A stretch of DNA of 64,000 nucleotides from Candidatus Brocadiia bacterium (GTDB lineage Bacteria > Planctomycetota > Brocadiia > SM23-32): assembly GCA_046538485.1 (NCBI GenBank), contig JBKHIT010000006.1:32001-96000 (forward strand), read 5' to 3'. Shown here one piece after another: positions 1 through 64,000 of this stretch; positions within the stretch are counted from its first letter, which is position 1, and each line of letters opens with the position of its first letter. The notes below the pieces were generated by a model. It was not told the origin of the DNA. It worked only from the letters and a program-made list of their open reading frames with translations, and did not search any database. The position numbers and the translations under genes are program-made.

Positions 1-293
1 TCCAATTCGAACTGGATCATCACCAGCGATAATCCCTGTTGCGAATACGACCGGATCTCATCTACTCCTGAAATAGAACTGACGGCATCCTCAATACGCT
101 TCGTTATCTCTGTTTCCACTTCCTGAGGGCTGCCGCCCGGGAAAACCGTCGTCACCGTCGCCATCGGAAAATCGACATCCGGAAATCGACGCACCTGTAT
201 CGAAAAGTAAGAAAACCCCCCCAGAATGATGGCGATCAGGAGAACCACGGTGGTGAGAACGCGACGGCGGACCGCCACTTTGATGACATTCAC
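1..293 (-). CDS. RND efflux transporter permease subunit (AcrB/AcrD/AcrF family), N-terminal part; runs off the window edge
   Basis: Manual translation from GTG at 293: MNVIKVAVRRRVLTTVVLLIAIILGGFSYFSIQVRRFPDVDFPMATVTTVFPGGSPQEVETEITKRIEDAVSSISGVDEIRSYSQQGLSLVMIQFEL, the typical AcrB-family N-terminus; lies immediately downstream of the membrane fusion protein gene. Confidence 0.92.
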   Translation of the reverse strand, partial: MNVIKVAVRRRVLTTVVLLIAIILGGFSYFSIQVRRFPDVDFPMATVTTVFPGGSPQEVETEITKRIEDAVSSISGVDEIRSYSQQGLSLVMIQFEL

Positions 294-294
294 C

Positions 295-1476
295 TCAGTC
301 ATCCCCCTGTTTATTCGGATCGTTGCGTTTAACAACCCGCGCTTTCATCCCATCTTTGAGATCATACCGGGGGGTAGACACAATGAGATCTTCTGGATCA
401 AGCTCCGAGTCCCTTAACTCCGTGTAGCCCCCGCTACGCAACCCGGTGCGCACCCTGTGTATCTCCGCCCGCCAGAACTGCTTCTGCCCGGTCTCGCCAC
501 CACCTATCTGTTCGACCGGACTGAGAAGAAACACATACTTTCGCGTCCCCTCGAATCGGAGGGTGCTCACCCGCACAGCAAGCGCATCGCGCCTGACCTC
601 TCGTGGTATGCGAACCTCGACATACATTCCGGGTCGCATAATCCAAGCCCCATTCCGTCGGCTGTTCGTAACGGCTACAAATATATCAACAAACTGATTT
701 CCCGAACGTGCATGGGCACCGATTCGTTTGACTTTACCTGACCGCCACTTTTTCTCTCCCACGATGCGAAACTCTATCCTTTCTTCTTGTCCAACGTACC
801 GGAGACTTCTTTCAGGTACCCGGGCTTTAACTTCCAGCTCAGACAGGTCAACGAGCGACAGGAGCCGCGTCCCCGTTGCGGCAAATTCTCCTGGATTTAC
901 AAACCGCTCCGACACTTTCACGGTCCCCTCTTTTCCGGACGCTATCTTTCCGGCCGGAGCCTTTACTTCCGCAAATGTCAGTCGCGATTTTGCCGCCCGG
1001 AGCGCTGCAGCGGCGTTTTCGGCCGCTGTCCGGCGGGCATCCAGCATGTCTTCGGGAACAACGCCTTTCTCAAACAACGCCTGGTACCGTTCGTAGTTCC
1101 TCTTCGCCTCGGCTGCGGCCGCCGAGCGGGCGGCAACCTCTGCTTTCAAATCATCATCCCGAAAGGCCACCAGCAATTGGCCTTCTCTAACCGCCTCCCC
1201 CGTGTCAATTCTCACATCAGTAACCGTCTCACTGATCTTCGAGCGCAACATGTAACGTTTACGTGCCGCCAGCTCACCGTCCACGTACACATAATCCGCC
1301 AGATCCATCCGGACTGGATGCTCCGCAGCGACGGCGATACCTTTTTCCCGCTCTACTTCTTCTTGAGTAACCGCCTCGAAACCCTTATCAGTTGCGCGTT
1401 GATACGCCAGTACGCCCAACAGACAAAAGATGGCCCCGAGGACCACAGCCCAGGTTGTACTTTTTCCTATCTTCAT
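295..1476 (-). CDS. RND efflux transporter periplasmic adaptor (membrane fusion protein)
   Basis: N-terminal TM anchor, lipoyl-like half motifs (TGEAVREGQLL, VNPGEFAATGTRL), alpha-hairpin, MRPGMYVEV motif; adjacent to the AcrB-type gene. Confidence 0.92.
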   Translation of the reverse strand: MKIGKSTTWAVVLGAIFCLLGVLAYQRATDKGFEAVTQEEVEREKGIAVAAEHPVRMDLADYVYVDGELAARKRYMLRSKISETVTDVRIDTGEAVREGQLLVAFRDDDLKAEVAARSAAAAEAKRNYERYQALFEKGVVPEDMLDARRTAAENAAAALRAAKSRLTFAEVKAPAGKIASGKEGTVKVSERFVNPGEFAATGTRLLSLVDLSELEVKARVPERSLRYVGQEERIEFRIVGEKKWRSGKVKRIGAHARSGNQFVDIFVAVTNSRRNGAWIMRPGMYVEVRIPREVRRDALAVRVSTLRFEGTRKYVFLLSPVEQIGGGETGQKQFWRAEIHRVRTGLRSGGYTELRDSELDPEDLIVSTPRYDLKDGMKARVVKRNDPNKQGDD

Positions 1477-1779
1477 TTTGCGCGCTCTTTCCGATCAAGC
1501 TTATCCAAATTGAACTCTGGTTTCTTCCCTCTCCTGGAATCTGCTGCAATAGATAACTGCCGCAGCCTCGTTTTTGGCATTAATGTCGCGCGAAAATGCT
1601 GTGCCGCGTCGGATTCATCAACATCGGAATGTTCCGCCCAGATGCACATCGTAGGAAGCTTACCAGAGTCCGGTTGAAGGGACGCAAAGGGACGGCGCTT
1701 TGATGAACATCACTTAACTGTCGATGGTAGATCACCGTTCCGATCTTTGCAAGTAGCGAACGAAGGGGGGGCACGGTGT

Positions 1780-2136
1780 GCTAGCCCGCATATTTCATGA
1801 ATTCCGAAGTGATATTACTATAAAGAATGTCTGGATTTGGCCTTACTACGGATTTTGCCATGATAATTTGTACACACCCTGTACTGAGCGCTTTTTCAAA
1901 CAAACGGCAGGAATTCACCCTGTCGGGAGCCCCCTCAGCCGCCAGTTGGCGGTTCCGTTGGAGTGAGACTGTCAGACCGCGCGGACGGTGACAAAAAAAC
2001 CAGCCCCGGTCTTACTATGATGAAAGAGGCTTCTGCCTCTATGCTTTGTCAGGCTGCAGTTGGGGTATACGAATACACCCGCCTTTGCCCTCCGCGCATA
2101 TCCGGCGCTGAGGGGGCTTGAAATATGCGGGCGAGC
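1780..2136. mobile_element. MITE-like non-coding element bounded by 18-bp terminal inverted repeats
   Basis: GCTAGCCCGCATATTTCA (1780-1797) vs TGAAATATGCGGGCGAGC (2119-2136), 17/18 complementary; inner perfect 12-bp IR AGCCCCCTCAGC (1928-1939)/GCTGAGGGGGCT (2107-2118); no credible ORF inside. Confidence 0.5.
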
Positions 2137-2359
2137 TATCTTAAAAGCGACAGGCAATATGCCGATCTTCCTCGCCAATCATCAATGCTCACAGACTTAT
2201 CGTTATGTCAACACCAAATAAAAATTACCAATTCGACAACAACACCTGGAAAATGGCCGTTCTGGTCAGGGATGGTTGGCTCAAATTCATCGCTCCGCTT
2301 GACACTTCGGTCAAACGACAGTTAGGGTGGAACTTTTCCCGGAAGGAAAAGTCTTCACT

Positions 2360-4129
2360 ATGAGCAGCAACAACGTTTTACCACACAAGACGCATGAATG
2401 CGATTTCTGTGTGATTGGCGGCGGAATGGCGGGACTTTGTGCCGCCCTCGCTGCGGCTCGCCACGGATCACAAACGATCCTTATGCATGACCGCCCGGTT
2501 CTCGGCGGTAATGCTTCCAGCGAAACAAAAGTCCACATCTGCGGCGCTGACCGCCACGGCGGTATTCCAAATATGCGTGAGACAGGGATCCTGGAAGAAA
2601 TCCGACTCGAGAATCTTCACCGGAACCCACACCGCAATTATTCCATATGGGACACAGTCCTTTACGAAAAGGCGCTTCAGGAACCGAATCTCCATGTGCT
2701 CTACAACTGCTCATGCCAGGAAGCGGAGATGAGTGGTCAACGCATTCAGAGCGTCACCGGCTGGCAACTTACAACTGAGACTCGACACACGGTTCATTCC
2801 CAAATCTACGCGGATTGTAGCGGAGATGGCATTCTTGCCCCACTTACGGGCGCCTGTTGGCGAATGGGACGCGAGGCCCGACACGAATTCGACGAGTCGA
2901 TCGCGCCGGAGGAAGCCGATAACTGCACGATGGGTATGACCTGCATGTTCTGCGCCCGCGAATACGACGAACCACAACCCTTCGATCCTCCCGAGTGGGC
3001 TTATACTTTCGAAAACTGTGATGAACTCCCCTACGGCGAAGACGGCCACAAAAAATGGGAATGTGGCTACTGGTGGGTTGAGCTCGGCGGGCAATCCCAT
3101 TCAATCTATGATACAGAAGAGCTGCGCGAGGAACTCCTCAAGATCTCCTACGGGGTCTGGGACCATATCAAAAATCACTGTTCCGTCAGTGCCAATAATT
3201 GGGCGCTTGACTGGCTTAATTTTCTGCCAGCGAAACGTGAAAGCCGTCGCTATATCGGTGACCATGTCTTGAACCAAAACGATGTCGAAGCCGGAGGCTC
3301 GTTTGAGGATATTGTGGCTTATGGCGGCTGGACAATGGACGACCACCATCCGACCGGCTTCTGGTCAGCAAAATCCGGAGAACCCGCAACAATTTTCCAC
3401 CCTGCTCCTTCGCCATATGGAATACCTTATCGCTCGCTGTATTCTAAAAATATTGACAATTTGATGTTCGCCGGCCGATGTGCCAGCTGCACACACGCCG
3501 CTATGAGCTCCACACGGGTCATGGGCACAGGGTCGGTTATGGGCCAGGCCGTTGGAACCGCAGCGGCAATGGCAGCTGAAAGAAATCTGATTCCTCGTGA
3601 GATGAGCGATCATATCGTGGAACTTCAGCAAAATCTCATCGATGAGGATTGTTATCTGCCGGGAATTGACGATCAGCTCTCAGAACCGACGCTGAGCGCA
3701 GACCTTTCCTCCTCAGCGGGAAATCCTGAAATGATTCGTGACGGAATCAATCGGCCTATCGAGGATAAAGAACACGCATTAATCGCTTCCGCGGGAGATA
3801 AAGTCACGCTCGAATGGAACGAAACCGTCCGCATTAGATCACTGCGTATGGTGGTTGATAGCGCCATGGAACGGCTGATATGTATGTGTCCCGGAGACGA
3901 TGATCGTCTCAAATTTACACCGGACGAAATGCCCAAGAATCTACGCCTGGAAGGCCGGAAAGATAGCCAGTGGATAGACCTCGCCGAAATCGAAGAAAAT
4001 CACCAGCGCCTGATCAATATTCCGATCGAAGAAAATCTGGACGGTGTCCGTCTCACTCTTGTCGACACGTGGGGAAGAGATCGAAGTCGAATACATAAGA
4101 TTGAAGCTTTAAGGGGAAAAAATGGCTGA
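2360..4129 (+). CDS. FAD-dependent oxidoreductase (FAD_oxidored/PF12831-like) with C-terminal beta-sandwich domain
   Basis: Rossmann motif VIGGGMAGLCAALAAAR, RPVLGGNASSE, DCSGDG, RESRR, YGIPYRSLYS, SSTRVMGT; ATG at 2360 after GGAAGGAA. Confidence 0.88.
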   Translation: MSSNNVLPHKTHECDFCVIGGGMAGLCAALAAARHGSQTILMHDRPVLGGNASSETKVHICGADRHGGIPNMRETGILEEIRLENLHRNPHRNYSIWDTVLYEKALQEPNLHVLYNCSCQEAEMSGQRIQSVTGWQLTTETRHTVHSQIYADCSGDGILAPLTGACWRMGREARHEFDESIAPEEADNCTMGMTCMFCAREYDEPQPFDPPEWAYTFENCDELPYGEDGHKKWECGYWWVELGGQSHSIYDTEELREELLKISYGVWDHIKNHCSVSANNWALDWLNFLPAKRESRRYIGDHVLNQNDVEAGGSFEDIVAYGGWTMDDHHPTGFWSAKSGEPATIFHPAPSPYGIPYRSLYSKNIDNLMFAGRCASCTHAAMSSTRVMGTGSVMGQAVGTAAAMAAERNLIPREMSDHIVELQQNLIDEDCYLPGIDDQLSEPTLSADLSSSAGNPEMIRDGINRPIEDKEHALIASAGDKVTLEWNETVRIRSLRMVVDSAMERLICMCPGDDDRLKFTPDEMPKNLRLEGRKDSQWIDLAEIEENHQRLINIPIEENLDGVRLTLVDTWGRDRSRIHKIEALRGKNG

Positions 4130-5192
4130 AGAAACAGATGGGGAAGAACTTTTTGTCCCGGGACGGATCTGCCTTTTCGGGGAACACAGTGACTGGGCAG
4201 GTGGCTACCGGCGAATGAACTCGGATCTGGCAAAAGGCCATACGATAATTACGGGGACCAATCAGGGACTTTACGCTCGTGTGAAACCTCACGAGGATCG
4301 GTTTATTTATCATGCCGCTGTTGGAGATTCGAAGCGCCGGCATTATGAAGTAGATATGGAACCCTCGGCTCTGAAATCAGAAGCCGAAAACGGTGGTTTT
4401 TTCAGCTACGCCGCTGGCGTTGCTTACCAAATTGCAACGCATCATAAGGTCAAAGGGCTTGAAATCGACAATTATCGGACCACTCTTCCGCTCAAAAAAG
4501 GCCTGTCCTCAAGCGCCGCCGCCTGCGTGTTAGTCGCACGAGGGTTCGACAACATATATGATCTCAAGCTTACCACTCGCGGCGAGATGGAATACGCATA
4601 CAAAGGCGAAATCACCACTCCGTCGCGCTGCGGTCGGATGGATCAAGGGTGTGCGTACGGTTCCCGCCCTATCCACATGATATTTGATGGAGATCTGATC
4701 GATGTTCAAACCATCGCCGTCGGCAAAACCCTCTATTACGTCATCGTTGATCTTAAAGCTGGCAAAGATACAATCGAAATTCTCGGCCGGTTGAATGAAT
4801 GCTACCCTTTCCCGGCCGAAGACAAACATCGGGCTGTTCAGGAATACCTGGGGCCGATAAATGCAGAAACCGTTCGTAGAGCCATCACAGCACTCGAAAA
4901 AGGGAATACGGAACATCTGGGGGAGCTTATGCAGGAAGCCCAACAGAATTTTGATCAGTATCTCGCGCCCATGTGCCCTTCAGAGCTTGATGCCCCGGTC
5001 CTTCACAAAGTGCTCTCCTACGAGCCAATACAGCCGCATATTTATGGCGGGAAATGCGTCGGGTCTGGTGGCGACGGCACTGCTCAAATGGTGGCACGTA
5101 ATGAAAAATCGCAAAAACAGGTCGTCAAAATTCTCGAGAAAGAATTCGATGTAGCATGCCTGGAATTAACAGTCGATAAAACTGATCATTAA
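4122..5192 (+). CDS. GHMP-family sugar kinase (galactokinase/mevalonate kinase-like)
   Basis: PGRICLFGEHSDW, LPLKKGLSSSAA ATP-binding motif, GRMDQ, GGKCVGSGGDG; overlaps the upstream stop by 8 nt. Confidence 0.88.
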   Translation: MAEETDGEELFVPGRICLFGEHSDWAGGYRRMNSDLAKGHTIITGTNQGLYARVKPHEDRFIYHAAVGDSKRRHYEVDMEPSALKSEAENGGFFSYAAGVAYQIATHHKVKGLEIDNYRTTLPLKKGLSSSAAACVLVARGFDNIYDLKLTTRGEMEYAYKGEITTPSRCGRMDQGCAYGSRPIHMIFDGDLIDVQTIAVGKTLYYVIVDLKAGKDTIEILGRLNECYPFPAEDKHRAVQEYLGPINAETVRRAITALEKGNTEHLGELMQEAQQNFDQYLAPMCPSELDAPVLHKVLSYEPIQPHIYGGKCVGSGGDGTAQMVARNEKSQKQVVKILEKEFDVACLELTVDKTDH

Positions 5193-5338
5193 ATCGTGTA
5201 CGATTTCTGACCCGTTTCGTTCATTCGTCTTTATCCCCTTTAACCTGTCAAGAGAGGCATTTAAACCCTCCGACTTCCGGGATACAATCGCATGATATTT
5301 GCTGCCCGGCTGCCCGAAAGCCTGTCTCTCCTACCCCA

Positions 5339-5518
5339 TCAAAGCTCCACATAACGATACGCGGTGATACTTGCCAGCGCCAGAATTGCATAAGCTGTCG
5401 CCCGAAACCCCTCGTAGGCATTTTCCGAGGAAACGTTTAGCAAATGCGAAATTGCCAGGGCGGCGAACACCACCGCAAGAACGCCAAGAATGATCCGGCC
5501 AATAAGTCTCTTTTTCAT
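5339..5518 (-). CDS. small two-helix membrane protein, 59 aa (not in the ORF track)
   Basis: MKKRLIGRIILGVLAVVFAALAISHLLNVSSENAYEGFRATAYAILALASITAYRYVEL*; GAGGAG RBS just upstream of ATG; basic N-terminus and two hydrophobic segments. Confidence 0.65.
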   Translation of the reverse strand: MKKRLIGRIILGVLAVVFAALAISHLLNVSSENAYEGFRATAYAILALASITAYRYVEL

Positions 5519-5703
5519 CGCAAGCTCTCCTCGCCCTTCTCAACTCCCGCGCCAACACACTGGTGCTTCAGCTCTAACAGTGTAATGCCCCCGGCGCTTC
5601 GAGACAAGTGATACTGCTCCCTTCCGCATTTTTCTGAGAAATCTTGGGGCTTTTTGCGCCAGATAACACACTCCGTGACAAACTGCACCCTCAAACGACA
5701 GCC

Positions 5704-5736
5704 TTTACTTGATAAATATGGTTTGTATAATAAAAT
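5704..5736 (+). promoter_or_regulatory. putative sigma70 promoter of the GntR gene
   Basis: TTGATA(5709-5714)-N16-TAAAAT(5731-5736), or TTTACT-N16-TATAAT(5726-5731), in an AT-rich stretch; near-palindrome TTGCTATAGACAA follows. Confidence 0.45.
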
Positions 5737-5767
5737 AAGTTTGCTTTGCTATAGACAAGGATACAGT

Positions 5768-6904
5768 ATGGAACGAGAAACTGATGCCGAAGCAAAACGA
5801 AGAGGACGTCTCCCCCGGAAACGAAGTGAACTTGTGCGGGAGATATGCCAGCGTATCGCCTGCGGAAACTTTCAGCCGGGATCGCGCTTGCCGACGCGCA
5901 CGGAGTTTGAGGACGAATTTGATCTCAGTTCCGTAACTGTTCAGAGAGCATTTGACTGCCTCAACGAGGCTGGCTTTGTTGATCCCCGCGGCTCCAATGG
6001 CACGTACGTGGCTGAAAGACCACCTCACTTGTTCAGTTTCGCTCTCGTCATGCCGGAACACCCCATTCGCGGGTGTCAGCCGAGTTTCTGGCAGGCCCTT
6101 GCCCGCGAAGCATCGAGTATAGACAACGAGGGGAGTTACAATCTCTCGGTCTTCTGGGATGTCCAAATTAACAAAAAAAGTGCGGATTACCAGCGACTGC
6201 AACAAGAAGTAAGCGAACACCGCCTGGGGGGTATCATTTTCGTCTCCCCCCCCTACTATGTCTCAGGCTCCCCCATCCTGGAAGAACCGATTCCTCACAC
6301 CGGCATCATGCAGGAACCAATCACCCCTGACACTCCCGTGGTTGCGCCCGATTACCGCAGTTTCATGGAACAAGCCCTCGAATACCTCCAGAGTCGGGGC
6401 CGTCGGACCATCGGCGTTGTAAGCGCCAGTCTCCCCGGAGCCAAAAGCCCGTTCGAACTGGAACAATGGCATCAGGCCATCGCCGGTAGAAATCTCACAA
6501 CATCCCCTCGCTGGACACAATTCGTCGACCCATGGTGTGAACAAGGCGTTCGCAACTGCGTGCATCTGCTTATGAGTCACCCCGAGGACCGCCCCGATGG
6601 CCTCATAATTGGGGACGACAATCTGCTGCCACATGCAACAGCGGGGCTCATAGCAGCGGGGATGCGAGTCCCGGCCCAGGTAAAAGTAGTGACTCATGCG
6701 AACTTCCCATGGCCCACAATGGCCGTTACACCCGTTGTTCGGTTGGGATTTGACGTGCGACAAATACTTCAATCCTGTATTGATAATATCGTGCAACAGA
6801 GACAGGGCAAAGAGGCGCCCGCAAAAACCCGTATCCCTGCTGTGTTCGAGCACGAGCTTAAAACAGATCCCGGCAGTAACGTAGAGATTACATCAAACAT
6901 CTAA
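5768..6904 (+). CDS. GntR-family transcriptional regulator with LacI-type periplasmic-binding-fold sensor domain
   Basis: w[48 protein letters not shown]-terminal [10 protein letters not shown]...GMRVP; ATG at 5768 after AAGGA. Confidence 0.88.
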
Positions 6905-6939
6905 AAAATATCCCCCATTCAGATTCAAGGAGTTCAAAA

Positions 6940-7623
6940 ATGGAAAAAACGTTAGCGGGCTTTGTAAATCCCTTTTCAATGCACCTGCAGCGTCAAACAC
7001 GACGCTTCCCAGTCGCGGGATTCACATTGATTGAGCTCCTTGTTGTGATAGCTATCATTGCTATCCTGGCTGCTATGCTTATGCCCGCACTTGAACGGGC
7101 CCGAGAGGAAGCACATCGCACGGTCTGCCGTAGTAACCTGCACCAGATGCATCTTTGCGCGACATATTATGCCAACGATTACGATGGCGACGCGCCTTAC
7201 CAGTGGAGCGACACATGGGACCGCGGTATCTATACCGAGTGCTGCAATCATTGCAATTGGGGGAGTCCAAGCAAACCCACAGGTTGGAAAATATTTGGCG
7301 ACGAAGATTATATGAATGAAGAACTCTTTGAATGCCCCAGTTTCGGTACGCCACCTCGTCTTAACTCCAGCAGTACTGAAGGTATACATTATTCGTATCG
7401 CTACAATAGCCGGCGCGCTATGGGCTATCTTGACTCTACAATCGCTCCTCACGCTCAGTATTGGCTCAGTATCCGTGGTAGTGGATCAGCCTGCTCATGC
7501 TGCGCCCGCAGCAATCCCGCCATCATTTCGTCCCTCAGTTTCCGATATGCAGGCAAAGCCCACAGATCGCGAATCTCCTCCGGGTCCTCATTCAGATCAA
7601 AGAGATGGCCCACCTCATCCTGA
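6940..7623 (+). pseudogene. prepilin-type N-terminal cleavage/methylation (DUF1559-like) protein, apparently 3'-truncated at ~7455
   Basis: [43 protein letters not shown] and YSYRYN match paralog 17440-18252, but the last ~55 codons are the antisense strand of the sulfatase gene and the C-terminal H-X9-DG-type region is absent. Confidence 0.7.
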
Positions 7624-8990
7624 GGATAGTAGTTGAGTTTGGCCCCCTCGGTGCGAAGCGTCCAGCAAGTTACATACGGTCCCCATGGCGCGGTATACAT
7701 CTCGCAATAAACCCGGTCTTTACCGATAGTATCTCCTGACCGAAGAGCGGGTGCCATATCTTTGCCCTGCATACCAGCATGGGACTCGACGCCCGCAACA
7801 GAAAGTAACGTCGGCGCCAGATCAATCGACTCGATCAGCCCCTTAACCCGCCGCCCTTGCGGCAACATTCCCGGCGCGCTGAGCAAACACGGCGTCCGCA
7901 TCATACAGTCAAAGTGATAACTACCCTTCCGGAAAAGCCCGTAATCGCCCAGCAATTCCCCGTGATCGGCTACGAAAACAAAAATGGTATTTTGCAACTC
8001 GCCCGCCTCCTCAATCGCTTCCACAACTCTCCCCACCGCGCGGTCGATGGTCTCGATCATTGCGTAATAATACGCGGTGACCGTTCGCGTCAGCTCCGGA
8101 GTAACATCGGAAAAATCAGATGCTCGCTCCGCCAAAGACTGAGGCCACTCAATCGGACAACTCTCCTGCCGCGGCAGCGGCATCTCGTCAGGCGGATAAT
8201 GGCGGGCAATTTCCGCCGGCGGATCCCACGGATGATGAGGGTCGACGAAAGAAACATGCATAAAACACGGCTGCTCGTCGTGCCGGCGCTGGAAAAATTC
8301 AACAGCGCTCTCGGCTATAAACGATGAAGGATGAAGCTCCGCCGGAATATTCACGGCGCCGGTATCCCCCAGCGGTGAACCCGGAGCGACACCGTCGAAA
8401 ACGCCTGTATCTTCTCCACCATGCTTCCACTTCCGCACATCTCGCCCCAGCGACTCATCGCGTTTCTCCAGCCAATCGATGTATTCCCCCCATAACGCGT
8501 CCTCAAAACCGACGACCTCCTGAAAACCGTAGTTCTGTCGATACGGTTCCCCGGGCATCGGTGCCTGGAAACCAGCGGGCTCCAGAAAGGGTTCGGCATT
8601 CGTAATGGGGCGATCGCTGTTCAGTTCATCTCTGGTGTACTGCTGCGGCGTCAGATGAAGCTTCCCGAACATTCCCGTCGCATACCCGGCCTGCTGAAAA
8701 AGCTGCGGCACTGTAACTTCCCAGGGATCGAGCACAGCACAGCCATTCGCCATGTTGAGGTTTTGCAGATAACGTCCCGTCAGCATGCACGCACGACTCG
8801 TTACACACACTGGCGACTGAACATAGGCCTGCTCGAATACCGTCCCCATATCGGCAATTCGATCCAGATTGGGCGTCGAAACGATGTTATTCCCGGTGAA
8901 ACCAACAGCATCCCAGCGCAGCTGATCGCACATAAACCAGACGATATTCGGCCGGGACTTTCCCGTTTCTTCATCTTTTTGTCCGGACAC
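7455..8990 (-). CDS. sulfatase-like hydrolase (formylglycine-type)
   Basis: [27 protein letters not shown] (CxxxR), [30 protein letters not shown] start after GGAGG. Confidence 0.9.
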
Positions 8991-9006
8991 CGTTAATATT
9001 CCCTCC

Positions 9007-10590
9007 TTACGTCGTGTATTCCGAAAAAATCTGCTCGAGATTGTCGCGCAGAATCATTTGTTTTTCACCCACAGACAAATCGGCCTGAAGAACGGGCCCG
9101 AGTCCCCACGATATGGGCAAATCCTGCAGATCCGAACCGAACATAACGCGGTCTGCACCGGCCGCTTCGACCAGACGCTCGCAGCTCCCCGGCGTATGTA
9201 CCGGGCAGGTGCAGATCCGTAAGTTCTCATATCCCCGCGCGAGGGGCCCGTACGCCACATTGGCATGCCCGGCAATGAAACACATTTCGGTGTATTTCTC
9301 CAGCAAACCCGCCAGCCGCTCGTTGCCCCCCCAATTATGACTCAGCACAATCCATCGGCGCTCGTCGGCCCATTCGCAACATGCATCAATGACGGGACTC
9401 TCCGGCGACACGCCCTGGTAATGCAGGATCAGTTTGATGCCCCTGAGCCCCATCTCCTCACCACGTTTCAGTTCCTCCAGAACGTTCTCGCGTCCTCGGT
9501 GAGGGTTGATGCCGACGAATCCCACAAAACGTTCGGGGTACTCTGAAACGGCATCCGCCACGACGTCGTTCTCGTAACGTTCGTCGCTGTGTACGACGCT
9601 GAAACTGAACACACACGCCTTCTGTACTCCCATTCGTTCCATTTCACCAACCGTCCGCGCGACCTCGCCATCCGGAATGTGATATTCCGGCGAAAGCCCC
9701 CCGAGATGTCCGTGGCAATCAAGAAACGTCATATTATCGGGTCGATCCCCGCTCTGCGCAAAGCGACAAAACTCATCTTCTGGCTCCGGGATTTCCACAT
9801 CGGCATATTCCGGCTCGCACCAGTTGATCAATCGCCGGAGGTTATCCCCGGCGACCAGGCGTCGGTCGTCTTCGTCCAGCTCTGCCATGCTCACGGTCGC
9901 CGCCGTACATGATTGATTCAGGTAAGGCCAATTGCTCCCGAAGATCAGTCTTTCCGGACCCCAATGCTGTACCAGGTATTCAATACCACGGTAAAGCCAG
10001 TAACCACTGAGCTCAACGTGCAGGTTTTCGCACGCCTCCAGCGCTCTGTAGATTAAACGGTTTTTCCGACGGATCCGGTACTCGGTCAGTATCACGGGCA
10101 GAGATGGCCATCGGCAACAGAATTCCACAAGTTCCGGCCACGCACAGGAATCCATTGTCTTATTACGATTGTCGTTGAAATTAACAAAAACGGGCACGCC
10201 CGCCTCGGCCAGCGGTTCGATAAAAGCATCCACTGCCCAATCGGACAGAGTAAAGCCATACTGAACCGGGAAAAGAAACAGAGCACCGACCTTGTGCTTC
10301 CTCATTTCAGCAATCAGTTCCTCGGGCTCCGGCTGCTCATCGGCACTTCCGTGCGGCAACGCGGACCACGCCGGATGAAGACGGGGATGATCCGACACCT
10401 CGTCCAGAATACGCCTGTTCCCCGCCGCCGGATGATGTTCCCGGCTCAAGCAATCGATGACCAAGGCCTCCGAGATCCCGGTCCGATCCATGCTTTTCAG
10501 AAGATCCGATGGCGTGAAAGGATCATCGCTTTTGGACTTCAGATGACGTCCGGTTGTGCAAAATGCGTCGAAAAAATTGAATTTATTCAT
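9007..10590 (-). CDS. amidohydrolase family protein with two tandem Amidohydro_2-like domains
   Basis: C-terminal half LDCHGHLG...GIKL...AGH...RVMFGSD; N-terminal half FFDAFC...RLIFGSNWP...LVAGDNLRRL. Confidence 0.85.
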   Translation of the reverse strand: MNKFNFFDAFCTTGRHLKSKSDDPFTPSDLLKSMDRTGISEALVIDCLSREHHPAAGNRRILDEVSDHPRLHPAWSALPHGSADEQPEPEELIAEMRKHKVGALFLFPVQYGFTLSDWAVDAFIEPLAEAGVPVFVNFNDNRNKTMDSCAWPELVEFCCRWPSLPVILTEYRIRRKNRLIYRALEACENLHVELSGYWLYRGIEYLVQHWGPERLIFGSNWPYLNQSCTAATVSMAELDEDDRRLVAGDNLRRLINWCEPEYADVEIPEPEDEFCRFAQSGDRPDNMTFLDCHGHLGGLSPEYHIPDGEVARTVGEMERMGVQKACVFSFSVVHSDERYENDVVADAVSEYPERFVGFVGINPHRGRENVLEELKRGEEMGLRGIKLILHYQGVSPESPVIDACCEWADERRWIVLSHNWGGNERLAGLLEKYTEMCFIAGHANVAYGPLARGYENLRICTCPVHTPGSCERLVEAAGADRVMFGSDLQDLPISWGLGPVLQADLSVGEKQMILRDNLEQIFSEYTT

Positions 10591-10769
10591 GAGTCATCCA
10601 TTTTTTTACTGGAGATCTTTCACAAGCTTTCTGAAGCAAAAATCCGGGCAAAAAAAGGACGGATGAAGTAGAAAGAGAACGTAAAAAAACTACGTTGTTT
10701 CAGAAGAATGCACAAACTGGAATTTGACCGGCAGCCGGGGTTGAGAATGCAGAATGCCTCAAGAAGGCA

Positions 10770-12230
10770 TCACCATCGCTCATCCAGGTCCATCGGTAGC
10801 GCATCGCTCGTTTCCAGATACCACCGCATCAATCGGTCTTTCATACGTTCCAGGACATCAGCCTTATCCGGATCATCAATCATGTTTTTCGATTCCATCG
10901 GGTCGTTCACCAGGTCGTAAAGTTCGTCGGATTCCGAGAGCCGGTGAACGTATTTGTACTCCCGCATTCGGCACATGCTTGCCTTGTGCCCGCCGGGATG
11001 GTTTTCGGTGTAGACCGACTGCGCGGGCCAGTAGGGATTTTTTTCTCCGTATTTTTGCACATAATGTTCATCCCATAAAACGTCGCCCGGCAGCATACCA
11101 CCTTCGGCAAAAGCCGCATCCCGATGTTCTGTAGTCTGCCCCGAAATGACGGGCACCAGTGACCGGCCAAAATGGCGCCAGTCGGGCTCAATACCGGTCA
11201 ATTCAAAGACAGTCGCGGGAAAATCAATCAGCTCAACGATAGCATCGCTCACACCGCTATCGACCGGAACCTTCTCCGGCGGTTTGATGATAAACGGCAC
11301 CTGGATCAAATTGTCATCAAAAATCGAATAGCTTTTGTTCGGCAGATTATAGTCGCCGGTCAGGTCGCCATGATCGGAAAACATAAACACGGCCGAATCA
11401 TCGTACATATCCGCGTCTTTGAGCGCTTCCATAATCAGACCGAACTGGTGATCAACTCGCGCACACATCCCGTAGTAGACGGCGCGTAACTCGTCCAGCT
11501 GCTCCTCGGTCCAATCCATCATTCCGCATCGCTCGGCCATGATATCGATGACCGATGTTTTATTTCCTTCCGCCGGAAACGGCCGCCGCGGAGGCAACTT
11601 ATCCCTGTCAATCATGCTGTACCACGGGTCCTCAACCCTGTATGGACAGTGCGGATAACTCAGCGCGAGAAACAGACACAGGGGTTCGGAACGGTCGTAT
11701 TGTTTGATGAATTCAACCGCGTCCTCGATGTTGGCCCAATCGTTATCGCGATGGTAACCAGCTTTATCCTCTTTAAAGACCTTACCTCTCATAAAGCTGT
11801 AATAGTTCCCGCTGCCCGGCTCGCCCTGTTGGTATTCGCTTTCGGCCGGTTCAAACGGTCCTTCAACCTGGTTTTTAATATTGCACACATGCTTAAATCC
11901 GTGCTGGGCTGGGACAAGATCATTCTTACCACCCCACCAGACGAAATAACCGTTCTCTTTGAGTGTCTGCAACAAAACGGGGTCATTTTCTCTCAGCATA
12001 TAAAGCTGGGAGCGATGGCCTCGGACATGGGGGTACCACCCCGTCATAAAACTGCAGCGGCTCGGCGTACAAACCGGTAGCTGACAGGACGCATGTCGGA
12101 AACTCACGCCATCGTTCTCAACCAGCCTGTCGAGGTTCGGTGTAACCGCAGCCGGATTGCCTGCGTGACCGAGCACATCTCCGCGCCATTGATCGGGATT
12201 AAAAATAATGATGTGAGGCTTATCAGGCAT
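10770..12230 (-). CDS. sulfatase-like hydrolase (formylglycine-type)
   Basis: KPHIIIFNPDQWR, PVCTPSRCSFMTG (CxPxR), PHCPY, SDHGD, ELYDLVNDPME. Confidence 0.92.
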   Translation of the reverse strand: MPDKPHIIIFNPDQWRGDVLGHAGNPAAVTPNLDRLVENDGVSFRHASCQLPVCTPSRCSFMTGWYPHVRGHRSQLYMLRENDPVLLQTLKENGYFVWWGGKNDLVPAQHGFKHVCNIKNQVEGPFEPAESEYQQGEPGSGNYYSFMRGKVFKEDKAGYHRDNDWANIEDAVEFIKQYDRSEPLCLFLALSYPHCPYRVEDPWYSMIDRDKLPPRRPFPAEGNKTSVIDIMAERCGMMDWTEEQLDELRAVYYGMCARVDHQFGLIMEALKDADMYDDSAVFMFSDHGDLTGDYNLPNKSYSIFDDNLIQVPFIIKPPEKVPVDSGVSDAIVELIDFPATVFELTGIEPDWRHFGRSLVPVISGQTTEHRDAAFAEGGMLPGDVLWDEHYVQKYGEKNPYWPAQSVYTENHPGGHKASMCRMREYKYVHRLSESDELYDLVNDPMESKNMIDDPDKADVLERMKDRLMRWYLETSDALPMDLDERW

Positions 12231-12287
12231 ATTCCACCTCCGATCAGATGATTTTGTATCGGAATTTGATTTTGAGTTCAGATTGTA

Positions 12288-13589
12288 TCAGCAGGACACC
12301 CTGGGCGCCACCTCGGAACAAACTCCGTTTATGGCCTCCGCCACTCGATGACAATCGTTTTCGGTCCACCACTGGTTCACATCGACGAAAATAGCGCGCG
12401 ACATCAGATCCATGGTGCGCGGACACATATCGGGCGAGTAGTCGGGCAGTTTGCCCTCGTAATAGGGGCATGTGAACGGACACCCCTCCTCGGTCGTCGT
12501 CTTCTGCTTCATGATGTGTTCCCAGTACGCATAAATGTGCCAGTCACGGGCCGTTTTGGATCCGCGGCCACCAGCACTAACACCTTCCTCTTTCAAAGCC
12601 TTGATGATTTCGCCGGATTGCTCCGGCGTATCTCCATAGAGGACAAGTTTGTATCCGACGTCGCCTTCAATGTCGTTTGACGGGCGGCGTCGAACAGTTT
12701 CGAATTCGTCAAAGTGTTGCACGACTTCCTGCATGTTTCGATTGTATCGTCTGGCCTGATCTTCCGTCTTCTGGAGCTGAACGTAATTGATTGCCCCTTC
12801 CAATTCGGACATCCGGTAGTTCTGCCCACAGAACAGCTCCCCCGGCTCTCGCTCGACGGCATACCGATCTGGCCTCCAGCAGGCCGCCGTATCGTGCTGA
12901 TTCTGAGCGCGCGTGTACAACCACTCATCGTCCGTCAGCACCAGCCCCGCCTCCCCCGCGCCGGTGATTTTGTACGAACTGAGGCTGAAACATCCCATGG
13001 TTCCGATGGATCCCGTGAACTGGCCATTGTATTTCCCGCCGCATGCCTGCGCGTTATCCTCGATCAGGGCCAGATCGTGCATCTCCGCCAGCGCTGTCAG
13101 CGAATCCATATCGCAGACGTTACCGGACATGTGGACGCAGATGATGGCTTTTGTCCGTGGCGTGATTTTGGCTTCAACATCTTCAGGATCAATGCAAAGC
13201 GTTTCGTCCACTTCGGCGATAATCGGGATAGCTTTTGTAGTCACGACCGCCGCAACCGTCGCGAAAAAAGTGTAAGCAGGCACGATCACCTCATCCCCGG
13301 GCCCGATACTGCACGCCGCATAAGCCGTATTCAGAGCTGAGGTCCCGGAATTCACACCCAGAGCATACTCGACTCCAAAAAGTTTCTTCGCATAATCCTC
13401 GAGCATTTTTACACGCGATGGATTCGGATTGTAATAACGCGTCAGATGCGGCACCGATACATCTTTTTCCTGCGACACGATATCTCGCAGAGACTCAAGC
13501 GTGGAATCACTGTAGTCAAACAGCTCCGCAAGAGCCATGAACTCATCCACTGCACCATTTCGTGGAGCTCGTCCTTCATACTCAACCAT
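12288..13589 (-). CDS. DegT/DnrJ/EryC1/StrS-family PLP-dependent sugar aminotransferase
   Basis: VNSGTSAL, GPGDEVIVPAYTFFAT, TKAIICVH, IEDNAQACG, FSLSSYKITGAGEAG (PLP lysine), GQNYRMSEL. Confidence 0.92.
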   Translation of the reverse strand: MVEYEGRAPRNGAVDEFMALAELFDYSDSTLESLRDIVSQEKDVSVPHLTRYYNPNPSRVKMLEDYAKKLFGVEYALGVNSGTSALNTAYAACSIGPGDEVIVPAYTFFATVAAVVTTKAIPIIAEVDETLCIDPEDVEAKITPRTKAIICVHMSGNVCDMDSLTALAEMHDLALIEDNAQACGGKYNGQFTGSIGTMGCFSLSSYKITGAGEAGLVLTDDEWLYTRAQNQHDTAACWRPDRYAVEREPGELFCGQNYRMSELEGAINYVQLQKTEDQARRYNRNMQEVVQHFDEFETVRRRPSNDIEGDVGYKLVLYGDTPEQSGEIIKALKEEGVSAGGRGSKTARDWHIYAYWEHIMKQKTTTEEGCPFTCPYYEGKLPDYSPDMCPRTMDLMSRAIFVDVNQWWTENDCHRVAEAINGVCSEVAPRVSC

Positions 13590-13700
13590 TGGCCTTTACC
13601 TTCCTGTTGAGGGAAAACGTGATTCCCGATTTCCAACTTCATGCATTAACCAGCGCATATGAATATGATATACGCTTGTTAAAGGCGATAGAATAGGCTA

Positions 13701-13730
13701 TCCTGCAAAAAGCATACATATTCCTGCAAA
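13701..13730. promoter_or_regulatory. putative AraC-type operator: direct repeat TCCTGCAAA with 21-bp period
   Basis: TCCTGCAAA at 13701-13709 and 13722-13730 in the divergent intergenic region between the aminotransferase operon and the AraC gene. Confidence 0.5.
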
Positions 13731-13739
13731 GGATTAATT

Positions 13740-14615
13740 ATGGGAATTGGCGGAAAGGCTCCCGACGCAGAACGATCATCGGATGCAACACTGCTGAAAG
13801 CGTACACGGGCCGAACCTATTTCTCCTCAACGCGCTGGAACCGTTGCGAAGCTTCTCAGTGGGTCCTCGATTACCTTAACAGCGGTGAGCAACGCCAGTC
13901 CGTCGGCGAAAGGCTCCCTTTTCAACGCCTCGCGGGCATCGCCGCGCTCTACGAGCCAGGAACGCGCTACCGTGAATACCAGGAAAAGGGAAAATTCGTT
14001 GACGAATCGTATATCACATTCCACCTTTATGGAACTCGCGCCGAAGCATTCCATCGCTTAACGGGTCCGGAAGGCTGGGCTCACGTGCGCGATCCCCATT
14101 CCGCCATCGACAACCTCCTCCGGCGATTGGGGGAGGTCATATTCTATCGCGGCCCCGGACATACATTGGAAGCGCAGGGCATTTTTTTGGAATTGTTGGG
14201 GATACTGGAAGGCAGTTTGAGAATCGAACCGCATCTACGCAAGGTCCGCGCGAGGGAAAAAAGTCAAAACGAAGAGGGGATTGTCGCGGTCACGGAGCGT
14301 TACATCCGAAACCACATTGACGGACCTATTGAAGTGGAAGAGCTTGCTGACGAAGTCGGCATGGGACATTCAACGTTCGCCCACAAATATCCGGCCGTCT
14401 GCGGCGAAACTCCGTACCAGACCGTGCTCCGTTTGAAGATCGAAACCGCAAAACGGCTTCTCTTGTGGGAAGATCTGTCGGTAAAAGAAGTCGCCGCCCG
14501 GACGGGTTTCTCCTCCCCTTTCCACCTCTCCCGGGTTTTCAAGCGGCTGGAAGGGTTTCCACCGTCAAAATGGGGGCAACAGCTCACCGAGAAAGGGAAA
14601 CTTGTTTCGGGCTGA
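13740..14615 (+). CDS. AraC-family transcriptional regulator
   Basis: C-terminal double HTH: YIRNHIDGPIEVEELADEVGMG...LKIETAKRLL...SVKEVAARTGFSSPFHLSRVFKRLEGFPP. Confidence 0.93.
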   Translation: MGIGGKAPDAERSSDATLLKAYTGRTYFSSTRWNRCEASQWVLDYLNSGEQRQSVGERLPFQRLAGIAALYEPGTRYREYQEKGKFVDESYITFHLYGTRAEAFHRLTGPEGWAHVRDPHSAIDNLLRRLGEVIFYRGPGHTLEAQGIFLELLGILEGSLRIEPHLRKVRAREKSQNEEGIVAVTERYIRNHIDGPIEVEELADEVGMGHSTFAHKYPAVCGETPYQTVLRLKIETAKRLLLWEDLSVKEVAARTGFSSPFHLSRVFKRLEGFPPSKWGQQLTEKGKLVSG

Positions 14616-14657
14616 CTCTATAACCCCACGGGGATACAAAGCCGAATCGGCCCTCTG

Positions 14658-15230
14658 TCAAGTCAGGCTGTGTCTTTCAACAGCCTCGGCCGGGATTTCC
14701 CTGGCCACGTAGATTTCCGCACTTGCCTGTTGAATCTCAACACCGCGCTCCGCGGCAGCCTCACAGTCAATTCTGAGAATCACCGGTTCGGCACAGTGCC
14801 GCCGCCCCACATCGCAGGCACCTTCAACAGTTGAAGAAAGATGCACCTTCTGACGCCCCCGGGGTTTGAGACCTTCCGCCAAAATACGCCTGCCAGCCTT
14901 TTCGGTCGTCCCGTGATAAAGAACATCCGGAGAGTCGTCCACAGGCAGCGATGGCTCAACATCAATCGAATGACCGTATACCGCTCGAATCTTGTTACCG
15001 GACAGTTCATATCGTCCTTTTGAATCCGCCTGTACTACGTCCTTAACGTAGCCCTCATCGACCTTAAATCCACGGGCCTCCAACTTCTCGATCAGATCGT
15101 TCAACGACACAAAACCTTCTCCATCCATCTCCATACCTTCTGGATCGTGACGGAGAAGATAGGCCATGGTTTTGCTGACCTTTGTTTTCCGATCGCAGGG
15201 CAAAATGTGCTCCTCAGCAGGTTCGATCAA
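14658..15230 (-). CDS. kptA: RNA 2'-phosphotransferase (Tpt1/KptA)
   Basis: SKTMAYLLRHDP, DSKGRYEL, IRAVYGHS, LYHGT, GLKPRGRQKVHLS, VGRRH; start codon uncertain, overlaps the upstream stop. Confidence 0.92.
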   Translation of the reverse strand: MIEPAEEHILPCDRKTKVSKTMAYLLRHDPEGMEMDGEGFVSLNDLIEKLEARGFKVDEGYVKDVVQADSKGRYELSGNKIRAVYGHSIDVEPSLPVDDSPDVLYHGTTEKAGRRILAEGLKPRGRQKVHLSSTVEGACDVGRRHCAEPVILRIDCEAAAERGVEIQQASAEIYVAREIPAEAVERHSLT

Positions 15231-16314
15231 TCAGATCCTCTGTTCTGGCAATCGCTACTTCGACACTCCCGCGGATCGTGGTTGTAAAAACGACATAGCG
15301 ATCATTGCAGCAAAAACGTGGGTGGGGATCGATATGATATTCCGATCCGGTCATACCTTTCATCTCGGGATTTTGCACGAGTTCAAGATACTGACCGGTG
15401 GATCGATTGAGAAAACCGACGGTCGACGGGCAACCCCGGTAAAACTTTTCATTGGAATCGGCCACAATGTAGTTCGCCTCCCGGCTGGAATATGCATGCC
15501 AGCAATGGGACGGCCAGGATATCTTCTCCACCTTCCGCGTCTCAATATCGGTGCGCCACGCTTCTTCCCCCCGCACGCACCAGATGTGTCGGCCATCCGC
15601 ATCCCACCATTCGTGCGACACCCGCGTCGGCTCCTCGAAAACGGGTTGTGCTTTCTGCCCGCGCTGAATCAGCCACATCCGATTTTCGATCCCGAAACGC
15701 AGGCCGGTAATCGGATCGCGATGATTTTCTTCCGCAAACAGCACACGATCCGGATCGGTCGGGCTGAATTGGGCGTGGTTGTGATTGCGATCGAACCGTT
15801 GCCACCGGCAAAAATCTCCGCCGTCAACCGGCAATGTGCCGAAGACATATTTCAATCCAATGTTCGCATCGATGAAAAATTCTCGATCATCGGCCGAACG
15901 CGTCAGGTGCGTCGCAAAACGATGTACAGTCCTCTCCCCTATCAGATCTTCCGGTAGAGAATTCACGGCTTCAGTATGGTCATTCTCTCCCGGTCCGCGC
16001 CGCCAGAGTGTATCGCGAGCTCCCCAGTAACAGACGGCCGTCTCGGGATCAACGTATGGAGAGGCCCCGCTGAACTGAGTCTCCGGGAAATGCCGGATCT
16101 CGTCGCTCTCGAAATCAACCACTCCGAGCGTCTTCCCCGGCGAAGGCGGAAACGCGCAGTAAAACCAGAGGTGCCGGGCATCCGACGACATGCCGCTGTT
16201 CACAAAATAGAAACTCTGCTGAAGCGGGGCCACTTTCTCGTCGAGAATATAGAGTGTGACATCGTCCTCGGAAGACTCAACGGACGTAAAAAGATGAGAT
16301 TTCTCCAGTTGCAT
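15214..16314 (-). CDS. oligogalacturonate lyase-like / TolB-like beta-propeller protein
   Basis: SFYFVN, NHAQFSPTDP, SHEWW, HCWH, HIDPHPRF motifs resembling Ogl-type propellers. Confidence 0.65.
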   Translation of the reverse strand: MQLEKSHLFTSVESSEDDVTLYILDEKVAPLQQSFYFVNSGMSSDARHLWFYCAFPPSPGKTLGVVDFESDEIRHFPETQFSGASPYVDPETAVCYWGARDTLWRRGPGENDHTEAVNSLPEDLIGERTVHRFATHLTRSADDREFFIDANIGLKYVFGTLPVDGGDFCRWQRFDRNHNHAQFSPTDPDRVLFAEENHRDPITGLRFGIENRMWLIQRGQKAQPVFEEPTRVSHEWWDADGRHIWCVRGEEAWRTDIETRKVEKISWPSHCWHAYSSREANYIVADSNEKFYRGCPSTVGFLNRSTGQYLELVQNPEMKGMTGSEYHIDPHPRFCCNDRYVVFTTTIRGSVEVAIARTEDLIDRTC

Positions 16315-16489
16315 GGCTCAATCCCTGCTAAGAAAGTCAAAGGGATCGCTATTGTAACGGGCGGCATGCACCGGACAAAATGACGGGCAGGAAACCGGGT
16401 GACTGCAAATTCACTCTGGCCAAGAACACGGAGGTACCAAAGAGACCTGAGGGATAGAAGGGACTATTGATTTTCGGACTTGAACCGGA

Positions 16490-17443
16490 TCAGTAATCGG
16501 AGCCCTTGAAGGACCAGCAGTACCAGTAGAGGGAATTGAGCCAGAAAATTGGCACGTTGAACTCGTCGTGGGGAGAAACGACGCTGTTATCCACCCGCAG
16601 AAAATTAAAATCGGGGAACGGTTCCTGCGGTTTCACCCCGTATATCCTCCAGGAAGCCGTATCGCGGATTCCGGGTTTGCGGCTCCAGCCCCCCGGTCCA
16701 CCCGCCCAATCATCGCGGAAATGGTAACCCCGAAAATAGCCCAGTTTCTCGATCGGCCAGCCCGTCACATTGTTGGCTTTGTTGAAAAACTGCAGGTAGT
16801 CGCCCGCAAGAGACATCCGCGGGTCGGCGGTGTGGGCGCGGTGGGGCACGCATTTGCCCCAGGCTTCCCGGTGCTCGTATTTCCCGTTCGCCACCCATCG
16901 CGATTCCACTCCGGTGTAACCGAAGGGGTCCTCGGCCGCCACACCGTTCCGCTGACCGCCGCCGACGTATCCCGCAAAGACGTCGTAGCCGGTCATTTCA
17001 TACCAGTATTTCCCGTTTGTGTCCCAGTGGTTTCGGCCGGTAGTATCCCCCCATCCTCCGCCGTTCTGCCAGTAATCAAGAGTTTCGTCGACGAGCGGAC
17101 AACTGACCGCGGTCGGAGAAATGTAGGGTTCGATCATATCGTGGTCGTCGTAATAGGGGTTGTGAAGCTGCCCCCAGCACCAGGGTTTTCGCCCGTCGTC
17201 GTATCGCGCCGGATACCACCCGTTCCAATCATTCGTATAAAGGGCGAAAGACGTCCCGAGATGATGAAGATTGTTCTTACAAGCCGTCACCCTGGCGGCG
17301 TAACGGGCCGATTCCAACGCCGGCATCAACATGGCCGCGAGTATAGCGATGATCGCGATGACGACCAGAAGTTCGATAAGCGTGAACCCAACGCGCAACG
17401 CAACCTTCTTGCTCCCGGCTCTGTCGCAATCGTCCGATCTCAT
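16490..17443 (-). CDS. prepilin-type N-terminal cleavage/methylation (DUF1559-like) protein
   Basis: [43 protein letters not shown]; aromatic/Gly-rich variable C-terminal domain; ATGA overlap with the upstream paralog. Confidence 0.88.
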
Positions 17444-18252
17444 TTGAGGTCCTCCAGGTAAGGATCATATTTGTCCCAGCTGGCAATGTGGTCCGTCGTC
17501 GGCCAGTCAAGACTGAAATTATTGGGCAACCAGCAGGCGGACCCACCGTGAGTAATGACATTGCCTCCGTCGTAATGCGCCCACATGCGCTGGCCCGTCT
17601 TCCAGGTCTGCGGCTGGGTTTTTGTCCTCGGGAGCCCGGTGCTTTTGCTAACAGAATAAGCAGCGGTATCGATAAAAAGCAGTTTCCTGGTGCGGTCGGA
17701 TTTCGCGAAGACAAACGGCTTCCATCTACAGTTGCTGCTCCAGTGCCATCCGATATCGAGGTTATTGTAGCGATATCCGTAACTTGTGGCTCCTCCCCAG
17801 TATTGATCCCACGCCCCATGCATAGGGATGTCCATGGAAGGACATTTAAATACTTCAACCGACGCATACTTTTGTTTGAGAAACGTATGGACCCCGGTCG
17901 GGTTCGGGGGGCTTGCACCGGCCGGGTAACTGCGCAAACTCCACTGACTGCCTGACCTGCCGTTGTGCCAAACGATGTCCACCGCCCGGGGGAGAAGACC
18001 ATCGTGGTCATGGTAATACGTGCTCGCACCGAAATAGATCTGTCGCAGATTCGAGAGGCAGCTGACACGGCGGGCGCTCTCCCGCGCCCGTTCCAGGGCA
18101 GGCATTAACATACCCGCCAGAATAGCGATAATAGCAATAACCACCAACAGTTCTATCAGTGTGAATGCAGCCCCCGCCCGCTTGACCACTCTATCCAACC
18201 CCGCGCTAAAGCACCAGCGCAGCCTATTTTGAGACGTCCGGTTTCGCGCCAT
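17440..18252 (-). CDS. prepilin-type N-terminal cleavage/methylation (DUF1559-like) protein
   Basis: [50 protein letters not shown]9-DG-like [23 protein letters not shown]. Confidence 0.88.
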
Positions 18253-18280
18253 TTCTGAATTACCTCCCCTGTGGAAACAC

Positions 18281-19354
18281 TCACCTCACCACCAGCTTCG
18301 GCCTGACGTAATCCAAACTTCCCCCTGGCTCGTCTTCCAGAAGCGCCTTTCTGAGAGCCCGCCCCCCCCGCTCAGCAAGCCCTTCCAGATTCAAATCTAC
18401 CGAAGTAAACGGCGGTTCTCCCGCCCGGCTCCAGGGAGTATTGTAGTACCCGATAAATTCAACCTCATTTACCCGATCAGGACATTCCCTTCTCAGGAGC
18501 CGCTGGACAGCAAAGGATTCCACATCCATCAGACCGAAAACAGCAGTGGGAAAATCAGTTTCGCCTTCAAAATGCGACAACAAATTACCGTTATCAAAAA
18601 TCGGCATCTCGTCCTTCCATCCTTCCGAGGCGATAACGCTACAATCGCCACCGCGCTTTTGCCACTCCCTCATGAACATCCGCCCGTGCTCGAACCCCCC
18701 ACCTTCCTTTTCGATCTGCTCCATCCTCGGCACCACAATCAGAACTTTCCGGTGACCCCGTAACTCAAGATGATCTGCCACCATCTCTCCCCCCGCACTG
18801 AAATCAGAAAGGACCCGTACCAGATTCTCCATCTCCGGTCCCCGCCATTCAACAATCCCCACAATCGTTTTTTCACGAAACAAAGGCGACTGAAGTTTTT
18901 CGAAAGGAAGTCCCCGGCGCCCATGCAGCACAAACGCCGCCGTATCGCTTCGCGCCAGCCCGGTGAGACGTTCTCTCCCCTCGGGCGTGCTCGCATCGAA
19001 TATGATGGGCGGGAGTCCGACGCGACTGAGTTCCCGCGCCAGAAGAAGTTCCAGTTCTCCCCAGACGTGAGCCCGCGTTCCAAGCCCCAATGCTACCGTC
19101 TCGCCAAGACTCAACGCCGATGAAGCATCGGCTACAAACGTCCCCGCACCGTTCTTCTTGATGACGTACCCCTGTTCTTCCAGCTCTTCCAATGCCTGAT
19201 GCACGGGAGAGATACTCGTATCAAAACGCTCCGCCAGCTCCCGGATCGACGGCAACTGCTTCCCCACCGCCAACTCCCCTGCCGTAATCTCCTCGATCAG
19301 CATGTCCCGAATGTACTGCTTCATGCTGCTCCGCACGACCCGAACAATACCCAT
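18281..19354 (-). CDS. GntR-family transcriptional regulator with LacI-type sensor domain
   Basis: [45 protein letters not shown]-terminal PTAVFG...IGYYN...PPFTSVD. Confidence 0.9.
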
Positions 19355-19399
19355 AAACGCCCCTCCTTCCGACCCTTTGTGCGTTGTTCTTATAGTTCA

Positions 19400-19428
19400 A
19401 AGGTAACGTTTTAACCGCCGTTTGTCAA
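19400..19428 (-). promoter_or_regulatory. putative sigma70 promoter of the GntR-prepilin operon
   Basis: Minus strand TTGACA (19428-19423)-N17-TACCTT (19405-19400), ~45 nt upstream of the ATG. Confidence 0.55.
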
Positions 19429-19595
19429 GCCTTCATTTGATTGTTCACGACACATTTATTTGCGACATTGTTATTCTATCCTTATTTGCTGCAAAGCATT
19501 ACGACGCCCTGGCAATTTCTACAGCAAACCAGTACGACAAAGGACTCTTTGTTAGAAAGAACGTAAGCGCGTTCTTTTTTATAACAATTTTCGGC

Positions 19596-19655
19596 GCGAG
19601 GAGAAACGTTTTTGTGTTGGCGGACTTTCCTCCAATTTGTCCGCCTCAAGTCCAG
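19596..19655. repeat. dispersed repeat A, copy 1 (copy 2 at 27884-27946)
   Basis: GCGAGGAGAAA...GTTTTT... followed by the identical 21-mer ATTTGTCCGCCTCAAGTCCAG at 19635-19655 and 27926-27946. Confidence 0.8.
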
Positions 19656-19991
19656 TTTCGCCCGCCGCTGGCGCGCTCAGCTGAACTCGAGTCTCAATCC
19701 CCCCGAGCGGGCTGGACTTCAGCCAGCGGCTGGAGTTCAGAACGCGGTGCATAAACCCAACGGTTCACTAACAAAACAGTCAACAATTGACAGCAGGTCA
19801 CGCAGGGAGATCTATCCTGCTATGAACCATTGCCACGAAACCGCGGATGCCAACCGATGCGCCGTCATAGTAGTGCAAGCATCTTGCTTGCAACTTTTCC
19901 GTTATTCTGCCAGAAGAGATCAGGTCAATTATCCGAACTCCATCTGTGACAGGCAGGAGTACCTGTTTAGCCCGGAGATACCCCTTCGTGG

Positions 19992-20097
19992 GTCATTGCG
20001 AGTCCATCGCGAGATGGGCGAAGCAATCTGGTCGTTTTTTCAGCCCAACAGCGAGATTGCCGCGGCGTCCCACAGCGCGGAACGCCTCGCAATGACA
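19992..20097. repeat. REP-doublet-like palindromic element (GTCATTGCGAG...CTCGCAATGAC), gene-less copy
   Basis: 11-bp terminal IR, inner AAGCAATC/GATTGC stems, spacer GTCGTTTTTTCAGCCCAACAGCG shared with 25766-25853; right arm matches 26000-26050 at 48/51 (reverse complement). Confidence 0.85.
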
Positions 20098-20140
20098 TTG
20101 TGGGCGTGGATGGCCGATGTAGGGCACGCTAAATGCATAC

Positions 20141-20245
20141 GCCCTGAAAGGGCAGCATATAACAGCCCGCCGGGGTGCAGAGGGCTGAAAGCCCTCGGAG
20201 CCCTGGGGTACAGGTATGCATTGAGAAAAAAGTGGGCTGAAGGTC
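20141..20245. repeat. GC-rich hairpin cluster (GCCCTGAAAGGGC type, REP-like)
   Basis: GCCCTGAAAGGGC, GAGGGCTGAAAGCCCTC, GGGCTGAAGGTCC; related hairpins at 25915-25927, 28036-28050 and 28223-28330. Confidence 0.6.
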
Positions 20246-20273
20246 CACCACAAAACGACGAAAGATAAAGGCA

Positions 20274-20575
20274 AAGCGGCGCCCCCCGTGGGGGATTCAA
20301 TGGGCAGACGTTCCTGCCATTTTAAATATCATTGGCATTGGCATACCCCCTTCCAGGTGGTCCACCGCGACTCGCGCCCCCGTGGGGGATTCAATTTTCG
20401 GAAATATCAGTTTCACCGGCAGAGCTTACTAAGGCCCTTGCAGCACCCCCGATGTAGTCTACCGCGACTCGCGGTCGCCGCACTCCACAGCCGGCTGGCG
20501 CCGGCGGGGTTCATGCACGACCCGGTGCTGATACGATTGTCCGCCACGCCGCATATTCCGTTCCGGAACAAACAA
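20274..20575. repeat. dispersed composite repeat B, copy 1 (copy 2 at 28453-28633)
   Basis: 20274-20376 vs 28453-28556 differ by 5 substitutions and 1 indel; downstream GGCGGGGTTCAT.CACGA.CCGG.G.TGATACGATTGTC also shared; contains hairpin ACCGCGA-C-TCGCGGT preceded by GTAG. Confidence 0.9.
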
Positions 20576-20586
20576 CAAATGGCGCC

Positions 20587-22032
20587 TTATACAAACCGCA
20601 TACTGTAAAGGTCCGCATCCCGCATTACAAAACGAAGCCGCACCGGTTCTCCAGCCAATTCACTGACATCTGCCCCGTCTTCCCAACTCGCACAACCGGC
20701 GATCCGGTTCCCAAAAATATCCTCGGCTTCCTCCAGACTATAGCCCGGAACCGGATTTCCGTCCGGGTCGCACATTTCCACGCCCATGCTTCCCGCGGCA
20801 CTTGTGCTGTAATTCAGCTCCAGTTTCTTGCCGGAAAACACAAGCGGTTTGGTCAAAAACTCTCCACCGCTGTAGCGAGCCTGTACCGAGCAGAAACCGT
20901 CAAGCCGCAGGCTGTAGCGGCGCAGCTGGTTGCCGGGTTGGGCATAATGCTCATCCACATAAAAACTCATCTCTTCGGGCCCCGTCTGCACAACGCCATT
21001 GGCCGGATAATTGCATCTGGCCGACCAGTGGCTCGCTCCGATTCGCGGACGCACAAAAGCCTCCATAAACGTCCGGTCATACCACGAATGTCCCGGCCGC
21101 GTCGTCATGAAACAGGCGTCGCTGCAGGCCGACATCTGGGTTTCATGCACGCCAATCGCTTCCCCTTCTTCCTCGGTGATAGCCGGACGGTTTCCCATGA
21201 AGCGTGCCGGCAGAGCGACGTAAATGTGCGGCGCGCGGAAGTACGGTCGCGTCTGGTTAATATAGAACTGTTCGGCCGGTGCCGGTTGATCCGCGGTCCG
21301 ATAATCCATTAAAACCCCCGGTCCCCATGACCGAAAATCTTCACTGGTCGCTCGCATAATGGCCCGCAGGCGATCCGGATACGTCGTAGGACCTGTCTCT
21401 CCCGACTCAAAGCTGTCTTTCTCGACAAAAGTTCGGTAATAGGCGACGTATTTCTGCTCGGTCCCGCTCCAGAACCCAACGTTCTGGGAGTCGAAAGCGC
21501 CGTCGGTGATGATCGGTTCGTCTTGCAGCAACTCCCATTCAATTCCATCGGCGCTGACGAAAGCATAAAGCACCGGTTTCTTTCCACCATCTTTTTCTAT
21601 ACAGCCCCGGCTGAACGCCTTGAAACGTTCTTCAGCCGGCACGCCCGGCCGAGTATCGAGGAACGGTGCAAACGTGTGAGTGTACGGTTCTTCCGCAAAA
21701 AAAATGTTGTTGTCTTTTCTGCCATAGCATTCGTGCATGTCCAGGTTCGGACGCTCGAAATGGATGGCATCCGTGCTCTCCGCGACACAATAGGCCGCGT
21801 TTTCATTGGGCACCTGCCAGCCTCGGTAGTACATCAGATACCGGTCCCCATCGTGAATGATCGTATCATACAGCGAAAACGGACCTTCCCACGGTTTATT
21901 ATGATGCAGAACCACCTCCTGCGGCTGTGGTTCGGCCAGTTTAAGGAATGCACCATCGAGCGTATCAATCAGAAGATGATCGACGAACAGTTCGCGGCGC
22001 GAACCGATTTGAATCGGAGCGGTTTCTCCCAT
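20587..22032 (-). CDS. hypothetical glycoside hydrolase-like five-bladed beta-propeller protein
   Basis: IGSRRELFVD, KPWEG, YLMYYRG, AESTDAIHFERPNL, SADGIEW, AFDSQN, RLDGFCS, GEFLTKPLVFSG; ATG at 22032 after AAGGGAG. Confidence 0.65.
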   Translation of the reverse strand: MGETAPIQIGSRRELFVDHLLIDTLDGAFLKLAEPQPQEVVLHHNKPWEGPFSLYDTIIHDGDRYLMYYRGWQVPNENAAYCVAESTDAIHFERPNLDMHECYGRKDNNIFFAEEPYTHTFAPFLDTRPGVPAEERFKAFSRGCIEKDGGKKPVLYAFVSADGIEWELLQDEPIITDGAFDSQNVGFWSGTEQKYVAYYRTFVEKDSFESGETGPTTYPDRLRAIMRATSEDFRSWGPGVLMDYRTADQPAPAEQFYINQTRPYFRAPHIYVALPARFMGNRPAITEEEGEAIGVHETQMSACSDACFMTTRPGHSWYDRTFMEAFVRPRIGASHWSARCNYPANGVVQTGPEEMSFYVDEHYAQPGNQLRRYSLRLDGFCSVQARYSGGEFLTKPLVFSGKKLELNYSTSAAGSMGVEMCDPDGNPVPGYSLEEAEDIFGNRIAGCASWEDGADVSELAGEPVRLRFVMRDADLYSMRFV

Positions 22033-22147
22033 GTCACATTTCTCCCTTATTCTGGAACCTCTGGTTTTTCTGCTCAATTTCTCTTCACCAGCGACATTCG
22101 ACGCTACGCCCCGGCAAAATACCAGAAGGCAATCCTGGGGTCAATAC

Positions 22148-22185
22148 GGCGAAAGGACAGAAGGGACTTAAGAGACATAAGGGAC
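22148..22185. repeat. 9-nt-period short tandem repeat (AAGGGAC core), copy 1
   Basis: GGCGAAAGGACAGAAGGGACTTAAGAGACATAAGGGAC; 37/38 identical to 37421-37458. Confidence 0.85.
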
Positions 22186-22336
22186 AAATGAAAAGTGGCG
22201 CTAACCAGCACTTCACATCGGTGTTCATCTTTGGTTCTCCAATCCCTCCCATTGGCCGTTGCAGTTGCACTTTTTTGATTTCCCGAATAGCCTCTCGATA
22301 ACGCCACGAAAAAATTCGGAACGGAAGGATTTTATC

Positions 22337-25300
22337 ATGGACCCGCTCATACAAAAATCCATACCCCCGCTCACGGACCTGCGCGAAATGGTGCGACAGC
22401 ACATTGTTCGCCGCAGTCTGGCCTGCATGGAAAAGGCGGCCGAACGGCGCGAGGAAGCAACCCAATCTTCCGCAACTTTAAACACATACAAAACAGCCAT
22501 TCGGGAATCGATTCACCGTTTCTATGGCAACCTCCCGGCAGGTGAAACTCAACCAGCTCCGCAAGCGGAACTCGTTTCCACATTCTCACACAACGGGTTC
22601 CGAGTCGAAAATGTGCTTTTTGAATCTTTCCCCGGCTGGCAGGTCAACGCCAGCGTTTACGTCCCTACCGACTACGAACCGCCCTTCCCCGCAGTAATCG
22701 TCCCTGTCGGGCATTCCGGCAAACAGTTCGAGAGCTATCAGCTGCCCTGCCAGTATTTCGCCCGCAGCGGGTTCGTGGCAGTCTGTTTCGATCCGCCGGG
22801 ACAGAGAAGCGAGAAACAACCGGGGAACGACCATTTTAATGACGGCGTGCGCGACTATCCGCTCGGAAAAACCTCAAGCCGATATTTCGTGGCCGACGCA
22901 CTTCGCTGCATCGACTACCTCGCAACACGTGACGACATCGACATGACCCGCGGCATCGCTATGACGGGAGTCTCGGGGGGCGGCACGACCACCACGTTCG
23001 CCGTCGGGCTTGATGACCGGATCTCTGTGATCGGCCCCTCCTGCTGTGTCGCACCACTGGCCGCCATGGATATCACGCAATGCTATGCTGGTTGCCCCGA
23101 AACACACCAGTTCGGGCGCTACTCGGAAGGTATTGACGAAGTCGATCTACTGTGCGCCACCGCACCAAAGCCCTGTCTCCTGATGGCCGGCGAGACCGAC
23201 GAAGTCTTTCGCATCGAAGACAGCCGGCGACTCGCCGAAATAGTGGCCCGATTCTACGAATGCAATGATGCTGGAGATCGTTTCGAGTTCTTTGTCGATT
23301 CCGGCGGCCACGCTTACACGCTCCGCCAGGCCCGGGAATTCACCGGGTTCATGAACTGCTGGCTTTTAGATGAACCCGACCGACCTCTGCTCGAACTGGC
23401 CGAAGCCCGTTGCTCCATGTTGCCGTACAAAGAACTCCAATGTTCCCCTCGCACAGATATCAACATGCGAACGCGTGCGGTAGCCGAAGCCGACCAGTTG
23501 GCCGAACAACGAGAATTAAAACCTCAGCAAATTCGCGAGGCGGCGGCAGAGATAGCCGGGATTACGGGAAGTGTCCCCGTCCCCGACGCCGAAATCGGCG
23601 AACCGTTCCAGGTCTGGGTACACGATTGGCGCTCTTTGATGCTGCGACCCGAGCCCGACATCGAACTCCCGGCAACCTGGCTGACCGGACGCGGCCAACA
23701 GCCCGCCACAACCCTGCTGCATTTTGACGACAACGGACGCCACAGAATGTTGCGGCGGGGAGGCATTTTGACCGGCGCCATGCGGTTTATCGACCGCGAT
23801 CGACAACCGCTCAACCTTCTAACCGTCGACCTCCGTGGATGGGGCGATACAAGGCCCACCATGTACCCCTACGAAATGGCCGGCTGGGGAAGCGTTGATC
23901 GCTACGTAGCTTACGCAACGGCCGCACTCGGGGATCATATCATGGCGATGCGAATTCGCGATGCCCTCGGAACCCTTGCCTGGCTCAAAGAACAACCCGA
24001 GGTCGACCCGTCGCGCATCATCCTCACCGGATCCGGGCTTGGGAGCATGGTTGCCCTGCACGCCGCTGCTATCGATAAGAATATCGGAGCCGTTGTCACG
24101 TCGGAGGGCCTTTCTTCGTTTCGCAGCCTTCTGGAAGCCGCGAATTACCCCTGGCCCGCCGATACATTCATGCCGAACGCGCTGAATTTCTATGACCTGC
24201 CAGAACTCGCAGCAGCGCTGACATGCCCGGTGCGAGCCCACGCGCTCCGCGACGGAACGGGAGCCGCGGCCGGTGAAAAAGAATTGACAAAATGGCAGGA
24301 GCACGACCATATTGTGGCCAAAACCGAGGGGGAAAGCGGCAGTCTACGCAAAAGTATCGAAGAATTGGCCAACCGGTCCGAAGCGATCATAAATCTCCAG
24401 GAACGTCAGCCTTTTCTCTGGGTCAATCCCCACTGGCAACCGGCAAACCAGTGTCTCCACTCCCTTCCAATGGCACACAACGACATCGAAGAGGCGGAAG
24501 CACGCTGGCAAAGGTTTGCACCGCTCCTGGAAAAGCTTTTCCCGGAATTAAGAGAAACAAACGGTATCATCGAGTCGGACTTGCTGCCCGCGCCCTCCCT
24601 CGCGAAACGGATCTTGCCGCCTGATTCTGGCAAACTCATGGTTAAAGCGGATCATGCTCTGCCGGTCGCCGGTTCAATCAAAGCCCGCGGCGGGATCTAC
24701 GCGGTGCTCCATTTTGCTGAATCGGTCGCGCTGGAAAACGGTCTGCTTGAAAACAAGGAGGACGACTACCTGACATTATCCTCGGACGAAGCCAAGCAGG
24801 TCTTTCATACATATGAATTGAGCGTCGCCAGCACCGGGAATCTGGGTTTGAGTATCGGCATCACGGGTTCAGCGCTCGGTTTCCCCGTCACAGTTCACAT
24901 GTCCCACGAAGCCAAAGAATGGAAGAAGGAACGGTTGCGCCACCGAGATGTAAACGTCATCGAACACCAATCCGACTACACCGCCGCCTGCAAAGTGGCG
25001 CGTCAGGAAGCCGCCGATAACCCGCGAAATCATTTCATCGACGATGAGAATTCCGTCGAACTTTTCCTCGGCTACGCCACCGCGCTTCCCCGGTTGAAAC
25101 ACCAGCTGACGCAAGCCGGAATCACCATCGATTCCGAACACCCGCTCTTCATCTACCTGCCCTGCGGCGTGGGCGGCGCACCGGGAGGAATCACATTTGC
25201 CGCACGTCACGTCTTCGGAGACGACGCTCACTGCTTCTTTGTGGAACCGGTCGATGCGCCGTGTATGACTCTCGGGCTCCTCTCGGAGCGCCATTTCGAT

Positions 25301-25681
25301 ACGTCGATCTACGCTCTCGGATTGGACCTGGAAACAGACGCCGACGGGCTCGCGGTATCCAGACCCTCTCGTTTTGTGGGAAAACTGATGGTTCCCTTGC
25401 TGAGCGGATGCTGCACAATGGAAGATGAAGCGATGTACCGCCACGTCCTGGACCTCTACGAAACCGAAAGCATCGAAGTCGAGCCATCCGCCGCAGCCGG
25501 CTGCGTTGTCCCATGGATGCTTTTTGAGACCGATGCGGGCCGTCAGTATCTCGAACAACACACCCTGACGCCGTGTTTGCCGAATACCACACACCTCGTC
25601 TGGACGACCGGCGGGCTTTTTGTGCCTCCGAAACAACATCAGCACTTCCGCGACATCGCCCGGAAACAAAAGAAGAGGTAG
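22337..25681 (+). CDS. dsdA: fusion protein: two acetylxylan-esterase-like alpha/beta-hydrolase domains + C-terminal D-serine ammonia-lyase (DsdA) domain
   Basis: N-terminal VENVLFESFPG, PVGHS, TGVSGGG nucleophile elbow, GGHAY; second domain VDLRGWGDT, TGSGLG; from ~24345 DsdA motifs WVNP, AEARWQRFAP, GIIES, LPVAGSIKARGG (PLP Lys), STGNLGLSIG, FIDDENS, YLPCGVGGAPGG, ADGLAV, EPSA, VWTTGG; single open frame. Confidence 0.88.
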   Translation: MDPLIQKSIPPLTDLREMVRQHIVRRSLACMEKAAERREEATQSSATLNTYKTAIRESIHRFYGNLPAGETQPAPQAELVSTFSHNGFRVENVLFESFPGWQVNASVYVPTDYEPPFPAVIVPVGHSGKQFESYQLPCQYFARSGFVAVCFDPPGQRSEKQPGNDHFNDGVRDYPLGKTSSRYFVADALRCIDYLATRDDIDMTRGIAMTGVSGGGTTTTFAVGLDDRISVIGPSCCVAPLAAMDITQCYAGCPETHQFGRYSEGIDEVDLLCATAPKPCLLMAGETDEVFRIEDSRRLAEIVARFYECNDAGDRFEFFVDSGGHAYTLRQAREFTGFMNCWLLDEPDRPLLELAEARCSMLPYKELQCSPRTDINMRTRAVAEADQLAEQRELKPQQIREAAAEIAGITGSVPVPDAEIGEPFQVWVHDWRSLMLRPEPDIELPATWLTGRGQQPATTLLHFDDNGRHRMLRRGGILTGAMRFIDRDRQPLNLLTVDLRGWGDTRPTMYPYEMAGWGSVDRYVAYATAALGDHIMAMRIRDALGTLAWLKEQPEVDPSRIILTGSGLGSMVALHAAAIDKNIGAVVTSEGLSSFRSLLEAANYPWPADTFMPNALNFYDLPELAAALTCPVRAHALRDGTGAAAGEKELTKWQEHDHIVAKTEGESGSLRKSIEELANRSEAIINLQERQPFLWVNPHWQPANQCLHSLPMAHNDIEEAEARWQRFAPLLEKLFPELRETNGIIESDLLPAPSLAKRILPPDSGKLMVKADHALPVAGSIKARGGIYAVLHFAESVALENGLLENKEDDYLTLSSDEAKQVFHTYELSVASTGNLGLSIGITGSALGFPVTVHMSHEAKEWKKERLRHRDVNVIEHQSDYTAACKVARQEAADNPRNHFIDDENSVELFLGYATALPRLKHQLTQAGITIDSEHPLFIYLPCGVGGAPGGITFAARHVFGDDAHCFFVEPVDAPCMTLGLLSERHFDTSIYALGLDLETDADGLAVSRPSRFVGKLMVPLLSGCCTMEDEAMYRHVLDLYETESIEVEPSAAAGCVVPWMLFETDAGRQYLEQHTLTPCLPNTTHLVWTTGGLFVPPKQHQHFRDIARKQKKR

Positions 25682-25765
25682 GTATCGACGATCAAGAATA
25701 GCATTTTCCGGCATCCGAGTGGTACGCATCTGGCGCCTTTTGCATCGGCCATTGAGAACTTACCT

Positions 25766-25853
25766 GTCATTGCGAGGCAGCGTAGCCCCGGCGATTTCGT
25801 TGTTGGGCCAAAAAACGACGAGATTGCTTCGTCACTGCGTTCCTCGCAATGAC
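25766..25853. repeat. REP-doublet-like palindromic element, gene-less copy
   Basis: Perfect 12-bp IR GTCATTGCGAGG (25766-25777)/CCTCGCAATGAC (25842-25853); spacer CGTTGTTGGGCCAAAAAACGAC homologous to that of 19992-20097 in the opposite orientation. Confidence 0.88.
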
Positions 25854-25999
25854 CGGGTGGCGTCTACCTGCCGTTGGGAGGGGTTAGTATGTCTGTATGA
25901 AGTACATTATCCTTAGCCCTTCGGGCTGACGCGTCATTATGAAGTATCCTTCCGTGATTTACGATGACATCGGCGTTGCATTAGCTGTCCACGCTCACA

Positions 26000-26430
26000 T
26001 GTCATTGCGAGGCGTTCCGCGCAGCGGGACGCTGCGGCAATCTCGCTGTTCCTGTTCAACAAGAAGCAGTAAACCATGGCAAAACCAATGTGGGTATACA
26101 TTATGACCAACAAAAGCAATACAACTATCTACACAGGTGTAACGAACAGCCTCCATCGCCGAGTACATGAACATCGCACGGGGAAAGGCAGTAGCTTCAC
26201 CAAGAGGTATAAGATTCGGAAGTTGGTGTATTACGAGTTCTACGAGAAACCGCAACGCGCAATTGAGCGAGAAAAACAAATCAAAGGTGGTTCACGTAAG
26301 ACTAAGATTCAACTCATCGAAACCGTTAATCCGCAATGGGAAGATCTTTACGATGAACAGTCGGCCGACATTACGCCGATTGAAGCAAAACGACGAGATT
26401 AATTCGTCACTGCGTTCCTCGCGACGACCG
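26000..26430 (+). mobile_element. putative GIY-YIG-carrying palindromic element (left arm 26000-26050, right arm 26387-26430)
   Basis: Both arms match the arms of the gene-less elements (48/51 and 40/44) and enclose only the GIY-YIG gene. Confidence 0.6.
26076..26402 (+). CDS. GIY-YIG nuclease family protein (small, UPF0213-like)
   Basis: WVYIMTNKSNTTIYTGVTNSLHRRVHEH...FTKRYKIRKLVYYE...AIEREKQIKGGSRKTKIQLIETVNPQWEDL. Confidence 0.95.
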   Translation: MAKPMWVYIMTNKSNTTIYTGVTNSLHRRVHEHRTGKGSSFTKRYKIRKLVYYEFYEKPQRAIEREKQIKGGSRKTKIQLIETVNPQWEDLYDEQSADITPIEAKRRD

Positions 26431-26483
26431 TATATGAGTCACCTGGAGGCAAAGTCAACTGCCAAACCAAAGGAGAAACAACA

Positions 26484-27506
26484 ATGGATCAGAAAGCCCT
26501 CGTTTACAAAGGATACCCCCCGGATCATTGTTGCTGCGATAGCACTTTGCGGATTCTACCAAACGGCGAATTCGCCGCCTTTTTCATGACCGGCGGCCTG
26601 CGAGAACCGGACATGCGAAATCATATTGCGCTCTGCCGTTCCACCAACCCCGGACTCGCCTGGTCTCACGAACCAGAAATCGTTTTGCAGAGCAACGACC
26701 GGGCCTGTCTCCTCTCCGAAGTTTATGTTGACAACGACCGCATCGTCGTCCAGGTCACCACCCACGATGGAAGTTTTGGGGACTGGCGCAATTTCACCAT
26801 TGAAAGTCGGGACAACGCCGGGACCTGGAGCGAACCAGAACCTTTCGATCCGCTGCCGCAACGCGGATTCGTGCGCAACCGTTATGTCGCTTCCTGGGGC
26901 GAGTGGTACCTGCCACTTCAACATTATGAAACCCACGGAAATGCGGAGGTCGCCCCCCAGACCGACGGTTCGTTCAAACGCCCCCGCAACGGGGTTCTGA
27001 TAAGTTCAGACCGGGGGCAGTCGTGGACAAAATCCGAGACCGTAACCGGTGCGAACGCCTGGTCAGAAAACAATGTCGTCGAACTCTCCGATGGTTCCAT
27101 GGCCATGCTCATCCGCTCCGACGGCGCAGGTTGTCTGAAGCGCACGGATTCCGAGGACCGCGGACGCAGCTGGACCCCGCCGCGTCCCACCGGGATCCCG
27201 AACCCTGGAAGTAAAGCGCGTCTCTACCGTTTCAGTGACGGACGCATACTGCTCGTCCACAACCCAAATTCGGAGACATCCCATCCGAACGCCCGCCCGC
27301 AGGCCGCCTGTCAGCGCAATCCGCTTTCAATCTGGATTTCGGACGACGATATGTGCACGTGGGGATATAAACGCGATCTTACAGATTTCCCCGGTATGCT
27401 CGCCTACCCCGACGGCATCCTCGATGAGGAGAACAACATCCTGCACATCGCCTTCGACTACAACCGCCACGACGTTATCTACTGGGGTGCCGAACTTCCG
27501 GGCTAA
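26484..27506 (+). CDS. sialidase-like BNR/Asp-box beta-propeller protein (exo-alpha-sialidase family)
   Basis: Asp-boxes SRDNAGTW, SSDRGQSW, SEDRGRSW, SDDDMCTW; SENNVVELSDG..MLIR; RNPL; AYPD; AAGGAG RBS. Confidence 0.82.
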   Translation: MDQKALVYKGYPPDHCCCDSTLRILPNGEFAAFFMTGGLREPDMRNHIALCRSTNPGLAWSHEPEIVLQSNDRACLLSEVYVDNDRIVVQVTTHDGSFGDWRNFTIESRDNAGTWSEPEPFDPLPQRGFVRNRYVASWGEWYLPLQHYETHGNAEVAPQTDGSFKRPRNGVLISSDRGQSWTKSETVTGANAWSENNVVELSDGSMAMLIRSDGAGCLKRTDSEDRGRSWTPPRPTGIPNPGSKARLYRFSDGRILLVHNPNSETSHPNARPQAACQRNPLSIWISDDDMCTWGYKRDLTDFPGMLAYPDGILDEENNILHIAFDYNRHDVIYWGAELPG

Positions 27507-27808
27507 TTACTTTTTTGGCGCCAGGTCTCGGATCCCGTCCATAATTTTTCGTCTCAAGGGTACGATTCACCGTATGCCACACTGCAGCAATTGAGGCAGC
27601 CCTTCAGACCGCGGCGGGTTCGTGCAACGACACGTCAAACTTAATAGTCGATGGCACCGTACGCTAAATGGATACGGCCCGTCTATGGCACTATTCGACT
27701 TCTGTCCGCCAAACCAGCGTACGAAATCTATCAGGAAGGCAGTTGTAAGACCCAGAAACATATTAATGTGGGCTAAAAGTCCACCACATATCATATCGAA
27801 CACCAATG

Positions 27809-28683
27809 CGGGTCTGACGACTCGGCCCACAAGCTGGAGAGCCTGTGCTACATGCGTACTTCGTGCCTGTCAGGGGTCTGGCTGCGAGGAGAAAAGTTTT
27901 TTGTTCTCCCGTGCACTTCTGCAAGATTTGTCCGCCTCAAGTCCAGCAAGATGCCTGCCGGTACTCTGACGGCTGGCTATGCCCGGCCGCGAGGCATCCT
28001 GCCCGTACCCGTTCATCCGCGGCTACCTCTGCGTCGCCCCCTTCGGGGCTTTTATGTTATGGGACCGATCTGACCCGGAGCTTGCGCGCCAAAAGACAGC
28101 GCGACCGCGCACCGGGCTAGCCCTGCACCGCCCACTCGTGGGCTTTGCTTGCCGGGCCGTTAGTCGACCCAAGCGGGTCAGCTCTGCACGGCCCACTTCC
28201 TGAGCATCCCTGTGATGATTTGAGCCCCTGAGAAGGGGCGATCGCAGACATAGCCCGGGGCGCGCCCGTTGTGCGGGCAAGCCCCGGGACCCGCACGCCT
28301 CACATAATTTCCAAACCCCGAAGGGGTGACGCAGCACCGCTTTTACTTTCGTCCACAGAGATAAAATGTCCGGCGAAAAATTATAGGAACCTTTTTTCTT
28401 GATTTCAGGCTTATCGGATTGCCGTAGCATCTGAGATTTTCATACCAATTGGAAGCGGCGCCCCCTGTGGGGGATTCGATGGGGCAGACGTGCCTGCCAT
28501 TTTAAATATCATTGGTATTGGCATACCCCCTTCCAGGTAGTCCACCGCGACTCGCGGTCGGCGGCGGGGTTCATACACGAACCGGGGGTGATACGATTGT
28601 CAGGCACACACCCCATTCGGTTTCGGATCAAACGGTAACGACTCCGGGCCTAACGACCCGGTCCACAGGCTGGAGAGCCTGTG
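27809..28683. repeat. repeat-mosaic intergenic region (copies of repeats A and B, GTAG-type and GCCCC-GGGGC hairpins)
   Basis: 39-nt direct repeat 27809-27847/28645-28683 (34/39) ending in CACARGCTGGAGAGCCTGTG; repeat A 27884-27946; hairpins 28036-28050 and 28223-28330; repeat B 28453-28633. Confidence 0.8.
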
Positions 28684-28730
28684 AAATCTGCTATCGGCCG
28701 CTACCGTACCCTCAAAAAGGCGTCGCAGGC

Positions 28731-30695
28731 TCATTTCTTCCCACCCCTCACCCTCAACATCTCCGCAATTGCCCGATCCGCCGCTTCGGCGGCTCTGCAT
28801 GTTTCGGGACTGCATCCCGGTTTCCAGAGTTTCCCGTCGTGCTGGTAAGCCCCGATGTCAGGCTTCTCACCGGAAAATGCCCCCGTGATCCCCGGCACAA
28901 CTCGTCCGGCGTTCACCAGCGGCGAATCCTCCATCGGGCGAAAATCACAGTTTTCAACATTCCGCAGCATGGGATCGCAGCCGCTCAGATTGCAGTTTCG
29001 TTTGCCACCGGGCAGGGCTTCTTCGTGCCAGTTCGGTCGACCGCCTTTGATAACGGCGAAATTATTGTAGGCTTCCGATTTCTGGTTCTGTTCGTCCAGC
29101 AGAGGCCATTGTTTTCGACGCCACGGTTTCTCCGGCTCCGCCGCGCTGTCAAGACGAATATCCCCGAACCCCTGGCCCGTCCCGTTGTCGAAACAGGTGT
29201 TATGATGGACCTGATTTTCATTCCCTTTGCAAATTATACCTTCCCATCCGCAATCCCAGACGACGTTGTGATGGATCGTCAGGCCGCGTGTCTGGTCATC
29301 TCCCCGGATACCCAGCGCGATGTGAGGCGAATGACAGCTGTGAACCCAGTTGTAGCGGAAAACGGTGCCACGGATCAGCGGCAACTGTGTGTAGAGCAGC
29401 GAGACATCCTTGCAAGCTTTCCCGCCATCGTGGATATGGCAAAGCTCCACCGTGTTCGTCGGCATGTGCCCCACATGAACCAGACAGTTTCCACCGTCAA
29501 AAACTTCGCAACGACGCACCACGCCGTGGCCTTCACTCTCTTCATCAGACCCTTTCGAAGAAAGCCTGATACCCGCAAAACGCAACGATCCATTCCAGCA
29601 AACATCCTGGACCAGACAATCTTCCACCAGCGAATGAGCGCCAAGGATCTCCAGACCCGCCATGCTGCTCCGTTTCAGACTGCACCCGCGAATGACATGA
29701 TCGCGGCCAGTCATAGTTGTCGCTGTCAGGACATTCAGGGCCTGCGGAGGTCTATCGCCACCGGGGTCGGGGAAAAACCGTCCGAAAGTCGGGTACCGCA
29801 GATGGCAATTTTCGACAAATCCGTGCGCGCAATCGCGGAATCGGAAGCTCGTACCGAGGAAACAAAAACCCGACAGCTGCACGTGGTCGGCGGTGACGTC
29901 GAACGCCAGCGGACGGCATTTAACCTCGATCTTCACATCGTTTGGGTCGGCGCCTTCAGGTGGCCAGAAATAAAGGATATTAGTCTCCCGATCGAGCACC
30001 CACTCGCCCGGTTCGGTGAGAAATTCCAATTTTCCGAACAGACAATACCGGGGGGCGTTTTCCCCTTCGGGCTGAGGCCACTCGTCCCGCTGTTCCCAGG
30101 CCGCCAGTCCCTGGAGATTCGCGTCGTATCGAAACGTCGCATCGCCCGCTTCGTGCCGGGTAACACGCCGCGACCAGGCATAAAACTGATGCGCGACGCT
30201 GAGCCACGCCACCGCGCCGGTCGCATCGATACCCATCTCTGCCAGTTCCGGATCGGTCACCCACCCGTGTCCCGTCTTCTCGGCTGCAGCCCAGTGTTCA
30301 CGGTCCACAAGCCGGTTGGCTCCCGGGCCAGGCCAGCGCGCCTCCGCCATCATTTTCGGTCCCACGAAAAGTTGCTCGAAAGGTTCATCGATTGTCGTCT
30401 TCCAGATATCGTCAGTATGTTTTTCCCATTGGGCGCTAAGCGGTTCGTTCCCGGTCAGGACCACCGTCTCGCCATTGGCAGTCTGGAACCGGATCGGACG
30501 CTCCGTTTCGCCGCCGCCCGAAACCTCGACCGTCTCCCGGTAAAGCCCCTCATGCACAATGCAGGTATCGCCGGGGGTCATGATTTCAGCCGCTTGCTGA
30601 ATGCGGCTGAAAGGATCTTCTTTGGTTCCAGACGCCGCATCGTCGCCCTGCGGAGACACGTAAAAGGTTTTCTGGTCTTTCCCTTCAGAACCCAT
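28731..30695 (-). CDS. right-handed parallel beta-helix repeat protein (polysaccharide lyase/hydrolase-like)
   Basis: FYVSPQGDDAASGTKEDPFSRIQQAA..PGDTCIVHEGLYRE; EARWP; PGEW; repeated NWVH/HHNVVW/HHNT coils; DFRP..SPLVNAG..PDIGAY. Confidence 0.82.
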   Translation of the reverse strand: MGSEGKDQKTFYVSPQGDDAASGTKEDPFSRIQQAAEIMTPGDTCIVHEGLYRETVEVSGGGETERPIRFQTANGETVVLTGNEPLSAQWEKHTDDIWKTTIDEPFEQLFVGPKMMAEARWPGPGANRLVDREHWAAAEKTGHGWVTDPELAEMGIDATGAVAWLSVAHQFYAWSRRVTRHEAGDATFRYDANLQGLAAWEQRDEWPQPEGENAPRYCLFGKLEFLTEPGEWVLDRETNILYFWPPEGADPNDVKIEVKCRPLAFDVTADHVQLSGFCFLGTSFRFRDCAHGFVENCHLRYPTFGRFFPDPGGDRPPQALNVLTATTMTGRDHVIRGCSLKRSSMAGLEILGAHSLVEDCLVQDVCWNGSLRFAGIRLSSKGSDEESEGHGVVRRCEVFDGGNCLVHVGHMPTNTVELCHIHDGGKACKDVSLLYTQLPLIRGTVFRYNWVHSCHSPHIALGIRGDDQTRGLTIHHNVVWDCGWEGIICKGNENQVHHNTCFDNGTGQGFGDIRLDSAAEPEKPWRRKQWPLLDEQNQKSEAYNNFAVIKGGRPNWHEEALPGGKRNCNLSGCDPMLRNVENCDFRPMEDSPLVNAGRVVPGITGAFSGEKPDIGAYQHDGKLWKPGCSPETCRAAEAADRAIAEMLRVRGGKK

Positions 30696-30904
30696 ATCAG
30701 ATTTCCCTTCAAAAATAACGAAGCGGAACGGACCAGCACCTTAACGGTTCTAATGTGCCCTGTCACGCAGGATTCTCTGCCCAACCTCTCCACCAGGTCC
30801 ACTCAGACCACTGTTTTTGGGCCGAAGGGACTTAAGGGACAGAAGTGACTTGGGGTTGTGAGCGTTGTCCTGTTTGCATTGCACCGGAGGGCCCAAAAAA
30901 CAGC

Positions 30905-30933
30905 TTGACAACCCACGGACCGCCGATTATCAT
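30905..30933 (+). promoter_or_regulatory. putative sigma70 promoter of the GntR operon
   Basis: TTGACA (30905-30910)-N17-TATCAT (30928-30933), ~75 nt upstream of ATG 31007. Confidence 0.65.
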
Positions 30934-31006
30934 CTACCTTAGTTTATTGTGCTCTATCTGTTTGTATACTTTTCGACGGTTTGTTAGGGGGAAGATATCG
31001 GGAGCA

Positions 31007-32113
31007 ATGGGTTCAATGAACAAGACAAACGAACTCGGTCGAGTCACGCGAGGCGCTGTCGCGGACGCATTGCGTTCGGCAATTGTTGACGGGGAGTTCC
31101 CGCCAGGTTGCAAACTCCCGCCCCGGGAGAATCTCATCGAGCGTACAGGCGCCAGCCGGCTCACGGTCCAGCGGGGAATTGATCAGCTCAGAGACGAAGG
31201 GTTTGTCCGGGCCCACCGCGGCGTCGGCACATTCGTCACCGATAACCCGCCCCACCAGTTTCATTTCGGGATCGTCTTCAGCGGTCACCCCGAGCAGGAC
31301 GGCCAGTGGGACTCCCGCTACCGGCAGGTCGTCCACCGCGAATCGGTCGCCCTCGCCCGCGAAACCGACCCCCTTCAGGTCCATGTCTTCTACGACGTCT
31401 CCCCGGATCCTCCCAGCGAATCCTATGAGAAACTGCTCGACGATGTCGATGCCAACCGGCTGGCCGGCCTGATATTCCCGACAGCTCCCGAGAAATTCTC
31501 CGACAGTCCCCTGCTGCGAAGCTCAAACGTCACGGTGGTCAGTTTTCAGAGCCGACGTCCCTGGCTGCCCGGAGTCCTGGCCGTGGGACCGGACCAGCAT
31601 TCTTTTGTCGAACGCGCCCTGGAACGTCTCGCCGGCGAAAACATCAAATCCACGGCTTTCCTTGTGACACCCGGCTTTCTCACGCAGGTTAATCAAGAAA
31701 AAGTCCGTTATCTGATTCAAAGTGCCGACCAATACGACATTCAGTGCAGACCCGAATGGGTCCAGTTCGTCAGCCCCCGCGTTCAGTTCGGCGTCACCAC
31801 CTCCATGCGATTGCTAATGTCGTCTGATTACCCGGAACGCCCGGAAGGCGTGATCGTTGCCGACGACCATCTCATCACCCCCGCCTGCCGGGGACTCCGC
31901 GATGTCGGCCTGACCGTCGGGCAGGACGTTCAAGTGATTGGATACGCCAATTTCCCGGATCCCAATCCGCCCGACCCTGATGTGATACGCCTGGGGTTCA
32001 ACATCCGCGCTCTGCTCAAAGAAGCTCTCAACCTGATGGACAACCAGCGCCGCGGTAAAACCCCCCCGGAGATGTCGCTTGGGAGAGCGGTTTTTGAAGA
32101 TGAATTACATTGA
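31007..32113 (+). CDS. GntR-family transcriptional regulator with LacI-type sensor domain (paralog of 5768-6904)
   Basis: GEFPPGCKLPPRE...SRLTVQRGIDQLRDEGFV..GVGTFV; shares PPH, RLAG, WVQFV, RPEG.IV.DD, ANFP, RLGF and AVFE with 5768-6904; start 31007 or 31016. Confidence 0.88.
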   Translation: MGSMNKTNELGRVTRGAVADALRSAIVDGEFPPGCKLPPRENLIERTGASRLTVQRGIDQLRDEGFVRAHRGVGTFVTDNPPHQFHFGIVFSGHPEQDGQWDSRYRQVVHRESVALARETDPLQVHVFYDVSPDPPSESYEKLLDDVDANRLAGLIFPTAPEKFSDSPLLRSSNVTVVSFQSRRPWLPGVLAVGPDQHSFVERALERLAGENIKSTAFLVTPGFLTQVNQEKVRYLIQSADQYDIQCRPEWVQFVSPRVQFGVTTSMRLLMSSDYPERPEGVIVADDHLITPACRGLRDVGLTVGQDVQVIGYANFPDPNPPDPDVIRLGFNIRALLKEALNLMDNQRRGKTPPEMSLGRAVFEDELH

Positions 32114-32159
32114 ACGGTTCACTGTCTCTTTCGTCGCCATCCAGGAGAAAAAGGAACGC

Positions 32160-35100
32160 ATGAAAATCAGAAAAGTTACCATCCCGATCGCTTTGCTTCT
32201 CGTTCTCATCGCCGCGCGCGCAGACGCCCAGACGGCCAAAAAGAAAAAAGAAGCGGTCATCCCCGATTTCAACATCCCCCGAATCCAGAAGAAACCCGCA
32301 ATCGACGGGCGGATCCACGAAGATGAATGGAGCCAGGCCGTGCGGCTCACGGGTGTGGTCCAGACGGGCAAGCGGCGTTTCCGGGAACGACCCGTCATTT
32401 TCTGGGTCGCATGGGACCCGCAGCACCTCTATATCGCCGCCCGATCCGATATCCTCCCGGGCCACCGGCTCTGGAAAGGGAAACGGAAAAAGTACACCAC
32501 CGGTGTCGTATACGACGACTCTTACGAATACGGACTCTACCTCCACGGGCGCAACCGCCAGGAAGGTGAAGCGCTCTCGTTCATGAAATTCATCATCAAC
32601 TCCCTCGGCGCCGGCGAGTACATGAAAGTCTATCCGTCCATCGGGCAGAACATGTTCAACTGGCGCCCCACCATGGATATCGCCAACAATATCTACGAAA
32701 AGGACGGCAAAAAATGGTGGGATCAGGAAATTGCGATGGATCTCGACGACCTGCAGATGCCGCGGAAGCACAAAGCCGGCGACAAGATCGATATGTTGCT
32801 GGCCGCTGACCTTAAGAACCCCGGCTGGCAGTGGCTCGATATCTACTCCGCCTCCGGCCACCTCGAACATCACGGGTTTCCCCGTGGTGTGTTCACGGAA
32901 AAGGAGCCGTACGTGCACGTCCATGAGTTGAGCGGTCTGCACGACAAGAAACTCAATTTCCACATCACAATCCACAACCCGTCCGATAAAGCCCAAAAAG
33001 TGAACCTCCGGGCCCGCGTCGTGCATGGTCCCAAAGGTCAGGTCGGACCCGGCACACCGGCCGAAAAAGAAGAAAACGTCAAAGTTGCCTTCAAAAAGAC
33101 CGAAACAATCACCGTGCCTGCCAGCGGCAAGATCGAATTCAAAACCAAAAAAGATCTCTCCGGGCTAAGCTACGACAAACAGAAAAAACAGTGGGCCCAG
33201 GGGATCCTCTCCGCTTTCCATGTCAACATCACTCCGGCCGGCCGACCCGACGCTAAACCGATTTACGAATACAACGTCCTGTTCCGGCCCCGCAAAAAAA
33301 GCTACCTGAACGCAAAACCCCGGACGGTCGATTTCATGACCGGACGGAAGTTCAATCCCGCCCGGAACAAACTGTTCCTCACCGGCGACACTCTCGATGC
33401 TAAGATCCCCGAGGGGACCGAGCCAGCCGCGATGACCTACAGAGTGATGCGCGCCGATGAACCCAAGAAAATCATCGCCGAGGGGCGCTCCGAAACCTAT
33501 GCCTATTACCGCTACGAAAAACTGCTCGACCTCGGCGATCTCAAACCGGGCAAATACAAAGTCCGCCTGGCGCTGATCGACAAAAACGGCAAAGAACTCA
33601 TCAGCAAGACGGGCATGGGTTTCCAGAAAAAGGATGAGGCGAAAGCGTTCGCCAAATGGTGGGACAACGATATCGGGAACACCCACCGACTTTTGAAACC
33701 TTTCGAAGCGCTCACGGTTGAGTCGGAAAACGGAACCGTCATCTCCCCCACCCGACGCCGCTATCATCTCGATGCCCTCGGGATGCCCCGTCAGATCGAG
33801 TCAAACGCCGGGAACGTCCTGAGCGCACCCGCCCGGATCGTCCTGCAAATCGACCGCAAAACGGTCCGCGTTCCGACCAATGGCAAACTGACGATAAAAG
33901 ACAAAAAATCCTGGCGCGTCGATTTTGAGAGCGAATCGCCGGTCTCCGCAGCTGGAGTCGAATTCTCGGTTACGGGTCACATGGAGCAGGACGGCATGGT
34001 CTTCTTGCATCTGACCTACGCCCCGGAAGACGACCCTGTCCGAATCGAAAGCCTGCGACTGGAATTTCCGCTCGATGACAGTCTCGGGCTCCACATGGCC
34101 TGCATGGGCAAAGGGAATTATTGTCCCCGCACGATTGGCCGCGTGCCGGACGGCGAGGGTCAGGTCTGGAGCACAAAAGACGATATCGGACTCGGAGGGA
34201 CCGGAATGACCGTCGGCAGTTTCATGTCCAATCTGTGGGTTGGAACCGAGAAACGGGGACTGCTCTGGGCCGGCAACACGGATCGCGGCTGGATGCCGAA
34301 GAACGAAATCACCGCCCATGCTCTCGTGCGCGAGGACAATACCGTCATTTTGCGTAACAACATCATCGGCACACCGGAGGACGGGGAACCGTTCGAGCTG
34401 ACTGAACCCCGCACGATCCATTTCGAATACAACGCCTCCCCTTTCCGCAAAATGATCCCCGGATGGCGGATCAATCAGGTTTCATCTGCGAACGGTTTCT
34501 TCAGAAAACCGAAATACAAGATCAACTGGGACACCGAAAAAACGTATTTCACCGTCCTCAGCCCGCCCTTCAAAGATACCGGCCGATGGCCGGAATACTG
34601 GGCGCATTGCAAAGAGGTTGCCGAAAAGCAGCTCAGAAGTCTCACCTACAAGATCAGGAACCGTCTCCGCCCGTATCTCAACAACCAGATTGCGCTCCGC
34701 GGGTACGGGAAAAAATCGCTCGAACCCGGCCCCTACAGCTATTTCGGCGGAGACTGGTCCGGCGATACGCTCTCGAAAACCCAGCGCGATTACTTCATCT
34801 GGCTGCAGAACGAACATATCACGAAAGGCGGCGTCACCCATTTCTACTACGACATTTCAATGGTTTCGTTCAAATACACCAACCCCGCGGCCGGGCTCGG
34901 ATACCGTCTGCCCAACGGTCGTCTGCAACCGGAATACGGCGACCAGAACCTGCGGGACTGGTACAGGCGCGTCTGGGCACAGATGCAGGAAACCGGCAAC
35001 TATCCCGGCGGTGTGAGCGGACACGCCACAAACTCCATCTGCCTGAAAGCCCTGTCCTTTTCAGACGCCATTCTGGACTCCGAATACCCCATGCAGGATC

Positions 35101-36155
35101 CGATCGATGTCTTCCCCAGCGATCGGATGATCGCCCTCTCCTGTTCCCATAATTTCGGCACCACCATCAGCCATCTCGGCGACATGAACGCCCATTGGGC
35201 TGCGATGCACGACGCCAATAGCGGTGGAAGCGGGTATCCCTTCTCCTCAAAGACGTTCAAACTGTGGGGAATCGCCCGGGACGACGTCGAGTTCATCCCC
35301 TACTGGCGCAACGACCATGTGGTCGAGGCGATTACGGACGGACTTCTGGTCAGCATGTGGAGACGCCCCGAAACCGTGGTGCTTGCCTTCACAAATTACG
35401 GGGACGGTCCAGGATCTCCCGAAAGAACACGCCCGGTCAAACTCGATCTCAACCTGAAAGCACTGGGAATCCCGGAAGGTTTGGAGGGCAAGCGTCTCCG
35501 CATCGGCACATTCATCGACGATCGTATCATCGATCAGGAACTGGGGACTCTCGAGTGGGTGAAAAAGGAACCCGAGCAACCGCACCCCCGCTGGGGCAAA
35601 CGGAAGATGGTCAAACTCCGCGATCCCATCTCCCCGAAAATCAACCCGAACACAGGCGTCATTGATGGTTTCGATCTTCATTTTCACGATACCCGGTATG
35701 TCGTACTGCATTGGGAAAATAAGCCGATCAAGGAAACACGCCTGAAGGAACTCGCGGAGGATGATCAAACCCGTCGCCGGCTTTTGAACTGGGGGGTCAA
35801 CGGTGCCGCCTCGCTCTCGCCGGAGAATATGGCGAAATGTATCAAGGGAGAACCCGATGATCTCAAAATAAAAGTTTATACAAAGCGCGGTGCTGTGCTC
35901 CTTCACCTCGAAAACACCGGCGCAGAAGAATCCCATGTTAAATTGTCCATCGATCAGAATGCGCTGGACGTCGAACCAAAGCTCTTCAAACATTTCCTGA
36001 CCATCGACGGTGCTCGGGCGGTCACGAGTTTTGGAGGTGCAAAAGTCAAACGTTCGTACCGTCGTGGAGTCGCCCTTTACAATGGACTGACCGGCCAGCT
36101 CAAAGCCAAATTCAAACCCGGTCAGACACGGATTATTACGGTGAACAAATTTTAG
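32160..36155 (+). CDS. large secreted carbohydrate-active protein (CBM9-like N-terminal domain + putative glycoside hydrolase domain)
   Basis: Signal peptide MKIRKVTIPIALLLVLIAARADA; PAIDGRIHEDEW and VAWDPQHLYIA (CBM9/DOMON-like); central EQDG, ERG-like LLW; HFYYD and FIPYW in a barrel-like region. Confidence 0.6.
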   Translation: MKIRKVTIPIALLLVLIAARADAQTAKKKKEAVIPDFNIPRIQKKPAIDGRIHEDEWSQAVRLTGVVQTGKRRFRERPVIFWVAWDPQHLYIAARSDILPGHRLWKGKRKKYTTGVVYDDSYEYGLYLHGRNRQEGEALSFMKFIINSLGAGEYMKVYPSIGQNMFNWRPTMDIANNIYEKDGKKWWDQEIAMDLDDLQMPRKHKAGDKIDMLLAADLKNPGWQWLDIYSASGHLEHHGFPRGVFTEKEPYVHVHELSGLHDKKLNFHITIHNPSDKAQKVNLRARVVHGPKGQVGPGTPAEKEENVKVAFKKTETITVPASGKIEFKTKKDLSGLSYDKQKKQWAQGILSAFHVNITPAGRPDAKPIYEYNVLFRPRKKSYLNAKPRTVDFMTGRKFNPARNKLFLTGDTLDAKIPEGTEPAAMTYRVMRADEPKKIIAEGRSETYAYYRYEKLLDLGDLKPGKYKVRLALIDKNGKELISKTGMGFQKKDEAKAFAKWWDNDIGNTHRLLKPFEALTVESENGTVISPTRRRYHLDALGMPRQIESNAGNVLSAPARIVLQIDRKTVRVPTNGKLTIKDKKSWRVDFESESPVSAAGVEFSVTGHMEQDGMVFLHLTYAPEDDPVRIESLRLEFPLDDSLGLHMACMGKGNYCPRTIGRVPDGEGQVWSTKDDIGLGGTGMTVGSFMSNLWVGTEKRGLLWAGNTDRGWMPKNEITAHALVREDNTVILRNNIIGTPEDGEPFELTEPRTIHFEYNASPFRKMIPGWRINQVSSANGFFRKPKYKINWDTEKTYFTVLSPPFKDTGRWPEYWAHCKEVAEKQLRSLTYKIRNRLRPYLNNQIALRGYGKKSLEPGPYSYFGGDWSGDTLSKTQRDYFIWLQNEHITKGGVTHFYYDISMVSFKYTNPAAGLGYRLPNGRLQPEYGDQNLRDWYRRVWAQMQETGNYPGGVSGHATNSICLKALSFSDAILDSEYPMQDPIDVFPSDRMIALSCSHNFGTTISHLGDMNAHWAAMHDANSGGSGYPFSSKTFKLWGIARDDVEFIPYWRNDHVVEAITDGLLVSMWRRPETVVLAFTNYGDGPGSPERTRPVKLDLNLKALGIPEGLEGKRLRIGTFIDDRIIDQELGTLEWVKKEPEQPHPRWGKRKMVKLRDPISPKINPNTGVIDGFDLHFHDTRYVVLHWENKPIKETRLKELAEDDQTRRRLLNWGVNGAASLSPENMAKCIKGEPDDLKIKVYTKRGAVLLHLENTGAEESHVKLSIDQNALDVEPKLFKHFLTIDGARAVTSFGGAKVKRSYRRGVALYNGLTGQLKAKFKPGQTRIITVNKF

Positions 36156-36411
36156 TGGCGCTTATCAAAGGCAAAAATCTGAATATGCCGTCAAAGAAGC
36201 ACAAAACTCCAGCAAAAGCGTTAACCGGACTCATCACAAGGCATCATCGGTCCCCCGGCTCCATCCCACCGACAACACCCCCACCTCCCGGGGATGGTCG
36301 CCGCAGCACTGAGACACCCCGACACCGAGTCCCTTTAGTCCCTTCCGTCCCTCCAAATACCCGCCAGCGAAATGATAAGGTAATATTTCAATAATAACGG
36401 GGAGGAACAAA

Positions 36412-37389
36412 GTGAAACCATACCGCAACAAATCAAACCCGGCGGGCTTCACCCTGATCGAACTGCTCGTGGTGATTGCCATCATCGCGATTCTGGCCGC
36501 CATGCTGATGCCGGCGCTTGAGAGCGCTCGCGAGAGGGCGCGGCAGATTACGTGCCTGGCCAACCAGAAACAGCTGTACCTGGGAGTCAGCATGTATGCC
36601 AACGATAACAGTGCCCTCCTGCCCTCCTATTACCGGCGCCCAAGCGGGGGCAATTGGATCAACGGCTACTGGGCCGTCCAGACAAGCGACTCGGGACCGT
36701 TTAACTACTACAGTTTCGGGCTTGTCGCCAAACAGGGCTACATCTCACCCGGCAATCTGAAAGACGGCGGCGTGCTGGTCTGCCCCGAATACAAACCTCT
36801 CGACTACGGTTTCGGCGGATCCCATTGTATCGATCTCTACAAACCCGGCGGCTGGCCGTGGGGTTCGCTCGCAGATAAATGGGTTCTCCCCGAGGTCCTG
36901 GATGGTAACAACAGCAATGACTGGTGGATCGAACATTACACCGGCCCGTATCAACTCGCAAGCATGCTGTATTGCCGCGAGGGATGGACATACCCCAACC
37001 ATGACAGCACCCATTCCCAGAGAGATCGCTTCCGCGAAAAACCCCTTCTTGGCAACAAAGGTGTCCCGGGGCCTACCGAACAACCGGACGAATCTATGTA
37101 CGAACGCCACAACGTAACGAGCCTGATTCAGTGTTCCTACTACGGCATCCACGCGCACGTTTCCGAAGGTGAAGCGACGATTCACCGACCGGACGATCCC
37201 GGGGCGCATCAGAAACGCGGCTGGAACAGCATCTACATCGACGGTCATGGCCGCTGGGTCCCGATGCCACAGGATCTACTGTCGGCCTGGATCAGCGGCA
37301 CATCCCGCTGTTATTCTTACGGCAACACCCAGTTCCAGCGCCACAGCGGTTTCTGGACCTACGCCACCTATTATGACAGAGAACACTGA
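36412..37389 (+). CDS. prepilin-type N-terminal cleavage/methylation (DUF1559-like) protein with H-X9-DG-type motif
   Basis: [65 protein letters not shown] start after GGAGGA. Confidence 0.9.
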
Positions 37390-37420
37390 CCTCCCGCTCG
37401 CAGAGTCACCCGCAGGAGAT

Positions 37421-37458
37421 GGCGAAAGGACGGAAGGGACTTAAGAGACATAAGGGAC
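37421..37458. repeat. 9-nt-period short tandem repeat (AAGGGAC core), copy 2
   Basis: GGCGAAAGGACGGAAGGGACTTAAGAGACATAAGGGAC between convergent genes. Confidence 0.85.
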
Positions 37459-39908
37459 TAATCATTCGTCTCGCTGGTAAGTTTCTCGGCAAGATCCTGG
37501 CATTTTTTTCTAAGAAACACCCAGAATTCTTCTTTGGGTTCTGTTGCTCCCAGCAACTCTTTTGTTCGTTCCACGGGTTCGTACGATTCCACGCGGACAT
37601 CCCGCAGCAACGCGGGTTCGTGGAAATAAAGCCCGATGGGAACCGCTTGCTCGATCCCGATTTCTGGTTCATAGGCCAGCCGCAGCCGTTCATGCCCCTC
37701 AATTTTCAGAGTCAGGTATTCAGGAGTAACACGCCATGAAACCTCCTGCCACTCGCCGGGTTCGATGGTTGCATCGGTGCGGAGGATTTCGTCTCCCCGA
37801 GCGAGAACCCGCGAGACCGTGTTTCCCAGGCCCCCGTACTGAAGCAGAAGTCCGTCCTGCCAGCTATCGCCGACAAATGCGGAGAAATCGCCGGGAGTTT
37901 CGGATTTTGCACAATAGCTGATTCGTAGCGGCAACCGACACGTTTTTTCCGAAACGAGCGAATTCTCGCCCGTAATCCGCAGTCCGTCCGATCCGATGAC
38001 GGGTTCCCCGGCATCCCAGGACCAGCCCGTTAGATCAGAATCGGAGGTAAAATTGCTGGAAAGTACGGGGATCCATCCTGGTTCAATCAGATTGTCCTTA
38101 AACTCCAGATACGGACGCGCTACGTCACTGATATCGTTCCATTTCTCTCCGATCAGAACGTTTCGGGATATACGGTTTCCCTTCGGCGCCGCCGGTTCCT
38201 CATCCATTAATTCCACCAGTTCCGGATACCGCTCCCGCCACGGCAACTGATCGACAGGCATTTTCTCGAGGCGTTCCGGAAGCGTTCCACCCGGTTTCAC
38301 ATGATAGCTCATCCAGTTCATACCACGGGCATCGACATGTATGGCTCTCCCGCAATCGATGAAAATATTGTTTTCGAAAATGTTGTCCCGTCCACCCCCG
38401 ATGAACGCCGCCCTTGTAACTTTCCAGAAGACGTTCCCCCTGACCGTGAATCCGCTGACGGCATCGTCGAGGTAGACTCCCATTGCGCCCACCTGTCCCG
38501 GCCCGGCGATATGGTGAAAAAAGTTCCCCTGCAGAACGGTCCCCCGTTCGGTCCAATCGCGTCCCGCGTAAAAAGCTCCGACGTCCCCGGTCTCCTGGCA
38601 GAGATGGTGCAGTTCGTTGTCTTCGATGACGTGTTCATTCCCGCTGAGCTGAATCCCGTTGTGCGGGGCATGATGGATCAAGTTTCCCCGGACCGTATGC
38701 CCCACTCCACTGACGTTCACCGCAGGAGTGTAGGTGCGGTCGACGCGCGAAAAATGGTGGATATGATTGTCCTCCGCCCGATGGTTCGCATGCGTGAGGC
38801 TCGGCCGGTCGCCGCCCTGGAGCGTGATCCCACCGCGGCCCGGGTTACGGATATGACAGCCCACAATCGCATTATCTGCCCCTCCCTTAACGATGACACC
38901 ATCGCCGCCCACATTCCGGATCTCGCAATTTTTGACCTCTACATCTTCGCTCTCTAAAATGGTCAGGGGACATTCTCGCGTCGCCTCAAACGTCAGTCCC
39001 TCCAACCGCACGTGAGAAATACCGTTCATCTCAAGAAGTCCCGGACTGGCTGACAGAACAACCTCCGAGGATTCGATTGGGCGCGGCGGCCACAGGTAAA
39101 GGATCCCTTTATCCCGATCAATATACCATTCCCCCGGCGAATCGAGTTCGCAGAGCATATTGACCGCCCGGTAGCGCATCCCCGGACGGTAACCGTAGTT
39201 GTGATACGGTTTCTCGAGTTCGATGATTTTTCGATCGGTATCGATGGACGCAATTTGCTGGTATTCGTCGCTCCAATCCCAGAACCAGTAGCCGTGCAAC
39301 CATGGATCTGCTTCGTCCTGCCAGCGTTCGGGTCGGCTCTCGCGGTAGACAAATTTTCCCACCCGATCTCCTCTGGTCCCGCGGACATCAAACGGCTCGA
39401 TTCCAAGCACGTCTTTGACAGTTGTAAAACCGTCGTTCGGCCAGCCGGCCAACGGCATCGGATCACCATCAATGAAAAGCTCCGGGCGTTCTCCGGAGGC
39501 CGTAGCGTGTCCAAAATCCGGAACGCCCTCGTCTTTCAGATCAAACTGTACAACACGCAGTCGCGCCTCCGCGGTCAGGTGCTTGAAAATTGCTTTGTCC
39601 TGAACGGCCTCAGCATTTTCCAGCAAGTGACCTCCGGAAAGAATAACCTCTGCGCCCTGTTCTGCTTTCCAGGTAACCGGTGCCGTTTCTGAACCCGAAT
39701 CTTCAGGCTTTAATTGCAGGGGCATGTCGATCTCATGCCGGCCCTGTGGAACAGTGATTTCGATCGCAGCGTTTTTATCGCTGGCCTCTTTCTTCATTTG
39801 CCGCGCGCCATCCCGTGCCTCCATCAAAGACTCAAATGATCCGGTGGTCAATGAAGAGTTCTCAGCCCCGTGATTTTTTTGCACCATTACGGAAACGGTC
39901 ACTGACAT
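37458..39908 (-). CDS. right-handed parallel beta-helix protein (GH141-like architecture) with C-terminal ConA-like domain
   Basis: LKPEDSG, LSGG, ELFIDG.PM.LAGWPN, HGYWFWDW, ELDSPGEWYID, repeated NHIHH/NLIHH/NFFHH coils, DVGAFY, GVYLDD, IGGGRDN. Confidence 0.8.
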   Translation of the reverse strand: MSVTVSVMVQKNHGAENSSLTTGSFESLMEARDGARQMKKEASDKNAAIEITVPQGRHEIDMPLQLKPEDSGSETAPVTWKAEQGAEVILSGGHLLENAEAVQDKAIFKHLTAEARLRVVQFDLKDEGVPDFGHATASGERPELFIDGDPMPLAGWPNDGFTTVKDVLGIEPFDVRGTRGDRVGKFVYRESRPERWQDEADPWLHGYWFWDWSDEYQQIASIDTDRKIIELEKPYHNYGYRPGMRYRAVNMLCELDSPGEWYIDRDKGILYLWPPRPIESSEVVLSASPGLLEMNGISHVRLEGLTFEATRECPLTILESEDVEVKNCEIRNVGGDGVIVKGGADNAIVGCHIRNPGRGGITLQGGDRPSLTHANHRAEDNHIHHFSRVDRTYTPAVNVSGVGHTVRGNLIHHAPHNGIQLSGNEHVIEDNELHHLCQETGDVGAFYAGRDWTERGTVLQGNFFHHIAGPGQVGAMGVYLDDAVSGFTVRGNVFWKVTRAAFIGGGRDNIFENNIFIDCGRAIHVDARGMNWMSYHVKPGGTLPERLEKMPVDQLPWRERYPELVELMDEEPAAPKGNRISRNVLIGEKWNDISDVARPYLEFKDNLIEPGWIPVLSSNFTSDSDLTGWSWDAGEPVIGSDGLRITGENSLVSEKTCRLPLRISYCAKSETPGDFSAFVGDSWQDGLLLQYGGLGNTVSRVLARGDEILRTDATIEPGEWQEVSWRVTPEYLTLKIEGHERLRLAYEPEIGIEQAVPIGLYFHEPALLRDVRVESYEPVERTKELLGATEPKEEFWVFLRKKCQDLAEKLTSETND

Positions 39909-40199
39909 ATTCTTTCCCCTAAATTTTCTTTCCGCAAAACCAATTCACCAACTGAAACGGTAAGAGTGATAACAACCGGTCTCTTTGTCAAGCATAAATA
40001 CCCGGTGGGTATGCACCTCGTCGGCAGACTTCTATCACTACATTCAGAAATCACCTCGCGAATAGCCTCCCTCAAGTCATTCCGAGACTTGCGCTTTGAC
40101 AGCAAATTGTTAGACTCAAATCAGTTGAAGCTGATGATTCATAAAAATGGCACCTTTGTCACCTGGATCAGGCGGCCTCAAAAAGAGCAGGGTGCAATT

Positions 40200-41435
40200 A
40201 TGGAAACTCATAAAAATGCGATGGCGCTCCCGCTGAACACACTGAAAGAACAAGCCGTCACTGCCCTTAAACAAGTCATACCCGGAATCATTGAGTGGAC
40301 GGAAAGTGTTCGCCCGTATGACGGCACGCGCGGCCGGTTTCGTTGGGCCAATGAGTCAACGCGCGATGCCAACGTAGCGGCGACGGCCTATATACTCGGC
40401 GGATCCGATAAAATGGGGATTAAGGATAGAATCTGGACGAACGAAGACCGTCAAGCCGGGGAAGAATGGATTCGCGCCATGCATATTGGCGATCAGCAAT
40501 ACCGCGATCCAGCCTTGATGGAACGTCGCTCGCCCAATTGGCCGGATGATAAACCCTGGCCCTCTCCTGCCATGCTGGGGGGTATTAATCAGTACGCCCG
40601 CAACGTGCTTAAAAGTTGCGTTAATAATATCGAAGAGCTCCCGCCCGACAGTCCTCCGCCGGGCTGGCCGCAAGCTACCGACAATCCCGATCTGATGCTG
40701 GGGTGGGTGAGGACCCGTCCATACGATGAAAATGCATGGGGTGCGTGCAGTCACGGAATGCGCATGGCAACTTATATGCTCCGATGGCATAAGGAAGGCA
40801 AAATCCCCCTTCAGCCTGTTATCGATGCACTCAACTTCTTCTACAGCATCCAGGATCCACAAACCGGTCTCTGGGGAACAGCCGACCAACCAAAGAATGT
40901 CCGTATTAATGGCACGTTCAAACTTTTCCCGCTTTTGCGCGAAAACCTGGACCTGCCGCTGCCCCATGCCGGTAAGATCATCGATCAGGTGATGTCCGAA
41001 TTTGATCGACCTGATTATGATGAAACGGTCTGTGGGTGCGACGAATGGGATAACTGGTATGTGATCGGGCTGGCAGGCCCTGAGGCTCCGTCCCATCGTG
41101 CGGAAGAAATCAAAAAAACGGCTGCCTGGCGAATCAGTCGCGTGCTCGAAGTTTTCAGCCAATCGGACGGAGGATTGAGTTTCCACCCGGCTCACTGCAA
41201 TACCAGTTGGATCGGATTTGATATGGCGCCACAACTACCTCAGGGTGATGCCATGGGTCCTGGAATACTCGCTGGCGGGATTAACGTTTGTATCGACCTG
41301 ACAGATCTCCATGATGCAACCGCATGGAGTGGTGTGTGGCGCATGCGCTCGCTTGATGATGAACCTCTTCGGAATGCTATCCTTGAAGGATTGAATGCAG
41401 ACATAGAGAGTCCATCTCAGAAGAACGTTCCATAA
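40200..41435 (+). CDS. hypothetical protein (possibly alpha/alpha-barrel; IQDPQTGLWG motif)
   Basis: Long ORF with protein-like composition; start chosen at METHK (40200); no family confidently recognised. Confidence 0.65.
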   Translation: METHKNAMALPLNTLKEQAVTALKQVIPGIIEWTESVRPYDGTRGRFRWANESTRDANVAATAYILGGSDKMGIKDRIWTNEDRQAGEEWIRAMHIGDQQYRDPALMERRSPNWPDDKPWPSPAMLGGINQYARNVLKSCVNNIEELPPDSPPPGWPQATDNPDLMLGWVRTRPYDENAWGACSHGMRMATYMLRWHKEGKIPLQPVIDALNFFYSIQDPQTGLWGTADQPKNVRINGTFKLFPLLRENLDLPLPHAGKIIDQVMSEFDRPDYDETVCGCDEWDNWYVIGLAGPEAPSHRAEEIKKTAAWRISRVLEVFSQSDGGLSFHPAHCNTSWIGFDMAPQLPQGDAMGPGILAGGINVCIDLTDLHDATAWSGVWRMRSLDDEPLRNAILEGLNADIESPSQKNVP

Positions 41436-41456
41436 TCGACATAAGAGAGAACTTAT

Positions 41457-42485
41457 TTGCGAATACTTTACGGCATACAGAGCACAGGAAAAGGTCATCT
41501 ATCGCGATTTCTGGGGCTCCGTCCGCATTTTCGTGAGGATGGACATAAGCTCTGTGTCATTGCCAGCGGGTATGAGACCCCTCCTGACTATTTCTTAGAG
41601 GCGATCAGTGACTACGAATATCATCGTTTCAAGGGAATATCATACGTGGGTAACGGGCAAGGAGGCGTATCGGAAACGCGGACGGCCGCTGCTTTTCTGA
41701 AGAACTTTCCGCGTCTCATGGATGAAATCGCCAAAGCCCACCGGCTCGTGCGTGATTTTCAGCCGGATGTGATCGTCAGTGATTTTGAACCCATTACCGC
41801 GTGCCCGGTTGTCGCACCGGACATCCCCAAAATTGGCCTGTCCCACCAGAGCGCCGTCCTGAGTCCGGGCGTTCATCATCCTCCCGGCATACCTTTCGCG
41901 AAACTTTCAACGCGTACCGTGGTTTCCATTTTTACCGCAGGTCTGAACCATAAATTTGGTTCTCACTTCTATCCGGCCAACCATTATTGTCTTCCGCCGA
42001 TCATACGGCCGGCCATACTGAATGCTAAACGCGAGAACCGGGGACACATTATTGTCTACTACACGATGCCCGGTTTACTGCCCGAAATCAAGAATTACGC
42101 ACTCACTCACTCCGACAGACAATTTATTATCTATGGCGCGAAAGGCGAAAAAGACTCAGCAAACATCCACTACGAACAAGATCGCTCTCAATTCGCACAA
42201 GACCTGGCCAGTTGCGACACCTACGTCGGAACGGCGGGTTTCCAATCGATCAGCGAAGCCTTTTTTCTCGGCAAAAAGATCGTGGTCAAGCCATTGGCGG
42301 GTCAGTATGAACAGATTTGGAACGCCGCCCAATTGGAACATTACGGAATGGGACGTTGGATGCGGCAAAGCCTGGTTGAAGCACTTGAGCAAGACTTCAA
42401 CACCGAACTTCACACCAAACTGAAAAATTGGTTCGAAAACGGTTCGCTTACCTGCTATGAGAAAATTCTCGCGGCAGCTCACTAA
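41457..42485 (+). CDS. glycosyltransferase, MJ1255/VC2487 family (GT-B fold)
   Basis: MRILYGIQSTGKGHLSR, PDVIVSDFEP, IGLSHQ, LPPIIR, TAGFQSISEA, KPLAGQYEQ..NA; TTG start. Confidence 0.88.
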   Translation: MRILYGIQSTGKGHLSRFLGLRPHFREDGHKLCVIASGYETPPDYFLEAISDYEYHRFKGISYVGNGQGGVSETRTAAAFLKNFPRLMDEIAKAHRLVRDFQPDVIVSDFEPITACPVVAPDIPKIGLSHQSAVLSPGVHHPPGIPFAKLSTRTVVSIFTAGLNHKFGSHFYPANHYCLPPIIRPAILNAKRENRGHIIVYYTMPGLLPEIKNYALTHSDRQFIIYGAKGEKDSANIHYEQDRSQFAQDLASCDTYVGTAGFQSISEAFFLGKKIVVKPLAGQYEQIWNAAQLEHYGMGRWMRQSLVEALEQDFNTELHTKLKNWFENGSLTCYEKILAAAH

Positions 42486-42573
42486 CTCAGAACGGCGGTT
42501 TCATACTCGTTTGAATCCGCCTCATCCAGCCCCAGCACAAACAGGTCTCCCCGTTTTGAACAGACATAATAGT

Positions 42574-43902
42574 TCAGACCGAATTCCCCGGCAGCTGCGC
42601 TTTTTCAGCCGGAAAAAGCTCAGATAATTCCGCCTCATGTTTTTCTTCAAACGGTCCAACCACAGCGAGGTTGGCATTCTCCGGGCGAAAAATTGTATCA
42701 ATTACCTCAACAAGATCATGGGTCGTTAGATCCTCCTGCTCTTTGACGTACTGGCCTGGCGTCCGGATCCGATCTTCAGGCAGCAAGAGACATTGGCGTG
42801 CCATATAATCTGCGAGACGATCCGGGCGGTCGCACATCATGTCCATTCCGCATCGGATTGTCTCTTTATAGGCTTCCAGTTCGTCTTCTTTCAGTCCGTC
42901 GTTACGCACTTCTTCAATCACATCGAGTGTCGCGCGGGCGGCGGCTGCCAAATTGTCTGCGTCCACCGACAGCGTAATATTCACCGCTCCCGTGTCCGAA
43001 TAAACCATCGGCCGACTCGAAATCTGATAGACCAAACCCAGTTCCTCACGCACCGTTGTGAACAGCCTCGAACTCAATCCTCCCCCGATTATTCGCGACG
43101 CCGCCATCATAGGGCTGAAACGGTCATCAGCCGCACTGAAAGCACGAAAGCTCAAAGCCATATTGACCACAGGGGTCCGTTCCGTTCGACGGTATGCAAC
43201 TCGTGCCCGATATGATTCGACTTCTTCCCGAAGAATCTCTGGAATGGGTTGATCGGCCGGCATACTACCTAATGTCGCGTCCAGCATTTCACAAACGCCC
43301 TCGAAATCAAAGGCCCCCGCCATTGAAACAACCATATTTTCCGGCACAAAGAAACGCGAATATTGTTTTTCGACCAGCTCGGAATCAAACTTCTGGACGA
43401 CCGATAAATTACCCCGCGTGCCAAGCTCGTCGACTTCCTCTTTGAAAAGCAGGGAGTAGACCAGTTCCAGGGCGCTTAGATTCCGCTGTTTGTCATCCCG
43501 GTTCTCGCTGATTTCCTGAGCCACGATAGCCTTTTCCTGCTCGATTTCATTCTCATTAAACAATGGATTTCGAAGCACATCTGTAAAAACACTCAGGCCC
43601 TTTTCACAGTGTTTTTTATGGACGAGAAGGATTACCTCAAGAGACTCCGGGTGGGTGCTTGCATCAAGTAAACCGCCCATGTGCTCGATCGTCCGCAACA
43701 GATCGCACGAACTCGGATAATTCTTGGAACCCTGAATAATCATGTGTTCCAGAAAATGGGTCAAACCAGCGTGCTCGCGGGGCTCAAACCTCGGGCCTGC
43801 ATGGACACGAGCATGACAGGCAACCGAATGCAATGAGGATTGCTGAACACCGATGATAGCCAAACCGTTATCAAGCTTTTCTTCCCTGTAATCGCCAAGC
43901 AA
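42574..43902 (-). CDS. M16 family zinc metallopeptidase (insulinase/pitrilysin-like)
   Basis: LDNGL, GLTHFLEHM (inverted HxxEH), EIEQEK..V.QE, FVPENMVVS.AG, IIGGGLSSRLF..VREELGLVY. Confidence 0.93.
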   Translation of the reverse strand: MLGDYREEKLDNGLAIIGVQQSSLHSVACHARVHAGPRFEPREHAGLTHFLEHMIIQGSKNYPSSCDLLRTIEHMGGLLDASTHPESLEVILLVHKKHCEKGLSVFTDVLRNPLFNENEIEQEKAIVAQEISENRDDKQRNLSALELVYSLLFKEEVDELGTRGNLSVVQKFDSELVEKQYSRFFVPENMVVSMAGAFDFEGVCEMLDATLGSMPADQPIPEILREEVESYRARVAYRRTERTPVVNMALSFRAFSAADDRFSPMMAASRIIGGGLSSRLFTTVREELGLVYQISSRPMVYSDTGAVNITLSVDADNLAAAARATLDVIEEVRNDGLKEDELEAYKETIRCGMDMMCDRPDRLADYMARQCLLLPEDRIRTPGQYVKEQEDLTTHDLVEVIDTIFRPENANLAVVGPFEEKHEAELSELFPAEKAQLPGNSV

Positions 43903-44029
43903 AGGGCTCTCCTTGTAAGTAAATTACTCATTCCCCGTCTTTGTGTCCCTAAAAAGATCGTATACAATACCGGGACATCCGTCAATCACGACCGTTCATA
44001 ACCTCAGCAAGATAAATTTGTCGAACGCT

Positions 44030-45250
44030 ATGAATCAATCCGATGATACATATATCGTCCAAATAACACCTCCTGGTGAGGGCGGGATAGCGGTCATTGC
44101 CCTGGCCGGGAAAGGTGCAGAAGAAATGCTGAATCGATTCTTTGAGCCTGTTCAGTCCACTGGCAACTCCAAAAGAAATCGAAACTTATTTTACGGACAC
44201 ATTAAGCGGGACAACAAAGTACTTGATGAAGTTATTGTGGCACGTGTCGGAAATCCGTTCGCAAATGCCAGCAGCAGGGCCTACGAGATAAATTGTCACG
44301 GTGGAGCCGCCGCCGTGAGCGCTGTAATGGATTGTTTTCAGCACGCCGGTGCGCAGTCGTTCCCCTGGCAGGAATTGGCCGGTCTCAAACCGGATGGGGC
44401 CCCCCTTTCACATTTCACTCTCCGCGCTCGCGCATTATCCTCTCTCCCACAAGCTGAAACGAGGCTTGCAGCCCGTATGTTGCTTCACCAGGCGAATGGC
44501 GCGCTTTCTAATGCTCTGGAGACATTGCTGGTGTGTCGTAAAGAAAGGGAGTTTGCGAAACGCCTGGACTCGCTTCTGGCGACATGTGATCTCGGGCAGG
44601 CGCTTCTGGATTCCACTTCTGTGCTTCTCGCTGGTCCCCCCAACGTCGGCAAATCCACACTGCTCAACACCTTGCTGTCCAGAGAAAGAGTAATTGTTCA
44701 CCACCGGCCCGGCACAACCAGAGACCTGGTGAGGGAAACGATTTCGCTCAAGGGTGTCCCTTTTGAGTTCATTGATTCCGCGGGAATTCGGTCGGACGCA
44801 CAAGATGTTGAGGCTGAAGCCATTAATAAGACCCTCGCGCATATTCGCGATTGCAACATACTGGTTTTCGTCTACGATGCCCGGGAGAAACTGGAGGAAG
44901 AAATAAAAACCGTTTCTAAAAAACCGCTCCCATCGCGAGTTTTCTTTGTCGGGAACAAAATTGATCTCCTGAACTCCGCCTCCTTCCCCCCGAGAAGGCC
45001 ACCTGAGCCTTTTGCCGAATGTCCCCACATTTTCCTGTCGGCAAAGACCGGGGAAAATGTGGAATATCTCGAAAATGCGCTCCTCAAACCTTATATCTGT
45101 CGCCTGCCCGGTTGTCGGGGTGGTGAAGCATTTGTCTTTGACAAAAACACCGAAAAGTTATTGTGCCGGGTGCGTCAACTTTGCGATGATGCTGGTTTCC
45201 GGACAGCCCAAACTAAACTGGGCGAAGCCGGTGTTGTACTCAGTCAATAA
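44030..45250 (+). CDS. MnmE/TrmE-like GTPase, short form lacking the C-terminal CxGK motif
   Basis: TPPGEGGIAVI, LDEVIV, EINCHGG (TrmE N-terminus); G1 GPPNVGKST, G2 PGTTRD, G3 DSAG, G4 NKID, G5 SAK; ends ...GEAGVVLSQ. Confidence 0.8.
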   Translation: MNQSDDTYIVQITPPGEGGIAVIALAGKGAEEMLNRFFEPVQSTGNSKRNRNLFYGHIKRDNKVLDEVIVARVGNPFANASSRAYEINCHGGAAAVSAVMDCFQHAGAQSFPWQELAGLKPDGAPLSHFTLRARALSSLPQAETRLAARMLLHQANGALSNALETLLVCRKEREFAKRLDSLLATCDLGQALLDSTSVLLAGPPNVGKSTLLNTLLSRERVIVHHRPGTTRDLVRETISLKGVPFEFIDSAGIRSDAQDVEAEAINKTLAHIRDCNILVFVYDAREKLEEEIKTVSKKPLPSRVFFVGNKIDLLNSASFPPRRPPEPFAECPHIFLSAKTGENVEYLENALLKPYICRLPGCRGGEAFVFDKNTEKLLCRVRQLCDDAGFRTAQTKLGEAGVVLSQ

Positions 45251-45439
45251 AAGCTCCCTCGACATGAACATTTCCAAGAATCGTCTCTGAGCAGATCGCG
45301 CGCATGTCATTTTCCCCGCTTGCAAAGCAAACGGCTTCCATTTATCTTTTATTGTTCGGGGATTAGACCGACATTTAAAATTACTCGTGGGGGAGGATTG
45401 TAGAGCATCTTTTTTGCTTTCACAGGAAGGTATCCTGCT

Positions 45440-48400
45440 TTGTATCGGGGACGCAAAGACTGTCCGCCAGCGTTGATAGCGATCCTCAGTCTGGCTATCT
45501 TTTTCCTCTCTATACCGCTTCAATATGTTTCAGCCCAGATAGGGGTAGAAATCAGGGGCAACGCCGGAATTAAGCCCGATGGGGAAACGGAAAAAGAAGA
45601 GCGCAAAGACGACGATATGTACCAGCGCGCGGGGCTCCCAACCGATCCAGAAATTCAGACTTTTCTGCAGCGCGCACAGGATTATTCGGAATCCGAGCAG
45701 TACGACACAGCCGTCCGCCTTCTACAAAAAGTTCTCGAAGAAGGCGACCAGGCGATGGTAAAAACGGGGCGTAGAGTCTATCAACCAGCCAGCGAAACGG
45801 CTCAAGGCATGCTCATTGAGCTGCCGGAGGAAGGGCTGGAAACCTACCGAATTCTCGCGGACGCAAATGCAGCAGCTCTGCTGGATGCACCGGGAGCCCG
45901 AAGAAACTCAGGCGCCCTGCATCAAATTGTCAGGCAGTATTTCCTCAGTTCCTTGGGCGATGAAGCTGCCTACCGCCTTGCCTGTCTCTACATCAACCGT
46001 CATCAGTTCAGCCAGGCGAGGCGCCTGCTGAACGATATACTTGAATATCACGTCGATTTGCCCGCACCTCGAGAAGAGATTCTGCTGCGTCTTACTGTTG
46101 CTTCAGCACAGCTGGGGGATTATGAAGGTGCAAAAAAGGTCTGGGCTGAACTGTCTGCTGGCTTCGGTTCGTTGCCTTCGGAAACTCTGAAGCAGATTGA
46201 AGCCGAAATTGAACGTGCCAAAAAATCAGCTGTGGCAACCTCGACGGGCGGGGATTGGCCCATGGCATATGGCAGCTCCAGTCGTAATGGTGTGACCTTT
46301 TCACCGGAACTGACTTCTGAGAAAAAGGAAAATGTTGCTTTGGTCAGTGTCTGGGAACAAGACATGGAAAGCGATCGTCGCGAAGACGTTGCAGAGACTG
46401 CCGGCCAAACCGAATTACTGACCCAGATGTGGATCGAGAACAATTATCAACCCGTCGATCAAATGGCAATCGTAGCTGACCGGATATGGGCAAGCTCTCC
46501 CGACGGTATTCGATGTATCGCTAAAAAAACCGGGCGAAAAATCTGGTCGACCGGCGGCAAAGCTCCTTTCCAAAACCCGAATCAGAAAAATCGACGGATC
46601 ATTATCCATCACCGGGTGCGTCGGTATAATTTTCAGGAATCAGCCTATTTCAAAGACCGCACCGGCGACAGGATTAGCGTTTTTGGAGGGTTGGTATTTC
46701 GTACTGAAGGAAACTGGAAAACGGCTCCCACACGGCGTCGAGTTCGGCAGGGAAATCGCATAACCTATATTACCGAACGAACCGGTAGTTACCTGTCGGC
46801 ATACAACGCCGAAACTGGTAAATTGAAGTGGGCAGTTGGTGGCGGCAAAACCGAAGACAAAAATATTCTTTCCGGCTGCCGTTTCATGAACGCGCCCGTG
46901 CCCTGCGGAACCAACGCGCTGGTAGCCATCGAAAAAAATGACGGGCTCTACCTCGCCGCCCTCCATCCAAAAACAGGCAGGATAAGCTGGCAACAATTCC
47001 TCTGCGCTTACGCTTCCTCCCCGGTGCCCCCCAAAAAACCCGTGGGAGTAGCAGTGGATTCCGGCGAAGTTTATGTGGCAACCGGCAAAGGCGTTGTGTT
47101 TGCGCTTGATGGTGTCGATGGCCACATTCACTGGGCCAGCACCTACCAGAGCAATCCCTTGCAGTGGGCTCCAGCACGGCTCAGCCAGTTGCGTGGCCAA
47201 AAAAAAGAACCTGATGGCTGGTCTGAAAACGCTATTTTTCCCACGGGTAAAAATCTCCTGACTCTGCCGGGCGATGCCCCCACAATTCTGTGCCTCGACC
47301 GATCTTCCGGCGAACTACGCTATAAAAAAGCACGTAATAATGCTGAATATCCCCTCGGTCTCGTCCAAAACAATCTCATCGTCGCAGGCGATACTTTTAT
47401 CCGCGCTCATGAGGTCCGAACCGGGAGTGTGGTCTGGGAGCAACAAATCGAACCACCCACAGGCCGCGGTATCCTCACCAGAAACTTTGCATTTCTACCC
47501 CAGGACGGCTCGATCAGAGTTCTGTCTGTGAAATCCGGCCAGAAGATCTCCAAAATTCACGTCGGGCTCAGTCGTGACCTTCCTCTCGGCAATCTCTATT
47601 CCGACGGAAACCGTATCTACTGCGCCGGCCTGAGCAGGGCGTTCGCCCTATCCACCGGTGCCCGTTTGCTGGCCGAACTGAATCAAAACGTCAAGAAACA
47701 ACACAGCGCGGCGGCATATCTGGCACGAGGTCGATTTTACTCCAAAACAGCTCGTTATGCTCAGGCTGTCAGAGACCTCCGAAACGCACGCAATTTGGCT
47801 CTGGAAGACCCAAGGCAGGTCCGATTCAACCAACTCGTTGATGCACTGGCTAAAATCCAGGAAGAAAAAAACCAGCTCCGGTCCAAACTCGCGTGGTTTG
47901 CCGATTCATTCAACCGGGCAGCCCTCGGACCCGACTACACAAAACTCAAGGGCGAAGCAGAAATCAAAGATAGTGCTCTCAGGATGTCCGATGGACAACA
48001 ATTGCTTGTGAAGCTCAACAAACTGATTCCTGGGAACTTTTCCGTTGAGATTGATGGATGGCAGTTGGACCGCCCATGCGATTTATCCTTCAAACTCGAT
48101 ATCACCTCACCGCAAAAAACAGTGAAAGCTCTTTATGCTCAGTTCGGAGCCAACTGGAACGTTCGAAATATCCTTCAATTCGATGGCAATCAGGTGTGTG
48201 TAACCAATGACTACCTCATTGAAAAAGGGAAAAGGCACCAGCTAAAACTGGTTCGATTCGGACAACAGCTCACCATGTATGTCGATGGCCGGCGCATTTT
48301 GCAGCATGAAGGCAATTTGCCCCCGGCAGCTGAGAGCAAAACTACACTCTATCTCTACGGCTTCGGGGGGGAGCATTTTTTCGACAACCTGACAATTAAG

Positions 48401-50587
48401 CGCCTGGACGCGAGTGGAAATCCCCTGATCAAAGGTAATGAAGCGGCACCAACCGAACGAGAAAAGCAACTCAAAGAAGAGCTGGTCAAGCTTCAGAAAC
48501 AAGAGGGACAGACGGAACAGGCTATCGCCCAGTTGCGAGAACAAGGCTACGCGAATTTTGACGCTATTCGGGTGCCTTTGTTCGAAAGCCTTCTGAAACT
48601 GGCAGGTGAATCTCTCGAACACGCGCCATCGATACTCAAAGAAGCCCGGACACTTGCGCAATCTTTGGAAGAAATGAACGCCCTGCAAATGGCTGGCGCC
48701 CGAGTCGCTATGGCTCGTGGTGACCTTGAAACGGCCGCAACAAGTTATTCTCAAATCATTGAGAGTGCCGGCAAAACGCTGATCCGGATTGACCAGAACA
48801 ATCCCGGGCACCGTGTCACTGCATCTCTGTGGGCACAAATGAAACTCGGAAAACTGGAGCAATCCGGGAAGGAATCCTTGCAGAATGTCATCCGCCAGGC
48901 CGCAAGAGAACATCTAAATCGGGTTCAAGCCCGCGAAGACGTCTCGTTCGAAACTTTCTACAGAATCATGCACGCGTACCCGGGGACCCCGTCAGGAATC
49001 CGCGCGGGTTTGCTGGCAGCAGAGACGGCTGAAAATGCGGGCAAAATCTGCGAAGCGGAATTAATTCTATTGCAGATGCAAAATTTCGCCGACAAAAAGG
49101 CCCTCGCAAAGAGTCAGAGAGTTCTGGCAAAATTCTATGAGCGCCAGGGATGGAACAGGCAGGCTTACCGAACATGGCAGACTCTTCAAGAAAACACGGC
49201 CGACCTTTCTCTGGATACTGGCCAGGAAACGCGAAATGTGGGGGAATACTGCAAATTGGCCATGGAGCGCCTCCGGGAAAAAGCCGGTGCCAGAGGGGGC
49301 ACTCGCTTCAAAACGATGCCTGATCCCCCCTATCGACTGCTGTGGAAAGCCCCAATTCAAGGCTATATCGTTCGACAACGTATTCAATCCGACATACTGA
49401 GCGATTTTCTCGATAGTCACATTATCCTTATGGATTACCAAAAACGGAAATTAGTTTGTAAAGAGGTTAAAACTGGGGAAACGAGATGGCAACGTGACTT
49501 TCAGAATACGAACCGTTTCGCTCGCCGGGGCCATATGATTATCGAAACCCACCCTCACACACGCGCTATTTCTTTGATCAACGGGCAAGTAATCTGGGAG
49601 AAGGATGTTGGTGGAACGGGAATAAACAGGTCCCGCGCACGGGTTAGTGTGGGAAGATCAAATGTGGTCGTTGCTGACAACGCCGGCGGACTCGGTGGAT
49701 ACGCCCTTCATGGGATTGATACTGTGACAGGCGAGGTGCGCTGGCGTCGTCAGCTCGCCAGGCAGAGCCGGCCTAACATTCTCATCCTCAGCGGCTATGT
49801 CGTCGACCTGTCCTACGATCCGCACACCCGAAACCACACGAATGCACGCGTCTACGATGCGAGTTCGGGCAAGTTATTTAACTCAAAATTTCCAAGGCCC
49901 CGGGGACGACAATTCTGGTCCACTAACGGTGTTATCTGCCAGGAAGGCAACGAGTATGTCCTTCGAGAGTTTCCTGATGGCAATAAAACCTGGAAGTTGC
50001 CGATCAAAAATGCGAATCGCTCCTACGTCCGGGGGATAACAAATTCTTCCGCCGGCCTTTTTATGAAGCCCGGAGGGTATGCATTGATCGATCCTGTTGA
50101 GAAAGAAATACGCTGGCGTATTGAAACGGATGGATCTAAAAATCTGTACGCAACAAGTGCCGTGTATGATCCGCGTCGCGATGAGATATTGGTCATAAAA
50201 CGAATTGGAAAAGGCAAAAACTGGTCCTATAGCATTTCCGGAACCGATCCTCAAACAGGCAAGCCCCGCGATCAGATCACGCTCGAAAAGCACATGAGAT
50301 TATACAATCGGGGCTCGTTACCCGTGAACGACCGTTTTATGGCTGTAATGGAGTCCGTGCGCAAAAAGCAGAAAAATCAAACTCGGATCGTTAACAGACG
50401 TTACCGCATTGTGAGACGTAAAGATGGCCAGGTCCTGCCTGGTGTTCGTCTTCCGCATTTGAAAGACCTTTCTGACAGAGAAAAACGTTATCATTTCCAG
50501 CTTCACGTGGTTGGTAATAGTCTAGTTTTTACAGGAAGCGGGAAAGTTCTCGTATACGAACACGATTCGAAAAAGGAGCTGAAATGA
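45440..50587 (+). CDS. large secreted TPR + PQQ-like beta-propeller repeat protein with an inserted ConA-like domain
   Basis: Hydrophobic N-terminus; DWPMAYGSSSRNG; repeated AYNAETGKLKW / ALDGVDGHIHW / IDTVTGEVRW blades; TPR-like helices; start codon uncertain. Confidence 0.8.
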   Translation: MYRGRKDCPPALIAILSLAIFFLSIPLQYVSAQIGVEIRGNAGIKPDGETEKEERKDDDMYQRAGLPTDPEIQTFLQRAQDYSESEQYDTAVRLLQKVLEEGDQAMVKTGRRVYQPASETAQGMLIELPEEGLETYRILADANAAALLDAPGARRNSGALHQIVRQYFLSSLGDEAAYRLACLYINRHQFSQARRLLNDILEYHVDLPAPREEILLRLTVASAQLGDYEGAKKVWAELSAGFGSLPSETLKQIEAEIERAKKSAVATSTGGDWPMAYGSSSRNGVTFSPELTSEKKENVALVSVWEQDMESDRREDVAETAGQTELLTQMWIENNYQPVDQMAIVADRIWASSPDGIRCIAKKTGRKIWSTGGKAPFQNPNQKNRRIIIHHRVRRYNFQESAYFKDRTGDRISVFGGLVFRTEGNWKTAPTRRRVRQGNRITYITERTGSYLSAYNAETGKLKWAVGGGKTEDKNILSGCRFMNAPVPCGTNALVAIEKNDGLYLAALHPKTGRISWQQFLCAYASSPVPPKKPVGVAVDSGEVYVATGKGVVFALDGVDGHIHWASTYQSNPLQWAPARLSQLRGQKKEPDGWSENAIFPTGKNLLTLPGDAPTILCLDRSSGELRYKKARNNAEYPLGLVQNNLIVAGDTFIRAHEVRTGSVVWEQQIEPPTGRGILTRNFAFLPQDGSIRVLSVKSGQKISKIHVGLSRDLPLGNLYSDGNRIYCAGLSRAFALSTGARLLAELNQNVKKQHSAAAYLARGRFYSKTARYAQAVRDLRNARNLALEDPRQVRFNQLVDALAKIQEEKNQLRSKLAWFADSFNRAALGPDYTKLKGEAEIKDSALRMSDGQQLLVKLNKLIPGNFSVEIDGWQLDRPCDLSFKLDITSPQKTVKALYAQFGANWNVRNILQFDGNQVCVTNDYLIEKGKRHQLKLVRFGQQLTMYVDGRRILQHEGNLPPAAESKTTLYLYGFGGEHFFDNLTIKRLDASGNPLIKGNEAAPTEREKQLKEELVKLQKQEGQTEQAIAQLREQGYANFDAIRVPLFESLLKLAGESLEHAPSILKEARTLAQSLEEMNALQMAGARVAMARGDLETAATSYSQIIESAGKTLIRIDQNNPGHRVTASLWAQMKLGKLEQSGKESLQNVIRQAAREHLNRVQAREDVSFETFYRIMHAYPGTPSGIRAGLLAAETAENAGKICEAELILLQMQNFADKKALAKSQRVLAKFYERQGWNRQAYRTWQTLQENTADLSLDTGQETRNVGEYCKLAMERLREKAGARGGTRFKTMPDPPYRLLWKAPIQGYIVRQRIQSDILSDFLDSHIILMDYQKRKLVCKEVKTGETRWQRDFQNTNRFARRGHMIIETHPHTRAISLINGQVIWEKDVGGTGINRSRARVSVGRSNVVVADNAGGLGGYALHGIDTVTGEVRWRRQLARQSRPNILILSGYVVDLSYDPHTRNHTNARVYDASSGKLFNSKFPRPRGRQFWSTNGVICQEGNEYVLREFPDGNKTWKLPIKNANRSYVRGITNSSAGLFMKPGGYALIDPVEKEIRWRIETDGSKNLYATSAVYDPRRDEILVIKRIGKGKNWSYSISGTDPQTGKPRDQITLEKHMRLYNRGSLPVNDRFMAVMESVRKKQKNQTRIVNRRYRIVRRKDGQVLPGVRLPHLKDLSDREKRYHFQLHVVGNSLVFTGSGKVLVYEHDSKKELK

Positions 50588-51723
50588 ATTCCGAGCAGGA
50601 CGAACAACATTACGAATCTTCGGGACAACGCCAATCCAGACTATTTTGCTCGGCATCTTTCCTTCCTGCACTCATTGCATTTGTCTTCGCCATAGGTCTG
50701 GGCATGCTGACGCTTCGTCGGGCAGAAGCGCAGAAGGTGCCCGCCCTCCCTGAAATGATCACTCCCGAAACAAAAGCAGCGATCGATAGAGGCATGAGCT
50801 ATCTGGCCAGAACCCAGAGCCGCAATGGAAGCTGGCGGGCACAGGGGGCTTTCAGTACTCAAACGGGCTATCCCTGTGTTATGACATCTCTGGCCGGACT
50901 GGCTCTGGCGGCTGGCGGGAATACACCGATTGAAGGGAAATACGCCAAAAGGGTCCGTCAGGCAGCCGATTACATTCTTAAAAGAGCCAATCGAACCGGC
51001 CTGATAGCGGGCATGAGAAATACTTCAAGACCGATGTACGGCCATGGTTTCAGTATGCTTTTTCTGGCGGAGATTTATGGGATGGAGCCCAACCCCACCC
51101 GCCAAAAACAAATACGAAATGTGCTCCAGAAAGCAGTCCAACTAACCTCTCAAGCCCAATCTAAAGATGGCGGCTGGTATTATACGCCCGATTCGCACAC
51201 CGATGAGGGCTCGGTTACGGTTACTCAAATACAGGGACTTCGAGCCTGTCGAAATGCAGGTGTCAAAGTTCCAAAATCCACAATCGACAAAGCGACGACC
51301 TACATACAAAAATGCCAGCAAAAAGACGGCGGCATCGCATATCGACTTGGAATGAACGGAAGCCGTCCTGCGATCACAGCGGCTGCCGTGGCGACGATGT
51401 ACAACGCAGGGGAATACGAGAATCCCGTGGCCCACGGCGCACTGAAGTTTACACTCCGCCACGTTCGCAAACAGAAAAAAGATCCCTGGCAAGCGTACCG
51501 GGGACACAGCTATTACGGTATGCTGTACGCAAGTCAGGCAGTTTGGTTTTCCGGAGATCAAAATTGGCAAGATCTTTTTCCACAAATGCGCAGTGCACTG
51601 CTAAAAAAACAACAAGATGACGGAAGCTGGCAGGGTGATAATGTTGGGAGGGTCTACGGCACCGCCGTAGCACTGCTCATCCTGCAGTTACCAAATCAAT
51701 ATCTACCTATCCTTCAACGCTAA
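50584..51723 (+). CDS. prenyltransferase/squalene oxidase repeat-containing protein
   Basis: [60 protein letters not shown] (QW-like repeats). Confidence 0.88.
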
Positions 51724-51754
51724 AAACGGCACTGAACAATCGGAGGAACACGTA

Positions 51755-52840
51755 ATGAGCGAAGAAACTCACGCTCGTGATACCAAAAATGAAGTCCCCG
51801 AGGAAGACCTCGAAGCTCTCAAAAGCCTGCACGAAGCTTATGATAAAATCAAAAATGAGATTGGCAACGTCATCGTCGGCCAGACAAAAGTTGTCGACCA
51901 GCTTCTTCTTGCAATATTCAGCCGAGGTCATTGCATCCTCGAGGGTGTCCCCGGCCTCGGTAAAACTCTAATGGTAAGCACCCTCAGCCAGGCTCTGAAC
52001 GTAACATTCAGCCGAATTCAGTTTACGCCCGATTTAATGCCCTCCGATATTGTCGGCACCGAGGTCCTCCATGAAGACAAAACGTCCGGTGAACGTGTCT
52101 TCAAATTTCTCGCTGGCCCTGTGTTTTCAAATATCGTTCTTGCCGATGAAATCAACCGGACACCACCCAAAACCCAGGCAGCCCTTTTGGAGTCCATGCA
52201 GGAAAGACAGGTTACTGTCGGCGGCGACAAACACCAGCTGCCGGCCCCTTTCTTCGTTTTGGCGACTCAAAACCCTATAGAACAAGAAGGCACCTACCCT
52301 CTCCCCGAAGCCCAACAAGACCGCTTCATGTTTAAGATTCTCGTCGACTATCCCGATTTTGATGAGGAATACATGATCGCGGAGATAACGACGGCTAGAT
52401 TCGAACCCGAGGTCGAACCGGTGATGAGCGGTGACGATATCCTTGAATACCAGAAGACCATTCGCCGTGTACCTGTCGCACCTCAGGTCATTCGTTATGC
52501 ACTCCGTCTGGTCCGAGCCACGCGAGTAACAGAGGCGGATGTGCCGCCTTTTATTAAAGACTGGGTGGCCTGGGGCGCTGGCCCGAGAGCCGTCCAATAC
52601 CTCCTTTTAGCAGGAAAAGCGCGCGCAGCTCTACACGGCAATACATACGTCAGCAAAGACGATATCCGAAGCGCCACACATCCTGTTCTTCGGCACCGAA
52701 TCCTGACAACTTTTGCCGCCGAAAGTGAAGGCATTACTCCGGACCAGGTCGTGGATAATCTGCTGGACAGCATCTCTGAGAAAGATGACCCAGAAACTGA
52801 AATCCCGAAACAAGTCCAGCCCACTCTTCGCAACAAATGA
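51755..52840 (+). CDS. moxR: MoxR-family AAA+ ATPase
   Basis: Walker [21 protein letters not shown], Walker [35 protein letters not shown]. Confidence 0.95.
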
Positions 52841-52909
52841 AACCCGTTCTATAAACGTTCAGTCGGAGATTACAGGCCATCCCAACCAGAAGCCTCGATA
52901 AGGTAGTGC

Positions 52910-53836
52910 ATGGGAGCTGAAAAACAAAAAACCAATTACCTCGATCCCGATATCCTTGCCGAAATCGACCGAATGGATTTGAGGGCCCGTTATGTAGTCG
53001 AAGGTTTTATCTCGGGCCTCCATAAAAGCCCTTACCATGGCCTCTCGGTCGAGTTCGCCCAGCACAGGCAATATGTGCCCGGCGATGATGTCAGCTATAT
53101 AGACTGGAAAGTATGGGCTCGCGCGGACCGGTTTTACATCAAACAGTATGAAGAAGAAACAAATCTCGAATGTACTATTCTTCTGGACTGCAGTCGATCA
53201 ATGGCGTATGGAGAAAATCGTGGCGGTATGAGCAAGTTCGATTACGCCGCCACACTCGCTGCTTCCGTCGCTTACCTGCTTCAGCAACAGCAGGACGCGT
53301 CGGGATTGGTAATGTTTGACCGCCAGGTTCGCAGTGAACTCTATCCGAGTAGCCATCCGCGCCATATTTACGCTCTTCTTGACGAACTTCAACAGGCTGA
53401 GCCTGATGATCGGAGCGATATTTCAGGGGTGTTTCCAAGAATTGCCGCACGCATCAGAAAACGAGGGCTTATCCTGCTTATCTCAGATCTGTTTTATGAT
53501 CCAGAGGACCTCGAAAAAGGCCTCTCTCAATTGCGGCATAAACGCCAGGAAGTCGTCGTGTTCCACGTGCTGCATGAAGATGAACTTACGTTTCCTTTCC
53601 GCGATAACACGCTTTTTAAGGGAATGGAGACTGAAGACCAATTGATGACCGAGCCCCCTGCTCTGCGCCAGGCTTACCTGGAGGCGCTCGGCAATTTTGA
53701 GAAGAATGTGCGGCAAATCTGTTCCAAATCCGCCATCGACTACGTCTCGCTCAGCACGACAGAAGGTCTCCAGGCGGCTTTGAGCCGGTACCTGGCCAGT
53801 CGAAAACGCATACGCCATACATACGGAAAGATTTAA
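52910..53836 (+). CDS. DUF58 domain protein (vWA-like MoxR partner)
   Basis: GLHKSPYHGLSVEFAQHRQYVPGDD..IDWK, IKQYEEETN, LDCSRSM, ISDL. Confidence 0.94.
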   Translation: MGAEKQKTNYLDPDILAEIDRMDLRARYVVEGFISGLHKSPYHGLSVEFAQHRQYVPGDDVSYIDWKVWARADRFYIKQYEEETNLECTILLDCSRSMAYGENRGGMSKFDYAATLAASVAYLLQQQQDASGLVMFDRQVRSELYPSSHPRHIYALLDELQQAEPDDRSDISGVFPRIAARIRKRGLILLISDLFYDPEDLEKGLSQLRHKRQEVVVFHVLHEDELTFPFRDNTLFKGMETEDQLMTEPPALRQAYLEALGNFEKNVRQICSKSAIDYVSLSTTEGLQAALSRYLASRKRIRHTYGKI

Positions 53837-56068
53837 ATGCCTTTCATTTCTGCACTCAATCCGTTTCTGCTCTGGGGAAGCCTCGCAGTAGCCTCCCCCA
53901 TCATAATTCACCTGCTGAGTAAACGGCGGTTTACCGTTCTTAACTGGGCGGCAATGGATTTTCTGCTCCAGGCGGACCAGCAGAACCGGCGACGGGTCCG
54001 GCTTGAACATCTATTGCTGCTTATTTTGAGATGCCTTTTGCTTCTGCTCATAGCAGCGCTGGTCGCCCGTCCTGTCTTCGACCCATCAGGCCTTGGTGCA
54101 GCAGGGCTCAACATGGGACGCTGCGAACATATCATTCTTCTGGACGATTCTCCCAGTATGGGTGCCCGACGAGACAATCAATCTGTATTCGACAAATCAC
54201 TCAACGGTCTCACCTCTTTCCTTCAGGATCTTTCCGACCAACGCCCACAAGACAGTTTCACTCTTTTACTGACTTCCGATCCGGAACGCCCTTTTCAAAA
54301 CGCCACTTCGCTTGCAAGCAAAAATCTCCCGTCTGTTATCCGTCGCGTGGAAGACCTGAAAGTGTCAGATGTAGCAGCCCATATTGACCGTGCCCTTCTG
54401 GCTCTTAAAAGTCACATCAGCGAAACAGAAGGGGATATTAATCGCTCCATCGTGATCATTTCTGATTTTCGAAGTCGCGACTGGTTACCCGGAGAAAAGG
54501 TTGAATCCGGACAAGGGCCACTGACCATGGTCGAGAATCTGGCCAAAACAAATCCCGACGTAAACTGGCGCATGGTCGATACTGGAAACTTCCCCGAAGA
54601 CAATGTTGGCATCACAGCCATTGATCCCCCCCGAGGGGCCATCGCCGAAAACGTACCGGCCAGATTTGAAGTTCATGTACAAAATTTCGGCCCGGCCGAT
54701 GTCGATAATATAGAAGTGGTTTTCTCCAGTGGCGGGTTGATCCCCTTAAGGAGCCGCATTGATACCATACCTCCTGGAGGTGAAGAAAGTGTTCCATTTA
54801 CATTTTCGTTTCAGGATACTGGCCCAGCCCGCGTCCAGGCTGAATTGGAGAAGGATGAACTCCTCGCAGATAACATTCGCCGTTACGCCGCTGACGTGAC
54901 GAAAGGGGCACGGGTGCTGCTGGTGGATGGGGAACCCGCCATGAAACCCTCGAATGCCGAGTCCTTTTATCTTCAGCGCGCTCTGGCCCCGCCCGGGGAT
55001 ACGGAATCCGGCTATGTTATAAGTGTGATCTCCGGCAGCCAACTCTCCGACCATCAGTTGGATTCATACAAGCTTATCGTTCTGGCCAATGTCTTCCGGA
55101 TATCGCAAGAGCTTGCGGACAAACTCAAAAAATGGGTTGCCGCGGGCGGGGGGCTGGTCTATTTCCTGGGGGATCAGGCTGACCCATCCAGCTACAACGC
55201 CGTCCACAAAGGGCATCCGCGCCTCTTTCCCGTTACTCTTAATGAAATTTTCGGCGATCCCTCGGAAGAGAAATGGATAGGATTGAAACCCCGAGCTGTT
55301 AACCACCCCTTGTTAAAAATCTTTGCCGGCGAAAAAAATCCTCTTCTGGAGCGTGTTAAGATTTTCCGCTGGTGGGACTCCAAGTTCGACCCGAAAACCA
55401 TCCCCGGAGGTACGGTCTCCGTTCTCGCCACATTCAACAATGTGGAAAAATCTCCGGCCATTTTGCAGTCAAACCTCGGGCAAGGACGAATCGCTATATT
55501 CCTGCTGCCCGCCGATGCGGAATGGAGCACATGGGTTTCCAGTCCCTCTTACCTCGTTACGATACAAGAAATGGCCCGGCACCTCGTGCGGCCCGTCTCA
55601 GACCACAGGCAAATTGTGGCTGGACAAAACTTACGTGAACCTGTTGACCCGTCGGATTTCGTTCTCGAGGCAACAGTGACAAAACCCGATGGCGAACCCG
55701 GTGGCACACTGCAGGCTGCCCCACTAAATGACACAAACAAAATGGTTTTTCAATACCTCGACACCGCTGAGGTTGGATTTTACCGTCTGCAAAGGGAATT
55801 ACGCGACGGCACCCCGGCCCCCGCGCTCTTCGCTGTCAATCTTGATCCCGACGAAGGAGATCTGGAGCACGTACCCAAAAAACGATTCGCAACTCTGAGA
55901 AAACGCTCAAATGTAGATGTCGCAAAAACATCCTCCAACCTGAAAAGCGCTGATGTAGCCAACAAGATGGAGCTCTGGAAACCTTTACTTATCGTGCTCG
56001 TGGCTGTCCTTTGCGCGGAACAGCTTCTCGGGTGGGCGTTTGGACACCGCCGCCAGTTTACAACGTAA
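53837..56068 (+). CDS. BatA N-terminal + vWA domain membrane protein
   Basis: ASPIIIHLL, WAAMDFLL, LLLILRCL..ARP (BatA); MIDAS DDSPSM, IISDF; VLLVDG; C-terminal ELWKPLL..EQ TM. Confidence 0.88.
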   Translation: MPFISALNPFLLWGSLAVASPIIIHLLSKRRFTVLNWAAMDFLLQADQQNRRRVRLEHLLLLILRCLLLLLIAALVARPVFDPSGLGAAGLNMGRCEHIILLDDSPSMGARRDNQSVFDKSLNGLTSFLQDLSDQRPQDSFTLLLTSDPERPFQNATSLASKNLPSVIRRVEDLKVSDVAAHIDRALLALKSHISETEGDINRSIVIISDFRSRDWLPGEKVESGQGPLTMVENLAKTNPDVNWRMVDTGNFPEDNVGITAIDPPRGAIAENVPARFEVHVQNFGPADVDNIEVVFSSGGLIPLRSRIDTIPPGGEESVPFTFSFQDTGPARVQAELEKDELLADNIRRYAADVTKGARVLLVDGEPAMKPSNAESFYLQRALAPPGDTESGYVISVISGSQLSDHQLDSYKLIVLANVFRISQELADKLKKWVAAGGGLVYFLGDQADPSSYNAVHKGHPRLFPVTLNEIFGDPSEEKWIGLKPRAVNHPLLKIFAGEKNPLLERVKIFRWWDSKFDPKTIPGGTVSVLATFNNVEKSPAILQSNLGQGRIAIFLLPADAEWSTWVSSPSYLVTIQEMARHLVRPVSDHRQIVAGQNLREPVDPSDFVLEATVTKPDGEPGGTLQAAPLNDTNKMVFQYLDTAEVGFYRLQRELRDGTPAPALFAVNLDPDEGDLEHVPKKRFATLRKRSNVDVAKTSSNLKSADVANKMELWKPLLIVLVAVLCAEQLLGWAFGHRRQFTT

Positions 56069-56102
56069 CTTTTACATTGCGACGCCATAAATCTCATCTG
56101 AA

Positions 56103-58598
56103 ATGCTTGATCTCTGGCTCAAAATAATAGGCAAAAGTGACACACGGATCCCCGATGGAGCGAATGTCAGGTTCGTGCTGAAACATGCCCCTAAATCATG
56201 GATGGTTTTTGTGCTGGTAGCTGTTTTGCTTGCTCTACTGTACGGCGTTTGGCGTTTATACCGAAACGAAAATAATACCTGTCCAGAAAAGTGGAAAACA
56301 GTTCTCGCAACACTGCGCATTTGCGTGCTTTTGCTGGCAGCATTTATCTTCCTCGGCCCCGTTTTGACCTATTCCACTGAGAAAACAGTTGAACCCTACA
56401 TCATGGTTATGCTCGACGATTCTTTGTCCATGGCTATAAAAGATCATTATACGGATAAAAAAAGGCTGGCAATGATCGCAGAAGCCATTGAGGCCGACGA
56501 AAAAGAGCTGGAAAGTACACCGCCATCCAGAAGTGAAATTGTCGACAGACTTCTACGGCACGAAAACCATCGTTTTATACGCGAACTCGCCACCCACGGC
56601 AACGTCCGGGTTATGACTTTCTCAGACAAACTCCGCTTGAGGGAAACCTTTGGAGCCGAAAGACCAGAAGATGTCATTGAAGAACTCGGTGCTGACAAAT
56701 CGGATGTTGCCGTCGGCGCCCCCATTCCGCCACTTTCCCCAGAAGGAAAAACCACGAACATCGCCCGCGCAATCCGTGAGGCACGTCGACTGGCGGCCGG
56801 CAGGCCTCTTGCCGGCATCGTGCTGCTTTCAGATGGACAACATACCGCGGGAGGAGACCCCGGCGCCGCTGCATCCAGGGCCGCTGAACAGAAGTGCCCC
56901 ATTTTCACAGTCGGATTTGGCGACCCAAGCGAACCCATCAACCTTCGGATAGCAGACCTCTGGGCACCTGAAAATGTCTTCGCCCGCGACCCAATGCTAC
57001 TCCAGACAACTGTGCAAAGCCAGGGGATTGAAACCGGGTCTGCCGTGCTGGAAATGCGGGTCAAAAATGCCGATCAAGAACCAAACGAACCAGAAGATCG
57101 GGGGACACTTGTGGATACCAAAAACATCCCCCTCAAATCCGGGATGCAGACAATCTCGCTCAAACACACGCCGACCAAACCAGGCACCTTTATCTATTCG
57201 GTCAGCGTTTCCAAGCAGCCCAAAGAATTGCTCGAATCGGACAACTTCGCGTCGGCCGCCGTCAATGTGCTTGAGGAAAAGGTGCGCATTCTGCTCGTCT
57301 CGGGAAGCCCCTCCTGGGAATACAGGCTGGTCAAAAATCTGCTGACTCGTGATAAAACAATAGATCTCAGCTGCTGGCTCCAGACCATGTCAGCCGATAT
57401 GGAACAAGGCGGCAATACTCCCATTCAGCGTCTGCCACGAAACCGGGAAGAACTCTTGAAATACGATGCTCTCCTGATGTTCGACCCGGATCCAGCAGAA
57501 TTCAATGAAAAATGGATCGAAGAAATAAAAAACTTCATGGAAAATCACGCCGGCGGTTTCCTCTGGATGTCGGGGCCTCAGAACTCTCTCCAGTTTCTCA
57601 CCCACAGTCGAACCCGTGACATTCGAGATATTTTGCCGGTTCGGTTGCAGGGACTGGAAGCCGGTATCCTTGAGGCAATGGGTACAACCCGGCAACGAGA
57701 ATGGCCGCTCAAAATCCGGCCTGAGGGCACCGACCATCCCATTCTCCAGATTAAAGACGACCCCGCAATCGTCAAACGAGTCTGGGAACGCCTCCCGGGT
57801 GTTTACTGGGCTTTCCCTGCTAAAAGTCCAAAGCCAGGTTCCCAGGTTCTTGTTGAACATACTAACCCCCGATTGCGCACCGACGAAGGTCCTGTGCCTT
57901 TACTGGTCACGGGCCAGTACGGTCCCGGCCACTCCGTGTACCTGGGATTTCAAAGCACCTGGCGCTGGCGGAAAACAGGTCTTGTGTATTTTCAAAAATT
58001 CTGGATACAAACCGTGCGTTATCTTGTCCAAGGTCGACTCGTCCGAGGTCGAACCCGCGGGCGCTTGCTCACAAATCGCGATGTGTACGCTGTGGGAGAT
58101 CGCATCTCAATTACGGCTAAACTCTTTGACTCTTCTTACGACCTGTTGACACGACAAATTGTGGAAGCACGTCTGAAAGCCCCGCACCAACCAGCTCAAA
58201 AACTCCAACTGCGCTCACTTTCGGGCAAAAAAGGTCATTACCAGGCCTCTGCCATTGCGCGCCATATGGGGATGAACAAACTCGAAATCGCGCTTCAAAA
58301 ACCCGATGGCAGCCCGATTTCAATTACGCGCCAATTCACTGTAGAAATGCCGAACGTCGAGTCGGCCGATCCGCGCATGAATAAAACGCTTCTCAAAGAA
58401 ATCGCCCATCGATCCGGGGGAAAGTACTTTGCTCTAAATGCCATGGTGAATATAGCGGACGCAATCCCGAATCGTCAGAGAATTACTACCGTTCATGGCC
58501 GACCGATTCCGCTATGGGATACAAGCCGAGTCTTAATTCTTTTCGTCGTTCTACTTACGCTTGAATGGTCTCTTCGCAAAAAGTTTAGATTGCTCTAA
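56103..58598 (+). CDS. vWA + Ig-like + glutamine amidotransferase-like membrane protein
   Basis: Two N-terminal TMs, LDDSLSM, LLSDG, IFTVGFG, SGSPSWEYR, GQYGPG, TWRWR, C-terminal PLWD..EWSLRK. Confidence 0.82.
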   Translation: MLDLWLKIIGKSDTRIPDGANVRFVLKHAPKSWMVFVLVAVLLALLYGVWRLYRNENNTCPEKWKTVLATLRICVLLLAAFIFLGPVLTYSTEKTVEPYIMVMLDDSLSMAIKDHYTDKKRLAMIAEAIEADEKELESTPPSRSEIVDRLLRHENHRFIRELATHGNVRVMTFSDKLRLRETFGAERPEDVIEELGADKSDVAVGAPIPPLSPEGKTTNIARAIREARRLAAGRPLAGIVLLSDGQHTAGGDPGAAASRAAEQKCPIFTVGFGDPSEPINLRIADLWAPENVFARDPMLLQTTVQSQGIETGSAVLEMRVKNADQEPNEPEDRGTLVDTKNIPLKSGMQTISLKHTPTKPGTFIYSVSVSKQPKELLESDNFASAAVNVLEEKVRILLVSGSPSWEYRLVKNLLTRDKTIDLSCWLQTMSADMEQGGNTPIQRLPRNREELLKYDALLMFDPDPAEFNEKWIEEIKNFMENHAGGFLWMSGPQNSLQFLTHSRTRDIRDILPVRLQGLEAGILEAMGTTRQREWPLKIRPEGTDHPILQIKDDPAIVKRVWERLPGVYWAFPAKSPKPGSQVLVEHTNPRLRTDEGPVPLLVTGQYGPGHSVYLGFQSTWRWRKTGLVYFQKFWIQTVRYLVQGRLVRGRTRGRLLTNRDVYAVGDRISITAKLFDSSYDLLTRQIVEARLKAPHQPAQKLQLRSLSGKKGHYQASAIARHMGMNKLEIALQKPDGSPISITRQFTVEMPNVESADPRMNKTLLKEIAHRSGGKYFALNAMVNIADAIPNRQRITTVHGRPIPLWDTSRVLILFVVLLTLEWSLRKKFRLL

Positions 58599-58630
58599 GT
58601 ACGCGAACAGAAAGCAGATTGTGCAGAACT

Positions 58631-60781
58631 ATGTCCAGTGAATCGGCTGTCCAGAACATCCAGAAAAAGCTCGCGTCTCTACGCCGCAATATCCGATTCT
58701 GCCTGCTTCTTGAAGGTGTTTCTCACCTGCTATTAGCGGCCTTCGCGTTCGTATTCTTGAGCTTTTTCATCGATTTTTTCGGCCATATGGACCTTGCACA
58801 ACGCGCCCTCATGCTCATCCTGGGCATTACTGCGCTTACCGTTGTTGCACTGCGTCGTATTGTACATCCACTGATGAACACAGTTTCCGACGATGGGCTC
58901 TGCCTGGAAATTGAACAACGTCACAAGGAACTTCACGACGGCCTTATTACTGCAATTCAGCTCGCGCGAATTGATGACACCCGGTCATACTTCTCACCTG
59001 CCATGGTTAACAATGCTATTCGCTCGGGGACTACGGCAGCAGAGCAGGTAAACTTTGAGGACATTCTCGACAGAGAACGTCGCAATCGACATCTTTTCCT
59101 GGGCATTGGAATTATTGCTACCTTTATACTTGTATTCCTCCTCTCGCCATCAAATACATCCCTCTGGTTCCAACGGAACATTTTCCTTCAACCAGCACAG
59201 TGGCCCCGCGAAACAACCCTATTTGTGATGGGTAGCAAAAACGGCAAACTTGCCGTACCTGAAGGCGCCGATCTTAACCTCAGGGTTAAAGCGGATCCCG
59301 ACGGAGTCATTCCCGCAGAAGTTGAACTCCATACGCGCCCCGCAGCACGCAGGCATGTGCGCACCAGCCCGATGTCACGGGTCAGCAACAATTCATTCCG
59401 TCTCACTTTCGAATCTGTTCAGAAACCGTTTGAGTTGCGTGTCCGTGGCAACGATCACAAAACTCAATGGTACAAAGTCCGGCTGTTGAAACGTCCGCGA
59501 CTTGAACGGCTGCAACTCACCGTCCTGCCACCTGAATATGTCGGGCAAGAAGAAATCGCCCTTCCCCCAGGACAAAGCGCATATCGAATCCTTACGGGAA
59601 GTGCGCTTAAAATGGAGGCGTTTTCACAAAAACAGCTCCAACAGGCTAAGTTGATGCGGGGTGAAAAAACGATTGCTGATCTAACGCTCGAAGGCAAGAA
59701 GCATTTCACTATCACAATCCCGGGGAAAAACTTGAAAGGGGGCCGTTACAGCATCGACCTGACGGATATCTTCGATATCGGTATCGATCGACCGATGCAA
59801 TTCGTCCTCCGTATCCGGCCTGACCGCAAGCCAGATGTCCGTGCCAAACTGGAAGGTATCGGGAACATGATCCTGCCCCGTGCAACTCTCCCCCTCAATG
59901 CCCGTTTTAAGGATGATTATGCCATAACAAACGCGTGGCTTCTATGCCAGGCCAACACCGGCGATAAACAACATAAGGAAAAGCGATTGAAGCTCGGCGG
60001 ACTTGCAGAAAAAATTGCCCAGGACAAACCTGAAATCCGGCACGAATGTCGGGTCGACATCTCACAGATGAATCTCGAACCGGAAAATCACCTTTTGCTG
60101 CGCGTGCAAGCTACGGACAACGATACCATCTCTGGGCCCAAAATTGGCGATTCGAGGGTTCTCAGCCTCCGAGTGGTGACTCCCGAAGCCCTCAGAGCCG
60201 AAATCCTGCGTCGAGAACAGGACCTTCACCAACAATTCAAGCGTATTCTCAACGACCAGAAGGATCTCTACGAAACATGCCGGATCCTCCAGGCAAATAT
60301 CAGCAAGGGGCAAAAAATTGGCGGCGACGAAAGCAATTCAATGGCTCGCCTTGAGAGAGGGCAACGCAAAATGGCTCGGCGCAATATTGATATTGCGGGT
60401 CAATTCCGCGGGCTTGTCGCGCAAATTCGCAACAACCACCTCGAAAAAAAAGAAGGCCCCCTCCAGACACGACTTACCAAGGAGATAATCATCCCTACCA
60501 CTTCCCTGGCCCAGAAATGGGCACCTCAGGCTGCTCACCAGTTCCACCAAGCACGAGAAAATGTTGGGGATGCAGAATCTTGCCTGGAAATGCTCCAAAA
60601 ATCCAAAAGGACTCAGCGCGAAATCATAGCCCGCATGCTGCAAATACAGAAAAGTATGGCAAAGTACGAAACGGTACACGAAGCGATCAATATCCTGAAA
60701 AAAATATTGCACAAACAAAAAGAATTGAAAAAGGAAACGGAAAAGGAACGTAAAGAAAGGGAAAAATCCGTTTTTGAGTAA
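58631..60781 (+). CDS. DUF4175-like membrane protein (TMs, Ig-like repeats, coiled-coil tail)
   Basis: N-terminal TMs, IEQRHKELHDGLITAIQL, WPRET, PPEY, PDRKP, DDYAI, ATDND, coiled-coil C-terminus. Confidence 0.72.
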   Translation: MSSESAVQNIQKKLASLRRNIRFCLLLEGVSHLLLAAFAFVFLSFFIDFFGHMDLAQRALMLILGITALTVVALRRIVHPLMNTVSDDGLCLEIEQRHKELHDGLITAIQLARIDDTRSYFSPAMVNNAIRSGTTAAEQVNFEDILDRERRNRHLFLGIGIIATFILVFLLSPSNTSLWFQRNIFLQPAQWPRETTLFVMGSKNGKLAVPEGADLNLRVKADPDGVIPAEVELHTRPAARRHVRTSPMSRVSNNSFRLTFESVQKPFELRVRGNDHKTQWYKVRLLKRPRLERLQLTVLPPEYVGQEEIALPPGQSAYRILTGSALKMEAFSQKQLQQAKLMRGEKTIADLTLEGKKHFTITIPGKNLKGGRYSIDLTDIFDIGIDRPMQFVLRIRPDRKPDVRAKLEGIGNMILPRATLPLNARFKDDYAITNAWLLCQANTGDKQHKEKRLKLGGLAEKIAQDKPEIRHECRVDISQMNLEPENHLLLRVQATDNDTISGPKIGDSRVLSLRVVTPEALRAEILRREQDLHQQFKRILNDQKDLYETCRILQANISKGQKIGGDESNSMARLERGQRKMARRNIDIAGQFRGLVAQIRNNHLEKKEGPLQTRLTKEIIIPTTSLAQKWAPQAAHQFHQARENVGDAESCLEMLQKSKRTQREIIARMLQIQKSMAKYETVHEAINILKKILHKQKELKKETEKERKEREKSVFE

Positions 60782-60904
60782 TATCCCAGAACGATTTTTC
60801 TCCAAAGAAATAAAAAGGAATTATTGAGCCCGGGACCTCGCCTTGTTACAATTAATTCGGGGGATATTACTCATCTCTGATCCAGAGTCAATTGGAGGCA
60901 GATA

Positions 60905-62854
60905 ATGAAAATCCGTTTATTGGCCGCTCTTCTGCTTGTTCTATGCATCTGGGGCGCACCGCATGGCCACCCAGGAGAGAAGGAGAAACCTGCCGAACGT
61001 CGTGACGAATCGGCGCTGGCCATTAAACAAGAAGGTGTCAGCAGCGAAATGCGTGCGCTGGAGCGGAAACTGCTCCGCCTTGTCCAGCAAGTGCGAGAAA
61101 CCAATCCCGAACAAGCTGAGCGTCTTTCAATCGCCTTGAAAAAGGCACGCGAAGCTATGCTGGAAAAACGGATGGAACGAATCTCTTTTCTCCTTAACGA
61201 AGTCAATCTTGACGCAGCTGTCCACGAACAAATCGAAGTCATACAGGACCTTGTGAACTTGCTGGAAACTCTCACCAAAGAAGAGAATTATTACGACGAA
61301 CTCCAAAAAAAAATCAAACAGCTGCAACAGTGGCGAAAACAGATTAACAAGCTGAGTCGTGAAGAATGGGAAGAAAAGCGAGAAAGCGAAAAATTCAGTA
61401 ACCTTGCAAAGACCCAAAAACAGCTCGCCGATCAGATGGCAAGGCTTCAGGAACTAAAAAAACAGCAGAAAGAACTTGCAGATAGAACAGAACAGGCACG
61501 TAAAAGTGGAGACCAGAATTCTGGCAAACTCGCGCAACAGCAAGGGAAAATTCGGAAAGACACAGCGAAACTGACGCGAGATATCGCTGAAGCAGCCGGG
61601 CAAAAGACCGGTGAATCAGGACCACAGAGCCGTGGGCAGTCCGTCCCTTCCCCTTCCGAAGCCCGAACACCAGAACCAGGACAACAAGACCTCACAGAAG
61701 CCACAAGACATCAGAAGACCAGCCAAAAAGAGCTATCGGACGCGAAAGCGCCCTCCGCTCACAAAAATCAAGAAAAAGCGCTCGCGGCCATGGAGAGGGC
61801 TCTCAAACAAATGAAAAGAGAAAAACAGCGACTCGACGCCCTTTCACCCGACCACAACAAGAAAATGGCGCGGAAACAACATGCGACTTCTCGCGAAACC
61901 GCCCAACTCGCAAAAAAAATGGAGTCCGCCGAGAAATCAGATTCGCCCGCAAACAGCCAGCAAAACGGCGCACAAGGTGGTCGTCACTCCGGAGCGCAAT
62001 CTTCGCCGCAAAAAAGCCTTAAACACGCTCACAATTCCATGAACAGAGGATCAACAAAACTGCAGAAAAATGACGCTGGGAAAGCTGCAAGAGACCAGGG
62101 AAAAGCACATGAAGAGCTACAAAAAGCGCGTCAGGAAATCGACAAGGAGCTCCGTGAACTTCGCGAGGAACAGCGGGGGGCTCTCCTGGCTAAACTTATC
62201 GCAATGTTCCAGAACATGCTTGATAAACAGGTCGCCATTACGGAGCAGACCGGCACCTTACAAAAGAAAAAAAGCAGTAAAGATTGGGGGCGAACGGAGA
62301 CACTCAGGTGTGCTGAACTTGGAGACGGCGAGAAGAAACTCGCAAAAATAGCACAACAGGCCCTCAAGATGATGCAAGAAAATAGTTCCCCCCTCGTCTT
62401 CTCGCAGGTGGTCAAGGGACTGATGATTGACCTGAAAACGCTCGTTAAAAGACTTCAGGCTGAAAAGACCGGACGGTTAACCCGCAGCATCCAAAAAGAT
62501 GTCGAACAAACCCTGTGCGATCTCATTCAGGCGCTGGAAAAAGCTCAGGATAACCCCCCACAGGCCGACAACAAGTCCAACCAGCCACAGAATGGCCAGA
62601 GCCCCAAACCACCACTCGTAAGTCTGCTCGCGGAGGTAAAACTGCTGCGGAACCTTCAGGGAAGAATCAACAAAAGAACACGTTCGCTCGAAAAACAGCT
62701 CCAGGGCAAAGGCAGCTCGGCTGACCTCGAACACGAGATCACAACCCTGACAGATCGTCAGAAATCTGTTTGCGAAATGGCCGAGAAGTTTCGCAAAAAA
62801 CTCATGGGCCAGGCCAGGAAGAAAAAGAAAAAACAGTCAGCCCCTGAACTATAA
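60905..62854 (+). CDS. secreted coiled-coil hypothetical protein
   Basis: Signal peptide, Q/E/K-rich heptads, PLVSLLAEVKLLRNLQGRIN.RT motif; operon context. Confidence 0.78.
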   Translation: MKIRLLAALLLVLCIWGAPHGHPGEKEKPAERRDESALAIKQEGVSSEMRALERKLLRLVQQVRETNPEQAERLSIALKKAREAMLEKRMERISFLLNEVNLDAAVHEQIEVIQDLVNLLETLTKEENYYDELQKKIKQLQQWRKQINKLSREEWEEKRESEKFSNLAKTQKQLADQMARLQELKKQQKELADRTEQARKSGDQNSGKLAQQQGKIRKDTAKLTRDIAEAAGQKTGESGPQSRGQSVPSPSEARTPEPGQQDLTEATRHQKTSQKELSDAKAPSAHKNQEKALAAMERALKQMKREKQRLDALSPDHNKKMARKQHATSRETAQLAKKMESAEKSDSPANSQQNGAQGGRHSGAQSSPQKSLKHAHNSMNRGSTKLQKNDAGKAARDQGKAHEELQKARQEIDKELRELREEQRGALLAKLIAMFQNMLDKQVAITEQTGTLQKKKSSKDWGRTETLRCAELGDGEKKLAKIAQQALKMMQENSSPLVFSQVVKGLMIDLKTLVKRLQAEKTGRLTRSIQKDVEQTLCDLIQALEKAQDNPPQADNKSNQPQNGQSPKPPLVSLLAEVKLLRNLQGRINKRTRSLEKQLQGKGSSADLEHEITTLTDRQKSVCEMAEKFRKKLMGQARKKKKKQSAPEL

Positions 62855-62891
62855 AAGCTCCAATACAAAGAATCCATTACGGGAGAATTAA

Positions 62892-63959
62892 ATGCGGATT
62901 TATATAACAATCGTACTGGTTGCCGCCCTGATAGTAACAACATCAGTCCAATCCCAGGAGAAAGACACCGGAACCACTAAAGCAATCTCCACAAAGCGAG
63001 CAGTAGAAAACTTCATACAGTGGGCAAACCATCAACAAGACATTGGCCCGGAAACAAAGGCAAAAATTCAGCAACTGTACGATTCCGCTGGGCCGAAAGG
63101 CGATCCCGACCTCATCGTTCGGGCTCTGACACTAATTCGGCCAGAATTTCACAAAGCCCTCCGGAATCTTAACAGTGAGAAGACGGAGAAGGCCATCGGG
63201 TTGCTCAAGCCATTAATCAAATCCAAAAACTCTTACCTGGAATCGAACGCCCGCTTTTTTCTCGCGAGAGGCCGTATGCAACAGGAGAATTACGAAAAAG
63301 CCGCCAAACTCCTAAAACATCTCGCCCAAGAAGATCCACCTCATACGCAATATAAACCACATAGCTTGTTCCGGCTTGCGATCTGCCAGCTGCATCTTTT
63401 GCAAAGGGAAAAAGCGCTGGAATCAATAAGCACATTCCTTCGCAATTATCCCCACGCTCCGAGCTGGCACCGAGAGCGCGCTAAACTGGTCTTTGTTCAA
63501 CTCATGACATACCCCGAAGGAGGCTTAAAAGAAGTTTGCGACCTGATGAAATACAGTCGTCGTCGTTTGAAACTGGATCAGCTCGACGAAACAACTCAAA
63601 AACGTCAGCAAAGGATTGTTGAGATATTGGATAAAATTATTGAAAAAGCCCAAAAGCAACAGGGTCAGAGTGGAGGCGGAGGGCAAGGTAGCGGTCAGGG
63701 CATTGTACAATCAGGCGGTAGCGGTGCCCCTTCGGGAAATGCAACACCCTCATCCCCTGCCAACCAGTCACAACTCCCGGGCGGATCGTCAAGCATGGGA
63801 CAGCTCGGACGCGAAGTGAGAGGAGATCCAGCTGAAACCTGGGGAAACATGCCGCCAAAAGAACGAGAAAAAGCACTTTCCCACCTGAAATCAAAGTTTC
63901 CGGACCGATATCGAGATCTCGTCGAGCAATACTACAAAAGCCTTCAGGAAGAGGAATAA
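62892..63959 (+). CDS. secreted TPR protein with Gly/Ser/Gln linker and conserved-looking C-terminal motif
   Basis: Signal peptide, TPR helices (ARFFLAR, SLFRLAIC, FLRNYP), WGNMPPKEREKA..FPDRYRDLVEQYYKSL. Confidence 0.78.
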   Translation: MRIYITIVLVAALIVTTSVQSQEKDTGTTKAISTKRAVENFIQWANHQQDIGPETKAKIQQLYDSAGPKGDPDLIVRALTLIRPEFHKALRNLNSEKTEKAIGLLKPLIKSKNSYLESNARFFLARGRMQQENYEKAAKLLKHLAQEDPPHTQYKPHSLFRLAICQLHLLQREKALESISTFLRNYPHAPSWHRERAKLVFVQLMTYPEGGLKEVCDLMKYSRRRLKLDQLDETTQKRQQRIVEILDKIIEKAQKQQGQSGGGGQGSGQGIVQSGGSGAPSGNATPSSPANQSQLPGGSSSMGQLGREVRGDPAETWGNMPPKEREKALSHLKSKFPDRYRDLVEQYYKSLQEEE

Positions 63960-63962
63960 CCT

Positions 63963-64000
63963 ATGCGACGACCAATCGTCGTACCCCTCCTCCTGATTGC
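63963..64000 (+). CDS. start of the next operon gene (signal-peptide-like), partial
   Basis: ATG 3 nt after the previous stop, GAGGA upstream; MRRPIVVPLLLI. Confidence 0.5.
   Translation, partial: MRRPIVVPLLLI

Follow-up and report, generated by a model that had tools for sequence, protein, structure and literature searches.

Introduction

What does a stand-alone GIY-YIG nuclease do in the middle of a palindromic repeat, and does it spread that repeat? The question is raised by a gene in the window, by which we mean the whole stretch of 64,000 nucleotides analyzed here from a Candidatus Brocadiia bacterium (contig JBKHIT010000006.1, positions 32,001 to 96,000). The gene is bracketed by two hairpin arms that recur in gene-less copies nearby. 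A sequence-only reading had seen in this arrangement an autonomous element with internal-deletion derivatives, had tentatively given the nuclease the part that the tyrosine transposase RAYT plays for REP doublets, and had considered the association possibly undescribed.

The association and the REP analogy are already in print, since Chenal et al. (2025, PMC11893778) describe the family, its layout, its cutting of hairpin ssDNA and its likeness to REP transposases; theirs was the only paper on nuclease-repeat pairing that our literature search found. According to its text, Ssn proteins are small GIY-YIG nucleases of a single domain, with NTS/SRM hairpins on either side of the gene and cd10448 (GIY-YIG_unchar_3) as their top CDD match. 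Cleavage, shown for four members, is confined to ssDNA and falls a few bases upstream of the hairpin. The hairpin is bound only as ssDNA, on the strand reading GTC-stem-C, and the cut precedes the GTC head on its 5' side by a few bases; the determinants named in the DNA are the C that follows the stem and the three bases ahead of it. In vivo, SsnA reduces the transformation of N. meningitidis. In their discussion the authors note that NTS-ssnA-NTS resembles an insertion sequence, draw on REP transposases as a comparison and propose domestication. The text reports cutting and not strand joining, which leaves the RAYT role of the nuclease unsupported. The CGTC REPs had been defined by Di Nocera et al. 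(2013, PMC3733652), who found no transposase for them.

Architecture of the locus and of the repeat family

The features of the locus are collected in Table 1, and around the gene the empty dimer comes first, followed after 147 nt by the left unit, the gene and the right unit. The hairpin of the left arm consists of a GTC head, an ATTGC/GCAAT outer stem, an internal loop, an inner stem and a C. The same plan holds for the unit in general, in which GTC is followed by an outer stem of 5 bp, an internal loop rich in purines, an inner stem that varies and C. Among 200 units in the flanks of homologues the outer stem is ATTGC/GCAAT in 166, and T or C precedes the GTC in 178.

Table 1. Features of the nuclease locus and related repeats (window coordinates)
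Feature	Position	Strand	Description
GIY-YIG gene, Ssn family (putative)	26076..26402	+	ORF of 108 aa; only family Pfam GIY-YIG PF01541, E 4.3e-16
Left arm	26001..26050	+	intact interrupted hairpin 26001-26042 and tail; DNA fold -12.7 kcal/mol
Flank common to left arm and commonest empty-dimer subfamily	25973..26000	+	blastn starts and flank listing; lies beyond the arm of the sequence-only reading
Right arm	26387..26430	-	degenerate hairpin unit in inverted orientation, overlaps ORF end; canonical in run X3
Gene-less head-to-head dimer directly upstream of cassette	25766..25853	.	single long hairpin, -23.9 kcal/mol
Gene-less 105-nt head-to-head dimer, commonest subfamily	19992..20096	.	
Larger unit enclosing the 105-nt dimer	19960..20140	.	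ends are an imperfect outer inverted repeat of TAYGCGTTTAG type

Alignment reproduced the identities on which the sequence-only reading was built: the right arm (26387-26430) is identical to 25812-25855 in 40 of 44 positions, and 48 of 51 positions agree between the left arm (26000-26050) and the reverse complement of 20047-20097. The insert 26051-26386 indeed takes the place of the few central bases of the empty dimers and comprises 336 nt, and the order of the two tails around the gene is that of those dimers. The limits proposed for the arms stood only in part. Blastn similarity of the left arm to empty copies ends at 26050 in 31 of 43 rows, but in about half of the 43 begins further left, at 25969-25984; 17-30 more bases are common to the left side and the commonest empty subfamily. 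The right arm is degenerate, with head and tail substituted and the outer stem absent from the DNA fold, and the last codons and the stop of the ORF fall inside it.

A related strain sequenced in another study (run X3, of which contigs only were used) differs in the right arm at 26388, 26401, 26402, 26423 and 26425. Its contigs place a stop at 26388-26390 and carry the canonical bases at 26401, 26402, 26423 and 26425, so that the gene of this strain ends at 104 aa, ahead of an intact arm; compared with it, the window allele of the right arm and gene end looks derived. Note also that the X3 contig has 91 differences over 26021-27300 as against 15 over 24900-25849, and that the 40 of 100 differences that were listed start at the right arm, a possible recombination boundary at the repeat.

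The repeat is not the family of three copies it had been taken for but extends throughout the genome of the window (assembly G000, 88% complete). A strict unit pattern yielded 69 matches as against none for the reversed control, and a loose pattern yielded 144 units where a Markov control predicts about 23. The loose units form 36 head-to-head dimers (19 with a length of 105 nt) as against 5 tail-to-tail pairs. Of 200,000 random gene-sized intervals in G000, none had a unit on both sides and 0.83% had one on one side.

Many of the dimers sit within an outer inverted repeat that is common to a 315-nt family without the hairpin unit. This outer repeat is of TAYGCGTTTAG type, and across G000 it is common to hairpin dimers and a distinct family of 125-315 nt, with many copies at contig ends. 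No long element or transposase was found inside six paired sites of the outer repeat in G000. None of the nine Y1_Tnp matches in G000 has the present unit nearby, and several carry other repeats. Within this 88% complete genome, a RAYT or TnpA encoded elsewhere is thereby rejected as the source of the repeat. A GTAG-headed repeat of GCCC-GAAA-GGGC type abuts the 105-nt dimer at 20098-20200 and resembles the repeats beside the Y1 transposase genes of G000, forming mosaic repeat clusters.

No sigma-70-like site was found in 25600-26600 and no Rfam match in 19700-26600. Other observations in the window concern an unusual ORF of 1140 aa at 22259-25681, either a fusion or a read-through, with two alpha/beta-hydrolase (acetyl-xylan-esterase-like) regions and a full D-serine ammonia-lyase domain; four short tandem repeat tracts of AAGGGAC type at 16429, 22148, 30814 and 37421; and several direct repeats of 30-90 nt common to 20274-20573 and 28453-28633, about 8.1 kb apart.

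The protein and its family

A search of NCBIfam assigned no family to the window protein. Its residues Y8, Y19, R29, H33 and E66 are conserved in the alignment of homologues, and residues 66-74 read EKQIKGGSR, the motif of the class designated T below. With an alignment of 90 rows the predicted model reached a pLDDT of 87.5, whereas single-sequence prediction was poor (pLDDT 55). Beyond about residue 95 the chain is a low-confidence tail that extends into the right arm. In fold comparison the model resembles the GIY-YIG domains of UPF0213, Slx1 and UvrC, with UPF0213 proteins as the nearest solved structures. The window gene is the one small GIY-YIG gene found in the 88% complete G000, the other Pfam match being a frame of 623 aa.

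With 108 aa and a single GIY-YIG domain the protein lies within the Ssn limit of at most 150 aa. The text of PMC11893778 defines Ssn homology by E < 1e-10 over > 75% of the query, or more strictly by 60% identity. As a proxy for the N. meningitidis protein we used the N. gonorrhoeae protein L142, which has 94 aa, Y6, Y17 and E64 at the published numbers and 3+3 flanking SRMs, and which we take as the SsnA orthologue; the query was extended past the L142 stop. This proxy query found the window gene with E 1.7e-18 over L142 residues 5-94, inside the first threshold; the identity of 40% lies below the stricter one. Y8, Y19 and E66 of the window protein align with Y6, Y17 and E64 (N. meningitidis numbering), the residues mutated in the published work. 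In a quick tree of 97 columns the window protein groups with the Neisseria protein apart from six of eight outgroup rows (SH-aLRT 99), the other two being long rows that fall inside; 13 of 141 branches are starred, and the place of the window protein is not among them.

At 0-2 mismatches the published SRM motif has no match in the window arms, and it occurs within 500 nt of only one of 80 close homologues (the best 80 of at least 424). The motif is not required of every Ssn member, because the published text itself gives SRMs beside 71% of homologues. Oriented hairpins with a GTC head and a C after the stem are present on both sides of the gene, the right one degenerate here and canonical in X3, and units of the window type (T) keep both published determinants, in the three positions ahead of the stem and in the C that follows. 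The repeat family has the features of CGTC REPs in its CGTC/TGTC head, AT at the start of the stem and head-to-head dimers; their 8-9-bp stem with a 4-5-nt loop is absent, as the window hairpin is interrupted. Judged by sequence, the window gene is filed as a putative Ssn with a variant hairpin.

The closest known systems compare as follows. As described in the text of PMC11893778, Ssn and the window system have in common a single-domain GIY-YIG protein of about 95-110 aa with catalytic Tyr/Tyr/Glu, the order repeat-gene-repeat, a GTC head, a stem starting with AT and a following C, and many dispersed copies. The published Ssn hairpin is a perfect stem of 8-9 bp, whereas that of the window has a 5-bp outer stem, a purine-rich internal loop and a variable inner stem. 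NTS-type Ssn proteins carry KQLKKWNR.W in place of the KQIK[AG]GSR.K of the window class, and the host of the window system is not Neisseria. The CGTC REPs, as far as the text of PMC3733652 goes, have the same CGTC/TGTC head, AT-start stem, short tail and mostly head-to-head heterodimers with no tyrosine transposase adjoining. In the wording of that text, four families have stems of 8-9 bp and loops of 4-5 nt as against the interrupted hairpin of the window, which one of them may yet share, and no nuclease gene is linked to them, the string 'GIY' having 0 occurrences. The REPIN-RAYT system or REPtron (TnpA-REP, HUH Y1), presented in part in the text of PMC3733652, likewise has one nuclease gene flanked by its own hairpins, many gene-less doublets and joint variation of enzyme and repeat. 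The window system differs from it in having a GIY-YIG hydrolase and no HUH/Y1 domain, and CGTC instead of GTAG heads. UPF0213/YhbQ (PDB 1zg2, 1ywl) agrees with the window protein in fold and size, but the identity in the fold match is 28%, and the distant GIY-YIG proteins examined were without repeats.

Association of nuclease and repeat in homologues

A genome scan with the window protein matched at least 602 stretches, at least 424 of them relatives; the best 80, from many phyla, were kept. In 74 of the 75 homologues with full flanks among these best 80 of at least 424, a repeat head lies no more than 150 nt upstream or 180 nt downstream of the gene; the repeat is on both sides in 59 of the 75 and forms an inward pair in 48. 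Control windows at least 700 nt away contained a head in 20 of 702 cases. Note that the head patterns were composed after the homologue flanks had been seen, and that the control was scored with identical patterns. In an outgroup of eight distant GIY-YIG proteins, seven were without a repeat call and the single call was read as a tRNA stem. The association of this nuclease with the repeat, as suggested in the sequence-only reading, is thus real, and it is general.

Two observations concern other small GIY-YIG genes. At three distant loci (L110, L117 and L119) such genes were seen by eye to lie directly beside tRNA-like sequences. One genome (G115; L314, L319 and L321-L327) gave nine weak matches to the Ssn alignment with E from 3e-14 to 3e-7, open frames of 89-128 aa that probably form another multi-copy small GIY-YIG family.

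Hairpin classes and the motif after the catalytic glutamate

A structure-based classifier applied to the best 80 of at least 424 homologues assigned 63 to the window type T, 10 to class C and one to class P, with six uncalled. Class C has a ATTCTGAG-like interrupted stem, and class P a perfect, NTS-like stem. When a P-flanked protein served as the seed of another scan, 78 of 80 were P and two were uncalled. The protein sequence right after the catalytic Glu differs between the classes, being mostly KQIK[AG]GSR.K in T, KQIKGW.R.K in C and KQLKKWNR.W in P. On a quick tree of 146 rows the class labels need 6 changes as against 50.4 in shuffles, with none of 200 shuffles as low. This tree omits 50 of the 80 P-seeded rows (chosen at random), one duplicate and five distant loci, and two labels were set by hand (window to T, L117 to none). 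Because support is low and kin share labels, the result is to be read as clustering and not as co-evolution. The motif rule was then applied to 30 loci fetched later, two of which are one duplicated locus; it agreed in 27 and conflicted in none, two giving no repeat call and one no motif call. From sequence, then, the short protein motif predicts the hairpin class, and the expectation that the class of repeat follows the type of nuclease was borne out.

Among 301 genomes of the phylum, and with T-unit counts that include the gene's own arms, a T-class enzyme was detected in 11 of the 22 with at least 10 strict T units, in 2 of 22 with 1-9 units and in 0 of 257 with none. In the remaining 11 of the 22 T-rich genomes no T-class enzyme was detected: seven had no match at E 1e-15 and four had only P or C enzymes, among them G213 with 93 T units and a P-class match only. 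Five of the seven were searched again with the alignment and gave weak matches only, including the single-contig genome G308 with 93 units. These counts weigh against a strict dependence of T repeats on a detected T enzyme. Note that the protein tree mixes host phyla.

Evidence on movement

In four cassettes of the f5 group, nucleotide homology reaches from one head to the other; relative to the start codon it begins at about -66 to -94 and stops at about +296 to +321. Among 19 close cassette pairs, picked by hand, the neighbouring DNA is unrelated in 14 and related in 5, and cassettes with 77-96% protein identity occupy unrelated sites both within one family and within one genome. One genome (G261) holds two cassettes in different settings, with 94% identity across 411 nt; one of the two is frameshifted. 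Two equal-scoring copies in the same genome were rejected as a move, since they lie in an exact 6.3-kb duplicate that we read as an assembly duplicate. L042 and L053, near-identical loci from two distant phyla, have 1.9 kb of flank in common and may be mis-binned, so they do not mark the unit.

Internal-deletion derivatives, postulated for the window itself, were found in a relative. The single contig of G038 gave 30 matches to the protein, and in 20 fetched regions the 3' half of the gene is present in 18 rows; in 16 of these its fusion to the left unit falls at one junction, give or take 2 nt. There are about 21 places with such half-genes, which are real internal-deletion derivatives multiplied after one deletion. 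For the two empty copies in the window the proposal found no support, as 0 of 36 dimers in G000 combine the left and right inner stems of the gene, a single apparent hit having proved spurious; a blastn search with the gene found no fragment elsewhere in G000.

The G038 derivatives lie in a larger composite, 536-630 nt long in 9 of 12 measured cases, with flank identities of 0.39 and 0.37 outside as against 0.96 inside, and the same composite in G261 holds the frameshifted full cassette. In view of this larger composite, hitch-hiking of the copies in both genomes is a possible account. Partial duplications in G038 begin just before a GTC head. The G038 composite, of about 560 nt, carries at each end a direct repeat of 105 nt whose start is a GTC-AT head (examples C1:535000-536600, L126, and C1:1335200-1339900, L139). 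It contains the left repeat, the 3' half of ssn and the right repeat at about 21 places, in tandem at one, and no terminal inverted repeat was seen in it.

Comparison with relatives gave no clean pair of empty and filled sites. A DNA search of 40 relatives found no region syntenic with the window locus, and 26050 is joined to 26387 on no listed contig of four runs, a search of contigs alone that does not establish absence; the contig joints from 26050 to about 25810 in these runs are empty dimers elsewhere. G038's own site was rejected as a pair, because the four of four relatives without repeats there have a different upstream gene.

Discussion

We consider it likely that the window gene encodes a single-strand-specific endonuclease of the Ssn family and that its arms are cognate hairpins of CGTC type, of an interrupted-stem class T that lies outside the published SRM motif. 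What this analysis contributes to that assignment are the protein family features, the layout and the match between motif and hairpin class; the T enzyme in 11 of 22, 2 of 22 and 0 of 257 genomes with many, few and no T units also counts in favour of the reading. By analogy with the other members of the family, the window enzyme can be expected to cut T hairpins as they cut theirs. Whether Ssn also initiates the spread of the repeats is evenly balanced. The homology that ends at the GTC heads, the unrelated neighbours in 14 of 19 pairs and the roughly 21 half-gene derivatives of G038 argue for it. Against the reading as a whole stand the arms that depart from the SRM motif even at 2 mismatches, the 11 of 22 T-rich genomes without a detected T enzyme, the dimers in G000 and G038 that ride larger composites which another enzyme could move, the failure to find a clean empty/filled site (40 relatives, four runs and the G038 site) and the weak tree.

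Such a spread could proceed as follows. In a head-to-head unit each strand would carry, at its 5' end, a single hairpin in the correct orientation, so that cuts would fall on both strands outside the unit and be staggered. Fill-in after staggered cuts would double the unit, and the stretch between the arms would be exchanged where repair drew on another repeat. Cuts followed by host recombination or fill-in, templated by another repeat, could give rise to tandem arrays, and the same repair could carry the head-to-head unit from one repeat site to another, whether or not it contains the gene. DNA hydrolysis by GIY-YIG enzymes involves no covalent intermediate, so joining would fall to host repair, and the enzyme would be an initiator dependent on that repair and not a strand-joining transposase. 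The scheme fits the tandem arrays, the partial duplications in G038 and a gene that has the left arm of one subfamily and the right arm of its neighbour.

Only a little short of an even chance is a role in the service of the host: a settled nuclease would trim incoming or recombining ssDNA at repeats, like SsnA in Neisseria transformation, and the repeats would spread otherwise, for instance in inverted-repeat units moved by another transposase. The gene would then stay among the repeats because repeats recombine. The effect on transformation in vivo reported for N. meningitidis in the text of PMC11893778 agrees with this, as do the one gene copy in G000, the many dimers within the outer repeat of the 315-nt family, the T-rich genomes without a detected T enzyme (11 of 22) and the differences of X3, which start at the right arm with none in 25646-26387 (40 of 100 listed), as if a recombination tract ended there. 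It is harder to reconcile with the six paired sites, which hold no long element or transposase with the outer repeat, with cassettes of 77-96% protein identity that occupy unrelated sites in one family and in one genome, and with a protein tree that mixes host phyla. A host role and an Ssn that initiates spread have the same biochemistry, and both can hold.

An autonomous element, in which the nuclease alone excises and inserts as a self-sufficient transposase and the empty dimers are internal deletions, seems improbable. It would explain why the unit ends at GTC heads, why true deletion derivatives with one common junction (16 of 18 G038 rows) exist and why the tails flank the gene in empty-dimer order. 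However, no dimer of 36 has the arm pair of the gene, no gene fragment lies elsewhere in G000, and the G038 derivative rides a larger composite whose G261 version contains a full but frameshifted gene; hydrolysis of DNA without a covalent intermediate is a further argument against it. The text of PMC11893778, too, reports cutting only. Chance flanking of a UPF0213/YhbQ-type repair nuclease, with the repeats acting as RNA hairpins or owing their spread to a RAYT, has the UPF0213 proteins as nearest solved structures in its favour and is nevertheless refuted by the repeat beside 74 of 75 homologues (from the best 80 of at least 424) and the 0 of 200,000 bracketed intervals, with seven of eight outgroup proteins lacking a repeat call (the eighth read as a tRNA stem), Y1 genes that carry other repeats and no Rfam match in 19700-26600, so that we give it next to no credence.

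Returning to a family of hairpin-directed single-strand endonucleases as the preferred reading, the system as such is already published. Beyond it are the hairpin class outside the SRM motif, the protein motif that tracks the class, the moved cassettes and the half-gene derivatives; their novelty is judged by the literature found and by the texts of both papers. The T-class motif strings were not found in the main supplements of PMC11893778, and the class may appear in its figures or in other supplement files. We would tentatively go one step further, to a proposal that we think somewhat more apt to fail than to hold. Ssn would be the mobiliser that the CGTC REP superfamily has lacked: a unit bounded by GTC heads and about 380-430 bp long would spread itself and its gene-less and half-gene derivatives through an ssDNA cut at the head and copying by host repair, and the choice of the hairpin class to be cut, out of at least three, would lie with residues 69-76 after the catalytic Glu.

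The hairpin class found beside 63 of the best 80 homologues (of at least 424) escapes the published motif, so that both the census of Ssn and the range of its cutting specificities are likely to be undercounted. As a motif predicts the hairpin class, a residue swap becomes a direct test. The moved cassettes and amplified half-genes of the relatives bear on what spreads CGTC repeats, a question that the texts of PMC11893778 and PMC3733652 leave open. If the wider proposal is true, these units would constitute a transposase-free, homing-like element, and two large specificity classes would be added to the toolkit of ssDNA nucleases.
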